Of a stretch of 64,000 bases of DNA, positions 1-64,000 are shown piece by piece. Positions within the stretch are counted from its first letter, which is position 1; each line of letters opens with the position of its first letter. The notes under the pieces are model-generated. The model had not been told where the DNA came from and did no database searches. It saw nothing but the letters and a program-made list of their open reading frames with translations. Origin of the DNA: an uncultured bacterium (GTDB lineage Bacteria; Zixibacteria; MSB-5A5; UBA10806); the NCBI GenBank assembly GCA_965602185.1, contig CBFCYP010000001.1, forward strand, positions 1,413 to 65,412. The letters are read 5' to 3'. The position numbers and the translations under genes were made by a program.

Positions 1-2222
1 AGCAATGCCCAGGTTGATCCGCCGTTTGTGCTTATGGAAACATTTCCGCCGTCCCAGCCGCTTTCGATGGCATACCAGTGGTAAAATTCGAGCCTTGCTA
101 CGGGGTTTGATATCAGATAATCAATACTATAAAGAGGATAGTCGGCGTAATCATCATAATTATCATCCAGGTCGGTACCCCAGAGCTTCACGCCCGACCA
201 TGCCGAGGATGGACCGTGAGTGGCGGTGCCCCATTCCCATTCGCCTGAACCCGCGAAACCGCCGTTTGAGGTCTCGAACGATTCTGCCGGTTGAAGCGAG
301 AAATCCAGCACGTTCGTTTGCCCGTACTGGATAAATATGCTGTCCGAACCATGACTGTAGCCTATTGCCTTAGCCTCCACGAGGTATGATGTACCCGATG
401 GAACCGAAGGGAACTGATAAAAACCCTGCGAGTTGGTGCTCTCAGGCTGAAGAGGAGTATCCGCGATAGTTATTTCGGCATTCCCTATCGAATCTCCCGT
501 TAAACTGGTAACGGTTCCCTGCAAAACAGCGATGGGGGCAGGGGAGAGCTGGAAATTTACTGATGAGGTATCGTTCTGCGATATCAGGACTGACTGATCC
601 TGCGGCAGGTAACCGAAATAGGACGCTCTTATAGTATATGAAGCCGAATCGGCGGGGGCGGCCATGAAATAGTATCCGGAGGAATTCGCCTGGACGGATC
701 GATTTTCGCCTACCAGCTCGACGATTGCCGGAATTGGATTAGAATTCGTCGCGTCCGTAACATATCCCTCAACGTATCCGAAACCGGAGCTTGCCAGGGC
801 AACCGCGTCAATCAGATTTATCACCCCGTGTCCGTAATCGTTATCCTCTCCGGGAGTTCCGAGATCCACTGCGCTCTGAATCAGGATATTCTTAATGGCA
901 TCCACATCGAGATTGGGATTGACCTGCCTTAGAATTGCTACCGCCCCGGTTACATGGGGTGAGGACATCGATGTTCCGCTTTTGGTTGAGTAGCTTCCTC
1001 CCGGGACAGATGATCTTACGCTGACCCCGGGCGCTACCACCTCCGGTTTGATGGCCAGATCTCCCGTTGCGCACTCCGAAGGTCCACGGGCGCTGAAACT
1101 GGCTATCGGTAGGCTTGGGTCGTTTCCATCGACCGCCCCTACCGAAAAGCAATTATAATATGTCGCGGCCCTGTCGGCCGGGGAGCGCAGGCCACTGGAG
1201 CCTTCGTTCCCTGCGGAGAAGATAACCACCGAGCCGGCGATCTCGACATTGTCAATTACGGTCCAGAAGGTGGCATCGCAATCGGGATATCCGATGCCGT
1301 CGGGTATACCCCAGGAATTTCCGATAGCGTCAGGATTATCCTGCGTCCCGGGATTGCCGTCGGGATCAACCGCCCACTGGAAAGCCAGGAGCGCGTCAGC
1401 GATGGTCTGGTCTATACCGGCCCTGTCTATGGCGGCTGATGCGATCCAGATAGCATCTATGGCCACACCCACGGTATCACCGGACGGGGAGCGACCGCAA
1501 ATAGTACCCATGGTATGGGTACCGTGAGTCCCGCTGTCATCAGGATAAAACCAATTAGTATAGGGATCATGCCAGCTCTCGTCGTAATCCCCGTCCCCGT
1601 CAACGTCACCTCGGAAACGATCGACAAGAGCTTCGTGATACCCGTCCACTCCTGTATCTATATTCATTACGCAACGTCCGGCCCCGGTCCAGCCCTGAGC
1701 CCAGACCGCGGGAGCATTAATCTTGTCCAGCCCGATCTCGTGACTGGTAAGGAGGTTTTCCGGATTTTTCGTTTTGGCCGGTTCGATATTCTCGATTTCG
1801 TAATTGTAATATAGATCAGCTATGTCGCTCCGCTCCGCCAGAGAGTAAATCCCGGACTCCGAAGCGTTAACCCAGAACATGTTGGCTATCCAGTACATCC
1901 TGTAGCTTTTGACATGCCCCAGCCTCTTCAGTTCCTCCAGATATGTTACAATCTGGGGCTGGGATAAAGTAGCTGTCTGTTGAAGAGCTGTCACGACGCG
2001 CATATTTCTCTCGGTGAGAGTGGCCTTGTTGGCCTTGAGTTGGAAGTCGAGAGATTTTAAATCGGCCTGCTGGCTCAAATAGGCGAGAGCCTGTATGGTC
2101 TCATCCGACTCCAGGGCGCCCAGCCGCGACAGAAGATCCTGGTCGATATTCGCGGCAAACGGCCCCGTGCTAAAAGCCATAAGCATTATGACCGTCATGA
2201 AGATAAGTTTAAATCCTTTCAT
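1..2222 (-). CDS. Secreted S8 subtilisin-family serine peptidase, 5' part; the gene continues beyond the window start
   Basis: Minus-strand ORF starting at ATG 2222-2220 with a GGAGA RBS and signal peptide MKGFKLIFMTVIMLMAFSTG. Catalytic motifs HGTHTMGTI (His) and GTSMSSPHVTGAVAIL (Ser) are present, with a long C-terminal beta-rich extension. The 5..334 + ORF is its antisense shadow. Confidence 0.85.
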   Translation of the reverse strand, partial: MKGFKLIFMTVIMLMAFSTGPFAANIDQDLLSRLGALESDETIQALAYLSQQADLKSLDFQLKANKATLTERNMRVVTALQQTATLSQPQIVTYLEELKRLGHVKSYRMYWIANMFWVNASESGIYSLAERSDIADLYYNYEIENIEPAKTKNPENLLTSHEIGLDKINAPAVWAQGWTGAGRCVMNIDTGVDGYHEALVDRFRGDVDGDGDYDESWHDPYTNWFYPDDSGTHGTHTMGTICGRSPSGDTVGVAIDAIWIASAAIDRAGIDQTIADALLAFQWAVDPDGNPGTQDNPDAIGNSWGIPDGIGYPDCDATFWTVIDNVEIAGSVVIFSAGNEGSSGLRSPADRAATYYNCFSVGAVDGNDPSLPIASFSARGPSECATGDLAIKPEVVAPGVSVRSSVPGGSYSTKSGTSMSSPHVTGAVAILRQVNPNLDVDAIKNILIQSAVDLGTPGEDNDYGHGVINLIDAVALASSGFGYVEGYVTDATNSNPIPAIVELVGENRSVQANSSGYYFMAAPADSASYTIRASYFGYLPQDQSVLISQNDTSSVNFQLSPAPIAVLQGTVTSLTGDSIGNAEITIADTPLQPESTNSQGFYQFPSVPSGTSYLVEAKAIGYSHGSDSIFIQYGQTNVLDFSLQPAESFETSNGGFAGSGEWEWGTATHGPSSAWSGVKLWGTDLDDNYDDYADYPLYSIDYLISNPVARLEFYHWYAIESGWDGGNVSISTNGGSTWAL

Positions 2223-2579
2223 CGGTTCTCCTTTTTTATTCGAATATTTACGAAATCCTAAAGAAAAGACAGCTTTACATTATCGTCTGTCCAAAATCAG
2301 CTATCTCGATTTTAGTTTTCTTAATAGCCGATTGTAAGGTAAACCCTCTGCTCCCTTCGAGGAATGTCCAAAACGACAAAACTCAAACCAATTCGAAGTT
2401 AACCATTAGTATTATATCCTGATTTTGCCAAAAATCAAGTATCAACGGAAAAAAATACCCTGCAAATTGAAAATATTGCCCGGGCAAGCCAAACCGGAAT
2501 ATTAATACTGAGTCCTTCGGTAATGTATAACTGCAATGTTAATAAAGTGTTATGAGTTCAAATCAGCCGTGAAAGGTTT

Positions 2580-2594
2580 GGGCATGCGTGTTGC
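2580..2594 (+). promoter_or_regulatory. Candidate sigma54 (RpoN) -24/-12 promoter for the ylxF-fliK-flgD-flgE... operon
   Basis: GGGCAT-gcgtg-TTGCTTAA matches the TGGCAC-N5-TTGCW consensus with GG and GC 10 nt apart. The same extended motif recurs at 27321-27335. A GGGAG RBS and an ATG at 2624 lie downstream. Confidence 0.45.
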
Positions 2595-2623
2595 TTAAAG
2601 GGAGTCGGGAGATTGCAGAAAGT

Positions 2624-3145
2624 ATGTTTAAGATTGTGGGAATGGGTTTGATGACAATAGCAGGATTTATAATATACTCCATTTTGTTCAGCTTCGCCTA
2701 CGGTTTGAGCCCGGCGGACGCGGCCAAAATCGTCATAACCGGCGGTTTAAATAAAGACCCCATCTCGATTTATCAGAAGACTTTGGCGGAAATCGATTCC
2801 ATAAGAACCGAGAAGTTCAAAATATTCAGAGTTATTGAGGACTCCCTGGCGGAGGAGAAAAGAAAAGTCGACTCCGAGAAAGCCGAGGTACAGTCCATGC
2901 GTGACGAAATCTCAAGGCTTATGGATTTGAAAAAGAAATTGGAAGACAGCAGCTTATATAACCTGGCAAAGATCTATAACGACATGGACCCCATTCAGCT
3001 GGCCAATGTTATGATAGACCTCGATGATACATTGATAATTATGGTGCTGCCGAAAATGAAAAACGATAAGGCCAGCAGGATTCTGGAGATGCTTCCGCCG
3101 GCAAGATCGGCTCAAATTTCATCCATGCTGTTGGGAAAAGAATGA
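2624..3145 (+). CDS. MgtE-N-domain flagellar protein (YlxF/MotE-like), N-terminal membrane anchor
   Basis: N-terminal TM helix and a C-terminal MgtE_N-like segment (DLDDTLIIMVLPKMKNDKASRILEMLPPARSAQISSML). It sits immediately upstream of fliK, as ylxF does in B. subtilis. The ORF-track GTG start at 2588 would lie inside the predicted promoter, so ATG 2624 with a GGGAG RBS is preferred. Confidence 0.6.
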   Translation: MFKIVGMGLMTIAGFIIYSILFSFAYGLSPADAAKIVITGGLNKDPISIYQKTLAEIDSIRTEKFKIFRVIEDSLAEEKRKVDSEKAEVQSMRDEISRLMDLKKKLEDSSLYNLAKIYNDMDPIQLANVMIDLDDTLIIMVLPKMKNDKASRILEMLPPARSAQISSMLLGKE

Positions 3146-4782
3146 TGGGATACCTCTTTCAAAATATCGGGCAACTGGCTGGATTTTTCGTAAATCAGGG
3201 CGAAAGCGCTTGTCCTGAAAAGCCCGCCGCGCCGGTGTCAGAAATATCTTTTGAATCAATCTTCGATTCCTTAACCGGGTCTTTTAAAAGTAAAATGAGC
3301 GATATGCCCGAAAATGGCTATTTAAATGAGAATATAGAGTTTGTAGAAAGGACATTTTTAAATGAAGACGCGTTAAAAGCGTTAATCGAAAATCAGGGAA
3401 AGATTGTAACATTAGAGATATCATCCGATGAAATCTCCCGTTATCTGGATGATTTATCTCTACCGGCTATTAATAAAAAATATGGCTCTGGCATAATACC
3501 GGCCGATTCCGCAGGGGATACCACAAAATTCGCAATAAACGAGTCTTCGAGATCGACCTACCGGATATCATTTAATACCGCGGATCTATTTGATAAAGCC
3601 TATCTGCCGGTTGATCTTACTAACGTTGACGGTCAAAAAACAACGCAACTGATTGATGTAACAAAACTTGTCCGTCTGATTAATGAATATCCCGAGCCCC
3701 TGCAGACTGAAATCGAGATAATGCCTGAAATAGATAACGCCAAGAGTCTCAATGAATTTAAATCAACGTTTAAATTCGATCTGAGAAATTTATTCGGGAC
3801 TGCCGGCATAAAACCTTCGAAATCCATAGAAGGATTGATTTCATTGACCGCCGGTCAATTATCTAAAAATACGGCCGTTAATTCCTATAATATTTCATAT
3901 AATAATAAAGAAAGCCTGCCGAAAGTGACCCTATTCGATACAGAAAATCCGCAACAAGCGGAAATGTCTTATAAAACCAGTAATCTGGACGGGCTTTTCC
4001 TTTTAAATCAAAAGATATCAATCTCTCTGTTGGGTTTAAGAAACCAGACTCCTCACAGGGGTAATATCAATTGTCATAGTGAAGATTTTGTTGCCCCTGA
4101 ATCACTTAACGAAATCGAAAGCGCCGGGGCCGGCGGTGATAAATCCGATAATAACGATAATCCCTCTGCGTTATCTAAAATTTCCGTCGGTTCCAGCGGC
4201 GCTTCGCCCCCGGCCCAATTTAATAACGCTTCAGCGGACGGATTTACGGGTCAATACGAACTGTTGAGGGGTGCAACGACAGAATACAGTCTGGAAGATA
4301 TTAGAGAAATGCCCATGAAGAATTTCGAGAATATAGAGAATATTAAAGCAAGCATTATCAACGCCATAGAACACGGCCGTTCGACTGTCAGGATGAGGCT
4401 TCATCCTGAAAATCTCGGATCGCTTCATATAAAGCTTCAGTGGAGAGCGGGTATGTTACTTACCGAATTCAGGGTCGAAACCGTCAAAGCCGGCGAGATT
4501 GTTTCCGCGATCCTGCCGGAATTGAGAGCCAGCCTTGAAGAGGCAAATCTGAGATTGACCGATATCAATGTGGTCGTCAATGATCGCGGGAGAGAGTTTT
4601 CATCGGCTCATAATCCGCAGTATCATTCCGGCTCCGCCTGGAACGGACAGGATAGAAGAGGCAGATCGTCGTTCGAGGGTTACGACAACCCCGATACCGA
4701 AACCATTAATGAGAAAACCGCCAGGATCGGTAATCCCGGATCCGGGTCGAGCCATAAAGGTTGGATAGACCTTAAAGCTTAG
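3142..4782 (+). CDS. fliK: Flagellar hook-length control protein FliK
   Basis: C-terminal Flg_hook domain (RSTVRMRLHPENLGSLHIKLQWRAGMLLTEFRVETVKAGEIV) on a long low-complexity N-terminal region. ATGA overlap with the upstream gene; positioned between ylxF-like and flgD. Confidence 0.8.
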   Translation: MMGYLFQNIGQLAGFFVNQGESACPEKPAAPVSEISFESIFDSLTGSFKSKMSDMPENGYLNENIEFVERTFLNEDALKALIENQGKIVTLEISSDEISRYLDDLSLPAINKKYGSGIIPADSAGDTTKFAINESSRSTYRISFNTADLFDKAYLPVDLTNVDGQKTTQLIDVTKLVRLINEYPEPLQTEIEIMPEIDNAKSLNEFKSTFKFDLRNLFGTAGIKPSKSIEGLISLTAGQLSKNTAVNSYNISYNNKESLPKVTLFDTENPQQAEMSYKTSNLDGLFLLNQKISISLLGLRNQTPHRGNINCHSEDFVAPESLNEIESAGAGGDKSDNNDNPSALSKISVGSSGASPPAQFNNASADGFTGQYELLRGATTEYSLEDIREMPMKNFENIENIKASIINAIEHGRSTVRMRLHPENLGSLHIKLQWRAGMLLTEFRVETVKAGEIVSAILPELRASLEEANLRLTDINVVVNDRGREFSSAHNPQYHSGSAWNGQDRRGRSSFEGYDNPDTETINEKTARIGNPGSGSSHKGWIDLKA

Positions 4783-4793
4783 GGGGCAATAAA

Positions 4794-5525
4794 ATGACAG
4801 ATATTTCGCCGATCAGCAATATCCCCGGGGTGGCCACTAATATAGCCAGTACCGGAAGTTCAAACCTGGGTAAAAATGATTTTTTGAACCTGCTCGTAAC
4901 TCAGCTGCGGTATCAGGATCCGCTGGAACCGATGCAGGACTCGGATTTTGTGGCGCAGCTGGCGCAGTTCTCATCGCTCGAACAGCTATCCAATATCAGC
5001 ACGTCGCTGGGCTATTCCACGGAACTCGATTATATCCTGAGCCAGACCATCGCCAATACCATGGCTACCACCATTATCGGCAAGGAAGTGGTGGCCGAGG
5101 GGAGCACTATATACCACGAGTATGATACAGATTCCCGAATCTGTTTTGAGCTGGATGCGGACGCAAAGAATGTCGAGGTGAAAATATATAATGAAACCGG
5201 TTCTCTGGTGAGAGTCCTTTCTGATCAGGATCTTGAAAAAGGAATGAACTATATCGATTGGGATGGAAAGGATAACTCCGGATCCAAAATCGCCGGGGGA
5301 GAATACACGTTTGAGATTACAGCCAAAGACTCGTCGGATGAAAGCGTGGGAGTTCAAACCAGGATTGTGGGGATAGTCGAATCGGTTCGTTATGAAAACG
5401 GCAAAGGATATTTAATCGTCAACGGGCAGAAAATAGAGATGTCGGATATTATCGAAATCAATCTGCCGAGCGGTTCTGAAAACGGTTCCGGCAAATCCGA
5501 AGAAGAAGATCCATTTTGGAATTAG
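4794..5525 (+). CDS. flgD: Flagellar hook assembly/capping protein FlgD
   Basis: N-terminal FlgD signature FLNLLVTQLRYQDPLEPMQDSDFVAQLAQFSSLEQL. Confidence 0.9.
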   Translation: MTDISPISNIPGVATNIASTGSSNLGKNDFLNLLVTQLRYQDPLEPMQDSDFVAQLAQFSSLEQLSNISTSLGYSTELDYILSQTIANTMATTIIGKEVVAEGSTIYHEYDTDSRICFELDADAKNVEVKIYNETGSLVRVLSDQDLEKGMNYIDWDGKDNSGSKIAGGEYTFEITAKDSSDESVGVQTRIVGIVESVRYENGKGYLIVNGQKIEMSDIIEINLPSGSENGSGKSEEEDPFWN

Positions 5526-5555
5526 AAATAAATCTTAAGGGAATCCACGAAGGAG

Positions 5556-5951
5556 GTGGTAATGGAAAATTATAGGATCGGCGCCGAAAACGTCGGTCGT
5601 ATCAAGCCGCAGGCGGGAAAAGAGAGAATCCCGCTCACTTCGAAAACCCCGAACGCCGAGTTTGCGAAGGAGCTTGATAATTCCCTAAAACAACTGACCA
5701 AACTGAAGTTTTCCGGGCATGCCATAGGAAGGCTGGCCGATCGCGGTGTTCAGCTTACCGGCGACAAAGCCTTGAGACTCGAAAACGCCGTCGATGTCGC
5801 CGAGAAGAAAGGCGCCCGGGATTCGTTGGTTCTGCTTGATGAACTGGCCTTTGTGGTGTCGGTGAAAAACAGGACCGTGGTTACCGCCTGTGATATGCAG
5901 GGGATGAAAGAAGGAGTGTTTACTAAAATTGACAGCACTATTCTCGGATAA
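5556..5951 (+). CDS. Small conserved flagellar-operon protein sitting between flgD and flgE (TIGR02530-like by position and size)
   Basis: 131-aa ORF behind a strong AAGGAGG RBS; position-conserved between flgD and flgE as in Firmicute and Thermotoga flagellar operons. The family assignment is from memory, not a search. Confidence 0.5.
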   Translation: MVMENYRIGAENVGRIKPQAGKERIPLTSKTPNAEFAKELDNSLKQLTKLKFSGHAIGRLADRGVQLTGDKALRLENAVDVAEKKGARDSLVLLDELAFVVSVKNRTVVTACDMQGMKEGVFTKIDSTILG

Positions 5952-6050
5952 AACAACAGGCTGGACCCCCAACGGGGAAGCCATTACCCGCGCCCGAATG
6001 GCGCGGCGGGTTGCCGGTATTTTTTGCCGGCGATCGGGAGGGTATAAATT

Positions 6051-8354
6051 ATGATGGCATCACTTTTCGCCGGCGTTTCGGGCTTGAGAAACCACCAGGT
6101 CAGGATGAACGTCGTCGGCGATAATATCGCGAACGTTAATACCATTGGATATAAGGCGGGGAGAACTACGTTTCAGGAAGCCCTGGTACAGACCATGAGA
6201 GGCGCCAGCAGGCCCTCCAGCACCACCGGCGGCACCAACCCGCTTCAGCTCGGCTTGGGGATGAGCGTCGCCACAATCGACAATCTGTTCCTGCAGGGCG
6301 GCCTCGAGACCACCGGGCAGGTAACCGACCTCGGCATCCAGGGAACCGGCTTCTTTGTCGTTTCCGACGGACAACAGGATTTTTATACCAGGGCCGGCGC
6401 ATTCGGATTCGATGCGGATTCCAACATGATAAGTCTATCGACCGGATATATCCTCCAGGGCAAGATGGCCGATGTTGACGGTACGATCCCTGCCAATGCT
6501 CCCATCGGGAATATCGTTATGCCTTTCGGGCAGCAGGATCCTGCCAGAGAGACATCTGAAATTGAACTGGGTATGAATCTGAATTCCGCCGCGACCGACT
6601 CGGTGGCCACGCTGGTTTCCGCCGGCAACTCGAACGTTATCGCAGTCTCAGGTTATGCGGCCGACGGTTCCGGAGGACAGCACATTATTACCTTAACGGG
6701 CTCTAATGCTCAGTATTCGGAGCTCGCGGGGGTTCATGCAAATACTCTTGATGATGTTGTCGCCGGCGATGTGGCGACGGTTGTCGGGGGAGGCGGTACC
6801 GGGACTTTACCCGCCGATGATTACGTATATACGGTCATCGCACAAAATTCACTGGGGAATTCTAGCGGCGCCGAAATAACCGTTAACGGCGTGCCTGCAA
6901 ACGGTTCGGTCGATCTTACCATTACCTATGCCGATCCCGATGTTACATCAATTCAGATTTATAGAAGGCCTGCCGGAGGCACCTACGGAGGTACCCTGGG
7001 AGGAAAAATCTATGACGGCGCTTACGTTGCGCCGGGACCGCTCAACTTCACCGATGACGGTTCCCAGGCGGGCGATGGGGCCTCTCCGCCATCGATAAAC
7101 ACAACCCTTACCCTGGACTCGGCCACGCAACTATCCGATATCGGCGTAACTGACATATCCGGTTTCAGGTTGGCTGTGGACGGCGGTACCTGGGTAACAT
7201 TACCGGCATTGTCGTTGGATTCATCGGTTGGCGATCTTATTTCCGCGATTAACGCCAGCGCTCCCGGAGTTACCGCATCTCTTGAAAACGGGGAAATCAA
7301 TATAAAACGCAATTACGCCGGCGCTCCCTCAACCTACAATGTTGTGCTGGAGGATACTGGAACATCGGACGTAGGTGCTCAGGTGTTTGGCGGCGCGATA
7401 TTTAATGTAAACAATGGCGCGGCATCGACATTGCAGGCGACCGACGTATTTACGCCTACGGACCGTACCGCCCTGGCCGCTGAAGATCTTGAACTGATTT
7501 TTGACCCCAATACCGGAATTGTAACCGGCATCTCCGGACTTGGCGGTGGCGGGTTGACTGTTCAAACAGCAACCGGTGGATTAGTTGGTGATCCTGACGG
7601 TGTCGGCCCTGAAACATCCTCGACACTTATCGTGGATACCGACGAAACCCAGCATGCCACCTCGATAGGCGTGTTCGATTCACAGGGCGGCAAACACAAT
7701 CTGTCCATTACATTCACGAAATCCTGGATAGACAATCAATGGTTCTGGGAGGCCTCTTTCGCGGGAACCGAGACCATACGGTCCGGTGGAAGCGGAGTTA
7801 CGAATTTCAACCCGGATGGCTCGCTGGCATCCTTCACCTACGACGGTGGAGCATCGAGTTTGAATGTCAGCCCGAACAACGGCGCCTATGATATGGACAT
7901 AGATTTACTGGCCGGAACTGCAGGTGCTTTTGACGGTTTAACCGGATTCGCTTCGAATTCAACCGCCGCGGCAAGAGCCCAGGATGGTTACGGAGTGGGT
8001 ATCCTTTCCAATATCAGTATCGATTCCTCGGGCCTCATTACCGGTATTTTTACAAACGGTGTTTCGAGAGTCCTGGCCAGAGTATATCTGGCGGAGTTCA
8101 ACAATCCGGGCGGTCTTTTAAAAACCGGCCAGAGCATTTATCAGGAATCGGCCAACACTGGATCCGCTATTATGAGCATTCCCGCCGAAACGACATCCTC
8201 GACAATAACCTCCGGCGCGCTGGAAATTTCAAATGTCGATCTGGCGCAGGAGTTTACAAGCATGATTGTTTCTCAGCGCGGATTCCAGGCCAATGCCCGG
8301 GTTATTACAACATCGGACCAGATGCTAAATGAGCTTGTTAATTTGAAGAGTTAG
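6051..8354 (+). CDS. flgE: Flagellar hook protein FlgE, enlarged (767 aa)
   Basis: N-terminus SLFAGVSGLRNHQVRMNVVGDNIANVNTIGYK and C-terminus DLAQEFTSMIVSQRGFQANARVITTSDQMLNELVNL are canonical FlgE. A large Gly/Thr/Ser-rich central insertion accounts for the extra length. Confidence 0.92.
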   Translation: MMASLFAGVSGLRNHQVRMNVVGDNIANVNTIGYKAGRTTFQEALVQTMRGASRPSSTTGGTNPLQLGLGMSVATIDNLFLQGGLETTGQVTDLGIQGTGFFVVSDGQQDFYTRAGAFGFDADSNMISLSTGYILQGKMADVDGTIPANAPIGNIVMPFGQQDPARETSEIELGMNLNSAATDSVATLVSAGNSNVIAVSGYAADGSGGQHIITLTGSNAQYSELAGVHANTLDDVVAGDVATVVGGGGTGTLPADDYVYTVIAQNSLGNSSGAEITVNGVPANGSVDLTITYADPDVTSIQIYRRPAGGTYGGTLGGKIYDGAYVAPGPLNFTDDGSQAGDGASPPSINTTLTLDSATQLSDIGVTDISGFRLAVDGGTWVTLPALSLDSSVGDLISAINASAPGVTASLENGEINIKRNYAGAPSTYNVVLEDTGTSDVGAQVFGGAIFNVNNGAASTLQATDVFTPTDRTALAAEDLELIFDPNTGIVTGISGLGGGGLTVQTATGGLVGDPDGVGPETSSTLIVDTDETQHATSIGVFDSQGGKHNLSITFTKSWIDNQWFWEASFAGTETIRSGGSGVTNFNPDGSLASFTYDGGASSLNVSPNNGAYDMDIDLLAGTAGAFDGLTGFASNSTAAARAQDGYGVGILSNISIDSSGLITGIFTNGVSRVLARVYLAEFNNPGGLLKTGQSIYQESANTGSAIMSIPAETTSSTITSGALEISNVDLAQEFTSMIVSQRGFQANARVITTSDQMLNELVNLKS

Positions 8355-8512
8355 GAGATAAGGGAACTGGGGGAGCTCGACTCCCCCGATCCCGGATTAG
8401 CAGGTAGATAATGATAAACTTAATCCCGATCAGCGAAAACGGTCTTGGCGGTATAATTGAATCATCACTTCATCAGTTATCGTTGAATGGATCGGAGAAG
8501 GGCAGGTGAAAT

Positions 8513-9103
8513 ATGCCTGAAGCAGCTACGACCGAAGCGGTTGAGGAGGTTAAAAAAGCTCCGGAAGAGGAATCTTCAGAGGAATCCAAACCTGATAAAC
8601 CAAAGTCCGGCGGGTTGCTGCAAACCGTGATTATTATCGCCATTATGCAGATAATCACGCTTGCAGGGGCATTCTTTTTCGTAAAAATGTATCTGGTACC
8701 GAAAGTGACTGTTGAGGGGAAAGCGGTTGAGGAAATTGCCCCGCAGGAAAGAGAGCCGGCACAGATCCATATGATAGAGGATCTGGTGGTGAATCCCGCG
8801 GGTACCAACGGCACCAGGTATTTATCCGCCTCAATCGGCTTGGAATACGCTAAGGCTATTGATTCGGAGAAATCTGTGAAAGCATCAGGCGGTCATAGCG
8901 CAAGTTTGGCCGGGGGTATGGGCAATAAAGAGCCGATATTAAGAGATATCCTCATAGCGATTTTAACCTCAAAAAATATAGAGCAGTTGAGTTCGGCTGA
9001 GGGCAAAGAGGCGCTGCGCGCGGAGATCATGGAAAAAATCAATCATGAGGTCGCGCCGGATACGGTATATAAGGTGTATCTGGTGGACTACGTTTTACAG
9101 TAA
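8513..9103 (+). CDS. fliL: Flagellar basal-body-associated protein FliL
   Basis: Single TM helix (LLQTVIIIAIMQIITLAGAFFFVKMYLV) followed by the FliL domain (VVNPAGTNGTRYLSASIGLEY...LRAEIMEKINHEV). Confidence 0.85.
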   Translation: MPEAATTEAVEEVKKAPEEESSEESKPDKPKSGGLLQTVIIIAIMQIITLAGAFFFVKMYLVPKVTVEGKAVEEIAPQEREPAQIHMIEDLVVNPAGTNGTRYLSASIGLEYAKAIDSEKSVKASGGHSASLAGGMGNKEPILRDILIAILTSKNIEQLSSAEGKEALRAEIMEKINHEVAPDTVYKVYLVDYVLQ

Positions 9104-9105
9104 TT

Positions 9106-10095
9106 ATGGCGCAGGTATTATCACAGGAAGAGATCGACGCTCTATTGACAAATGTCGATTCCGAGGACGCGTTAACCGCTCCGCCGGAGATGTCGGCGAC
9201 GTCCGGTCGCAGCGAGGGCGAACGGAAAGCGGTATTGTATGATTTCAAACACCCGAACAGGGTATCCAAAGATCAACTCAGATCGCTGGAGTCTCTTCAT
9301 GACAACTTCGCCAATCAGTTCGGCTCGCAGCTTTCCGGTTTTACGCGGTCGGTAGTCGATGTCGATCTGATATCGGTGGATCAGATAACCTACTCTGAAT
9401 TTATTATGTCCCTCGCCACTCCGTCATGTACTTACATGTTCGTCCTGGATCCTATCGATGGCGCCGGAATAGTGGATTTCAATCCTTCCATTGCTTTTTC
9501 ATTCGTGGACAGGATGTTCGGCGGAAAGGGAAAAGCCCTGAATACCGAGCGCGAACTGACCGGTATCGAGAAATCGATAATGTCAAAAATTATAGCCAGA
9601 TCTTTTCAGGCTCTGGGCAAGGCCTGGGAACATGTGGAGAAGCTGGAGTTCAGACAATCGGGCTTCGAGAGCAATCCGCAGTTCATTCAAATCGTCCCTC
9701 CCGGCGAAACGGTAGTCGTTGTATCTATGCAAATAAAAATGCTGTCGTCATCGGGATTGGTGACGCTTTGCTATCCGTATCTGACGCTGGAGCCGATAAT
9801 GGAAAAACTATCCACACAACATTGGATCGAAGCCAGAAAAAAGGGCGACGACAGCGGACGGTATGAATCCAACGCCAGGAGTCTCTCGGCGGTAAGTACC
9901 GATCTAAGAGCTTTACTCGGAGGCACGAGGGTTACGGTAAAAGATTTAATGAATCTCAAGCCCGGTGACGTTATCAGACTTGATGAAAGCGATAATGATT
10001 ATGCGGTTGTTTATATCAGCGACAGGAGGAAATTTTTCGCAATACCGGGCCGCGTGGGGAAAATGAAAGCTATAAAAATAAAGGATAAAATTTAA
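9106..10095 (+). CDS. fliM: Flagellar motor switch protein FliM
   Basis: N-terminal CheY-binding motif LSQEEIDALL, FliM middle domain and a C-terminal SpoA-like region. Confidence 0.9.
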   Translation: MAQVLSQEEIDALLTNVDSEDALTAPPEMSATSGRSEGERKAVLYDFKHPNRVSKDQLRSLESLHDNFANQFGSQLSGFTRSVVDVDLISVDQITYSEFIMSLATPSCTYMFVLDPIDGAGIVDFNPSIAFSFVDRMFGGKGKALNTERELTGIEKSIMSKIIARSFQALGKAWEHVEKLEFRQSGFESNPQFIQIVPPGETVVVVSMQIKMLSSSGLVTLCYPYLTLEPIMEKLSTQHWIEARKKGDDSGRYESNARSLSAVSTDLRALLGGTRVTVKDLMNLKPGDVIRLDESDNDYAVVYISDRRKFFAIPGRVGKMKAIKIKDKI

Positions 10096-10106
10096 AGGGG
10101 ATCAAT

Positions 10107-19811: not shown

Positions 19812-20198
19812 ATGAATTACAACATCCTGATTTTGGTGGCAGCATCTTTAAATTTTATGGTGGGATTGGCGCTCCTGTATTTCCTCGTAAGGAATTTCGG
19901 AGTTGTCAGAAAACTGTCAAATGAAAAGCATAAACATCTCGATCGTTACTTTGACGATTTGCTGGAGAGGATTCAACGAATCGAAAGAAATCATCCCGTT
20001 CAGGCCGTCGCGAATTTAGAATCATACATTCCGGAAATGAGCGGTTCCGGAGCCAATCGAATAAAATCCGTCGTGGAAAAACTTCGCAACGGGGGCAATC
20101 CGGATGAAGTACGGAGAGAACACGGTTATTCCGGATCGGAAATGGGTTTGATACTGGCCGCCGCGGGGTTGACCGGGAACGGGCCGAACGCCATATAA
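19812..20198 (+). CDS. Single-pass membrane protein with a C-terminal HTH-like segment, hypothetical
   Basis: N-terminal TM helix (ILILVAASLNFMVGLALLYFLV), a coiled-coil middle and C-terminal LRNGGNPDEVRREHGYSGSEMGLILAAAGL. It may resemble DUF2802-type flagellar-cluster proteins; this is unverified. Confidence 0.45.
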   Translation: MNYNILILVAASLNFMVGLALLYFLVRNFGVVRKLSNEKHKHLDRYFDDLLERIQRIERNHPVQAVANLESYIPEMSGSGANRIKSVVEKLRNGGNPDEVRREHGYSGSEMGLILAAAGLTGNGPNAI

Positions 20199-20202
20199 TC
20201 CC

Positions 20203-20229
20203 TTTAGGAAATCAAGGCGATGCCGATAG
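20203..20229 (+). promoter_or_regulatory. Possible sigma28-type promoter (strong -10, weak -35) for the zinc-ribbon/ycgR-like operon
   Basis: GCCGATAG at 20222-20229 matches the GCCGATAA -10 in 7 of 8 positions. The -35 (TTTA) is poor. Confidence 0.3.
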
Positions 20230-20262
20230 TTTTAAAGGGAACAATTACCGGAGAGGTTTAAT

Positions 20263-21447
20263 ATGGCCAATGATCAAACACCCTACTTCGCTACCAAAAT
20301 TGAATGTCCCGTTTGCGGCTACCTAAATTCGTTTGAAATTCTAAAGCAGGGCTCCTACACGGAATCCGGTAAGGATACCGATTTCGCTCCCACGGGCAGA
20401 GTCTGGAATAATCCCGCCTTTCAGAGATATAATCCCCTTCTGTATTTCACGGGCACCTGCGGGAATTGTTACTATACCCGTGAGATAAACTCCTCGTTCA
20501 GAAAATGGCAGAAGGATAACGGTTTTCGCACTTATCGGCTTCCGAATCAAAAAAAGGGACATTTGAAGGAAATTGCCGGAGAAGGTAGCGTAATAAAAGC
20601 TCTCGCAACAAATATCGATTATAAGAATTTTCCGAATGAATCAGCCATCATCAAACTGCTTATAGCCATTTACGACGAATTGCTTCTGGAGCGGCCAACA
20701 TCTCTTGACGTGGCCAGATATTACCTCCGTATCGCCTGGATATACCGCGAGATGTCAAGCGGGAAATGCGAAAATATTTCTCCGGCTCAAATAACCGTGA
20801 GCAATATTCAGCGTGAAATTAACCGGCTGAAAAAATATATCGATGGTTTGGGTGATCACATCGAACCTCTCTTGAATATGGTAAATGATGATCTGAAGCC
20901 GATGCTTTCTCAGGATCAATTTCCGGGCGGATTAACGTTCCGAATGGGAGAGGGGATCGATAGTATCTTTGGGTCATGGAGAGAGATCCAGGAGAATATC
21001 AACCGGATCGAATCAGAATTTAATATGGGGAAAGAAGAAATCTGCGATCATGAGAACGAGGATAAAGTCCAGACCGACTTCGGGGGATATCCCGCTTTTA
21101 ACGATTATCTGAGTAAAATTCGGGAAAGCTGGCTGGGCGTTCCGTTAACCGAATTCGGGTCTTTAGACTTCGCGCTGCAATACTATCTCAAGGCATACCA
21201 GAACAGCAAAGAAATCAAGCCGGGGCTCCAGCAGCTCCAGGCCTCATATGTGATCGCGGAGCTTTCAAGACGCGTGGGAAACAATAACCAGGCCATGGAA
21301 TATTTTAGGAATACCTCCAAACAAGCTCATGAGATGATGAATCGGAATAGAAACGATAAGACCGTTTTTGCAAACGCGCAAAAAATCTTCGAAATGTCGC
21401 TGGAACAGGCCCGACTTCTAAAAAAACCAGAGAAGGTGAAAAAATGA
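20263..21447 (+). CDS. Zinc-ribbon (CPVCG...CGNC) plus helical-repeat protein, DUF2225-like, hypothetical
   Basis: N-terminal four-Cys motif (ECPVCGY...TGTCGNCYY) and a C-terminal TPR-like helical region. Its stop overlaps the downstream PilZ gene start (ATGA). Confidence 0.55.
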   Translation: MANDQTPYFATKIECPVCGYLNSFEILKQGSYTESGKDTDFAPTGRVWNNPAFQRYNPLLYFTGTCGNCYYTREINSSFRKWQKDNGFRTYRLPNQKKGHLKEIAGEGSVIKALATNIDYKNFPNESAIIKLLIAIYDELLLERPTSLDVARYYLRIAWIYREMSSGKCENISPAQITVSNIQREINRLKKYIDGLGDHIEPLLNMVNDDLKPMLSQDQFPGGLTFRMGEGIDSIFGSWREIQENINRIESEFNMGKEEICDHENEDKVQTDFGGYPAFNDYLSKIRESWLGVPLTEFGSLDFALQYYLKAYQNSKEIKPGLQQLQASYVIAELSRRVGNNNQAMEYFRNTSKQAHEMMNRNRNDKTVFANAQKIFEMSLEQARLLKKPEKVKK

Positions 21448-22187
21448 AAAACCGCATCGGCGCAAAAAGCGACAATCTCGCCCTCTGGGACAGGTTGATC
21501 CTGACTCTAAAAAAAGACGACGGAAGATCTGAATTTATCAGCAGGGTGGAGAATAAAAAACGGAATTCATACGTTTTTGAAATGCCCGTCAGGCAAAGCG
21601 GTAAATGCAATTTACAAAAAGGAGATGTTGTGGAAGTCCGTTATAACAGGCGCGACGCCGCCTATACGTTCAAAGCGAGCATAAAGGACCTCTTTGTCGA
21701 CGACGTCGGATCGATCGAGGTGAAACGGGAAGGCGAAACCAGAAGGGAGCAGCGCCGAAAATATGTGAGGCTGAATATATCGGAGAGTATAAATTTCAGG
21801 ATATTGGAATCTCCCGAAAATGACGACGTCGGCTTGAGTCCTGAGTTCCAGGGATTGCTTTTAAACATTTCCGCCGGCGGTTTTCTTTTCGAGACGGAAA
21901 AAAAAGTACCGTCGGATTCCCTGCTCATAATTAAATTCAAGCTTAAGTATCATTATTCATTAGAAAACATACTCGCCATAGTCAAACGGTCGGAACAAAC
22001 CGGCGACGGTTTATTTCTGGTGGGATCGGAGTTTATTACCAAAGCCAATAAGGGCGATTTCGGCCTGGAGAGACTGGACGAATATCTTCCGCCCGGAACC
22101 GGAACATTTGATGAAAATCTCCAGAGGCTTATAGTCCAGTTCATTTACAATCAACAGGTGGAAATGCGTAAAGAGGGCAAGCTTTAG
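21444..22187 (+). CDS. ycgR: YcgR-like c-di-GMP-binding PilZ-domain protein (candidate flagellar brake)
   Basis: 247 aa. An N-terminal PilZN-like domain is followed by PilZ motifs RRKYVR (RxxxR) and NISAGG (D/NxSxGG). Located in the flagellar regulon. Confidence 0.75.
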   Translation: MKNRIGAKSDNLALWDRLILTLKKDDGRSEFISRVENKKRNSYVFEMPVRQSGKCNLQKGDVVEVRYNRRDAAYTFKASIKDLFVDDVGSIEVKREGETRREQRRKYVRLNISESINFRILESPENDDVGLSPEFQGLLLNISAGGFLFETEKKVPSDSLLIIKFKLKYHYSLENILAIVKRSEQTGDGLFLVGSEFITKANKGDFGLERLDEYLPPGTGTFDENLQRLIVQFIYNQQVEMRKEGKL

Positions 22188-22188
22188 C

Positions 22189-22746
22189 ATGAAATCAATT
22201 TACAGGTTGTTTTCATCTGGAATATTCTCAGTTTATATTTTTTGTTCAACTGTTTCAGGAACATTGATTCCATCCACGAATATAGCGGTGATTCTGGAAA
22301 CAGAGAAATTCGCATATCCCGATAAGGGCCAGTTGATATTTTCTTCTCTGGAAAAGGAAATGCGTCTTAAGGGATTCATGGGAAGACTCAGAGTTATAGA
22401 AAGAGAGGATCGGCCGGCCGTATCCGGCGAGACCGTGGTTAAAATCACTATCACGAAAAACCGATGGCTGACAAGAAAACTCCTATCCATACCGTATATG
22501 CTGAATCGATACAGAAGAGAATACATAATAGAATCGTTTGTCGAGATCCCGGAAGGAAAAAACGGGATGTCCATAATAAGAATCACGGCGGCGAGTTCCG
22601 CTCGCGCAATCACTCAATATGTTAACAATGATAAATACGATCCCGCTCTTTTTCCAAATCAAATGGAACAACTGGAAATGAAAGAAAACGCCAGAAAGAT
22701 GCTGGCCAAAAAACTCGCGAATCATCTTTTCAATCAACTGAGGTAG
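22189..22746 (+). CDS. Hypothetical exported protein or lipoprotein
   Basis: 185-aa ORF with a signal-peptide-like N-terminus (MKSIYRLFSSGIFSVYIFCSTVSG). No recognisable domain. Confidence 0.45.
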   Translation: MKSIYRLFSSGIFSVYIFCSTVSGTLIPSTNIAVILETEKFAYPDKGQLIFSSLEKEMRLKGFMGRLRVIEREDRPAVSGETVVKITITKNRWLTRKLLSIPYMLNRYRREYIIESFVEIPEGKNGMSIIRITAASSARAITQYVNNDKYDPALFPNQMEQLEMKENARKMLAKKLANHLFNQLR

Positions 22747-22871
22747 CGCTGTTTAACGACGGAAAAGTAACGGAGTTCTTAAGCCGTAATGAAAATAATA
22801 CTCAAGATAACATATCATCTGTGGAGATCCGCTTTTTCGGGCGGACATTTTAAACCTGAATAGGAGTAAAT

Positions 22872-23720
22872 ATGGAGGAAGCAGTACCTCGAGATTCCGA
22901 CAAAATAGACTATTTCGGTATGGCCGGCGAATTGAAGGCTTTATGCGAAATATCCAAGGCCGTTCAGGAGGCAGATATTTCAGAGGAATCTTTTGAAGAG
23001 ATCTTAAAAGCTGTTGGGAGAATCATCGACTTCAGATCGGGATCGCTTTTTCTGTTTTCCAAGGAAACCGGAAAGCTCGATGAAATATGCACTATCGGAC
23101 ACCGTGTAGATTTAATTAATTTTGTTGAGTTTGATATGGGTATGGGAATATCCGCCTGGGTAGCCCAAAAAAGAAGACCTATATTATTGAATAATCTGAG
23201 AAAGTCAAAAGGCGGAGTTCACATCAGGTCTTTCCTATCGGTAGCTATCGTCTATGGTAACGAAATTATAGGAGTTATTAATCTCGCGCACGACGAACCC
23301 AATGCGTTCACCCGACGGGATTCCAATATTCTCGGAATAGTATCAACCCTCTTCGCGTTGTTATCGGAACGAATCTATCATAAAAAATTCGAGACCTGCG
23401 CCCGCGTGGAGATCGATTCCCTGAACGAACAGTTGAATAAAACCAGGATTGAAATGTCAAAGATGGAAAGTATTCGCGGAACCGGCGATCTTTCGGAATC
23501 CCTGAGCAAGCAGATAGCAAATCCCCTGGCAATAATCGCGGGCAACGCCCAGTTTCTGTTGATGACTGTGAAAAATTCATCCAGTTCGGTTATCAGAAGG
23601 CTTAAGGCTATCGATAAAGAGGCATCGAATATCGCCGCGCTGGCAAGCCGGTGCCTGTCCGGGTCTTATACTGAAAAAGAGGTCTCCGTCGAATCAAAAG
23701 AAGAATATCGGAGAATCTGA
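22872..23720 (+). CDS. GAF-domain protein with a His-less DHp (HisKA-like) domain and no ATPase domain (pseudo-histidine-kinase)
   Basis: A GAF-like region is followed by SKQIANPLAIIAGNAQFLL. This aligns with the HEIRNPLTVIGGHSN H-box of the adjacent kinase, with the phospho-His replaced by Lys/Gln. The protein ends right after the DHp region. Confidence 0.6.
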   Translation: MEEAVPRDSDKIDYFGMAGELKALCEISKAVQEADISEESFEEILKAVGRIIDFRSGSLFLFSKETGKLDEICTIGHRVDLINFVEFDMGMGISAWVAQKRRPILLNNLRKSKGGVHIRSFLSVAIVYGNEIIGVINLAHDEPNAFTRRDSNILGIVSTLFALLSERIYHKKFETCARVEIDSLNEQLNKTRIEMSKMESIRGTGDLSESLSKQIANPLAIIAGNAQFLLMTVKNSSSSVIRRLKAIDKEASNIAALASRCLSGSYTEKEVSVESKEEYRRI

Positions 23721-23736
23721 TACTTTTAAAATAGCT

Positions 23737-25476
23737 TTGAGATATAAGATGAACTTGACGGGTGAGTTAATACGGGATTCTTCGGAAACGGTCAGGCCGG
23801 CCGCTTTCTTTACGCTGGATAAGAATTATTTTATCGGAAATATGGCCCAATACGGTTCCCTGTTTTGTGAATTCAATTGTATAAACGACCTTTTAAAAAA
23901 CAAAAGTTTCCTGCCTCTCGATAATCCCCATGTGAGGAACGCAATTAATAATGCGTTTAACGAAATGCCCTCGCAGGTGCGTTTCGAACATACAATTGGC
24001 GATAGGACATTTCATTTTGATTTATACTGCTTCCCGGAACTGGGGCAGGACAACTCGTCCATCGGCTGTTTTCTCGCCGATAGATGCCGCGACGAGGAAA
24101 CGGCAATATCGTTGCAGACGAAAGTCGACAGGCTCGATATTATCAATCAGGCCGTGAGAGCGTTTGCCGAGACAACCAATCTTAATGAAATTTTACGAAT
24201 AATTCTACTTGCGGTAACCTCCGGTCCCGGGCTCGGTTTTAACCGGGGATTCATTTTTTTATCCGATGAGTCCCGTACGTATCTTCACGGGTGTCTTGCT
24301 ACCGGCCCTTCCTCGCCTGCTGAAGCGGGCGAAATCTGGAAAAGTTTGTCTGAAAAATCCCTTTCCTTGGCCGAAATATTGCGTTTTTACAGAAGCGGGG
24401 AAAGCCCTTTTGACACCTATGTTAACCAGCTGGTAACGTCCTTGAAAATACCTCTTACCAAAAGCTCCAGTTTTTTGAAACGGTCTTATGAGGAAAGACG
24501 AGCTCTGGTTATCGATTCTGTTTCAAATCTAAATGAAGACGAAATATCCTTGAAGAAAAAATTGGAGGCCGAAAGTCTGGCCGTTGCCCCCTTGGTTTCA
24601 CGTGATTCGTGGCTGGGAGTTATCATAGCGGATAACCTTATCACTAATAAGCCGATCTCATCCTCGGATTTGCAGCTTCTGGAAATCTTCGCGCGCTATG
24701 CCTCGGACGCCATCGATAATACCCATCTATACGGCAGGCTCCAGAGAAAGATCGCGAAGCTTAAAGAGGCCAATGAAGAAATTATCAGGACCAGGGAGAA
24801 TCTAATCCGTTCGGAGAAATTAACGGGTATATCGAAAATGGCTCTGGAAGTGGCTCATGAGATTCGCAATCCTTTGACGGTGATCGGCGGTCATTCCAAC
24901 GCGAGGCTCAGAAAAATGAAGGATGATCCTGAAAACGAGAGAATTTATGGCATAATTTCCAAACAAACTGCCCGAATAGAAAACACTCTAAACCGTTTCT
25001 CCAGCATTATTTCCCTGAGCGAGAAAGAAGACGGCGAATTTAATATCGGCGACCTGGTTATAGAAACCCTCAGGACAATGACATCGATTAAATCGGAAAA
25101 GATGCCTATCGTTGACGTCGATGATAAGGCTAAGGACGGAAAGATATTTATCGATCAGGGTCTCTTTCACAAAGCCCTGATGATAATTATTAGAGAAGCG
25201 TCATTAATCGCGGGAGGATTGTCGAATCTCAGGTTGGAAATTAAAAAACGGCATAATTCCGCCATTATATTGATCGGCAGCGACGGACTATACCAAAAAT
25301 TCGCCCATAGTTTTTTTTATGCCATGCGTATCGGGCAGGATGAGTTGAAATCGCAGGAGATGTCGGTCGCCCTCGAGATAATAAAACATTACGGCGGGGA
25401 CCTGGGTATAGGCTCCCCGGAAATATCGAAGGGATGGCTGATCGTGGAATTCCCATTAATCAAGGAGGAAAAGTGA
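23737..25476 (+). CDS. Cytoplasmic GAF-domain sensor histidine kinase (HisKA H-box present; catalytic-domain motifs divergent)
   Basis: No TM segment. GAF region, then HisKA box EVAHEIRNPLTVIGGHS. The C-terminal ATPase-like region has a G2-like GGDLGIG, but the N-box Asn is not evident (ALMIIIREASL). Confidence 0.7.
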   Translation: MRYKMNLTGELIRDSSETVRPAAFFTLDKNYFIGNMAQYGSLFCEFNCINDLLKNKSFLPLDNPHVRNAINNAFNEMPSQVRFEHTIGDRTFHFDLYCFPELGQDNSSIGCFLADRCRDEETAISLQTKVDRLDIINQAVRAFAETTNLNEILRIILLAVTSGPGLGFNRGFIFLSDESRTYLHGCLATGPSSPAEAGEIWKSLSEKSLSLAEILRFYRSGESPFDTYVNQLVTSLKIPLTKSSSFLKRSYEERRALVIDSVSNLNEDEISLKKKLEAESLAVAPLVSRDSWLGVIIADNLITNKPISSSDLQLLEIFARYASDAIDNTHLYGRLQRKIAKLKEANEEIIRTRENLIRSEKLTGISKMALEVAHEIRNPLTVIGGHSNARLRKMKDDPENERIYGIISKQTARIENTLNRFSSIISLSEKEDGEFNIGDLVIETLRTMTSIKSEKMPIVDVDDKAKDGKIFIDQGLFHKALMIIIREASLIAGGLSNLRLEIKKRHNSAIILIGSDGLYQKFAHSFFYAMRIGQDELKSQEMSVALEIIKHYGGDLGIGSPEISKGWLIVEFPLIKEEK

Positions 25477-25829
25477 AAAACATCTTAATTGTGGACGACG
25501 AGGAAGATATTCGTAGCCTGTATGAAAGCGAATTCGAGATTGAAGGGTATAAGATATATTCGGTTTCATCCGGATCGGAAGCCCTTGACTTTGTCGAAAA
25601 TAATTTCAGTCTCGATCTGGTGATTCTCGATATTAAAATGGATGATATGGACGGACTTGAGGTGCTGGAAAATATCAGGACCAGAACTAACAAGGTACCG
25701 GTAATTTTGAACTCGGCTTACTCCACTTATAAAAACAACTTCACGTCCTGGCTGGCCGACGCCTATCTTGTTAAGTCATCAAATCTATCCGAATTAAAAG
25801 ATAAGGTTCGGGAGCTTCTGGCAGTTTGA
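25473..25829 (+). CDS. Single-domain response regulator receiver (CheY-like)
   Basis: DD pair (IVDDEED), phospho-acceptor Asp (LVILDIKMDDMDG), and Ser/Thr and Lys positions. GTG start at 25473 with an AAGGAGGA RBS. The ORF-track 25434 start overlaps the kinase by 43 nt. Confidence 0.8.
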   Translation: MKNILIVDDEEDIRSLYESEFEIEGYKIYSVSSGSEALDFVENNFSLDLVILDIKMDDMDGLEVLENIRTRTNKVPVILNSAYSTYKNNFTSWLADAYLVKSSNLSELKDKVRELLAV

Positions 25830-26194
25830 ATACGGATAAAAAGACAGATCAAAAAGGGATCCTGGATTATTTAGAGGCGGTATCAGGCGAGATTCAGCTT
25901 CTCGCTCTAAATATAGCGGTTGCGGCGGCCAAGTTGGCGCACAACAACAAGATCGGAGTCGAGGTAAATCAAAATCTCTCCAATCTGGTAAATCGGGCCA
26001 CCCAGGCGGTCAAACAGATGAATCAGGTAATAGACGCCGCCAAGACAGAAAAAAGCCCCCGGGACGCATTTAACGATGCCAAAGATGAACCGGTCGATGG
26101 CGGACTCACCGAAAATATCGAATCCGCTATGAGCGATATAATCAGGGATTCGGAAAGAATAGTCCGGCTTCTCGCCAATGTTAAAAAGAGGTAA
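25826..26194 (+). CDS. Small all-helical protein with a single His in an AHxxKxG context: candidate Hpt phosphotransfer protein (MCP-tip-like alternative)
   Basis: 122 aa. The only His lies in LLALNIAVAAAKLAHNNKIG. The gene is wedged between receiver genes with a 4-nt overlap upstream and a direct abutment downstream. Confidence 0.45.
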   Translation: MNTDKKTDQKGILDYLEAVSGEIQLLALNIAVAAAKLAHNNKIGVEVNQNLSNLVNRATQAVKQMNQVIDAAKTEKSPRDAFNDAKDEPVDGGLTENIESAMSDIIRDSERIVRLLANVKKR

Positions 26195-26565
26195 TGCCGA
26201 TGCAGCCAGGAACTGTATTGCTGGTTGAAGACTCCGTTGAGGTAAGAGACGTTGTCGCTGAGATATTAACCCGGGATGGATATTCGGTTTCGATAACCAG
26301 TGACGGCCTCAGTGCATGGAAAATGATAAGTTCACAATACTTCGATCTCGTAATTTCCGATATGGGACTTCCGGGCATGGATGGGAAAGAACTTTTAAGA
26401 AATATGAGGAAAAACTCCATTAAAACACCGGTTTTGCTTACATCAGGAGTTAGAATAAAAGAGAAAATCGGTTGCGGCACCGTGTCGGATTGTCGTCTGA
26501 TTTATAAGCCATTCGAAATAAACGAAATAAAAAATGCCATTTTTGACCTTTTAAAGAAAAAATAG
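26194..26565 (+). CDS. Single-domain response regulator receiver
   Basis: LLVEDSVEVRD, phospho-acceptor LVISDMGLPGMDG, T in LLTSGV and K in YKPF. Confidence 0.85.
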   Translation: MPMQPGTVLLVEDSVEVRDVVAEILTRDGYSVSITSDGLSAWKMISSQYFDLVISDMGLPGMDGKELLRNMRKNSIKTPVLLTSGVRIKEKIGCGTVSDCRLIYKPFEINEIKNAIFDLLKKK

Positions 26566-26663
26566 TTTGACGAAAAAGTAATTTCTATTTGATTTAGAAC
26601 GATAATAATAAAGAAGATATAAGTCCCTGCTAATATAATTTTTCAAATAAGGAGCGCGGCGCA

Positions 26664-27086
26664 ATGAAAGAATACGTGAATATTCTTATCGTGGAAGACG
26701 AAGCCATGATGCGGAATCTTTTATTGAAAATATTGGAATCGGAAGGTTATAAGATTACTCTTGCGTCTTCGGCGGCTGAGGCTCTCGATAAACTGGAATG
26801 TGAAAAATACGACCTGCTGTTATCCGACGTTAAAATGCCGGGAATGAACGGATTTGAATTGCTTGAGAAAGTGAAAAGCCAGTGGAATGATATGGCGGTT
26901 ATCGTAATGACGGGATATGGAGACGCCTACACTATCAAAGAGGCTCTGATGAAGGGAGCCGATGAATATCTGTCAAAGCCCTTTAAAAGCCATGAGGTTT
27001 CACTTATAGTCGAAAGGGCTTACTGGCGATTACTTTCGGCGAGAAATTCGGCTGAAAAATCAAAGCAACCGATAACGACACCGTAA
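26664..27086 (+). CDS. Single-domain response regulator receiver
   Basis: ILIVEDEAMMRN, phospho-acceptor LLLSDVKMPGMNG, T in VMTGYGD and K in SKPF. Confidence 0.85.
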   Translation: MKEYVNILIVEDEAMMRNLLLKILESEGYKITLASSAAEALDKLECEKYDLLLSDVKMPGMNGFELLEKVKSQWNDMAVIVMTGYGDAYTIKEALMKGADEYLSKPFKSHEVSLIVERAYWRLLSARNSAEKSKQPITTP

Positions 27087-27118
27087 AATAGCCCCTTTAT
27101 TTATTTCAATAATCTTAC

Positions 27119-27145
27119 ACGGCCTTCAAGGGCCGTTTTATTTAA
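27119..27145 (+). terminator. Rho-independent terminator after the receiver gene cluster
   Basis: ACGGCC-ttcaag-GGCCGT hairpin followed by TTTTATTT. Confidence 0.6.
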
Positions 27146-27320
27146 AAGAAATTTATTCACCTGTAAGCAGAAAGATTTTCCCATATTAATTTTGAGTTGT
27201 CGGGGCATAAAATATCCCCGATGATTTTCATGAATTCCGGGATAAAATAATCCCATATCGCACAAAGACTTGGGCTGGCCCGAGGGGCGCCGCCGGGAAT
27301 ACTTACGGATATTCCGTTTA

Positions 27321-27335
27321 GGGCATATCAATTGC
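27321..27335 (+). promoter_or_regulatory. Candidate sigma54 -24/-12 promoter for the flgFGAHIJ-flgNK-csrA-flgL-fliW operon
   Basis: GGGCAT-atcaa-TTGCTTAA, with GG and GC 10 nt apart. The extended motif matches the element at 2580-2594. The flgF ATG is 40 nt downstream, behind a GTGAGGA RBS. Confidence 0.45.
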
Positions 27336-27374
27336 TTAATAAAATGAGGGTTTTGGTATTGATGTGAGGATTTT

Positions 27375-28106
27375 ATGATAAAAGGAATTTACAGTTCGGC
27401 CTCGGGCATGCTCCCGAGGATTCTCAAGCAGGAAACCTTTGCCAACAACATGGCCAACGTTAATACTCCGGGCTTTAAAAAGGATGGAGTGTTTTTGCAG
27501 GTTCTGGATAAAGTCGCCCAAAAAGAGATCATAACCGATCATCCCTGGGAAGTACCCATGGTTGACGATATCTATATCGATTTTTCCCAGGGCGATCTCG
27601 AAAAAACGAATGTCGATACGAATTTCGCTATTGACGGCGACGGTTTTTTCGCGGTTCAGACGGAATCGGGAATAATGTATACAAGGTCAGGCGATTTCTC
27701 CCTTTCGCCGCAGGGAATTTTGGTTGATAAAAATGGAAATCAAGTATTAACCGACTCCGGGCCGTTGACCATACAGGCCGATTCTTTCATGGTCAGCGAT
27801 GACGGCACCGTAACGATTAATGAATTCGCGGCGGGGCGGATGAGGGTTGTCGATTTCGAAAAACCTTATCAGTTGAAAAAGGCAGGAGATTCTTATCTGG
27901 TACCCCCGGATCCCTCCGTCGTGGAAAGACCGGCAGCCGACTACAGAATCCGGCAGGGATATCTTGAAAAATCAAATGTAAACGTGGTCGAGGTAATGGT
28001 CGATATGCTCTCGTCTTTCAGGGCTTACGAGGCGGGGCAAAAAGCCATACAGTCACAGGACGAAACCCTGGATAAGGCCGTGAACGATCTGGGAAGATCA
28101 GCATAG
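27375..28106 (+). CDS. flgF: Flagellar basal-body rod protein FlgF
   Basis: N-terminal rod motif (SASGMLPRILKQETFANNMANVNTPGFKKD) and a C-terminal rod domain. Confidence 0.88.
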   Translation: MIKGIYSSASGMLPRILKQETFANNMANVNTPGFKKDGVFLQVLDKVAQKEIITDHPWEVPMVDDIYIDFSQGDLEKTNVDTNFAIDGDGFFAVQTESGIMYTRSGDFSLSPQGILVDKNGNQVLTDSGPLTIQADSFMVSDDGTVTINEFAAGRMRVVDFEKPYQLKKAGDSYLVPPDPSVVERPAADYRIRQGYLEKSNVNVVEVMVDMLSSFRAYEAGQKAIQSQDETLDKAVNDLGRSA

Positions 28107-28119
28107 ACTGGAGGATTAG

Positions 28120-28908
28120 ATGATAAAGGCAATGAGAACCGCGGCTTCCGGAATGGCGGCCCAGCAGCTCAACGTCGACACCATTTCGAATAATCTGGCT
28201 AACGTGAACAGCACCGGCTATAAAAAATCGAAAGTCGAGTTCCAGGATGTTTTATACCAGACGCTCAGGGGATCGGGCGCCGAATCGGCCGCCGGAACCA
28301 GTACTCCCGTGGGGCTGGATGTGGGTTACGGCGTAAAACCGTCCGCGACACAAAGATCATTCACGCAGGGGACCCTGCAGGCGTCGGGCAATCCCCTGGA
28401 TCTCTCGATAGACGGCGAAGGATTTTTCCAGGTGTTGCTTCCCGACGGCGAGGCGGCCTATACCCGTGACGGCGCATTCAAATTATCGGCCGACGGTCAG
28501 ATTGTGACATCGGACGGGATGTTTGTCCAGCCCGGCATTACTATTCCGGCGGACGCCGAGCTTATTATGGTCAGCAATGACGGGCTTATAGCAGTCAGAG
28601 TTCCGGGTGACGCGGAAGCGCAGGAGATAGGGCAGATCGAACTGGCGAAATTCGTTAACGCCGCCGGCCTCGAAGCCATCGGACATAATCTTTTTAGCGA
28701 AACCGCCGCTTCCGGTGTACCAATGCTGGGCAATCCCACTCTTGAAGGTTTCGGAAGAATCAACCAGGGATACCTGGAGATGTCCAACGTCGAAATCGTG
28801 GAAGAAATGGTCAATATGATAATCGCGCAGCGGGCTTATGAGATTAACTCCAAGGCGATCCAGACCTCCGAACAGATGATCGAAATCGCCAACAATCTGA
28901 AGAGGTAA
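28120..28908 (+). CDS. flgG: Flagellar distal rod protein FlgG
   Basis: MIKAMRTAASGMAAQQLNVDTISNNLANVNSTGYKK; C-terminus GYLEMSNVEIVEEMVNMIIAQRAYEINSKAIQTS. Confidence 0.93.
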   Translation: MIKAMRTAASGMAAQQLNVDTISNNLANVNSTGYKKSKVEFQDVLYQTLRGSGAESAAGTSTPVGLDVGYGVKPSATQRSFTQGTLQASGNPLDLSIDGEGFFQVLLPDGEAAYTRDGAFKLSADGQIVTSDGMFVQPGITIPADAELIMVSNDGLIAVRVPGDAEAQEIGQIELAKFVNAAGLEAIGHNLFSETAASGVPMLGNPTLEGFGRINQGYLEMSNVEIVEEMVNMIIAQRAYEINSKAIQTSEQMIEIANNLKR

Positions 28909-28909
28909 A

Positions 28910-29584
28910 ATGAGGATATTTCTTCTTCCGATTATTCTTATTTCCATAACCTCAGCGGACGTTGAAAAGGCAGTTCTTGACCATTTAAACGGGCATTTTC
29001 CGCTTTCTGACGCCGAGTATGTTTGTGATTTCTCAAGAATGGATCTTTCCAGGGTGCCGGAGGCCGATAGTGTCGATATAACCGGGTATGGTAAGGAGAG
29101 GCCCCGGGGCCAGGTCGTGGTATTTTTCTCATTTTTTAATAAAGGCGAACGGGTCTATAAGACCAATGGCACCGTAAGAGTCGGAATATTGAAAAGGGTT
29201 TTAACCTCCGCGATTCCGATAAAACCGGGCGAACCTTTTTCGGAAGAAAATGTCAGATATGAAATTCGTGATATCGCCTCCGTTATTAACGAACCGGTTG
29301 TATCGACAGAAGAAACCTCGGATAAGATCGCGTCAAAATACATACCCTCGGGAAAGATCATAACAAGATCGTCCCTTAAAACGCCTCCCGTCGTTTCTCC
29401 CGGCGATATGGTGGAAATTTTATATGATAGGGGAGCGCTTACCCTTACCGTCGGCGGGATCGTTAAGCAGGAGGGCGCCGGGGGAGACAGGGTCAGGGTA
29501 ATGAATATCGATACCAGAAAAGTAATTTACGCTACGGTCGTCGATTCGGCAACCGTGGCCATAGCGCATAAGGAGGGGATATGA
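28910..29584 (+). CDS. flgA: Flagellar P-ring assembly chaperone FlgA
   Basis: Signal peptide and a C-terminal SAF/FlgA domain (SPGDMVEILYDRGALTLTVGGIVKQEGAGGDRVRVMNIDTRKVIYATV). Confidence 0.8.
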   Translation: MRIFLLPIILISITSADVEKAVLDHLNGHFPLSDAEYVCDFSRMDLSRVPEADSVDITGYGKERPRGQVVVFFSFFNKGERVYKTNGTVRVGILKRVLTSAIPIKPGEPFSEENVRYEIRDIASVINEPVVSTEETSDKIASKYIPSGKIITRSSLKTPPVVSPGDMVEILYDRGALTLTVGGIVKQEGAGGDRVRVMNIDTRKVIYATVVDSATVAIAHKEGI

Positions 29585-30165
29585 AAAGGTGTATCCCGTT
29601 GTTAATTTCGATTTTGCTTTTAGTCGCAGGTTACGCAAAAGCCGGGCCTTTCGATGAGGCCAACGGCAAATCGCTCTACACCGATATCAAAGCCCATAAA
29701 ATCGGGGATATATTAACCGTAATCATATCCGAAAACGCCCGGGCTTCAAACAAAGCCAAATCGACTACGAAGAAATCCACCGCCGCCTCCATTGACGGCG
29801 GCCCCGGATTAGGAGGGCTCGATTTCTTCGCGCCATTCAGCATGGGAGTTGAAAACGAAAGCGAGTTCGACGGTGAAGGCAGGACCGAGAAAAATGGGAG
29901 CCTGACCGCTCAAATGACCGTCAAGGTCATAGGGATGAATCCCAACGGCGATCTCCTGGTCGAGGGGCACCGGATACTGGATATCAATAACGATCAGGAA
30001 ACGCTGTTCCTTTCCGGGATCGTCCGTGAAAAAGACGTAACGCCCGCCAACACTATCTATTCCTACCAGATTGGCGACGCTGAGATTTCGTACAAAGGCA
30101 AAGGGCAATCGCATGACGGTTCGCGCCCGGGATTTTTCACGAGAATTATAAACTGGTTGTTTTAA
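29581..30165 (+). CDS. flgH: Flagellar L-ring protein FlgH
   Basis: Lipoprotein-like signal; FlgH motifs KAHKIGDILTVIISENARAS and LLVEGHRILDINNDQETLFLSGIVR. Confidence 0.9.
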   Translation: MKRCIPLLISILLLVAGYAKAGPFDEANGKSLYTDIKAHKIGDILTVIISENARASNKAKSTTKKSTAASIDGGPGLGGLDFFAPFSMGVENESEFDGEGRTEKNGSLTAQMTVKVIGMNPNGDLLVEGHRILDINNDQETLFLSGIVREKDVTPANTIYSYQIGDAEISYKGKGQSHDGSRPGFFTRIINWLF

Positions 30166-30167
30166 TT

Positions 30168-31283
30168 ATGAAAAATAAAATCAAAAAGAGATCGCTCATT
30201 GCCTTTACGCTGCTATTTGTCGTCTGGCAGTCGGCCATATCCGGCGTAAGGCTCAAGGATATCGCCGGCTTTCAACTCGACAACGATATACAGCTGATAG
30301 GCTATGGCCTGGTGGTCGGACTTGACGGTACCGGCGATTCCAAAAGCACGGTTTTCACTCTTCAAACGCTCACCAACATGATGGAGAGAATGGGAATAAC
30401 TCTATCCCCCGATAAGGTGAAAGTTAAAAACGTCGCGGCGGTTATGGTTACGGCGCAGCTGCCGTCCTTCGCGCGGTTCGGTTCGAAAATCGATTGTACC
30501 GTATCGTCCCTGGGCGACGCCAGTTCACTGCAGGGCGGAATGCTTTTAATCACGCAACTTTCCGGTACCGATGGTGTTGTATACGCGACGGCGCAGGGCC
30601 CGATCTCCATCGGCGGCTTTAACGCGCAAACAACCGGCGGAGACAAAATTACCGAGAATTATGCTCTCGTGGGAAGAATACCGGGCGGGGCCATAATAGA
30701 AAAAGAACGGCCTGTCAAAGCGAACCCCGAATTTTTATCCATTAACCTGTTTAATCCCGATTTTACGACCTGCAGACGGGCGGCGGACAAGATAAATGCC
30801 GTCATCGAGCCGGGCGCGGCGGTGGCCAGAAATGAAGGCAGCCTGACAGTGAGAATCCCCTCCGCTTTCAGAACCCCGGGAGGGCTGGTTAATCTCATTT
30901 CAAGGATGGAATCGCTTGAGGTGATTCCCGACGCGGTGGCGAGAGTCGTGATTAACGAAAAGACCGGGACCATTGTGGCCGGTGAGTATGTCACATTGTC
31001 CGCGGTGGCCCTGGCTCATGGCAATCTCAAAATAGAAATAAAGGCCGAACCGCAGGTGTCTCAACCGGAACCGTTTTCCAGGGGAAGGACAGTGCTGACC
31101 CGCGACTCGGAGATCATCGCCGAAGCCGAGGAAGCGCGTATTATAAAATTCGAGGAAAAAGCCAATATAGGCGACCTGGCTGAAGCGTTAAATGAAATCG
31201 GCGCCACGCCGAGAGATATAATCGCAATATTCCAGGCCTTGAAACTCGCCGGGGCTTTACGGGCGGAACTGGTTATCATGTAA
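30168..31283 (+). CDS. flgI: Flagellar P-ring protein FlgI
   Basis: Signal peptide and RLKDIAGFQLDNDIQLIGYGLVVGLDGTGDS. Confidence 0.93.
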   Translation: MKNKIKKRSLIAFTLLFVVWQSAISGVRLKDIAGFQLDNDIQLIGYGLVVGLDGTGDSKSTVFTLQTLTNMMERMGITLSPDKVKVKNVAAVMVTAQLPSFARFGSKIDCTVSSLGDASSLQGGMLLITQLSGTDGVVYATAQGPISIGGFNAQTTGGDKITENYALVGRIPGGAIIEKERPVKANPEFLSINLFNPDFTTCRRAADKINAVIEPGAAVARNEGSLTVRIPSAFRTPGGLVNLISRMESLEVIPDAVARVVINEKTGTIVAGEYVTLSAVALAHGNLKIEIKAEPQVSQPEPFSRGRTVLTRDSEIIAEAEEARIIKFEEKANIGDLAEALNEIGATPRDIIAIFQALKLAGALRAELVIM

Positions 31284-32176
31284 TGAAAATTTATAACCCG
31301 AATATAGCCAGGTTTCTGGCGCAATCGAAACTCGACGAGCTCACAAAGCCACCGTCGGATGTTCAGCGGGATATCAAGCTCCAGAAACTGAAAAAGGCCT
31401 GCCGTGATTTTGAGGCGATTTTCATTTCCTACATGCTCAAGGCCATGAACAAAACCACGGAAAACTCCGAGCTGTTCGGCAATGGTCTTGGCGGGGATAT
31501 TTACCGGGAAATCTTTAATGAAAAACTTGCCGAACATCTCTCTCAAACCGGGGAGTTTAAAATAGGCGATATCATTTACCAGAAATATGCCGAAATGCTC
31601 AATCGCGGAGAGGAAAACACCGATTCCAAAATCGCGGATAAATTAAAAGATATCCCTCCGCTAAATACAACAGCACTCCGCGGTTTTGTGCCTTTAAATC
31701 CTGAACCGGATCAAACCAGAGCCGAAATTATACCGCCGAAGAGCGGAAGCGGTTCCGCGAGACGAGCAAACGAACCACCCGGAGGACGTGAGTTTTTATC
31801 GGAATACAAGGATACCATAGATAAGGCGGCCAGGGAGTTTGGCGTGGACACATCATTGATAAAAGCGGTCATCAGGCAGGAATCGGCGGGAGATCCCGGA
31901 GCCGTTTCCCACAAAGGCGCCAAAGGCTTAATGCAGCTTATAGATTCGACGGCGGCCATAATGGGGGTAAGAGATCCTTTTAATCCGGCTCAGAATATTA
32001 TGGGAGGGGTGAAGTACCTTTCTATGTTGATTAAGAGGTTTGGCGGAGATTTAAAAAAGGCGCTGGCGTCGTATAACGCCGGACCCGCCGCGGTGGAGAA
32101 GTATAAGGGTGTTCCGCCGTTTCCCGAGACGATTAAGTATGTTGAAAATGTGCTGTCGAGCATGAGCTCGGAATAA
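31283..32176 (+). CDS. flgJ: FlgJ rod-binding domain fused to a family-1 lytic transglycosylase (SLT/GH23) domain
   Basis: N-terminal rod-binding motif (CRDFEAIFISYMLKAMNKT...GGDIYREIF). C-terminal SLT motifs AVIRQESAGDPGAVSHKGAKGLMQLIDSTAA and YNAGPAAVEKYKGVPPFPETIKYVENV. No GH73 glucosaminidase domain is present. Confidence 0.8.
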   Translation: MKIYNPNIARFLAQSKLDELTKPPSDVQRDIKLQKLKKACRDFEAIFISYMLKAMNKTTENSELFGNGLGGDIYREIFNEKLAEHLSQTGEFKIGDIIYQKYAEMLNRGEENTDSKIADKLKDIPPLNTTALRGFVPLNPEPDQTRAEIIPPKSGSGSARRANEPPGGREFLSEYKDTIDKAAREFGVDTSLIKAVIRQESAGDPGAVSHKGAKGLMQLIDSTAAIMGVRDPFNPAQNIMGGVKYLSMLIKRFGGDLKKALASYNAGPAAVEKYKGVPPFPETIKYVENVLSSMSSE

Positions 32177-32198
32177 ATATGTAATAAATCACGATATT

Positions 32199-32720
32199 AT
32201 GCCGATGGAAATTATGATGGAAAGAGAATTGCGCGAGCTCGAAGGTATCCTCAAAGCGGAGCAAAAGCTGTTCGCGGTATATCTCGAAAAATTGACCGAG
32301 CAACAGCAGCGTCTTATCGAGAACGATTTAAAGGGTTTGAGAGACAGTGTTGAGAAAATAAGTCTTCTGGCGCAAGAGGCTCTGACGCTGGAAAACGGCC
32401 GCAAAAACGTGATAGCGAGAATATCGGAAAAATTAAAAGTCGATAAGAACAATATCACTCTGACCAAACTTCTCGAGCGGTTCCAGGGGCGGAATTTCGA
32501 GGATCTGGAACATTTAAGAAACGCCATCCTGGATACGCACGTAAAGGTCGCCGCCCAGAGAGAACGCAATGAGCTTTTGATAAACCAATCGATGAATGTA
32601 ATCAAGCAGACCGTTGATTATCTCAACGAGAGAAATAATCCCAGAGTCACTTACGATAATCCAACCAGAAAGAACAGTGTCGGTTCCGCCAAAAGAGGTT
32701 TGCTGACAAGGACGGCGTAA
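32199..32720 (+). CDS. flgN: FlgN-like flagellar export chaperone (for FlgK/FlgL)
   Basis: 173-aa helical protein immediately upstream of flgK, with typical FlgN size and context. Confidence 0.55.
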   Translation: MPMEIMMERELRELEGILKAEQKLFAVYLEKLTEQQQRLIENDLKGLRDSVEKISLLAQEALTLENGRKNVIARISEKLKVDKNNITLTKLLERFQGRNFEDLEHLRNAILDTHVKVAAQRERNELLINQSMNVIKQTVDYLNERNNPRVTYDNPTRKNSVGSAKRGLLTRTA

Positions 32721-32721
32721 T

Positions 32722-34116
32722 ATGTATGGACCCAATGTAGGATTGGAAATTGGCAGGAGGGCTCTACTGGCGCAGCAGTTATCCCTTAACCTGACCGGAC
32801 ATAATATTGCCAACGTGAACACGCCCGGTTTCAGCCGTCAGGACGCGATATATTCGACAACAGCGCCCATGAAGTCGCTTTTCGGCCACGCCGGTACCGG
32901 CGTTAATATAGATGAGATCCGGCGGATAAGATCTGTTTTCCTCGATCAGCAATACAGAAGCGAATCGCATCGTCTGGGCAAATGGCAGTTCCTGGCTCGT
33001 ACCTGGCAGCAAATCGAGGGGATATACCAGGAGCCGGATGATACCGGTATGTCGGCGCAACTGGATAAATTCTGGAACTCCTGGCAGGATCTGGCCAATA
33101 ATCCCGAAAGCGAATCAGCGCGAGTGGCTTTAAGGGAACAGTCATCATTGCTCATAAATTCCTTTCATCAGCTTTCAACCCAGCTGAGCGATTTAAGAGA
33201 TTCGCTCGATGCCGATATTACGACTCTGGCGTCGCAGATCAATACGACCGCGGAACAGATTGCCGAACTCAACGGCAATATAAAGGCCGCCGAACTTACC
33301 GGACATTCGGCCAACGATTTGCGCGACAGACGAGATCACCTTGTCGATCAGCTTTCCATGTGGATCAACGTCAGCGTCCTCGAACAGCCGTCCGGGTCAT
33401 ATACCGTTCTGATGGGTGGAATGGCTCTGGTCGACGGTAACTCAAACCTCGAGCTCGGTATGGAGGTTGAATCCACCGGCTCAAACGTAACGCACAGGTT
33501 GTTTTTCAAAGGCACCGGCATCGATGTTTTAAATCCCGGAGGCGAGCTCGAAGGTATTCTTGAAGCTCGAGACCATCTCGTCATCGATCAGCAGGCCGAA
33601 CTGGATTTATTGGCGGTCGCGCTGGTGGAAGCGGTTAACAATATGCACCGTCAGGGTTACGGTCTGAACGGCGAGACCGGTATCGATTTCTTCGACCCCG
33701 ATACCACCGGCGCCGATGATATAAACCTGAATTATCCGATATTGACCGATGTGAATAACATCGCCGCCGGTCTTAACGGCGAAACCGGCGACAATGCGAA
33801 TGCCCTGGGTATCGCCGCGTTGAGAGATCGGCTCTTGATGAGAAACGGCGAGGCGACATTTAACGAATACTATAGTTCTCTGATCGGAAAGGTTGGCGTT
33901 AAGGCTAAAGAGGCCCAGAATCACGAGGCCAACCAGCTGGCGCTGTTATCACAAATAGACAATTCCAGGGAATCTTTAAGCGGCGTGTCCCTCGACGAGG
34001 AAATGACAAATATGATTATGTTTCAACACGCCTATGAAGCTGCCGCCCGGGTAATTAGCGTGATGGATTCGGCGTTAAACACTGTAATCAACGAGATGGG
34101 GCTGAGGAATTATTAA
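32722..34116 (+). CDS. flgK: Flagellar hook-associated protein 1 FlgK
   Basis: N-terminus LEIGRRALLAQQLSLNLTGHNIANVNTPGFSRQ; C-terminus MIMFQHAYEAAARVISVMDSALNTVINEMG. Confidence 0.92.
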   Translation: MYGPNVGLEIGRRALLAQQLSLNLTGHNIANVNTPGFSRQDAIYSTTAPMKSLFGHAGTGVNIDEIRRIRSVFLDQQYRSESHRLGKWQFLARTWQQIEGIYQEPDDTGMSAQLDKFWNSWQDLANNPESESARVALREQSSLLINSFHQLSTQLSDLRDSLDADITTLASQINTTAEQIAELNGNIKAAELTGHSANDLRDRRDHLVDQLSMWINVSVLEQPSGSYTVLMGGMALVDGNSNLELGMEVESTGSNVTHRLFFKGTGIDVLNPGGELEGILEARDHLVIDQQAELDLLAVALVEAVNNMHRQGYGLNGETGIDFFDPDTTGADDINLNYPILTDVNNIAAGLNGETGDNANALGIAALRDRLLMRNGEATFNEYYSSLIGKVGVKAKEAQNHEANQLALLSQIDNSRESLSGVSLDEEMTNMIMFQHAYEAAARVISVMDSALNTVINEMGLRNY

Positions 34117-34146
34117 TGTAAGTAATTCGGGGTCATGGAGGTCCCT

Positions 34147-34401
34147 ATGCTGGTATTGACAAGGAAGTCCGGAGAATCGATAGCGATTGGTAACGACATA
34201 AGGGTGACGATTCTGGGGATAAGCGGGAAACAGGCGAAAATCGGAATCTCCGCCCCGGAGAGAGTCCTCGTTTACAGGGAGGAAATTTTCAAGAAAATCC
34301 AGAGCGAAAATATTAAGGCCTCTATGTCGATTAAGGATGATTTGCAGGAATTAGCCACAATTATTAAAGCGAGAAAACGAAAAAACGATGGTGAAAAATA
34401 A
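34147..34401 (+). CDS. csrA: Carbon storage regulator CsrA (FliW-partnered type)
   Basis: [50 protein letters not shown] at 34147 with a GGAGG RBS; fliW lies downstream. Confidence 0.92.
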
Positions 34402-34598
34402 TGAATGCGGAAATTGAAAAATTTTATATATCTGAAAATTCGTATCCGAATAAAAAAGGGGATTACTGGCAGCATAAGTGCGGGTTATTTCATTGGCACA
34501 TTTCCGGGAGTAACGTGAGCCTGAGTTGCCAGGATCCGGATTTGGAGAAAATAACCTGGCCGAATATTGACAGGAAAGAGATACCCGGAGGACCGTAA
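34401..34598 (+). CDS. Hypothetical 65-aa Cys/His/Trp-rich protein translationally coupled between csrA and flgL
   Basis: TAATG overlaps at both ends (csrA stop/start, then stop/flgL start). Without it the csrA-flgL spacer would be 196 nt. No homologue recognised. Confidence 0.35.
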   Translation: MNAEIEKFYISENSYPNKKGDYWQHKCGLFHWHISGSNVSLSCQDPDLEKITWPNIDRKEIPGGP

Positions 34599-36514
34599 TG
34601 AGAATAACCTCAAATATGATAATGAACACGGTGACTCGAAATCTGGCGCTATCGCAATCGCGGTTCTTAAGGATTCAGACCATGGCCAGTTCGGGCAGGA
34701 GAATAAACAGGCCGTCCGACGATCCTATAGGAATAACCAAGGATCTCGGATTCAGATCCGATTTATCGGAGATATCCCAGTTCAGGAAAAATATCAATCA
34801 GGCTCTTTCCTGGTTTAATTTTTCCGACCAGGCCATGGGCAATATGAATGAGCTGATTTCCAGGGCCAAGGAACTGGCGGTTCAGTTTGCCAATGACACT
34901 TATGACCAGAACGCCCGGGCGGCCGGCGCCACCAATATCAGGGACGTTTTCGAACAGATAATCGAAGCCGCAAACACTCAATTCGAGGGTAATTATATAT
35001 TCTCCGGCACGAGAACCGACGTTTCTCCCTTTATGGTGCTTGCGATGGGAGTCGTATACCGGGGAGATTTTGAGCAGATTTCCCTTGAAACGGAATCATC
35101 CTCATATCTCGGAATAAATTCCATAGGTGCAGAATTTCTCACCGTGGCAAGTCGTACTTTGGGCGATGGGTATGATTTAAATCCCGGTATTCAACCGAAT
35201 CTCTGGCTTGATTATCTTCATGGGGGAAACGGTGTCGATCTGGGTGCGGGTCTTTTCAATGTCCGAACATTAAACGGTGAATATGCCATAGACGTATCGG
35301 CGGCAAGGAATATTCAGGATGTTCTCGACGCGTTAAACGGCGCCGGCATCCCGAATTTTAACGCCAGCATAAGCCTGACCGGAAACAGCATCGCTCTTGA
35401 GGATACATCAAACCATTTAATAAACGTCAACACCCCTCTTTCCATGCTCAACGGTGGATTGGGAGTCGATCAAACACCGGGCCTTATAAGGTTCGGCACC
35501 GGCGGCGGAGTGAGCGTGAACGTCGATATTTCCGGATCCGTCACTATCGGTGATGTTATAAACGCTATAAATACGCAACTGCCGGCGGGCGGGATAAACA
35601 ATGTTACAGCTTCGCTTCATCCGGATAAAAACGTGCTGGTTTTAAACGACAACAACGCTGCGCCACTCAATATCATGATCTCGGAGGGTTCGCCCGGAGG
35701 CCAGACAGCATCCGACCTTGGAATATTGGGCGAAATCGGAACCGTGATGGAGGGGGAAGACCTCGAACCGACTCATATACAGGTGGCTGAAAACGCGCCG
35801 GACGAGAATACTGCCAAATATCTGGGGCTTCTTGGCGAATCACAATACGAACAATATGTTGGAGAAGATCTTAATCCCGAACTGGCGTATTTCACCCTGC
35901 TTTCCTCTCTGAGATCCGGAATGGGATTTCCTCTGGGGAAAATCAGGATAGTCAACGGCGATCTGGTGAAGGACGTCGACTTAACGGCTCTGGGAAATGA
36001 TCCCAACGCCACCATAATGGACGTCATAAATCTGATCAACTCATCGGGAATAGAAGTTGAGGCCAGAATAAATGATCAGCATACCGGAATTCAGATTATT
36101 TCCAAAGTTGAAGATAGGTCGCTGATGGTAATCGAGGCGGACGGTGGCCAGACCGCGAAGGATCTCGGAATATTCGGATCGCCCGATATTCTGGGCAATC
36201 TGATGGTGTTAGAGAAGGCATTAGAAAACAACGATGTCGACGAGATAGGATTATGTCTGGAAACCTTCGATACCGCGCTGAATAAGGTGTCGATTGCACG
36301 AGCGGAGGTCGGTGCCCGGACAAACCGGGCCGACATGGCTTCATATCGTCAGTTAACTTTCGAATTACAGATTACCGAGCAACTGTCCAATATAGAAGAT
36401 GCCGATATTGCCAAGGTCATAACGGATCTGGCGTCAGCGGAAGCGGCATATCAGGCCGCTCTCGCGTCCGCAGCCAGATTGATTCAACCGTCTTTAATCA
36501 ATTTTCTTAGATAG
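34598..36514 (+). CDS. flgL: Flagellar hook-associated protein 3 FlgL, enlarged (638 aa)
   Basis: Flagellin-like N-terminus MRITSNMIMNTVTRNLALSQSRFLRIQTMASSGRRINRPSDDPIG and conserved C-terminal helices, with a large central insertion. Confidence 0.9.
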   Translation: MRITSNMIMNTVTRNLALSQSRFLRIQTMASSGRRINRPSDDPIGITKDLGFRSDLSEISQFRKNINQALSWFNFSDQAMGNMNELISRAKELAVQFANDTYDQNARAAGATNIRDVFEQIIEAANTQFEGNYIFSGTRTDVSPFMVLAMGVVYRGDFEQISLETESSSYLGINSIGAEFLTVASRTLGDGYDLNPGIQPNLWLDYLHGGNGVDLGAGLFNVRTLNGEYAIDVSAARNIQDVLDALNGAGIPNFNASISLTGNSIALEDTSNHLINVNTPLSMLNGGLGVDQTPGLIRFGTGGGVSVNVDISGSVTIGDVINAINTQLPAGGINNVTASLHPDKNVLVLNDNNAAPLNIMISEGSPGGQTASDLGILGEIGTVMEGEDLEPTHIQVAENAPDENTAKYLGLLGESQYEQYVGEDLNPELAYFTLLSSLRSGMGFPLGKIRIVNGDLVKDVDLTALGNDPNATIMDVINLINSSGIEVEARINDQHTGIQIISKVEDRSLMVIEADGGQTAKDLGIFGSPDILGNLMVLEKALENNDVDEIGLCLETFDTALNKVSIARAEVGARTNRADMASYRQLTFELQITEQLSNIEDADIAKVITDLASAEAAYQAALASAARLIQPSLINFLR

Positions 36515-36523
36515 GAGGGTGCT

Positions 36524-36994
36524 TTGATCGCGGAGACATCGAGATTCGGTAAGATCGAACACGGAAAATCCGGGATTATCACCATGGTCAGAGGAATATT
36601 GGGCTTTGACTCATATATCAGGTTTATAACAGTAAGCTTGAAAGGACAGGAGCCTTTTAAATGGCTGCAATCCCTTGAAGACCCGGATCTGGCGTTTCTG
36701 ATGATTGATCCTCTTTTCTTTAAGCCCGATTATATTGTCGAAATAAATCCCAATGAACTGGTTATGCTGAAAACCAAAAGTATCGACGATATCGCTATTT
36801 TCGTTCTGGTGTCCATACCAAAAGGACAACCGGCATTGATGTCGGCCAACCTGCAGGCGCCTCTGGCTATTAATAAATCCAACATGAAGGCGGCGCAACT
36901 GGTTCTGGGGGAAAGCCATTACACCACGGATCACTCGATTTTTAAGGATCTGGAGCGGAGACTGGTCGAGACTTCAATGTCGGATCACGATTAA
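36524..36994 (+). CDS. fliW: Flagellar assembly factor FliW (CsrA antagonist)
   Basis: 156 aa; FliW-family sequence (GILGFDSYIRFITVSLKGQEPFKWLQSLEDPDLAFLMIDP). Confidence 0.85.
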   Translation: MIAETSRFGKIEHGKSGIITMVRGILGFDSYIRFITVSLKGQEPFKWLQSLEDPDLAFLMIDPLFFKPDYIVEINPNELVMLKTKSIDDIAIFVLVSIPKGQPALMSANLQAPLAINKSNMKAAQLVLGESHYTTDHSIFKDLERRLVETSMSDHD

Positions 36995-37115
36995 CGCCCG
37001 GCGGGAAAGGTTTTCACGGACCGCTTAATACGGTTCAGCTTAAGAGGTCGCCCGCCTGACGGAAATTTTATAAAATCAAAGCAAATACTAACGACAAAAT
37101 AAAAGAGGCGAAATC

Positions 37116-38828
37116 ATGCCGGAAGCAGTCGAAACAAAAGAAAAAAAACTCATTTCAAGGGACGAGCTGGCGAGACTCTTAGAAAATGAAGATTATTCGG
37201 AGGCCGAGGACGCGATCCATGCGCTTCTGGAACAATCCCCGGAAGATATTGAATTGTTGAACTCGCTGGGATCGATATACGCCCGGCGGGCGGATTATTT
37301 TAACGCCGAAAGTACGTTTCGGAACGTAATCGGCATTGATCCTGAATGCGGGGATGCTTACTACAACCTGGGCCTTGTTCACAGCAAACAGTCCCGCAGG
37401 ACCGAAGCCGTGGAAGATTTCCTTAAAGCGGTGGAGATTAATCCTCAAGACGCCGCGGCCCACAACGATCTCGGCGTGCTTTATCATTACCAGGGGAAAA
37501 CGCATCTGGCCAAAGGTCATTTCATAAAAGCCCTGGAAGGCAATATCCTTTATAAAAGGGCCTTGATGAACCTCTTCGAGGTCTGCTTCGATGCTGATTC
37601 TTATTCTGAAGGATTGGCTTGGGTCGAGAAGTTTCTAAACGCCTCCACCGGGAGCAACAATTCAGACGATACGAATCATGATATAAATCTCGTTTCGAAA
37701 GAAAACTCTATAATAGAAAAAGCGAATTCGGTTCAAATCGAAGTAAAAACGAAATCCGAACAAAAGCTGTCCCCGGGCGCGCTTAAACTCACCAAAAGAT
37801 CAAACTCGAAAGCGGATGATATTTTCTTAAAACATGTCCCCGAAGAACTGCGCGAGAAGAAAACGGGGAAGAATATAGCCATAATCGCCGATTTCAATAT
37901 CGCCGGGCAGCTGTCTTTGCTGTTCAGGATGATTAACAGGTATACGATTCACAAGGCCCGCATGGTAATAATCCAGGACGATTATCTTACTTATGACAGG
38001 GATCTGATCCTCTCCCGGGACGGCGAAAAAGGCCATAAAGAAGCATTGGATATTGTCGAACATGCGGACTTCTATCATATGGGAAGATTTCCCAAGCCTG
38101 TTGAAAGCGTAAACTGGGAAGAACACCTGAAACCGGATAATTCTCTTATACAATATTACGGCTCCGAGATAAGAACCAACTCGGTTCAATTGTACAGGTG
38201 GCACACTCAGAACAGAATTCTCGGGCTTTCGTGCTGGGATTATACCATGCTGGAAAACGCGCCGTTTTTCTACCATACCAATATCATGTGTGATTTATCG
38301 AGAATAAAACAATGCTCCGAGCCTACCGATACAATCAGGATCTGCCACCCGCCCACCAATCGCCAGTTTAAAAAAACCGATCTCTTTCTCTCCGTCGTCG
38401 AGAAGCTCAAAAAGAAAAATTATCCCTTTGAGGTGGAGTTGATAGAACGTAAATCAAACGAGGAATGCCTGGATATAAAAAGCCGCTGTCACATGACCTA
38501 TGATCAGATCTCCGTCGGTATTTACGGTTTATCCGCCATCGAGTCCATGGCCGCGGGCCACGCCGTCCTGTGCGGGATTTCGAACTTCGCCTCCAGCTAT
38601 CATCCGGATAATCCCGTCGTTTACGTCACCGAAGAGAATCTATATGACAGGCTGGAATACCTCCTCAGAAACAAAGAGGAGATTACCCGTATCGGAAACG
38701 CGGGCAAGATCTGGGCCAGAACTCATCATGATCCCATGAAACTCATAAGGCAATATGTCTGGATATACGACCTGGTGATGAACGGACACAGGATTGTGGA
38801 TGACCGCGATATGTTTCTTCTAACATAG
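37116..38828 (+). CDS. TPR-repeat protein with a C-terminal GT-B-like glycosyltransferase domain
   Basis: N-terminal TPR repeats (AYYNLGLVHSKQSRRTEAVEDFLKAVEINPQDAAAHNDLGVLY). The C-terminal region carries a GT1/GT4-like motif (GLSAIESMAAGHAVLCG). Confidence 0.5.
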   Translation: MPEAVETKEKKLISRDELARLLENEDYSEAEDAIHALLEQSPEDIELLNSLGSIYARRADYFNAESTFRNVIGIDPECGDAYYNLGLVHSKQSRRTEAVEDFLKAVEINPQDAAAHNDLGVLYHYQGKTHLAKGHFIKALEGNILYKRALMNLFEVCFDADSYSEGLAWVEKFLNASTGSNNSDDTNHDINLVSKENSIIEKANSVQIEVKTKSEQKLSPGALKLTKRSNSKADDIFLKHVPEELREKKTGKNIAIIADFNIAGQLSLLFRMINRYTIHKARMVIIQDDYLTYDRDLILSRDGEKGHKEALDIVEHADFYHMGRFPKPVESVNWEEHLKPDNSLIQYYGSEIRTNSVQLYRWHTQNRILGLSCWDYTMLENAPFFYHTNIMCDLSRIKQCSEPTDTIRICHPPTNRQFKKTDLFLSVVEKLKKKNYPFEVELIERKSNEECLDIKSRCHMTYDQISVGIYGLSAIESMAAGHAVLCGISNFASSYHPDNPVVYVTEENLYDRLEYLLRNKEEITRIGNAGKIWARTHHDPMKLIRQYVWIYDLVMNGHRIVDDRDMFLLT

Positions 38829-38838
38829 GGAGAATGAC

Positions 38839-39831
38839 GTGATAAAAGGTAAAAAGATATTTCTATCCGGGGGCGCCGGCTTTATAGGTTCCGCTCTCAT
38901 CGCCCGGCTGATCGATCATAATGAGATTGTAATATACGACACCTACGCGCGCCACAGCCTGAACGGCAGAAGATTCGAAAAACATCCCAATCTCACCTCC
39001 TGCCGCGGCGACATTCTCGATTTCAAAAACATTAAGAAACATATTGACGGCACTAATATTGTCATACATCTCGCGGCCATCGCCGGTATAGATACCGTAA
39101 TAAAATCCCCCGTAAATACCATGCGGGTAAACATGATCGGCACCTCCAATATGCTGGAGGCGGCTTCGGGACTTACATCGCTTGAGCGATTCGTCGATTT
39201 TTCCACGTCGGAGGTTTTCGGATCGTATGCTTATAGATCCGAAGAGGGAGACTCGACGTCGCTGGGCGCGGTGGGAAACGCCCGCTGGACCTACGCCGTC
39301 TCGAAACTCGCCGGGGAGCACCTTTCCTACAGTTATTACAAAGAAAAGAATATCCCCACGACGACCATACGGCCATTTAATATTTATGGCCCCGGACAGG
39401 TCGGCGAAGGCGCCGTACATCATTTTATTACCAGGGCGTTGAAGGGCGAAGATCTTATAATCAGGGGCAACGGCGATCAAATCAGGTCATGGTGTTATAT
39501 TGACGATATCGTGGACGCCATCCTGGCGGTTCTTGAGAATGACGGAGCCGTCGGAGAGTGCTTCAATATAGGAAATCCCCGCGGCACGGTTACCATTTAT
39601 GGTTTGGCGCTGGCCGCTATCAGGGTGACCTATTCCAAATCTAAAATCGTCTTTGTTGACAAGGATGTAGTCGACGTCGAGCTGAGGATTCCCAATATAG
39701 ATAAGGCCAGGTCCATCCTCGGTTTTCAGCCCGGGGTGGATCTCGAGGAGGGTTTAAAATTAACAGCCGATTGGTATTATGACAGAATTCATTCGAATAC
39801 CGCTTTCGAAGCCAGCCTTGCTGGATGCTGA
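38839..39831 (+). CDS. NAD-dependent sugar epimerase/dehydratase (extended SDR)
   Basis: Rossmann motif GGAGFIGSALIARL and catalytic YAVSK (YxxxK). Confidence 0.85.
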   Translation: MIKGKKIFLSGGAGFIGSALIARLIDHNEIVIYDTYARHSLNGRRFEKHPNLTSCRGDILDFKNIKKHIDGTNIVIHLAAIAGIDTVIKSPVNTMRVNMIGTSNMLEAASGLTSLERFVDFSTSEVFGSYAYRSEEGDSTSLGAVGNARWTYAVSKLAGEHLSYSYYKEKNIPTTTIRPFNIYGPGQVGEGAVHHFITRALKGEDLIIRGNGDQIRSWCYIDDIVDAILAVLENDGAVGECFNIGNPRGTVTIYGLALAAIRVTYSKSKIVFVDKDVVDVELRIPNIDKARSILGFQPGVDLEEGLKLTADWYYDRIHSNTAFEASLAGC

Positions 39832-40930
39832 TATTGAGTCAGCGGCAAAGAGTATGAAATCGGGCCGGCTGGTCTGCGGCCGGATGGTTGAAACATTCGA
39901 ACGGCAACTGGCCACATATCTAAAGGTTCGCTATGCGGTTTGCGTTTCATCCGGTACCGCCGCCCTGCATCTCGGTTTGCTCGCCCTGGGTATCGGGCCG
40001 GGCGATGACGTTATCGTGCCGGCTTTCAGTTACCCCGCCAGCGCCAATGCCGTGGAGATCTTAGGCGCCAGACCGGTTTTTATCGATTCCGAGCCGAACG
40101 GCTTTAATATCGACATAAGCAGAATTGAAAACAGCATCACCTCCCGCACAATGGCCTTGATGATTGTTCATAATTTTGGATGGCCGGTTGAGATAAATAG
40201 AATTCGCGCCCTGTCCGCCAAATATGATATCCCCGTAATCGAGGACGCCGCCTGCGCGCTGGGTTCTTCTATAGCGGGCGTCAGGTGCGGAAACCTCGGA
40301 AGATTGGCCGTTTTCAGCTTTCACCCCAGAAAGATTCTGACCACCGGCGAGGGGGGAGCGGTGGTTACCGACGATTTCGAACTTGCCGAAAAGATAAAAA
40401 GGCTGCGTAATCATGGTCAGGATTTCTCCCATGGCGTCGATTTTGTTATGCCGGGATTTAATTATAGAATGACGGAATTTCAGGCCGCTATGGGAGTTTC
40501 GCAGATGAAGCGTTATAATACAACCCTGCGGGAGCGGATAACGGCCGCCGATTTTTACAATAAAAATCTAGCGGATATGGATTGTATACGTCCCTGTTTG
40601 CCTCAAGCGAACCGCAAACTGAATTATCAGACATATATTGCCTTTATTCCGGGCGGTAATAGAGATGAAATTATTGATCATTTGAGAGAATATGATATCG
40701 AGGCCGGCATCGGAACCTATTCCATACCCCATACAGCCTATTATTCGAATAAATACGGCATTGAAGAATCCCGTTACCCGGAATCGTTGAGCGCGTTCGA
40801 AAACATCATGAGCTTGCCATTGTATAACGGCATCACCATGGATGAACAAAACCGTGTAATTGAAATACTTAAAAAGTATAAAGCCGAAAAAAAAGGATCT
40901 CGGATTAAACAAACCGTGGAATCATCATGA
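39779..40930 (+). CDS. DegT/DnrJ/EryC1-family PLP-dependent sugar aminotransferase
   Basis: IPLSKPALLDADIESAAKSMKSGRLVCGRMVETFERQLATYL...SSGTAALHLGL and a typical fold length. Overlaps the upstream SDR gene by 52 nt. Confidence 0.8.
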   Translation: MTEFIRIPLSKPALLDADIESAAKSMKSGRLVCGRMVETFERQLATYLKVRYAVCVSSGTAALHLGLLALGIGPGDDVIVPAFSYPASANAVEILGARPVFIDSEPNGFNIDISRIENSITSRTMALMIVHNFGWPVEINRIRALSAKYDIPVIEDAACALGSSIAGVRCGNLGRLAVFSFHPRKILTTGEGGAVVTDDFELAEKIKRLRNHGQDFSHGVDFVMPGFNYRMTEFQAAMGVSQMKRYNTTLRERITAADFYNKNLADMDCIRPCLPQANRKLNYQTYIAFIPGGNRDEIIDHLREYDIEAGIGTYSIPHTAYYSNKYGIEESRYPESLSAFENIMSLPLYNGITMDEQNRVIEILKKYKAEKKGSRIKQTVESS

Positions 40931-40940
40931 AAGGGACATT

Positions 40941-41531
40941 ATGAATAACACCACCCGGTTTAATGAAATCGGTAAGAACACGCAACCGGCATCTACGGGA
41001 AAATTGTCGGATTTGCAAAAAATATTAAAACTGGCCGCTAACAGTTTCGGCAAAGAAAAATATTCATTGACTATTGATTATTGTAGAAAAGCGGTAAACG
41101 CTGTTGACGGAACCGATCAACATAAACTGGCTGCAGAAGCATATTATATCTGGTGTCTGTCATGCTTTAAAATGAATAAATATGAGGACGCCAGAAAGGT
41201 ATGTTATGAAGCGCGGCTGAAACTGGGCAATTACCTCGATCTGGTTTATTTTGAGATTTTAATAGCGGCCGTTAACGGAGAAATTGACAGGATTCCGAAA
41301 TTCGCAAAAAGCTATATAGAGATTTACGAAGCCGCCGGAGACAAATTCAATCCTTTAAAAGAGAAGACCCACGATAGAATCGGCGAAGTCATGTTGATGA
41401 GTGGTCAGGCTCTCGAACAGGTGCAGAAGAAATCAGAAGCTCTGGATATTTATAAAAAATATTTATCTAAATTCCCCGATGATGTCCCCATAAAAGGACG
41501 GGTCGAAGTTCTGGCAAATCAAATAAACTGA
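40941..41531 (+). CDS. Helical-repeat hypothetical protein, paralogous to the N-terminal module of the downstream TPR-GT2 protein
   Basis: ARLKLGNYLDLVYFEILIA aligns with ARHIFGNYLDACFLEFNIY in the next gene. The ATG at 40941 is preferred over 40860, which would overlap the aminotransferase by 70 nt. Confidence 0.45.
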   Translation: MNNTTRFNEIGKNTQPASTGKLSDLQKILKLAANSFGKEKYSLTIDYCRKAVNAVDGTDQHKLAAEAYYIWCLSCFKMNKYEDARKVCYEARLKLGNYLDLVYFEILIAAVNGEIDRIPKFAKSYIEIYEAAGDKFNPLKEKTHDRIGEVMLMSGQALEQVQKKSEALDIYKKYLSKFPDDVPIKGRVEVLANQIN

Positions 41532-41552
41532 TCATAAGGATAATTTAAGCAG

Positions 41553-44360
41553 ATGGGTAAAAAGAAAAAAACGGATAGGAATAAAACATCTTTTAAAATA
41601 AAAGAACTCTCGCATCTTGAAATAAACGCGGCGGCGACGGGCATGACCGTCAACCCGCATAAAAATTATAATGATATAATTAAAAAAGCGGAAAAATCCG
41701 GCCCTAAACAGGATCTGGCGGCCGGATATTTTGGCCTGGTATTATCCCTGGTCGAAAAGGGAGAGTTTGAAGAGGCTCTGAATAATCTGAATAAAGCCCG
41801 CCATATTTTTGGCAATTATCTGGATGCCTGTTTTCTTGAATTCAACATATATTATAAACGATCCGAATATGAAAAATCCCTGAAAGCGGGGGAGGAGTAT
41901 CTGAAAATAAGGGAGAGTTGCGACCCTCTGAAAGACGCCCATTTGAGTCGGTCCTATAACAGCTACGCCGACGTCCTGTGGGTACTTTCGGATTCGGCGC
42001 GCCGAACGCTCGATTTCAAGAAATCGTTGCGGTATCAGCGGGAGGCCGTATCGCTTCATCCTGAAAATCATTTCTGGCGCATAATATATGCCAGCAACCT
42101 CCAGAAAGATGATTACCTCGATGACGCCATATCTGTAATTGATGAAGGGATTGAGCTGTTTCCCTATGAGGTCGGTTTAAAAAACGCCAAAGCGCTGGTT
42201 TATGGAGATGCGGAGAAATTTGATGAGGCGCTCACGATCCTGGATGAAATCATCGCGGTAAATCCGAAAGACGTAGACGCATTTGTAAATCGGGGCGTGG
42301 TTCTGGAGAAAATGGGTGATTATACAGCCGCGGAAGCCTGTTTCAAAAAAGCCCTGAAAATCGATCCTCGGCATGAAATTGCCAATAGTAATTTAATAAA
42401 GCTGAAAGAGACTATTGATGATAAACCTCAGAAAATTTCTCTTTGTATGATTGTTAAAAACGAGGAGAAATTTCTGCCCGGTTGCCTGGAATCCGCGAAA
42501 GGACTTGCGGACGAATTAATCGTTGTCGACACCGGATCTACGGATCCTACTATGGATATCGCCAGGAAATATGGCGCGATAGTATATGAGCATCCCTGGC
42601 AGAACGATTTTTCCTACCATAGAAATCAATCCATAGACTACGCCACCGGAGACTGGATATTGATCCTGGACGCCGATGAAGAACTGGATCCGTCGGAGCA
42701 CAATATGATCCGTGGCGCCGTTCGTCGTAAAGATATCGACGCGGTATCTTTTGTCGTATACAACAAAATTCAAGGCGGCCGTACCGGATTTTTGAACTCC
42801 CACAGGCTATTCAGAAATAAAAAGGAATATCGCTATTCGGGAATTGTCCATAATCAACTGGTAATGGACGGCATAACTCTATCGACACAACTGAAAGTTT
42901 ATCATCACGGTTACGGTCTTTCGGACGAGCAGATGAAGGCCAAAGGGAAGAGAACCGAAAAACTCCTTAAAGAGCAATTGAAGGAAAATCCCGATAACGC
43001 TTTCGCGCATTTTAACCTGGCGCAAATATATCGCGGGCTCGCCGAGCCGGAGAAAAGCCTTGAGCACGCCCGAAGGGTAATTGAAATATTAAGCCCGGAT
43101 AATGTCGACCGCAGGCATGTTTACGTAATGGCGCTGGATCAGATCGGCTGCGCATACGTCGGACTCGACAATCACGAAAAAGCCAAAGAATATTTTTATA
43201 AGGCTCTTGAGATCAAAGAAGATTATCTCGATCCACTGTTCAATCTGGGCTACGTCTTTTCAAAACAGTGTAATTATGATAAAGCCGATGAGCTTTTCTT
43301 GCGGTATTTGAAAGTACGGGGAAACTTCTCGGAGCATCGTGAATGGATGGGATTGATATTAAATAATCTTAACAGTCATTTCGCGGTTTATTACGGGCTG
43401 GGGCTCTCTCAATATTTCAGGAATAACATCGCTAAAGCCCTGGAGTATTTCCATAAAGTTATTGAGGAAGTAGGAGATTTCGAATATACGCAACATCTTA
43501 TCGCGCGATGTTACAGGCAGAAAAAACAGTTTGATAGGGTCGTCTTTCATTGCGGCAAAGCCATAGAAAACGGACATGAGGATTCCGAAATTTATGTTCT
43601 TCTTGGCGAGGCACATCTTAATCTCGGCAACCATAAGGAGGCGACCGAAAGCTTTGAAAAAGCTCTGCGATATGATGATTCCGGCAACTCCTCGCTTCTG
43701 GGACTGGCGGGAGCGGCATCGCTCGAAGGGGATTTAAAAAAAGCTTCCGAAGCGGTTGACAGGGCTTTGAAAAATACTCCCAACTCACCCCAGGCTTTGG
43801 CGGCCAAGGGAGAATTACTGTACCATTCCAAAAGTTTCATATCGGCCGCGGAAAAATACCGGGAGCAATCCAGGGTATCTCCGGGCGATCCCGCAGCGCT
43901 GAACAACCTGGGAAACTGCTTTTTTAAACAACAGAATTACTCCTCTGCCGAACAATTTTACCGTAGAACCCTGAAATTGTCTTCGGATTTTGCGCTGGCT
44001 TATCGAAATCTCGCCGTCTGCCTCATGAAGCAGAATAAATTTGACGAGTCCACCGCTTATCTGGAAAAATACCTGGAATGTTTCCCGAATGATCCCGAAG
44101 CATACGCCACGCTAGGCGATATTTATTATAACGCCAAAAATTACTGGAAGGCCATCGGGCGTTACGAAAAATATGTCGCGGCGTATCCCGAACAACATGA
44201 TGCCATCTTACGGCTTGCGGACTGCTACTTTAATCTGGGCAAACTCGATTCGGCGAAAATGGGGTATAGAGCGGTTTTGCGATCAAATCCCGATAACAAA
44301 ATCGCAAAGAATCGGCTGGAAGAAATAGCTCGATTTACGGAATCTGTTGAATCGCAATAA
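41553..44360 (+). CDS. Large TPR - GT2 glycosyltransferase - TPR fusion protein (935 aa)
   Basis: Central GT-A/GT2 domain (ISLCMIVKNEEKFLPGCLESAKGLADELIVVDTGSTDPT...DWILILDADEEL, with a DxD motif) flanked by many TPR repeats. Confidence 0.75.
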   Translation: MGKKKKTDRNKTSFKIKELSHLEINAAATGMTVNPHKNYNDIIKKAEKSGPKQDLAAGYFGLVLSLVEKGEFEEALNNLNKARHIFGNYLDACFLEFNIYYKRSEYEKSLKAGEEYLKIRESCDPLKDAHLSRSYNSYADVLWVLSDSARRTLDFKKSLRYQREAVSLHPENHFWRIIYASNLQKDDYLDDAISVIDEGIELFPYEVGLKNAKALVYGDAEKFDEALTILDEIIAVNPKDVDAFVNRGVVLEKMGDYTAAEACFKKALKIDPRHEIANSNLIKLKETIDDKPQKISLCMIVKNEEKFLPGCLESAKGLADELIVVDTGSTDPTMDIARKYGAIVYEHPWQNDFSYHRNQSIDYATGDWILILDADEELDPSEHNMIRGAVRRKDIDAVSFVVYNKIQGGRTGFLNSHRLFRNKKEYRYSGIVHNQLVMDGITLSTQLKVYHHGYGLSDEQMKAKGKRTEKLLKEQLKENPDNAFAHFNLAQIYRGLAEPEKSLEHARRVIEILSPDNVDRRHVYVMALDQIGCAYVGLDNHEKAKEYFYKALEIKEDYLDPLFNLGYVFSKQCNYDKADELFLRYLKVRGNFSEHREWMGLILNNLNSHFAVYYGLGLSQYFRNNIAKALEYFHKVIEEVGDFEYTQHLIARCYRQKKQFDRVVFHCGKAIENGHEDSEIYVLLGEAHLNLGNHKEATESFEKALRYDDSGNSSLLGLAGAASLEGDLKKASEAVDRALKNTPNSPQALAAKGELLYHSKSFISAAEKYREQSRVSPGDPAALNNLGNCFFKQQNYSSAEQFYRRTLKLSSDFALAYRNLAVCLMKQNKFDESTAYLEKYLECFPNDPEAYATLGDIYYNAKNYWKAIGRYEKYVAAYPEQHDAILRLADCYFNLGKLDSAKMGYRAVLRSNPDNKIAKNRLEEIARFTESVESQ

Positions 44361-44391
44361 GTTAATTGTTTCAAAAAAAATCTGTTTGGAT

Positions 44392-44419
44392 TAAAGCGTC
44401 CATATCTTCCTGTCGATTA
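44392..44419 (+). promoter_or_regulatory. Possible sigma28-type promoter for the flagellin gene
   Basis: TAAAGCGT-N12-GTCGATTA against the TAAAGTTT-N11-GCCGATAA consensus (6 of 8 in the -10). A 160-nt leader follows. Confidence 0.35.
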
Positions 44420-44582
44420 TAGATTTCAGAAGATCTAAATATCTATCAGACATAGGTCATCTTCTCCAAGGGGGTGAGCGGATTACAGTTAGGCGAAATG
44501 ATCAGAAAATGCAATAAGCATGATAATTAACAATAAAATGTTAACAGAAGGGACGTTAGCATAATTTCAAGGAGGAAGTTAA

Positions 44583-46838
44583 ATGGCACTAAGAATTAAC
44601 CACAACATCACGGCGTTGGATGCCTGGCGTAATTTGACGATTACGACCAACAAGATGTCCAGGACGATGGAGAAACTGTCGTCAGGTTTCCGTATCAATA
44701 AGGCAGCCGATGATCCGGCCGGGTTGGTTATATCCGAGCAGTTCCGCGCTCAGATCGCCGGGCTGAATCGCGCCGTACAGAACTCAGAGGTTTCGATCAA
44801 TATGATCCAGACCGCTGAGGGAGCCCTCAACGAGATTAACAACCTGCTTATCGGTATGAGGGAATTGGCCATTCACGCCGCTAACGAGGGTGTCAATGAC
44901 GACAACCAGTTAGCTGCTGACCAGGCTGAAATCACCAACGCGATTCGTACTATCGACAGAATCTCTACCAACACTCAATACGGCACGAAGAAATTGCTCG
45001 ACGGCTCAGCGGCCAACGTAGCGGCCATCACCACCGCCAATGTTTCCGGACTGACAGTTACGGAATCGAATTTAAGCGATGGCGTTCACAGCACTACATC
45101 TGTTATGCTGACCGATTCGTCCGCCACTCTCGACGTTTCCAGTCTTGGGTTGAGCACCCCCACGGGTTCCTGGAATCTGGCCGGCGGCGTACACAATCTC
45201 GACGTTATCCAGGCTTCATCAGGCGCGGTTAAGACGGGTGAGGCTATAACCGCTCTCGACGCCTGGGGTAATGGCATCTCATTAACAGGTACAGCCGCTT
45301 CGATTCGCGAAGCATATGTCCGGGGCGCCACGAACTTCACGGCCCTGGCCAACAACAACCAGTACACCATTACATTCCAGCTCAACTTCCAGGAGGCCGG
45401 AAACAACGCCGTTGGTATGCAGACTCTTACCATCAGAACCGATGCCGTCGCGTCCGGTGATCTGGCCAACAATATCGCTTCGAGGCTGAATACAGCCATC
45501 AACTCAAACACCTATCTGGCCGGTAAGCTTCAGGCCACCACTACCCTCGGCGCACCCGACGCCATTCGCGTCAGGACAACCCAGGAAGGCACCAACTACT
45601 CGCTGGCCGTTGGCACCATCACCTCGACAAACGCGACAGTGACCGCCGGTCTTTCCACTTTGCAGAGCCAGAATGATCGCGGACGTTCTCACAATCAGAT
45701 TTCGGTTACGGCTCAATTTGCCTCCAGCTCAACTCTGGTTGACGCTTTCACCAAAACCGCCACCTTCGCTATTGGTAGCGGAACGTTTTCAACGCTTTCA
45801 GCGTTGGCCGCCACAATTAATGGCAAGATGGCTTTGGCCGCCAACTTCGGTACTTTTAGCGATACGGCTGTCGGTCAGGCGAACAAGGTCTACGCGACGG
45901 TTGTTACCGAAGGCGGACAGAGCAAACTGAGATTTTACACCATGGACGAAGGCTCGAAGTTCTCATTGAGGCTGAATATGACCGGAACCGGCACTTCAAC
46001 GGCTCTTTTCAACTCCATAGGAATGACGGTCGACCAGATCGCGAACAAGGGCCTTGACGCCATCGTAAGATTCGACGGTTACAACAACTCGATAAACGAT
46101 GTTCGTTACTTCTACACCGCCGCCTCTTATTCCAATGAGGATCAGACGCTCTATACCAGCGCGGACGCCAATACCCGCGGCTCTGTAACCATGACAGCGG
46201 CTCCGGCCCAGACTAATGGTGGAATCAACATTGGTAATATGTTGCTTACTGTCAAAGCCCGCACCTTCTCGGTCAGGCTTGACGGCGGCACCGAAGAGAT
46301 CGTTACGGCCGGTAAAGAAACAACCGTCTTCAACTCACAGAGAGATGAATGGGTTAAGATGCGCCTCTCGCTGAAATCCGATGGCGGCACCGAGCAGCTA
46401 TACGTTACCGACAGAAGCCTCGTCTTCCAGATCGGCGCCAATGTCGGGCAAACCGCCAAGATTGCGATCAGTAATCTCTCAGCATCATATCTCGGCCAGA
46501 ACCTCGATAGCAATATATTCTCGAGCCTTGCCGAAATCGATGTTACCACGGCCCAGGGCGCTCAGGATTCCCAGAACATTATTGACGCGGCCATTAACCA
46601 GGTTACCAATATCAGAGGAACCCTGGGATCCTTCCAGAAGAATACCCTGGAATCCAACCTGACCAACCTCAGAATCGCCGCTCAGAACCTGACAGCCTCC
46701 GAATCCAATATCCGCGACACCGATATGGCCAGAGAGATGTCCGAATTCGTCAAACACCAGATACTGATGCAGGCCGGTACTGCCATGCTCGCGCAGGGCA
46801 ACCAGCTCCCGCAGGTTGTGCTTTCACTGTTCGGCTAA
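44583..46838 (+). CDS. fliC: Flagellin, giant (751 aa) with a Thr/Ser/Ala/Asn-rich central region
   Basis: N-terminal D0/D1 (MALRINHNITALDAWRNL...AADDPAGLVISEQFRAQIAGLNRAVQN); C-terminus LRIAAQNLTASESNIRDTDMAREMSEFVKHQILMQAGTAMLAQGNQLPQVVLSLFG. AAGGAGGAA RBS. Confidence 0.93.
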   Translation: MALRINHNITALDAWRNLTITTNKMSRTMEKLSSGFRINKAADDPAGLVISEQFRAQIAGLNRAVQNSEVSINMIQTAEGALNEINNLLIGMRELAIHAANEGVNDDNQLAADQAEITNAIRTIDRISTNTQYGTKKLLDGSAANVAAITTANVSGLTVTESNLSDGVHSTTSVMLTDSSATLDVSSLGLSTPTGSWNLAGGVHNLDVIQASSGAVKTGEAITALDAWGNGISLTGTAASIREAYVRGATNFTALANNNQYTITFQLNFQEAGNNAVGMQTLTIRTDAVASGDLANNIASRLNTAINSNTYLAGKLQATTTLGAPDAIRVRTTQEGTNYSLAVGTITSTNATVTAGLSTLQSQNDRGRSHNQISVTAQFASSSTLVDAFTKTATFAIGSGTFSTLSALAATINGKMALAANFGTFSDTAVGQANKVYATVVTEGGQSKLRFYTMDEGSKFSLRLNMTGTGTSTALFNSIGMTVDQIANKGLDAIVRFDGYNNSINDVRYFYTAASYSNEDQTLYTSADANTRGSVTMTAAPAQTNGGINIGNMLLTVKARTFSVRLDGGTEEIVTAGKETTVFNSQRDEWVKMRLSLKSDGGTEQLYVTDRSLVFQIGANVGQTAKIAISNLSASYLGQNLDSNIFSSLAEIDVTTAQGAQDSQNIIDAAINQVTNIRGTLGSFQKNTLESNLTNLRIAAQNLTASESNIRDTDMAREMSEFVKHQILMQAGTAMLAQGNQLPQVVLSLFG

Positions 46839-46856
46839 TATTCATAATCTGAAGGA

Positions 46857-46892
46857 TAGAGGGGATGGGATTCAACCATCCCCCTTTTTTTT
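46857..46892 (+). terminator. Rho-independent terminator downstream of the flagellin gene
   Basis: GAGGGGATGG-gattcaa-CCATCCCC hairpin followed by TTTTTTTT. Confidence 0.85.
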
Positions 46893-46950
46893 GCCCGTAT
46901 TATCGTGAATAAAAAAGTGGTTCTTTGCCGGTAAATATGTCTCAATATGT

Positions 46951-46977
46951 TAAAAAAGAGCAGTTGTTTCCGATAAT
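46951..46977 (+). promoter_or_regulatory. Candidate sigma28 promoter for fliD-fliS-fliT-like
   Basis: TAAAAAAG-N10/11-(T)CCGATAAT against TAAAGTTT-N11-GCCGATAA. Confidence 0.45.
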
Positions 46978-47063
46978 AATAATGGAATAACGCAGTATCC
47001 CTTTTGTTTTTCTGAAAGCGGGTGCCGTCTGCGGTAACGGCCCGTTTAACAGGAGGCATTGAA

Positions 47064-49418
47064 ATGGCATCAGGAACCATTGACGGCATATATTCAGGTC
47101 TAAATACTACTGAAATTATAAACAGTATCATTGAAGCCGAGAGGGCAAAACAGAATGTTTATCTGGCCAGGCAGGCCGAATACACGCAGAAACTTACCAG
47201 CTGGCAGACTATAAACTCGTATCTTCTGGCATTCAAGACTCAGGCCGATGTTTTATCAAAAGCGTCTCTTTGGGATAAAATCTCGGTTACGTCCTCGGAT
47301 TCGGATATAATATCCGCAACCGGAAGCGGAAGTTCGGCCAGCGGAACGTATTTCGTCTCTGTGGATCAACTGGCTCAAAATCAGCAGATAGCGAGCCAGG
47401 GCTATTCCTCCGATCAAACTATAGTGGGTACCGGTACAATCGAGATCTCCGTTGGAGGCAGCTCCCCTATTACCATTAATATGGAAGCCGGCAGCAATAG
47501 TCTGAACGCGCTGAAACAGGCTATAAATGACGCCGGCGCGGGAGTGACCGCGGCAATTATAAACGACGGATCGGGAAATAATCCCTTCAGGCTGATCCTG
47601 TCAGCCAACGAAACCGGGGCGGATAGCGAGATTACGGTGACGACTGATCTTATAGGCGGAACCCAGCCCGATTTCGGTACCAGTTATTTTGATATTCCCG
47701 AAAAAATCGAATGGTCGCCGAATGCGACTTCAAATCCGTCGCTGGGAGCCGGCGCCGGTTACACGGGTACTGTCAATAAGATCTATGACTTCACCATAGA
47801 CGGTTCAACGCCCAAGACCATCGGCGTTGATGAAATCGCCATAAACTGGACCGACGGCACGAATTCCGGTTCAATAACAATTCCTTCTACTTTTAATCCC
47901 GCCACGGATGAAGTGGTTTTAACGGGCGATGGCTCGGACGGGTTGACATTGTCGTTTTCCTCGGGCGTTCTCGTGGGAGGGGATACGTTTCAGGTGCAGG
48001 TTCTGGCGCCTACGATTCAAGCCGGTCAGGATGCGATCCTGAGGCTCGGTTCCCAGGGTTCCGGCGGTTCTCCCATTGTTGTCACATCCTCCTCCAATAC
48101 CGTGACAACGCTCATCGATGGAGTTACCCTGGAATTGCATGATGTTTCCTCGGGTTCGATTAGAATAACGGTTGATACGGACCATTCCAGCATTTTATCC
48201 ACGGTTCAGGATCTGGTCAGCAAATACAACGAGTTCGCGGAGTTTGTGGATCAACAGATGAGTTTTAACGCCGAAGCCAATACCGCCGGTGTGCTGCTGG
48301 GCGAAATCTCCCTGGTGAATCTGCTTTCATATATTAGATCCGATATTACCCGGAGAGTCAGGGGATTGGATGGAGATCTCAGAACACTTTCAGACGTCGG
48401 AGTGAAATTTGATATTCATGGAAAGCTGAGCGTCAATACCTCGGTTTTGACGGAGTTATTAAATGATGATCCTGAAGCGGTGAAAAAGCTGTTTCTGGCG
48501 TCAGGCAATTCCGACAACGGATATGTTAAGTTTCTGTCTGCGGGCCCGGATGCAGTCCCCTCCGAAAGCGGATATGACGTCGATATCACTCAGGCTGCCA
48601 CCCGGGGAACCTATGCCGGAGTGTCCATTGATAGCCCGGCGCTATCTAATATCGATCTGACCAATAATAATAACAGAATAAAAATATCGGTAAACGGGAC
48701 AACTTCGGGAGAAATTTCGCTTGAAGCGAGGATTTATACCAGTGGTGATGATCTTGCCGCGGAGATCGAGGAAAAAATCAATGCCGATGAATCTCTGGGT
48801 TCCAATGAGGTGGAGGTTGTATGGGTGAATAACGGAGATACCGGTCATTTCGAAATAACGTCCTCCATCTGGGGTTCAAATTCCAAAGTTAATCTTGATG
48901 TCGAACCCGCCTGGAGCGCGCATTCCATACTGGGGCTTTCAGAGGGGACGTCTACCGACGGCACCGACATCGAAGGCACCATAAACGGTGAACCGGCAAC
49001 GGGGGTGGGCCAGGTTCTTACAGGAGACGACGACAACGAAAATACCGCCGGTCTGAAACTCAAGGTTAGCCTGACGCCGGATCTGCTGGTCGACGGCGCA
49101 GAGGGCAAGATTACCCTAACCAAAGGCATCGCCGCTATGTTGAGCGAGAAAATTGACGCTTACACCGATGCAAACGATGGAATTTTGAATTCGAGAACCA
49201 AAACCATTGAAAAGCAAATTAACAATATTAAGGAGCAAATAGAGAGAATGGAAGAACAGCTTGAAGTCAAAAGGCAAAGTCTTTACAAACAATTTATCGC
49301 TATGGAAGAGGCGATCGGAAAGTTACAGAGTCAGCAGATGTTTCTTTCCTCCGCCCTCGCGAGTTTAAATTCCTCTTCGGCTTACAATAATAGGTCCAGC
49401 GGTATGATATCGTACTAA
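47064..49418 (+). CDS. fliD: Flagellar filament cap protein FliD, enlarged (784 aa)
   Basis: N-terminus SGLNTTEIINSIIEAERAKQNVYLARQAEYTQKLTSWQTINSYLLAF and a C-terminal coiled coil (IEKQINNIKEQIERMEEQLEVKRQSLYKQFIAMEEAIGKLQSQQ). An AGGAGG RBS precedes the ATG at 47064. Confidence 0.88.
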   Translation: MASGTIDGIYSGLNTTEIINSIIEAERAKQNVYLARQAEYTQKLTSWQTINSYLLAFKTQADVLSKASLWDKISVTSSDSDIISATGSGSSASGTYFVSVDQLAQNQQIASQGYSSDQTIVGTGTIEISVGGSSPITINMEAGSNSLNALKQAINDAGAGVTAAIINDGSGNNPFRLILSANETGADSEITVTTDLIGGTQPDFGTSYFDIPEKIEWSPNATSNPSLGAGAGYTGTVNKIYDFTIDGSTPKTIGVDEIAINWTDGTNSGSITIPSTFNPATDEVVLTGDGSDGLTLSFSSGVLVGGDTFQVQVLAPTIQAGQDAILRLGSQGSGGSPIVVTSSSNTVTTLIDGVTLELHDVSSGSIRITVDTDHSSILSTVQDLVSKYNEFAEFVDQQMSFNAEANTAGVLLGEISLVNLLSYIRSDITRRVRGLDGDLRTLSDVGVKFDIHGKLSVNTSVLTELLNDDPEAVKKLFLASGNSDNGYVKFLSAGPDAVPSESGYDVDITQAATRGTYAGVSIDSPALSNIDLTNNNNRIKISVNGTTSGEISLEARIYTSGDDLAAEIEEKINADESLGSNEVEVVWVNNGDTGHFEITSSIWGSNSKVNLDVEPAWSAHSILGLSEGTSTDGTDIEGTINGEPATGVGQVLTGDDDNENTAGLKLKVSLTPDLLVDGAEGKITLTKGIAAMLSEKIDAYTDANDGILNSRTKTIEKQINNIKEQIERMEEQLEVKRQSLYKQFIAMEEAIGKLQSQQMFLSSALASLNSSSAYNNRSSGMISY

Positions 49419-49442
49419 TTAATTTTATAAGCGGGGCAATTA

Positions 49443-49877
49443 GTGGCAAATAAAGAGCTGAAAACGTACAGAGATGTTAAAATCAGGAATATGAGTCAAC
49501 GGGAGCTCATAGTTTTCCTTTATGAATCCTCGTTAAGATTAATGGAGGAAGGAAAAGAAAAGATCGCCGCGGGAGACATACCCGGCACCCATGAAAAACT
49601 TGACCGCGCCAGAAACATTTTCCTGCATCTGCTGGCAACGTTGAATCTCGAATCGGGCGGAGAATTCGCCAGAAGGCTATCAGCCCTTTATTCTTATTTT
49701 GTGGAAAAGATCACCATGGCGAACGTGTCCCAAAATGTAGACGAACTGGATGAAATCATTCCATTCGTCAGCGAGATAAAAGAAGCCTGGGAGAAAATGG
49801 AATTTGAAGATCCCGGAAAATCTTCCCCGGGAATCAACAATAACCCGGAGAATCAATTAATCTCGATGGAGGTGTAG
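49443..49877 (+). CDS. fliS: Flagellin export chaperone FliS
   Basis: 144 aa with FliS-family sequence (RELIVFLYESSLRLMEEGKEKIAAGDIPGTHEKLDRARNIFLHLLATL). GTG start. Confidence 0.85.
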   Translation: MANKELKTYRDVKIRNMSQRELIVFLYESSLRLMEEGKEKIAAGDIPGTHEKLDRARNIFLHLLATLNLESGGEFARRLSALYSYFVEKITMANVSQNVDELDEIIPFVSEIKEAWEKMEFEDPGKSSPGINNNPENQLISMEV

Positions 49878-50317
49878 TGAATAATTCCAAGGCCAAGCTG
49901 GTCGCACTCCTGGAATCCAAAAAACGCCTTTTTCAAGATATGGAGAAGATCCTGATCGAACAGGAAAATCTCCTTAAAAATAGGGAGCTTGATGGATTTC
50001 GTGATAAAAGCGAGAATATCGACAGTATTATTGAAAAAATAAAAAACACCGATTATGACATCGCCCGCCTCGAGTCCGATTATACGAGTCTTTCCGGGAT
50101 GCTAAATTCCGGCGATGATGAAATCAAAAGAATACTGGATGGCATAATTAAAATCTCGAAAAGAAATTACGGGCTTATGGATAAGCTGGCTGAAAACCTG
50201 AAAAAATCCTATCAGGATCTTAAGGAAGAGCTGGGTGACACGGTCGAGATGGGCAAAATCAGCGGGTATAAAACTGCAACGCAACCCTCGCCCGTGTATT
50301 TCGATAAAACCAGCTAA
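49877..50317 (+). CDS. FliT-like flagellar chaperone, hypothetical
   Basis: 146-aa helical protein translationally coupled to fliS (GTGA overlap); assigned by position and size. Confidence 0.4.
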   Translation: MNNSKAKLVALLESKKRLFQDMEKILIEQENLLKNRELDGFRDKSENIDSIIEKIKNTDYDIARLESDYTSLSGMLNSGDDEIKRILDGIIKISKRNYGLMDKLAENLKKSYQDLKEELGDTVEMGKISGYKTATQPSPVYFDKTS

Positions 50318-50341
50318 GATATTCGCGCGACTCGCCGATAC
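50315..50341 (+). promoter_or_regulatory. Candidate sigma28 promoter for flgM and the HDOD gene
   Basis: TAAGATAT-N11-GCCGATAC, ending 22 nt before the flgM ATG. Confidence 0.45.
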
Positions 50342-50362
50342 AGACAATGAGATAATGCGATT

Positions 50363-50833
50363 ATGAAGATTAACGATTTTAATAATAATATCCCACCGAC
50401 CAACGTCAATCCAAAAACTCATAAATCCGTCGATCATTACGCCTCCGGCGATGGCGACGGAAAAACAATCTCAAAAAACGCTGATTCAAGAGTGAAAGTT
50501 TCGGCTGGTCCCGGCAAGTCTGAGCGCATAGTTTCCGGAAAAGACAGAATAGAGCTGAACATAAATCGCGCTGCTGTTACCGGAGCTGAAATCTCCCGGC
50601 ATGCGCCCGATCTCAAAGATTCTATCAAACCGGGGGAGATGGCAAAGGAAGCAATTTACAGCCCTGAAAGCGTTTCCGGGACCGCGAAAATTTCGCATGA
50701 TGCTTCCCACGAAATTAAACTTTCGAAAGTTCGACAAAAAATTGCCGATGGTTATTATGATACTCCCGAATTTATAGAAAGGCTGGCGGAAAAGCTGATT
50801 GAAAAATTTTATCTATCCGGGGAGAAAAATTAA
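50363..50833 (+). CDS. flgM: Anti-sigma28 factor FlgM
   Basis: C-terminal FlgM domain (KLSKVRQKIADGYYDTPEFIERLAEKLIEKF) on a disordered N-terminal region. Confidence 0.75.
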   Translation: MKINDFNNNIPPTNVNPKTHKSVDHYASGDGDGKTISKNADSRVKVSAGPGKSERIVSGKDRIELNINRAAVTGAEISRHAPDLKDSIKPGEMAKEAIYSPESVSGTAKISHDASHEIKLSKVRQKIADGYYDTPEFIERLAEKLIEKFYLSGEKN

Positions 50834-50835
50834 TA

Positions 50836-51732
50836 ATGCAGGCTACAACTGAGACTACGGAAAAAAAGCTTAAAATTATCGTAGATAAGATTCATAACCT
50901 TCCCACCCCTCCGATCGTTTTTTCGCAGATTACGAAAGTTATAAATAATCCGGATACTTCAGCCTATGAAATCGGCGGTATCATAGCCGAAGACCCCGCG
51001 CTCACCGCCAAAGTGCTGAAACTCACAAACTCGTCCTTTTATGGCATTCCCAGAACGATAACCAACGTGAAACAGGCGATCGTTATTCTGGGCCTGGATG
51101 CCATCAAATCGCTGGTCATCTCGGCGTCGGTTTTTGATGCATTTTCGAAAAACAAGGTCCTTGACACCGAATATCTGGAAAACTTCTGGCGTCACTCTCT
51201 CCTGGTGGCGTTTATGGCTAAAATTATCAGCAGGTTCAGAAAAACATCGAACCTCCAGGAGGCGGAAATAGCCTTTTCGGGAGGTCTTTTACACGATATC
51301 GGAAAATTAATATTAATCTCTCATCTCCCCGATGAATATCTGAAAATAAAAGCCATACAGGAGAAAGAATCAGCGATGTCGGAGATTGATATTGAATCCG
51401 ATGTTCTGCAATTTAATCATGCCCATCTGGGAAGCTATATGGCAGGGAAATGGAATCTTCCGGAAGAGATCTGCGACGCTATTATGAACCACCATTCGGA
51501 AGAAGCCTTGCCGACCAATATCCTGTCCGCCGTAATTCATCTGGCTGATTATCTTGGCCATAAAAATGGACTTTCTGATGATAATATAATCGAAAGAAAG
51601 AATCCTTTCTATCAAAGCGTTTGGACGATTCTCGGTGTGGAGTCATCATCGACGGATCGGATGCTGGAAATGCTGAGAAGCGAATACGCCAAAGCCGAAA
51701 CGTTTCTGAAAATGGCCCAGGGAATGGGTTGA
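50836..51732 (+). CDS. HDOD-domain signalling protein
   Basis: HDOD features: [52 protein letters not shown]. Confidence 0.8.
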   Translation: MQATTETTEKKLKIIVDKIHNLPTPPIVFSQITKVINNPDTSAYEIGGIIAEDPALTAKVLKLTNSSFYGIPRTITNVKQAIVILGLDAIKSLVISASVFDAFSKNKVLDTEYLENFWRHSLLVAFMAKIISRFRKTSNLQEAEIAFSGGLLHDIGKLILISHLPDEYLKIKAIQEKESAMSEIDIESDVLQFNHAHLGSYMAGKWNLPEEICDAIMNHHSEEALPTNILSAVIHLADYLGHKNGLSDDNIIERKNPFYQSVWTILGVESSSTDRMLEMLRSEYAKAETFLKMAQGMG

Positions 51733-51933
51733 AATCCGGTATAAATCCGAAAAATAGTCCATATAACGATTTTAGATGCGACAACTGCATTTTGAGATTT
51801 TTTCCTTGCCCGATTTTTTATGGAAAAGTATATTAACCCTTGATGACCGGTTTCGAATTCGGTTGTCATATGATGTGTGTGTTTTTGGAGACCGGCGAAA
51901 TATCGATCGGCCTCGAGTGGATTTAAGTAATAT

Positions 51934-51959
51934 TAAATTTGGACTTTTGTTGCCGATAA
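51934..51959 (+). promoter_or_regulatory. Near-consensus sigma28-type promoter immediately upstream of tRNA-Val
   Basis: TAAATTTG-N10-GCCGATAA, an 8 of 8 match to the -10 consensus. The -10 ends 8 nt before tRNA nucleotide 1. Confidence 0.4.
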
Positions 51960-51967
51960 TTTTACCG

Positions 51968-52044
51968 GGGCGATTAGCTCAGATGGTTAGAGTACTTGCT
52001 TGACATGCAAGGGGTCACTGGTTCAATTCCAGTATCGCCCACCA
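51968..52044 (+). tRNA. tRNA-Val (anticodon GAC), CCA encoded
   Basis: Manual cloverleaf: acceptor GGGCGAT/ATCGCCC, D-arm GCTC-AGATGGTTA-GAGT, anticodon stem CTTGC/GCAAG with loop TTGACAT, T-arm ACTGG-TTCAATT-CCAGT, discriminator A plus CCA. Confidence 0.9.
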
Positions 52045-52124
52045 TTGTGTATGAGAGGCGGCAACAGTCTGGAGGTTTTGAAGTCTAAGCTGCCCTCTTT
52101 GGGTAGCTGATTTTTATTTAGGTA

Positions 52125-54047
52125 ATGATTACAGTAAGGTTTCCCGACAATTCGAAAAAAGAGTTCGAAGAGAGTATCACTCCGGCCGAAATAGTGAAAT
52201 TGATTTCCAATTCGCTGGCCAGAAAAGCCTTGGGCGCGGTTGTTAATGAAACCGTTGTAGACCTATCTTGCTCCATAAAAACCGATTGCTCTCTGAGAAT
52301 TCTTACTTTTGATGACCCCGAAGGTAGGGAGATCTTCTGGCATTCCTCGGCGCATCTGATGGCTTCTGCGGTTCTAAAGCTGTTTCCGGATACGAAACTG
52401 GCCATCGGACCGGCTGTTCCCGACGATTTTTCATCGAGGTTTTATTACGATCTCGATATGAATCACAAACTTGCGGAGGAAGACCTTGTCGCTATCGAAA
52501 TGAAAATGCAGGAATTGGCCGCAAAGAATCTTCCTTTTGAAAGAACCGAGGAAAATCGTCAGGCAGCGATATCAAGGTTTAAGGACGAGGAAGATATATA
52601 TAAAGCTGAGATGGCGTCCGAAATGGAGGATGAAAATGTCAGCTTTTATAGTCATAACGACTTTATGGATATGTGCCGGGGACCGCATATACCCTCTACA
52701 GGTCACATAAAAGCCGTTAAGCTCCTTTCAATCGCCGGAGCCTACTGGCGAGGCGATGAGAAAAATAAGATGCTCCAGAGAATATATGGGGTGAGTTTTC
52801 CCGATAAAAAGATGCTGGATGAGCATTTGAGCAAAATCGAGGAGGCCAAAAAACGCGACCACCGTTATCTGGGCCGCGATCTCGATCTTTTCTCAATTTC
52901 GGAATCCGTCGGTTCAGGTTTGGTTCTCTGGCACCCTCGCGGAGCGATTGTAAGAACCATCATCGAAAATTTCTGGCGGGAGGAACACCTCAAAAACGGG
53001 TATGATATCGTATATTCGCCCCATATAGCCAAACTGGATCTCTGGGACAAATCGGGGCATACAGATTTTTATTCGGAAAACATGTATTCCCCCATGGCGA
53101 TTGACGAGGTTAACTACGAGATAAAACCTATGAACTGCCCTTTTCATATTCATATTTATAAGTCTAAAACCAGGAGCTACCGGGATCTTCCGTTCAGATG
53201 GGCCGAATTGGGCACAGTATATCGTTATGAACGTTCAGGAGTCTTGCATGGCCTCATGCGCGTCAGGGGATTTACCCAGGACGATGCTCATATTTTCTGC
53301 CGTCCCGATCAGTTGCAGGTAGAGCTCGAGAGAACCATAAAATTCAACCTCTTTTTCCTGAGAACCTTTAAATTCGATAATTTCGACGTTTACCTTTCCA
53401 CTCGCCCCGAGAAGTTCGTTGGAACCACCGCAGGATGGGACAGGGCAACCGACGCGTTAAAAAACGCCCTGGAGGCGACGGAGACAAAATACGAAATCGA
53501 TCCCGGCGAGGGGGTTTTTTACGGCCCCAAAATCGATATCAAAATTAAGGATAATCTCGGCCGCTCGTGGCAATGCACCACGATTCAGGTCGATTTCAAT
53601 CTTCCCGATAGATTCGAGATCGAATATATCGCCGACGACGGTTCCAGGAAACAGCCCATCATGATTCATCGCGCCTTGCTGGGATCCATGGAACGCTTCT
53701 TTGGCGTGCTTATCGAACATTACGCCGGTAATTTTCCCTTGTGGTTGGCCCCCGAACAGATTAGAATCCTTCCGGTGACCGATTTTGCGAACCGATACGG
53801 CGATAAATTAGTTGACACTTTTAAAAAAGGGGGTTTCAGAACCGGGATCGATCTCTCCCGCGAGAAAATCGGGAAGAAGATAAGAGACGCGGAGAGTATG
53901 AAAATCCCGTACATGGCGGTTATCGGCAAAAAAGAGATTGAAGAAGGCACGATTTCGCTCCGAAAACATACAATAGGTAACATTGGAGAGATATCGATAG
54001 ATGATGCTATCGGGAATCTGAAAGAAGAAGTTGAGAATAAAAACTGA
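52125..54047 (+). CDS. thrS: Threonyl-tRNA synthetase
   Basis: N-terminal TGS domain, class II core (HRALLGSMERFFGVLIEHYAGNFPLWLAP) and a C-terminal anticodon-binding domain. Confidence 0.95.
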   Translation: MITVRFPDNSKKEFEESITPAEIVKLISNSLARKALGAVVNETVVDLSCSIKTDCSLRILTFDDPEGREIFWHSSAHLMASAVLKLFPDTKLAIGPAVPDDFSSRFYYDLDMNHKLAEEDLVAIEMKMQELAAKNLPFERTEENRQAAISRFKDEEDIYKAEMASEMEDENVSFYSHNDFMDMCRGPHIPSTGHIKAVKLLSIAGAYWRGDEKNKMLQRIYGVSFPDKKMLDEHLSKIEEAKKRDHRYLGRDLDLFSISESVGSGLVLWHPRGAIVRTIIENFWREEHLKNGYDIVYSPHIAKLDLWDKSGHTDFYSENMYSPMAIDEVNYEIKPMNCPFHIHIYKSKTRSYRDLPFRWAELGTVYRYERSGVLHGLMRVRGFTQDDAHIFCRPDQLQVELERTIKFNLFFLRTFKFDNFDVYLSTRPEKFVGTTAGWDRATDALKNALEATETKYEIDPGEGVFYGPKIDIKIKDNLGRSWQCTTIQVDFNLPDRFEIEYIADDGSRKQPIMIHRALLGSMERFFGVLIEHYAGNFPLWLAPEQIRILPVTDFANRYGDKLVDTFKKGGFRTGIDLSREKIGKKIRDAESMKIPYMAVIGKKEIEEGTISLRKHTIGNIGEISIDDAIGNLKEEVENKN

Positions 54048-54072
54048 CCTATAACATCCTGGAGGTAACGTA

Positions 54073-54594
54073 ATAGCAAGAGAAACAGGTACCAGAATAA
54101 ATCGAAGAATAAGAGCTGCTGAGGTGCGTTTGATCGACGAAGATGGTTCTCAACTGGGGATCGTCCCTATCCGCCAGGCCATAGAGACAGCGGATGACAG
54201 GGGGCTTGACCTGGTGGAGGTGGCCGCGAACGCCAAGCCGCCAGTATGCAGGATAATGGATTATGGGAAATTTCTTTACGAAAGCTCCAAAAAGGCCAAG
54301 CTGGCGAAGAAGAAACAGCATACCATCAGCCTGAAGGAAATGAGATTCAGGCCCAAAACGGAGGAACACGATTACCAATTTAAGCTAAAACACATCAGAG
54401 ACTTTCTTGAACACGGGTCTAAAGTCAAGGTTTTCGTAATATTCCGAGGACGTGAGATGGTACACAAGGATCGGGGCTACAAGATTATCGAACGGGTGAA
54501 AAACGATCTCGCTGATCTGGCGGAACCTGAGGGTCAATCGAAGATGGAAGGCCGGCATCTCTCGCAAATATTTTACATGAAAAAGGCCAGATAA
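54073..54594 (+). CDS. infC: Translation initiation factor IF-3, apparent non-AUG (ATA) start
   Basis: IF-3 sequence (RINRRIRAAEVRLIDEDGSQLGIVPIRQAIETADDRGLDLVEV). The in-frame N-terminus extends upstream of the first GTG, and a GGAGG RBS sits 7 nt before the in-frame ATA at 54073. Confidence 0.8.
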   Translation: MARETGTRINRRIRAAEVRLIDEDGSQLGIVPIRQAIETADDRGLDLVEVAANAKPPVCRIMDYGKFLYESSKKAKLAKKKQHTISLKEMRFRPKTEEHDYQFKLKHIRDFLEHGSKVKVFVIFRGREMVHKDRGYKIIERVKNDLADLAEPEGQSKMEGRHLSQIFYMKKAR

Positions 54595-54688
54595 ACGGCT
54601 TTTAACGAAACCGATTAAGAGATTGCCGTAATTTTTTATTGCTATTGAGCTTGCTTTTAGATATATTCAGCGTTTTAAAGGAGTTTCA

Positions 54689-54883
54689 ATGCCGAAAATT
54701 AAGACGAACAAGGGGGCGGCCAAGAGATTTAAAAAAACCGCCACCGGAAAGATAAAAAGGCGTAAACCGCTTAAAAATCATATACTTACAAAGAAAACCA
54801 GAAAACGCAAGAGAAACCTGCGTCAGGCCACTCTTGTTCACAAATCCGATATGAATCGCGTGGAAGCGATGCTGCCTTATTAA
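54689..54883 (+). CDS. rpmI: 50S ribosomal protein L35
   Basis: [26 protein letters not shown]. Confidence 0.95.
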
Positions 54884-54909
54884 ACGGACAAAATTGACGG
54901 AGAAAGAAA

Positions 54910-55260
54910 ATGCCCAGGGCAAGAAATAATGTTGCGGCTCATAGAAGGCATAAAAAATTCCTTAGCCAGGCCAAGGGGAATTATGGCGGACGAAGCAGGC
55001 TGTACAGGACTGCCAGAGAGACCGTTCAGAAAGGATTGGCCTACGCGTACCGTGATCGCCGTAACAGAAAACGTGATTTTCGAAGATTATGGATAATTAG
55101 AATCAATGCCGCTGCCAGGCTGAATGGTATGTCATATTCCGCTTTTATTGACGGACTTAACAAAGCCGGAGTCTCTTTAAACAGGAAAATGCTGGCCGAT
55201 ATAGCCGTCAGGGATTCCATGGCTTTTGCGGAATTGGCAGAAACTGCCAGGAGCGCTTGA
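54910..55260 (+). CDS. rplT: 50S ribosomal protein L20
   Basis: [35 protein letters not shown]. Confidence 0.95.
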
Positions 55261-55330
55261 TTCTATAGATTTTTAAGAATCTATAAAACTCTCCTGGCGG
55301 GCTTTTCCCGTAAAAGCCCGTCTCGGCATT

Positions 55331-56347
55331 ATGAGCGAAATATTAACTTTTCTCAAGACTATCGAAGACGAGGCCAAAACGGCCATCGAAAAAGCTGATG
55401 ATAAATCGGCTCTCGATAGCGTCGCTTATTTATACCTTGGCAGAAAGGGCAAATTGGCCGAGGTATCACGTGGTTTCGGAAAGCTCGATCCCCAAATCAG
55501 GCCTCAGGTCGGTTCCCGGCTAAATGAATTGAAAAAAATGCTCGGTGATTTAATAGCACAGAAAGAAGGGACCTTAACCTCTGTTCCGGAATCAAAAGAT
55601 GCTTTCGATTATACCCTGCCCGGAAAACGATCATTTGTGGGACGCAGGCATCCATTGATGCAGACGGTTGATCGGATTGTGTATATTTTCCGCGGAATGG
55701 GCTTTTCGGTAGCCACCGGCCCCGATATCGATACTGACTTCAATAATTTTGACGCCCTGAATACCCCGGAAGATCATCCGGCAAGAGACCTTTCGGATAC
55801 GTTTTATATTAAAAAGGGCATACTATTGAGGACTCATACTTCCACTGTCCAGATTCGCACCATGCAGGCTCAAAAACCGCCGGTGAGGATAATTTCTCCC
55901 GGCCGATGCTACCGCTCGGATACCCCCGACGCTTCGCACTCGCCGGTTTTTTATCAGTGTGAAGGGCTTTTTGTGGATGAGCATGTAACCTTTGGCGATA
56001 TGAAAGGCGTGATCATTCAATTCGCCAGGGAGATGTTCGGTCCCGATATTAAGGTCCGTTTCAGGCCACACTTCTTTCCTTTTACCGAACCGTCAGCGGA
56101 ATACGATTTTTCCTGCATGATTTGCGGTGGTAAAGGTTGCCGGGTGTGTAAAAATAACGGCTGGTTGGAGATTTCCGGCGCTGGTATGGTCGACCCCGAG
56201 GTTTTTAAAGCCGTCGGTTATGATCCTGATAAGGTTACCGGATACGCTTTCGGTATGGGCGTGGATAGAATAACCATGCTAAGATACCGCATAGGCGATA
56301 TCAGGTTGCTCTATGATAATGACGTTAGATTTTTAAGGCAGTTCTGA
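55331..56347 (+). CDS. pheS: Phenylalanyl-tRNA synthetase alpha subunit
   Basis: Class II motifs (FRPHFFPFTEPSAEYD; GAGMVDPEVF). Confidence 0.95.
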   Translation: MSEILTFLKTIEDEAKTAIEKADDKSALDSVAYLYLGRKGKLAEVSRGFGKLDPQIRPQVGSRLNELKKMLGDLIAQKEGTLTSVPESKDAFDYTLPGKRSFVGRRHPLMQTVDRIVYIFRGMGFSVATGPDIDTDFNNFDALNTPEDHPARDLSDTFYIKKGILLRTHTSTVQIRTMQAQKPPVRIISPGRCYRSDTPDASHSPVFYQCEGLFVDEHVTFGDMKGVIIQFAREMFGPDIKVRFRPHFFPFTEPSAEYDFSCMICGGKGCRVCKNNGWLEISGAGMVDPEVFKAVGYDPDKVTGYAFGMGVDRITMLRYRIGDIRLLYDNDVRFLRQF

Positions 56348-58728
56348 TGAAGATATCCGTAAACCTTCTCCAGAAATTAATCTATTTCGACTGGTCGGTT
56401 GAGCGGCTCGTTGAAAAGCTGACCATGTCAGGCAGTGAAGTTGAGGCCCTCGAATATAAGGGAAATGATATCCAGGGTATACTTGCCGCGAAGGTTGTCG
56501 AGGTCAATAAGATAGAGGGATCCGACAAGCTGACCTGTTGTAGTGTTTTCGATGGCGAAGAGAAAATCGATATTGTTTGCGGCGCTCCCAATGTCGCGAA
56601 AGATCAGATCGTTCTTTTCGCTCCCGTAGGTTCGAAAATCCCCGGAAGGGCCCTGAAAAAAGCGAAGATCGCCGGGAAAGAATCTTTCGGAATGATTCTC
56701 TCCGAAGCGGAACTGTTATTGTCGGACAATGCCGATGAAATCGCCGTTCTGCAAGCGGATATTAATCCGGGGACGTCCCTCGATAAGATAGTCGATTATA
56801 AAGATACAATTCTGGAATTGGAAATAACGCCCAACCGTCCCGACTGCCTGTCTCATCTCGGCATCGCCAGGGAGGTTCAGGCGCTGGGCGGTGGAAAGTT
56901 GAAAATGCCGGATATTAATCTCGAGGAAATCGATAAACCGGCTTCCGACGCGGTAAAGATCATAATTGATGATCCCGATGGATGCCCTCGCTATACCGGT
57001 AGGGTTATAAGAAACGTGAAGGTAGCGCCTTCGCCGTTATGGCTTAAAATTATGGTGTATTACCTTGGCATGAGGCCCATAAACAATGTGGTCGACATTA
57101 CGAACTTTGTTATGCTGGAGCTAGGGCACCCCCTTCACGCCTTTGATTTTGACCTTTTCAAAAAACCTGAGGTGGTGGTGCGCTGTGCTTCCGATGGCGA
57201 AAAGTTCATCACCCTGGATGAGGTGGAACGCACGTTAAACTCAGACCATCTGCTTATTACCGATTCGGTTTCAGGCGTCGCGATAGCGGGGATTATGGGG
57301 GGAGAGCTTTCGGAGGTTTCCGAAAAGACATCAAATATCCTCCTGGAATCGGCCTATTTTAATCCGGTTACTATAAGGAGGGGTTCCAAGGCGTTGAGCC
57401 TCACTACCGAATCATCCCGGCGTTTCGAGCGCGGAGCCGATCCCGAAATGGCTCCAATTGCCAATGATCGCGCCTGCAAACTCCTATCGAAGATCGCGGG
57501 CGGCGAAACTTTAAAGGGGATTGTGGATGCTTACCCCAAGCCATTCGTGCCGGTGGAGATTGATTTTAAGCCTGAGAATATTAATTTGTTGCTGGGCACG
57601 GAATTAAACGCTGAGACCATGTGCGGTATTCTCAACGGCCTTGACGTAAGTACTAAAAAAGGCAATGTTTTAAAGGCGGTTCAACCTTCTTTCAGACCGG
57701 ATTTGGTAAAGGAAGTAGATCTATCTGAGGAAATTGCCAGGATCTTTGGATTTGAAAACATACCGCCGGTTTTCCGTCCGGGCGGCACGCTCGGCGGCGA
57801 AGAAACCGAACTGCAGAGGATTACCGGGCAGGTGAAATCGTATCTTACAGGAGCCGGTGCAACCGAAATATTCTCTTTGACTCTGGTGGATTCTTTTCTG
57901 ACGAAACGTCTGGGACTGCTGGAATCCTCGGTAACCGTGATGAATCCGCTTTCGGAGGAAATGGCTGTCGTCCGGCCCAGCATGCTTTTATCCATGCTGC
58001 CGGTCATCAGAAGGAATATCAATTTCAAGGAAAAGGATCTATTCCTTTATGAAGTCGGCGATATCTATTTACCCTCGGGCAATGAGGAACTTCCTGTTCA
58101 GAAAAATCGACTTGCCATCGCCCTGACCGGATATGAAGCCCCGGTTTTCTGGGGCGAAAAACAGAGGAAAAGCGATTTTTATACAATTAAGGGTTTGCTA
58201 GAGAATTTAGCGGACTATTTAAAGCTGGGGAGCATAAAACTTCGGCCTGAACCTCATTTTGCGTTTGAAAAATCACATTCGTTTGAGGTATATATTGGCG
58301 ATATTAGTATTGGATATTTGGGATTGTTAGCGGATGAATGTCTTTCAATAGCTGATATTAAGGACAACGTATTCTTTGCCGAGCTTGACATGTATAAAAT
58401 AGTTGATCTTATACCGGAATCGCTTGCAGCAAAAGAACTTGACAGGTTCCCCTCGGCTGATAGAGATATAGCAATAGTGATCGCTGAAAATATTAAGGCT
58501 GAAGAGATTCGAACTGAAATTATAAATAGCTCAAAAGGGCTTGCGGACGATGTCCGGATTTTCGATCTTTATCGGGGGAAAAACATCCCCGAAAATAAAA
58601 AAAGTCTGGCTTTCGGCATAAAGTATCGATTGCCCGACAGGACATTAACCGACGACGAGGTCGATGATGTTCATGGAAGGATCGCCGAAGCATTAAAAAA
58701 GAAATTCGACGCCGAATTGCGAAGTTGA
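56347..58728 (+). CDS. pheT: Phenylalanyl-tRNA synthetase beta subunit
   Basis: 793 aa, ATGA-coupled to pheS, with B3/B4, B5 and FDX-ACB domains. Confidence 0.95.
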   Translation: MKISVNLLQKLIYFDWSVERLVEKLTMSGSEVEALEYKGNDIQGILAAKVVEVNKIEGSDKLTCCSVFDGEEKIDIVCGAPNVAKDQIVLFAPVGSKIPGRALKKAKIAGKESFGMILSEAELLLSDNADEIAVLQADINPGTSLDKIVDYKDTILELEITPNRPDCLSHLGIAREVQALGGGKLKMPDINLEEIDKPASDAVKIIIDDPDGCPRYTGRVIRNVKVAPSPLWLKIMVYYLGMRPINNVVDITNFVMLELGHPLHAFDFDLFKKPEVVVRCASDGEKFITLDEVERTLNSDHLLITDSVSGVAIAGIMGGELSEVSEKTSNILLESAYFNPVTIRRGSKALSLTTESSRRFERGADPEMAPIANDRACKLLSKIAGGETLKGIVDAYPKPFVPVEIDFKPENINLLLGTELNAETMCGILNGLDVSTKKGNVLKAVQPSFRPDLVKEVDLSEEIARIFGFENIPPVFRPGGTLGGEETELQRITGQVKSYLTGAGATEIFSLTLVDSFLTKRLGLLESSVTVMNPLSEEMAVVRPSMLLSMLPVIRRNINFKEKDLFLYEVGDIYLPSGNEELPVQKNRLAIALTGYEAPVFWGEKQRKSDFYTIKGLLENLADYLKLGSIKLRPEPHFAFEKSHSFEVYIGDISIGYLGLLADECLSIADIKDNVFFAELDMYKIVDLIPESLAAKELDRFPSADRDIAIVIAENIKAEEIRTEIINSSKGLADDVRIFDLYRGKNIPENKKSLAFGIKYRLPDRTLTDDEVDDVHGRIAEALKKKFDAELRS

Positions 58729-59015
58729 TAATTATGAATTTAGATATTATTAATGATCTGGAGGAAAAAGTTGGCCGCGCAATCGAATTGATTGCCGGTT
58801 TGAAGGATAATAATAAAAAAATAGAAGAGGAGAACATGTCTCTGAAGCGCCGGTTGGAGGATCTGCGGACCGAATATGACAGCTACAAAAGGGACGCTGA
58901 AAAGAGGATCGCGGATACTTCCGGTTCCCGAACCTATTTTGATTGCAAAGAGGTGAAAAAAAGGCTTTCAAAACTGGCGGGAAAACTGGCGGCTTTGGAG
59001 GACAGTTGGATTTAA
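58725..59015 (+). CDS. zapB: ZapB-like coiled-coil cell-division protein
   Basis: LEEKVGRAIELIAGLKDNNKKIEEENMSLKRRLEDL parallels E. coli ZapB [29 protein letters not shown]. Sits upstream of zapA. Confidence 0.5.
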   Translation: MIIMNLDIINDLEEKVGRAIELIAGLKDNNKKIEEENMSLKRRLEDLRTEYDSYKRDAEKRIADTSGSRTYFDCKEVKKRLSKLAGKLAALEDSWI

Positions 59016-59034
59016 TTATAAAGCGGACGCTAAA

Positions 59035-59313
59035 GTGGAGAAGATTCGAGTAAATGTTTCGATTCTAGGGAAACAATACAGCATAGTTTCCCAGGTCGAT
59101 CCGGAATATATAAAGAAGGCCGCGGAATATCTTGATATGCAGATGAGGGAGGTTTCGCAAACTTATCCCAATATCACGGAGGCGAAAATCGCCGTTCTTG
59201 CCGCCTTGAACATTACCGACGAACTTTTTCGGGCCCGGGATTCTGAAGAATCGGGCGGTGAAACTGAAAATAGGATCGTCGAACTGACTCGAAAACTCTC
59301 CGAAATTCTGTGA
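59035..59313 (+). CDS. zapA: Cell division protein ZapA
   Basis: [35 protein letters not shown], a ZapA-family sequence. GTG start. Confidence 0.8.
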
Positions 59314-59347
59314 TTATATAAAAGCGTCCGCCCCACACGGAGGAACA

Positions 59348-60907
59348 ATGGATCCAATTTATTTAGTAATCGGGGCCGGGGCTATTATTCTGGCGTTTAT
59401 TGTCGGTCTTTTAATTTCCCGTAAAACGGGCGAATCCAGGATCGCTAACGCCGAAAACCTCGCGCAAAAAATCGTCTCCGAGGCTGAAAAAGCGGCCGAG
59501 ATAAAGAAAAAAGAGGCCATGCTCGAGGCCAAGGATGAATGGTTTAAATCCAAACAAAAGTTCGAAAGAGACACTCATTCCAGGAAAAATGAGATTCAGA
59601 AACTGGAACAGGCATTATCTGCGAAGGAGAGCAATTTAAACCGCAAAGTCGATATTTTGGACAAGAAAGATAAGGATATCGGTCAACGGGAAAAATTGAT
59701 TACCGTTAAAGAAAAAACAAATGAGGCCAAAGAGAAAAAGCTCGGAGAACTTATTGCGGAACAGAATGTCAAACTTGAAAAGATAGCCGGAATGACGGCC
59801 GAGGAGGCCAAAAAGCTCCTGATTTCAAACCTCGAGGAAGAGGCTAGAAGAGAAGCCACCTCGTTGATTAAAGAGATAAAAGACGAAGCGGAACGTACTG
59901 CGGAAAAGGAAGCCAAGGACATTATCATTCAGGCGATCCAGAGATGCGCCGCCGATCACGCGGCCGAATCATGCGTTTCGGTGGTGAGTCTGCCCACAGA
60001 TGAGATGAAAGGCCGAATTATAGGCAGGGAGGGACGGAATATTCGCGCCTTTGAAACGGCTACCGGTATTGACGTTATTGTCGATGACACCCCCGAGGCC
60101 GTTATCCTTTCCGGCTACGATCCCATCAGGCGCGAGATCGCCCGGATGGCCCTGGAGAAGTTAATTATCGATGGTCGAATCCACCCGGCACGGATTGAAG
60201 AGATCGCGATTAAGGCTGAAAAAGAGATGGAGGTAATTATCAGGGAGACCGGCGAACAGGCCTGTTTTGACGTCGGCGTTCATGGCGTCCACCCCGAAAT
60301 TATAAGGCTTCTTGGAAAACTTAACTTCCGTACAAGTTACGGCCAGAATGTGCTTCAGCACTCGAAAGAGGTTGCCACCATCTGCGGAATTATGGCGGCC
60401 GAACTCGATCTGGACGGGAACATAGCCAAAAGGACCGGATTGCTCCATGATATCGGAAAGGCCATCGACCGCGAGACGGAAGGTACTCATACGGAGATCG
60501 GAGTCGAATTTGTATCAAAGTTCAATGAAGGCAATATTGTGTTAAACGCCATTGCCAGCCACCATGAGGACGTTCCCATGGAATCTCCATATGCCGTCCT
60601 GGTACAGGCGGCCGATGCCATATCGGGAGCAAGGCCGGGAGCAAGGCGGGAAACCCTGGAAGGCTACATCAAGCGTCTCGAAAAACTCGAGGAGATGGCC
60701 GACGGCTTCAAGGGTGTGGGGAAAGCATACGCGATTCAGGCTGGACGGGAAATCAGAGTTATGGTAGAATCCGATCAGCTTGACGATATCGGAAGCAGCA
60801 CTCTCGCCAACGAAATCGCAAGAAAGATCGAATCCGAACTGGAGTACCCCGGTCAGATTAAAGTGACAGTAATCAGAGAGGTTCGTTCGGTGGATTATGC
60901 CAGATAA
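59348..60907 (+). CDS. rny: Ribonuclease Y
   Basis: N-terminal TM helix, coiled coil, KH domain ([26 protein letters not shown]) and HD domain ([12 protein letters not shown]). Confidence 0.93.
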
Positions 60908-61343
60908 GCGAATCGAGGAGTTCTATAATTCCGGTTGCTTTTCGCTTATCGGGATGTCGAAGAAAAGGAATAACTTTGCCTGGGGGATCTATAAAAGTCT
61001 CACCGGCGCCGATAGAAGAGTATACGCGCTGCACCCGCAGGGCGGCGAAAAGAACGGAGTGAAATTCTATACGAATTTTGGAGGGCTTCCCGATAGACCG
61101 GACGCCTGCATAGTCTGCACCGATTTGAAGAAAAATAAAAGCCTGATCTCCGAGCTGGCCGATTCGGGAATTAAGCGGTTCTGGTTTCAATGGGGTTCAT
61201 ACGACAAGGAAGTATTGGAAGAAGCCGAAAAATATAATATCGTTCCTCTCACCGGATGTGTGTTAATGTATATGCCGGAATCGTCGTTCTTGCATAAGGC
61301 CCACAGGTTTTTTTATGAAATATTTAAGAAAGGAAAAGATTGA
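60897..61343 (+). CDS. CoA-binding-domain protein (YccU/YneT-like)
   Basis: 148 aa, fold-typical sequence ([18 protein letters not shown]...[31 protein letters not shown]). Confidence 0.6.
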
Positions 61344-62137
61344 GGATTCTATTCGTCGGGGATATCAACGGAAAACCGGGGCGAACCTGCCTTGAACAAT
61401 TCTTAAAAAGATGTAAGAATAACGGCGTAGAATATGATTTTGTCGTCGCCAACGTAGAAAACGCCGCCGGGGGATTCGGTTTAACAAGAGACATTTCCAA
61501 TTCCTTATTTAAACTTGGTGTCGGCTGCCAGACCAGCGGCAATCATATCTGGGATAAAAAGGAGATTTATTCCTTTTTTGAGGATGAACCGAGACTTCTA
61601 CGTCCAGCGAATTATCCCTCGGAAGCGCCCGGATACGGTTATAATATTTACGAACTTGAAAATGATCTCAATATCGGAGTAATTAATCTCCAGGGCCGTA
61701 TTTTCATGTGGAATATCGATTGCCCGTTTAAAACGGCGGATAGAATAATTCCCGAAATTGCCGAGAAAGCTAAAATTATCCTCGTCGATTTCCACGCCGA
61801 AGCGACCTCTGAAAAACAGGCCCTGGGAAGGTATCTGGACGGCAGGGTCTCCGCCGTTGTCGGCACACATACTCACGTTCAGACCGTGGATGAAAGGATT
61901 TTGCCGGGCGGAACAGCTTTTATCACCGACGCGGGGATGACTGGTCCCTACGATTCGGTTATAGGTGTTGAGGTTGAAGATGCCCTTTATCGCATTGTTA
62001 CCGGAGTTCCCAACCGCTTTACGGTTGCCAGGGGAGATGTTCGTTTTGCTGGGGTGGAATTCGAGATCGATACCGAAAGCGGAAAAGCCCAATCCATAAA
62101 GAGAATTTTTGAATCGTTACCCGAAAGTGATGACTAA
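61340..62137 (+). CDS. ymdB: YmdB-family metallophosphoesterase (2',3'-cyclic-nucleotide phosphodiesterase)
   Basis: [14 protein letters not shown]...GNHIWDKKEI...VVGTHTHVQTVDERILPGGTAFITDAGMTGP. The rny-ymdB pairing is conserved. TTG start. Confidence 0.88.
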   Translation: MRILFVGDINGKPGRTCLEQFLKRCKNNGVEYDFVVANVENAAGGFGLTRDISNSLFKLGVGCQTSGNHIWDKKEIYSFFEDEPRLLRPANYPSEAPGYGYNIYELENDLNIGVINLQGRIFMWNIDCPFKTADRIIPEIAEKAKIILVDFHAEATSEKQALGRYLDGRVSAVVGTHTHVQTVDERILPGGTAFITDAGMTGPYDSVIGVEVEDALYRIVTGVPNRFTVARGDVRFAGVEFEIDTESGKAQSIKRIFESLPESDD

Positions 62138-62158
62138 GACAATTCGAGGTTAGATTTT

Positions 62159-63046
62159 ATGCCGGCTGAGATTATAAACGGTAAAAAGATTTCCAACGAG
62201 ATTAAGTCCGAGCTTAAAACCGAAATTAAGAAACTCAAGAAACGGGATGTAGTGCCCGGTCTCGCCGCGGTCCTGGTCGGGGATAATCCGGCCTCGGTTC
62301 TCTATGTAAAAATGAAGGCCAGAGCATGCGAGAAAATCGGGATCTATTCCGAGGTTATCAAACTTGATGATTCCACCACCAATCAACAAATGGTCGATCT
62401 GGTTAATGAACTGAACCAAAGAAGCGATATTGATGGCATACTTGTGCAATCGCCTCTTCCTGATCATATTGACGAGCCCGAGATAACCTTTTTAATCGAT
62501 CCTAAAAAAGATGTTGACGGTTTTCATCCCGTAAACCAGGGCCTGCTTCTAGCTGGAAGACCCCAGTTCGAACCGGCCACGCCCATGGGGATTGTCGAGA
62601 TCCTGGAAAGATCCGGGCATAATCCATCAGGCAAGAATGTCGTAATTATGGGACGCGGATTTCTGGTTGGGAGGCCGCTGTCGGTCATGCTTTCCACCAA
62701 AACCAAGAAAACAAACGCCACCGTAACTATCTGTCATACTGGCACTCCCGATATCTCGGATTTCACCAGAAAGGCCGATATTATTATCGCGGCGATGGGA
62801 AAAGCGCTGTTTCTTAAGGGTGATATGATCAAGCCGGGAGCTGTTATTATCGATGTTGGAACCAATCAGGTTGATGATCCCGACCATCCCAGAGGCAAAA
62901 AACTTGTCGGCGATGTTGATTTCGATTCGGTCAAAGATATCGCCGGAGCGATAACCCCTGTCCCGGGCGGGGTAGGTCCCATGACCATAGCGTCGATTTT
63001 GAAAAACACCGTTAAAGCGTGTAAAACAAGACATGGTTTGATATAG
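62159..63046 (+). CDS. folD: Bifunctional methylenetetrahydrofolate dehydrogenase/cyclohydrolase
   Basis: PGLAAVLVGDNPASVLYVKMKARACEKIGI...VVIMGRGFLVGRPL...GGVGPMTIASIL. Confidence 0.95.
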   Translation: MPAEIINGKKISNEIKSELKTEIKKLKKRDVVPGLAAVLVGDNPASVLYVKMKARACEKIGIYSEVIKLDDSTTNQQMVDLVNELNQRSDIDGILVQSPLPDHIDEPEITFLIDPKKDVDGFHPVNQGLLLAGRPQFEPATPMGIVEILERSGHNPSGKNVVIMGRGFLVGRPLSVMLSTKTKKTNATVTICHTGTPDISDFTRKADIIIAAMGKALFLKGDMIKPGAVIIDVGTNQVDDPDHPRGKKLVGDVDFDSVKDIAGAITPVPGGVGPMTIASILKNTVKACKTRHGLI

Positions 63047-63050
63047 TAAT

Positions 63051-64000
63051 ATGCCAGATAAGATATATTCAATAAGTGAATTAACCAGAGAAATTAAAGT
63101 TATACTTGAGGATTCTTTTCTTAAAGTATGGGTTGAAGGCGAAATTTCCAATTACACTCATCATTCGTCAGGTCATAGGTATTTCACTTTAAAAGACCAG
63201 AATGCTCAGATACGCTGTGTCATGTGGAAGTGGATGGGGAAACATCTCTTTTTCGAGCCCCAGGACGGAATCAAGGTCAAAGCCTCCGGGCAGATTACGG
63301 TATATGAGAAATCCGGCCAGTATCAGCTGGTTGTTTCCTCAATGCAACCGGCCGGGATCGGTGAACTGGAACTGTCATTTCAGCAGTTGAAGAAAAAATT
63401 ATCCGAGGAGGGATTGTTCGATCCCGAACACAAAAAACCGTTACCTGAATTCCCCGAGACCATAGGTGTTGTTACCTCGCCGACCGGCGCGGCGATCCGG
63501 GATATCCTTAATATCACCCGTCGTAGGGCCCCATGGGTGAAAATTTTACTCTGGCCGGTTCTGGTTCAGGGCGAGGGTGCCGCGGCCCAGATCAGTCACG
63601 CCATTAGACGATTCAACGAACTTGATAATGTGGACCTCTTAATCGTCGGGCGCGGCGGTGGATCACTGGAGGATCTCTGGGCGTTTAACGAGGAAGAGGT
63701 CGGCAGGGCAATTTTTAAATCGAAAATCCCGGTAATATCGGCCGTGGGGCACGAAATAGATTTTTCCATCTCCGATTTCGTCGCGGATCTTCGAGCCCCG
63801 ACTCCGTCCGCCGCCGCGGAGATTGCCGTCCCCGATGGCGAAGGATTAGTGTCGCGGATCGCCGGATACGCGAGCGATCTTTTTACAATATCCCGGTCTG
63901 TAATCGATGATTCGAACAGACAGCTTGCGGAGATTTCCGCGAGGTATGGTTTCCGTAAGCCGATGGAGATGATTGTCCAGAGGGCGCAAAGGTGCGATGA
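63051..64000 (+). CDS. xseA: Exodeoxyribonuclease VII large subunit, 5' part; continues beyond the window end
   Basis: Not in the ORF track because no stop falls inside the window. ATG at 63051. OB-fold N-terminus (GEISNYTHHSSGHRYFTLKDQNAQIRCVMW) and catalytic-domain motifs (VVTSPTGAAIRDIL...GRGGGSLEDLWAFNEE...RAPTPSAAAE). Confidence 0.9.
   Translation, partial: MPDKIYSISELTREIKVILEDSFLKVWVEGEISNYTHHSSGHRYFTLKDQNAQIRCVMWKWMGKHLFFEPQDGIKVKASGQITVYEKSGQYQLVVSSMQPAGIGELELSFQQLKKKLSEEGLFDPEHKKPLPEFPETIGVVTSPTGAAIRDILNITRRRAPWVKILLWPVLVQGEGAAAQISHAIRRFNELDNVDLLIVGRGGGSLEDLWAFNEEEVGRAIFKSKIPVISAVGHEIDFSISDFVADLRAPTPSAAAEIAVPDGEGLVSRIAGYASDLFTISRSVIDDSNRQLAEISARYGFRKPMEMIVQRAQRCD

Follow-up and report, generated by a model that had tools for sequence, protein, structure and literature searches.

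The sequence directly upstream of the tRNA-Val(GAC) gene in this Zixibacteria genome, which includes a near-perfect match to a sigma-28 promoter, is on balance best regarded as the 3' end of a transcribed tRNA precursor leader of ca. 125 nt. The precursor would be served by an upstream sigma-70-type promoter (P1), and the end of its leader is predicted to pair with the trailer in a helix that encloses the tRNA. The sigma-28 match would be at most a species-specific secondary promoter, not a conserved coupling device.

Genomic context of the tRNA-Val gene

The window, the whole 64-kb stretch of DNA that was analyzed, comes from a Zixibacteria lineage; the HDOD protein it encodes shares 92% identity with that of a Candidatus Zixiibacteriota genome (CP070742.1). 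The tRNA-Val(GAC) gene (51968–52044, + strand, as are all of the promoters, RNA elements and the sigma factor gene described below) was identified with ARAGORN and scores 68.9 bits as an Rfam tRNA. It encodes its CCA end and is 100% identical in six lineages. Upstream is an HDOD gene (50836–51732; Pfam, 2.4e-60), and downstream is the operon thrS-infC-rpmI-rplT-pheST. The window also encodes a 751-aa flagellin, FliD, FliS, and the sigma factor cognate to sigma-28 promoters: fliA (18705–19463), of the FliA/WhiG family, scores 264 bits against TIGR02479, which has a cut-off of 189.6.

A first-pass annotation of this DNA placed the tRNA between flgM and an HDOD gene on one side and thrS-infC-rpmI-rplT on the other. 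The HDOD gene and the thrS operon are as it described. The “flgM”, a 156-aa ORF (50363–50833), had no match in Pfam or NCBIfam and is FlgM-like at its C-terminus alone (KVRQKIADGYYDTPEFIERLAEKLIEKF), which we take to recall the sigma-28-binding end of FlgM. The neighboring 146-aa ORF (49877–50317) has a faint match to FlgN. Between flgL and the flagellin gene there are large TPR and glycosyltransferase-like (SunS-type) proteins and a sugar dehydratase (41553–44360 and 37116–39831), which suggests glycosylation of the flagellin.

The sigma-28-like motif

The motif (51934–51959) consists of a -35-like octamer, TAAATTTG (51934–51941), and the exact sigma-28 -10 octamer, GCCGATAA (51952–51959), at a distance of 10 nt. 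Another 8 nt (ttttaccg) separate the -10 octamer from G51968, the first base of the tRNA, so that the coordinates and letters first reported for this site are correct. The -10 matches at 8 of 8 positions, including the CGA core, and the -35 has a full TAAA (4/4) within an octamer that matches at 6 of 8. The site had been called the best sigma-28 match in the window, and in our own scan it does rank first (12/12), followed by the fliD promoter (46951–46976, 11/12) and a gene-start site at 4790. It is also the single occurrence of an exact TAAA-N13-17-GCCGATAA on either strand of the window; shuffled windows had a mean of 0.12 perfect matches, and 11 of 100 had at least one. The match is better than those of the genome's own fliC (GTCGATTA), fliD (TCCGATAA) and flgM-like (GCCGATAC) promoters, and the geometry of its TTAAA is that of the fliD promoter of the window. 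Both the fliD promoter and the tRNA-proximal site have TTGTT just before the -10. Judged by its sequence, the motif is a near-consensus sigma-28 promoter.

Class 3 sigma-28 promoters of E. coli, Salmonella and Pseudomonas (TAAAGTTT-N11-GCCGATAA; PMC2859248, PMC12784957) have the same -10 and TAAA, and their start distance of 6–8 nt would fit the 5' end of the tRNA. The octamer spacing here, N10, is one short of that consensus, and fliA is encoded nearby. In contrast to these promoters, the site in the window has an unconserved -35, a conserved spacer, and as its target the tRNA of a housekeeping operon.

Conservation among related lineages

The orthologous locus, fliD-fliS-unknown-flgM-like-HDOD-tRNA-Val-thrS, was recovered from related lineages. 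HDOD identity to the window was 92% in L169, 82% in L171 and L172, 76% in L174 and L175, 74% in L182 (the contig of which stops inside the tRNA), and 73% in L176 and L178. Three more distant orthologous loci, L001, L081 and L002, had ThrS identities of 76%, 73% and 64%. P0018 and P0021 were rejected as orthologs – both are HDOD paralogs in other contexts. In L173 (6258–7154) and L183 (2535–3434), a second HDOD paralog stands in tandem at the place expected for the tRNA, and there is no tRNA on the contig; the second HDOD gene in L183 has a copy-like sigma-28 box upstream, CTAAA-N15-GGCCGAAATA. In L176 (6123–6432 of CP070813.1), the tRNA-Val, leader block, helix and terminator are intact and are followed by a 51-aa thrS fragment and unrelated genes, the result of a genomic rearrangement, of an insertion, or of faulty assembly.

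The proposed check, whether relatives keep a box before this tRNA, came out positive for one of the two elements and negative for the other. GCCGATAA is present in L169, L171, L174, L176 and L178, and as GCCGATAG in L182, always 8–9 nt from the tRNA in these six close lineages and the window, seven in all. The block shared by all of the close lineages at this distance is TTGCCGATA(A/G)(T)TTTT(A/G)C(C/A/T)G, and the six related lineages share TTGGACTTTTGYTGCCGATAA(T)TTTTRCNG. In five lineages the conserved block is preceded by TTGGACT(T/C)TTG; L178 and L182 instead have TTTGAATGTTTG there, with TTTGAATGTTTGTT directly before the octamer. The -35 TAAA, however, is found in the window only and is absent from all six relatives. 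The sequences at its position in relatives are TAGC, CGGT, CAGC, TAGC and TGTC, and neither A51936 nor A51937 is shared by any of five relatives. The full box is also absent from the next three orthologous loci (L001, L081 and L002).

L001 has a degenerate version of the box, GCCGATCT, 10 nt before its tRNA-Val (5815–5833), and the leader segment predicted to pair there (GGCCGCACCCCTCTT) is another one, farther from the tRNA. The presence of GCCGATCT hints at a constraint on GCCGAT that is separate from the helix described below.

The conservation of the locus is uneven. In one alignment of close relatives, identity to the window was 0.58 in the leader hairpins and 0.60 in the AT-rich stretch containing the TAAA, rose to 0.92 both in 51938–51954 and in the 5' linker (51955–51967), and was 1.00 in the tRNA. 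On the other side of the tRNA it was 0.85 in the 3' linker, 0.76 in 52057–52073, and 0.44 in the spacer before the terminator.

Predicted upstream promoter, leader and terminator

A sigma-70-type promoter, P1 (51806–51834), consists of TTGCCC-N17-TATATT directly preceded by a T-run. It is invariant across ten orthologous loci: CTTGC and TATATT are unchanged in all eight sequences of the orthologous alignment, and L178 and L182 have them too. The two hexamers are 17 bp apart, and they are kept even in the distant loci without the octamer. Identity within P1 was 0.91 for the T-run and -35 block, 1.00 for the -10, and 0.69 for the spacer. It had been noted that no convincing sigma-70 spacing is present in the annotated stretch, with TTGGAC-N10-GATAAT as the closest fit. 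That fit is indeed too short, but the statement applies only inside 51934–52044 and fails when the next 100 nt upstream, where P1 lies, are included. Transcription from P1 would start at ca. 51841–51843, ca. 126 nt upstream of the tRNA.

Two hairpins are predicted in the resulting 5' leader (51841–51920), and the putative transcript would begin with the first of them. In the RNAalifold structure, their pairs are kept via one- and two-sided changes. At ca. 125 nt, the structured leader is long for one tRNA gene. It matched no Rfam family; the Rfam search of the locus returned the tRNA only, with no T-box or other cis-regulatory family at threshold.

An intrinsic-terminator-like hairpin with a U-run (52088–52119) follows the tRNA in all aligned loci. 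All of its cells (100%) are paired in the six lineages compared, in which one change is two-sided and four are one-sided. The hairpin ends 17 nt before thrS, the ATG of which is at 52125. As every orthologous locus has it ahead of the thrS start, expression of thrS seems to require read-through past the terminator. Sigma-28 transcripts reading through into thrS-infC-rpmI-rplT, as the first-pass annotation had proposed, would likewise have to pass this conserved terminator.

The E. coli thrS operator uses a threonine-anticodon-like loop. No such loop is found among the hairpin loops here. The idea that the hairpin preceding thrS mimics the threonine anticodon was rejected, as the loops are unconserved and have no resemblance to it.

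A predicted helix between leader and trailer

RNAalifold applied to five lineages paired 51938–51954 with the trailer strand 52057–52073 and left the cloverleaf intact, giving a 16-bp helix that encloses the tRNA. For the window and for L178, the minimum free energy fold and the centroid both contain the same helix. Its duplex z-score against shuffles was between -2.4 and -4.2 in five clade members; among 99 other tRNA-Val/thrS loci used as a control, none had a z-score below -2, and the median was 0.1. Thus the flanks of this tRNA are complementary segments predicted to pair, as in a processing helix. With P1 upstream and no predicted terminator between, both strands would be part of one transcript.

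Across six lineages, 94.8% of the helix cells are paired; seven changes affect one side of a pair, and one, G-C to A-U in L178, affects both. When the whole structure was slid to other registers, 35–63% of cells were paired. Owing to the closeness of the six sequences, a covariation shuffle control was non-significant (92 of 500 shuffles were as good). Against the helix reading, identity is higher in the leader strand (0.92) than in the trailer strand (0.76); the changes in the latter keep pairing.

This structure runs across the sigma-28-like motif. The TAAA half of the -35-like octamer is species-specific, and its TTTG half belongs to the helix leader strand. The GCC of GCCGATAA is paired in the helix, and the GATAA opens the conserved 5' linker, GAUAAUUUUACCG, which is predicted to be single-stranded. 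A promoter for the tRNA cannot explain the conservation of the 3' linker and trailer strand, both of which are above the background of 0.44–0.60. According to the structural model, the conserved “spacer” and GCC of the motif are the 5' strand of the leader-trailer helix, and this explains their conservation better than a promoter does.

Leader-trailer helices of precursor rRNA (PMC11404451, PMC10250234) are similar in having complementary flanks in one transcript, a long helix and single-stranded linkers. The putative helix here differs in having 16 bp, in surrounding one free-standing tRNA, and in being restricted to a single Zixibacteria sub-clade, with none among 99 other tRNA-Val loci; any cleavage by RNase III is putative. 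A small ORF in the trailer (ATG at 52051, MRGGNS...) was considered and rejected – it has no ribosome-binding site, and its substitutions are not skewed to silent positions.

Comparison with flagellar promoters of the same genomes

The sigma-28 promoters of flagellar genes in the same lineages provide an internal reference. The -10 of the fliD promoter (46951–46976), TCCGATAA, is conserved in ten lineages (CCCGATAA in L081). Its -35, TAA(A/T) at N15, is found in eight of the ten, with a variable spacer; in L182 the -35 is beyond the end of the contig. All relatives have one more base in the fliD spacer than the window, where the -35 reads as TTAA at N15 or TAAA at N14. The promoter of the flgM-like/HDOD operon (50315–50341) has the conserved form CTAA(A/G)-N15-(G/A)(C/G)CGATAC, again with a variable spacer. 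For these two promoters, TAA(A/G/T) at N15 and the -10 are kept in nearly every readable lineage, of up to ten.

The pattern at the tRNA-proximal site is the reverse, with a spacer that is 0.92 identical and a -35 that the relatives do not have. Sigma-28 spacers are conserved neither in sequence nor in length (PMC12784957). In the sigma-28 promoter of E. coli aer, single changes in TAAA caused a ca. 9-fold drop, leaving activity that differed by no more than about twofold from that in the absence of FliA (PMC2859248).

A simple scan found no terminator between the HDOD gene and P1, so sigma-28-type transcripts of the flgM-like/HDOD operon could also run on into tRNA-Val.

tRNA-Val and thrS in other phyla

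tRNA-Val(GAC) is directly upstream of thrS in most of the 160 loci that were fetched, from Nitrospirota, Ignavibacteria, Calditrichia, Zixibacteria and others. The gene order of the thrS-infC-rpmI-rplT-pheST translation operon is the usual one. Placing tRNA-Val(GAC) in front of it is shared with many phyla, and the terminator-like hairpin 17 nt before the thrS start is found in this clade. The 115 loci with enough upstream sequence for inspection had no sigma-28 box before tRNA-Val outside the close clade, except for the GCCGATCT of L001. Many loci, including most of those from Nitrospirota, have a plain sigma-70 promoter before tRNA-Val; the Nitrospirota loci stand out for the strong conservation of their promoter (CTTGACA-N17-TATATTAGCATG) and leader, and GCCGATCG occurs within the sigma-70 leader of two Nitrospira loci. 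The tRNA-Val-thrS pair is an old arrangement common to many phyla, with no flagellar genes nearby. As it is widespread and lacks the sigma-28 box outside the close clade, the adjacency to flagellar genes is a Zixibacteria feature.

Model for the locus

In the reading favored here, a precursor would be transcribed from P1 with a leader containing two hairpins. The segment 51938–51954 would pair with the trailer 52057–52073, forming in vivo a 16-bp helix that brackets the tRNA and is processed much as rRNA processing stems are. Conserved single-stranded linkers of 12–13 nt would flank the tRNA on either side, and the terminator would follow before thrS. GCCGATAA would be a clade-conserved part of the leader, probably kept for reasons at the RNA level. 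The invariance of GAUAAUUUU may reflect an RNase E site, though this is only a guess. Two upstream substitutions, found only in the species of the window, create the TAAA and thereby complete the sigma-28 consensus. FliA polymerase may then use the site opportunistically as a second promoter, with a start 1–3 nt before the mature 5' end of the tRNA.

Whether FliA-dependent initiation takes place at the site in this species is a close call that leans slightly toward no, while a selected link between flagella and translation is distinctly unlikely. A comparable case may be the non-conserved intragenic FliA promoters of E. coli (PMC4183435; bioRxiv 10.1101/188474), which also have a good motif and incomplete conservation and are probably able to fire. 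The resemblance would fit a site that arose on sequence under some other constraint. Unlike those promoters, the tRNA-Val site is intergenic, falls within a tRNA leader, and has a -10 conserved in the clade.

A transcript started by FliA would lack the leader strand of the helix, and the four segments could be laid out as an attenuator (1:2, 2:3, 3:4) in which the choice of promoter sets the fate of the RNA. Sigma-70 transcripts would then terminate after the tRNA, and FliA transcripts would give a tRNA-Val with hardly any leader and continue past the terminator into thrS-infC-rpmI-rplT-pheST. In six lineages, the trailer at 52054–52062, freed in a FliA transcript, could form a duplex with 52089–52098, the terminator's 5' arm and loop, at -10 to -16 kcal/mol and z-scores of -0.9 to -3.95. 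However, the terminator persists in folds of the trailer alone in four of these six, so that thermodynamics alone does not support an antiterminator switch. We regard an attenuator of this kind as very unlikely.

Alternative explanations

The strongest alternative is that the motif is a genuine, selected FliA promoter (P2), either sub-clade-wide or newly completed, which coexists with P1 and the helix and supplies more tRNA-Val(GAC) during flagellin synthesis. The perfect 12/12 score, higher than those of the genome's own flagellar promoters, the presence of fliA, and a TTAAA geometry equal to that of fliD all argue for it. So do the octamer at a fixed 8–9 nt from the tRNA in seven lineages, a distance that would place the start at the mature 5' end, and the degenerate box in L001. 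Sigma-28 transcription starts 6–8 nt past the octamer (PMC2859248, PMC12784957); the predicted start at 51965–51967 would thus leave a leader of 1–3 nt. An exact 8/8 octamer within ca. 60 conserved flanking bases, next to late flagellar genes, also counts against the leader reading, with an estimated chance on the order of 1e-3. A comparison of valine codons had been suggested as a test, and GUY does encode 35 of the 42 flagellin valines compared to 58% overall (p = 4e-4). The flagellin, however, is not enriched in valine (5.6% versus 6.2%), and the codon bias is a weak argument that would not by itself point to FliA control. The -35 is missing in all six relatives, in which the bona fide sigma-28 promoters keep theirs, and a conserved spacer is not a property of sigma-28 promoters (PMC12784957). 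The box is absent from L081, L002 and all of the 99+ loci of other phyla. No FliA-dependent tRNA is reported in the SELEX or ChIP maps of E. coli that were consulted; none of its 52 FliA sites belongs to a tRNA, and the account of these sites makes no mention of one (PMC4183435). The idea of a tRNA driven by the flagellar sigma factor, coupling translation to flagellin synthesis, is partly supported: the motif and the fliA gene are present, but the -35 is unconserved, the spacer is conserved, and P1 lies upstream. Such a selected promoter is possible, but we consider it rather unlikely.

The match could instead be a chance one without function, in a block conserved merely because the lineages are close. 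The frequency of perfect matches in shuffles (0.12 per window), the choice of this site as the best match from many windows, and the non-significant covariation test are consistent with chance. Closeness alone would not leave a block at 0.92 in the same alignment as a neighboring leader and pre-terminator spacer at 0.44–0.60, and the stability of the helix is an outlier relative to the 99 control loci; this makes a chance match very improbable. Nor is the block likely to be the proximal promoter of another sigma factor, a reading that we find, if anything, slightly more doubtful still. GATAAT (51955–51960) is conserved and matches TATAAT at five of six positions, and the ca. 126 nt between the P1 start and a proximal start recall E. 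coli rRNA operons, which have tandem promoters. There is no -35 at 16–18 bp, however: ATTAAA, ATTAGC and ATCGGT are poor and unconserved, and TTGGAC is 10 bp from GATAAT. TAAATT, TAATAT and GATAAT were all rejected as sigma-70 -10 elements for want of an acceptable -35. For sigma-54, TGGAC-N-TTGC (TTGGAC...TTGCC) recalls the GG and GC of its promoters, which are exactly 10 nt apart (TGGCAC-N5-TTGC). In every lineage the spacing here is GG-N9-GC (TTGGACTTTTGTTGCC), and the intergenic positions of the window contain no good sigma-54 sites. A Bacteroidota-type -7 element (TAnnTTTG) was considered for TAAATTTG and rejected – the orthologous loci carry an ordinary TTGNNN-N17-TATATT, and look-alikes in Calditrichia are TTGATT-N17-TAAATT promoters.

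Implications

If true, the sigma-28 reading would mean that a flagellar sigma factor directly controls a tRNA gene, linking motility to translation; no such report was found. The comparative evidence makes this link unlikely as a conserved design. The site illustrates that a consensus match can arise on top of sequence kept for another reason. The precursor leader reading would give one Zixibacteria sub-clade a free-standing tRNA in a predicted leader-trailer helix of the rRNA type, preceded by a conserved promoter and a structured leader and followed by a conserved terminator at the thrS start. The model can be tested and may account for the expression of tRNA-Val and of the thrS operon as well as for their separation.
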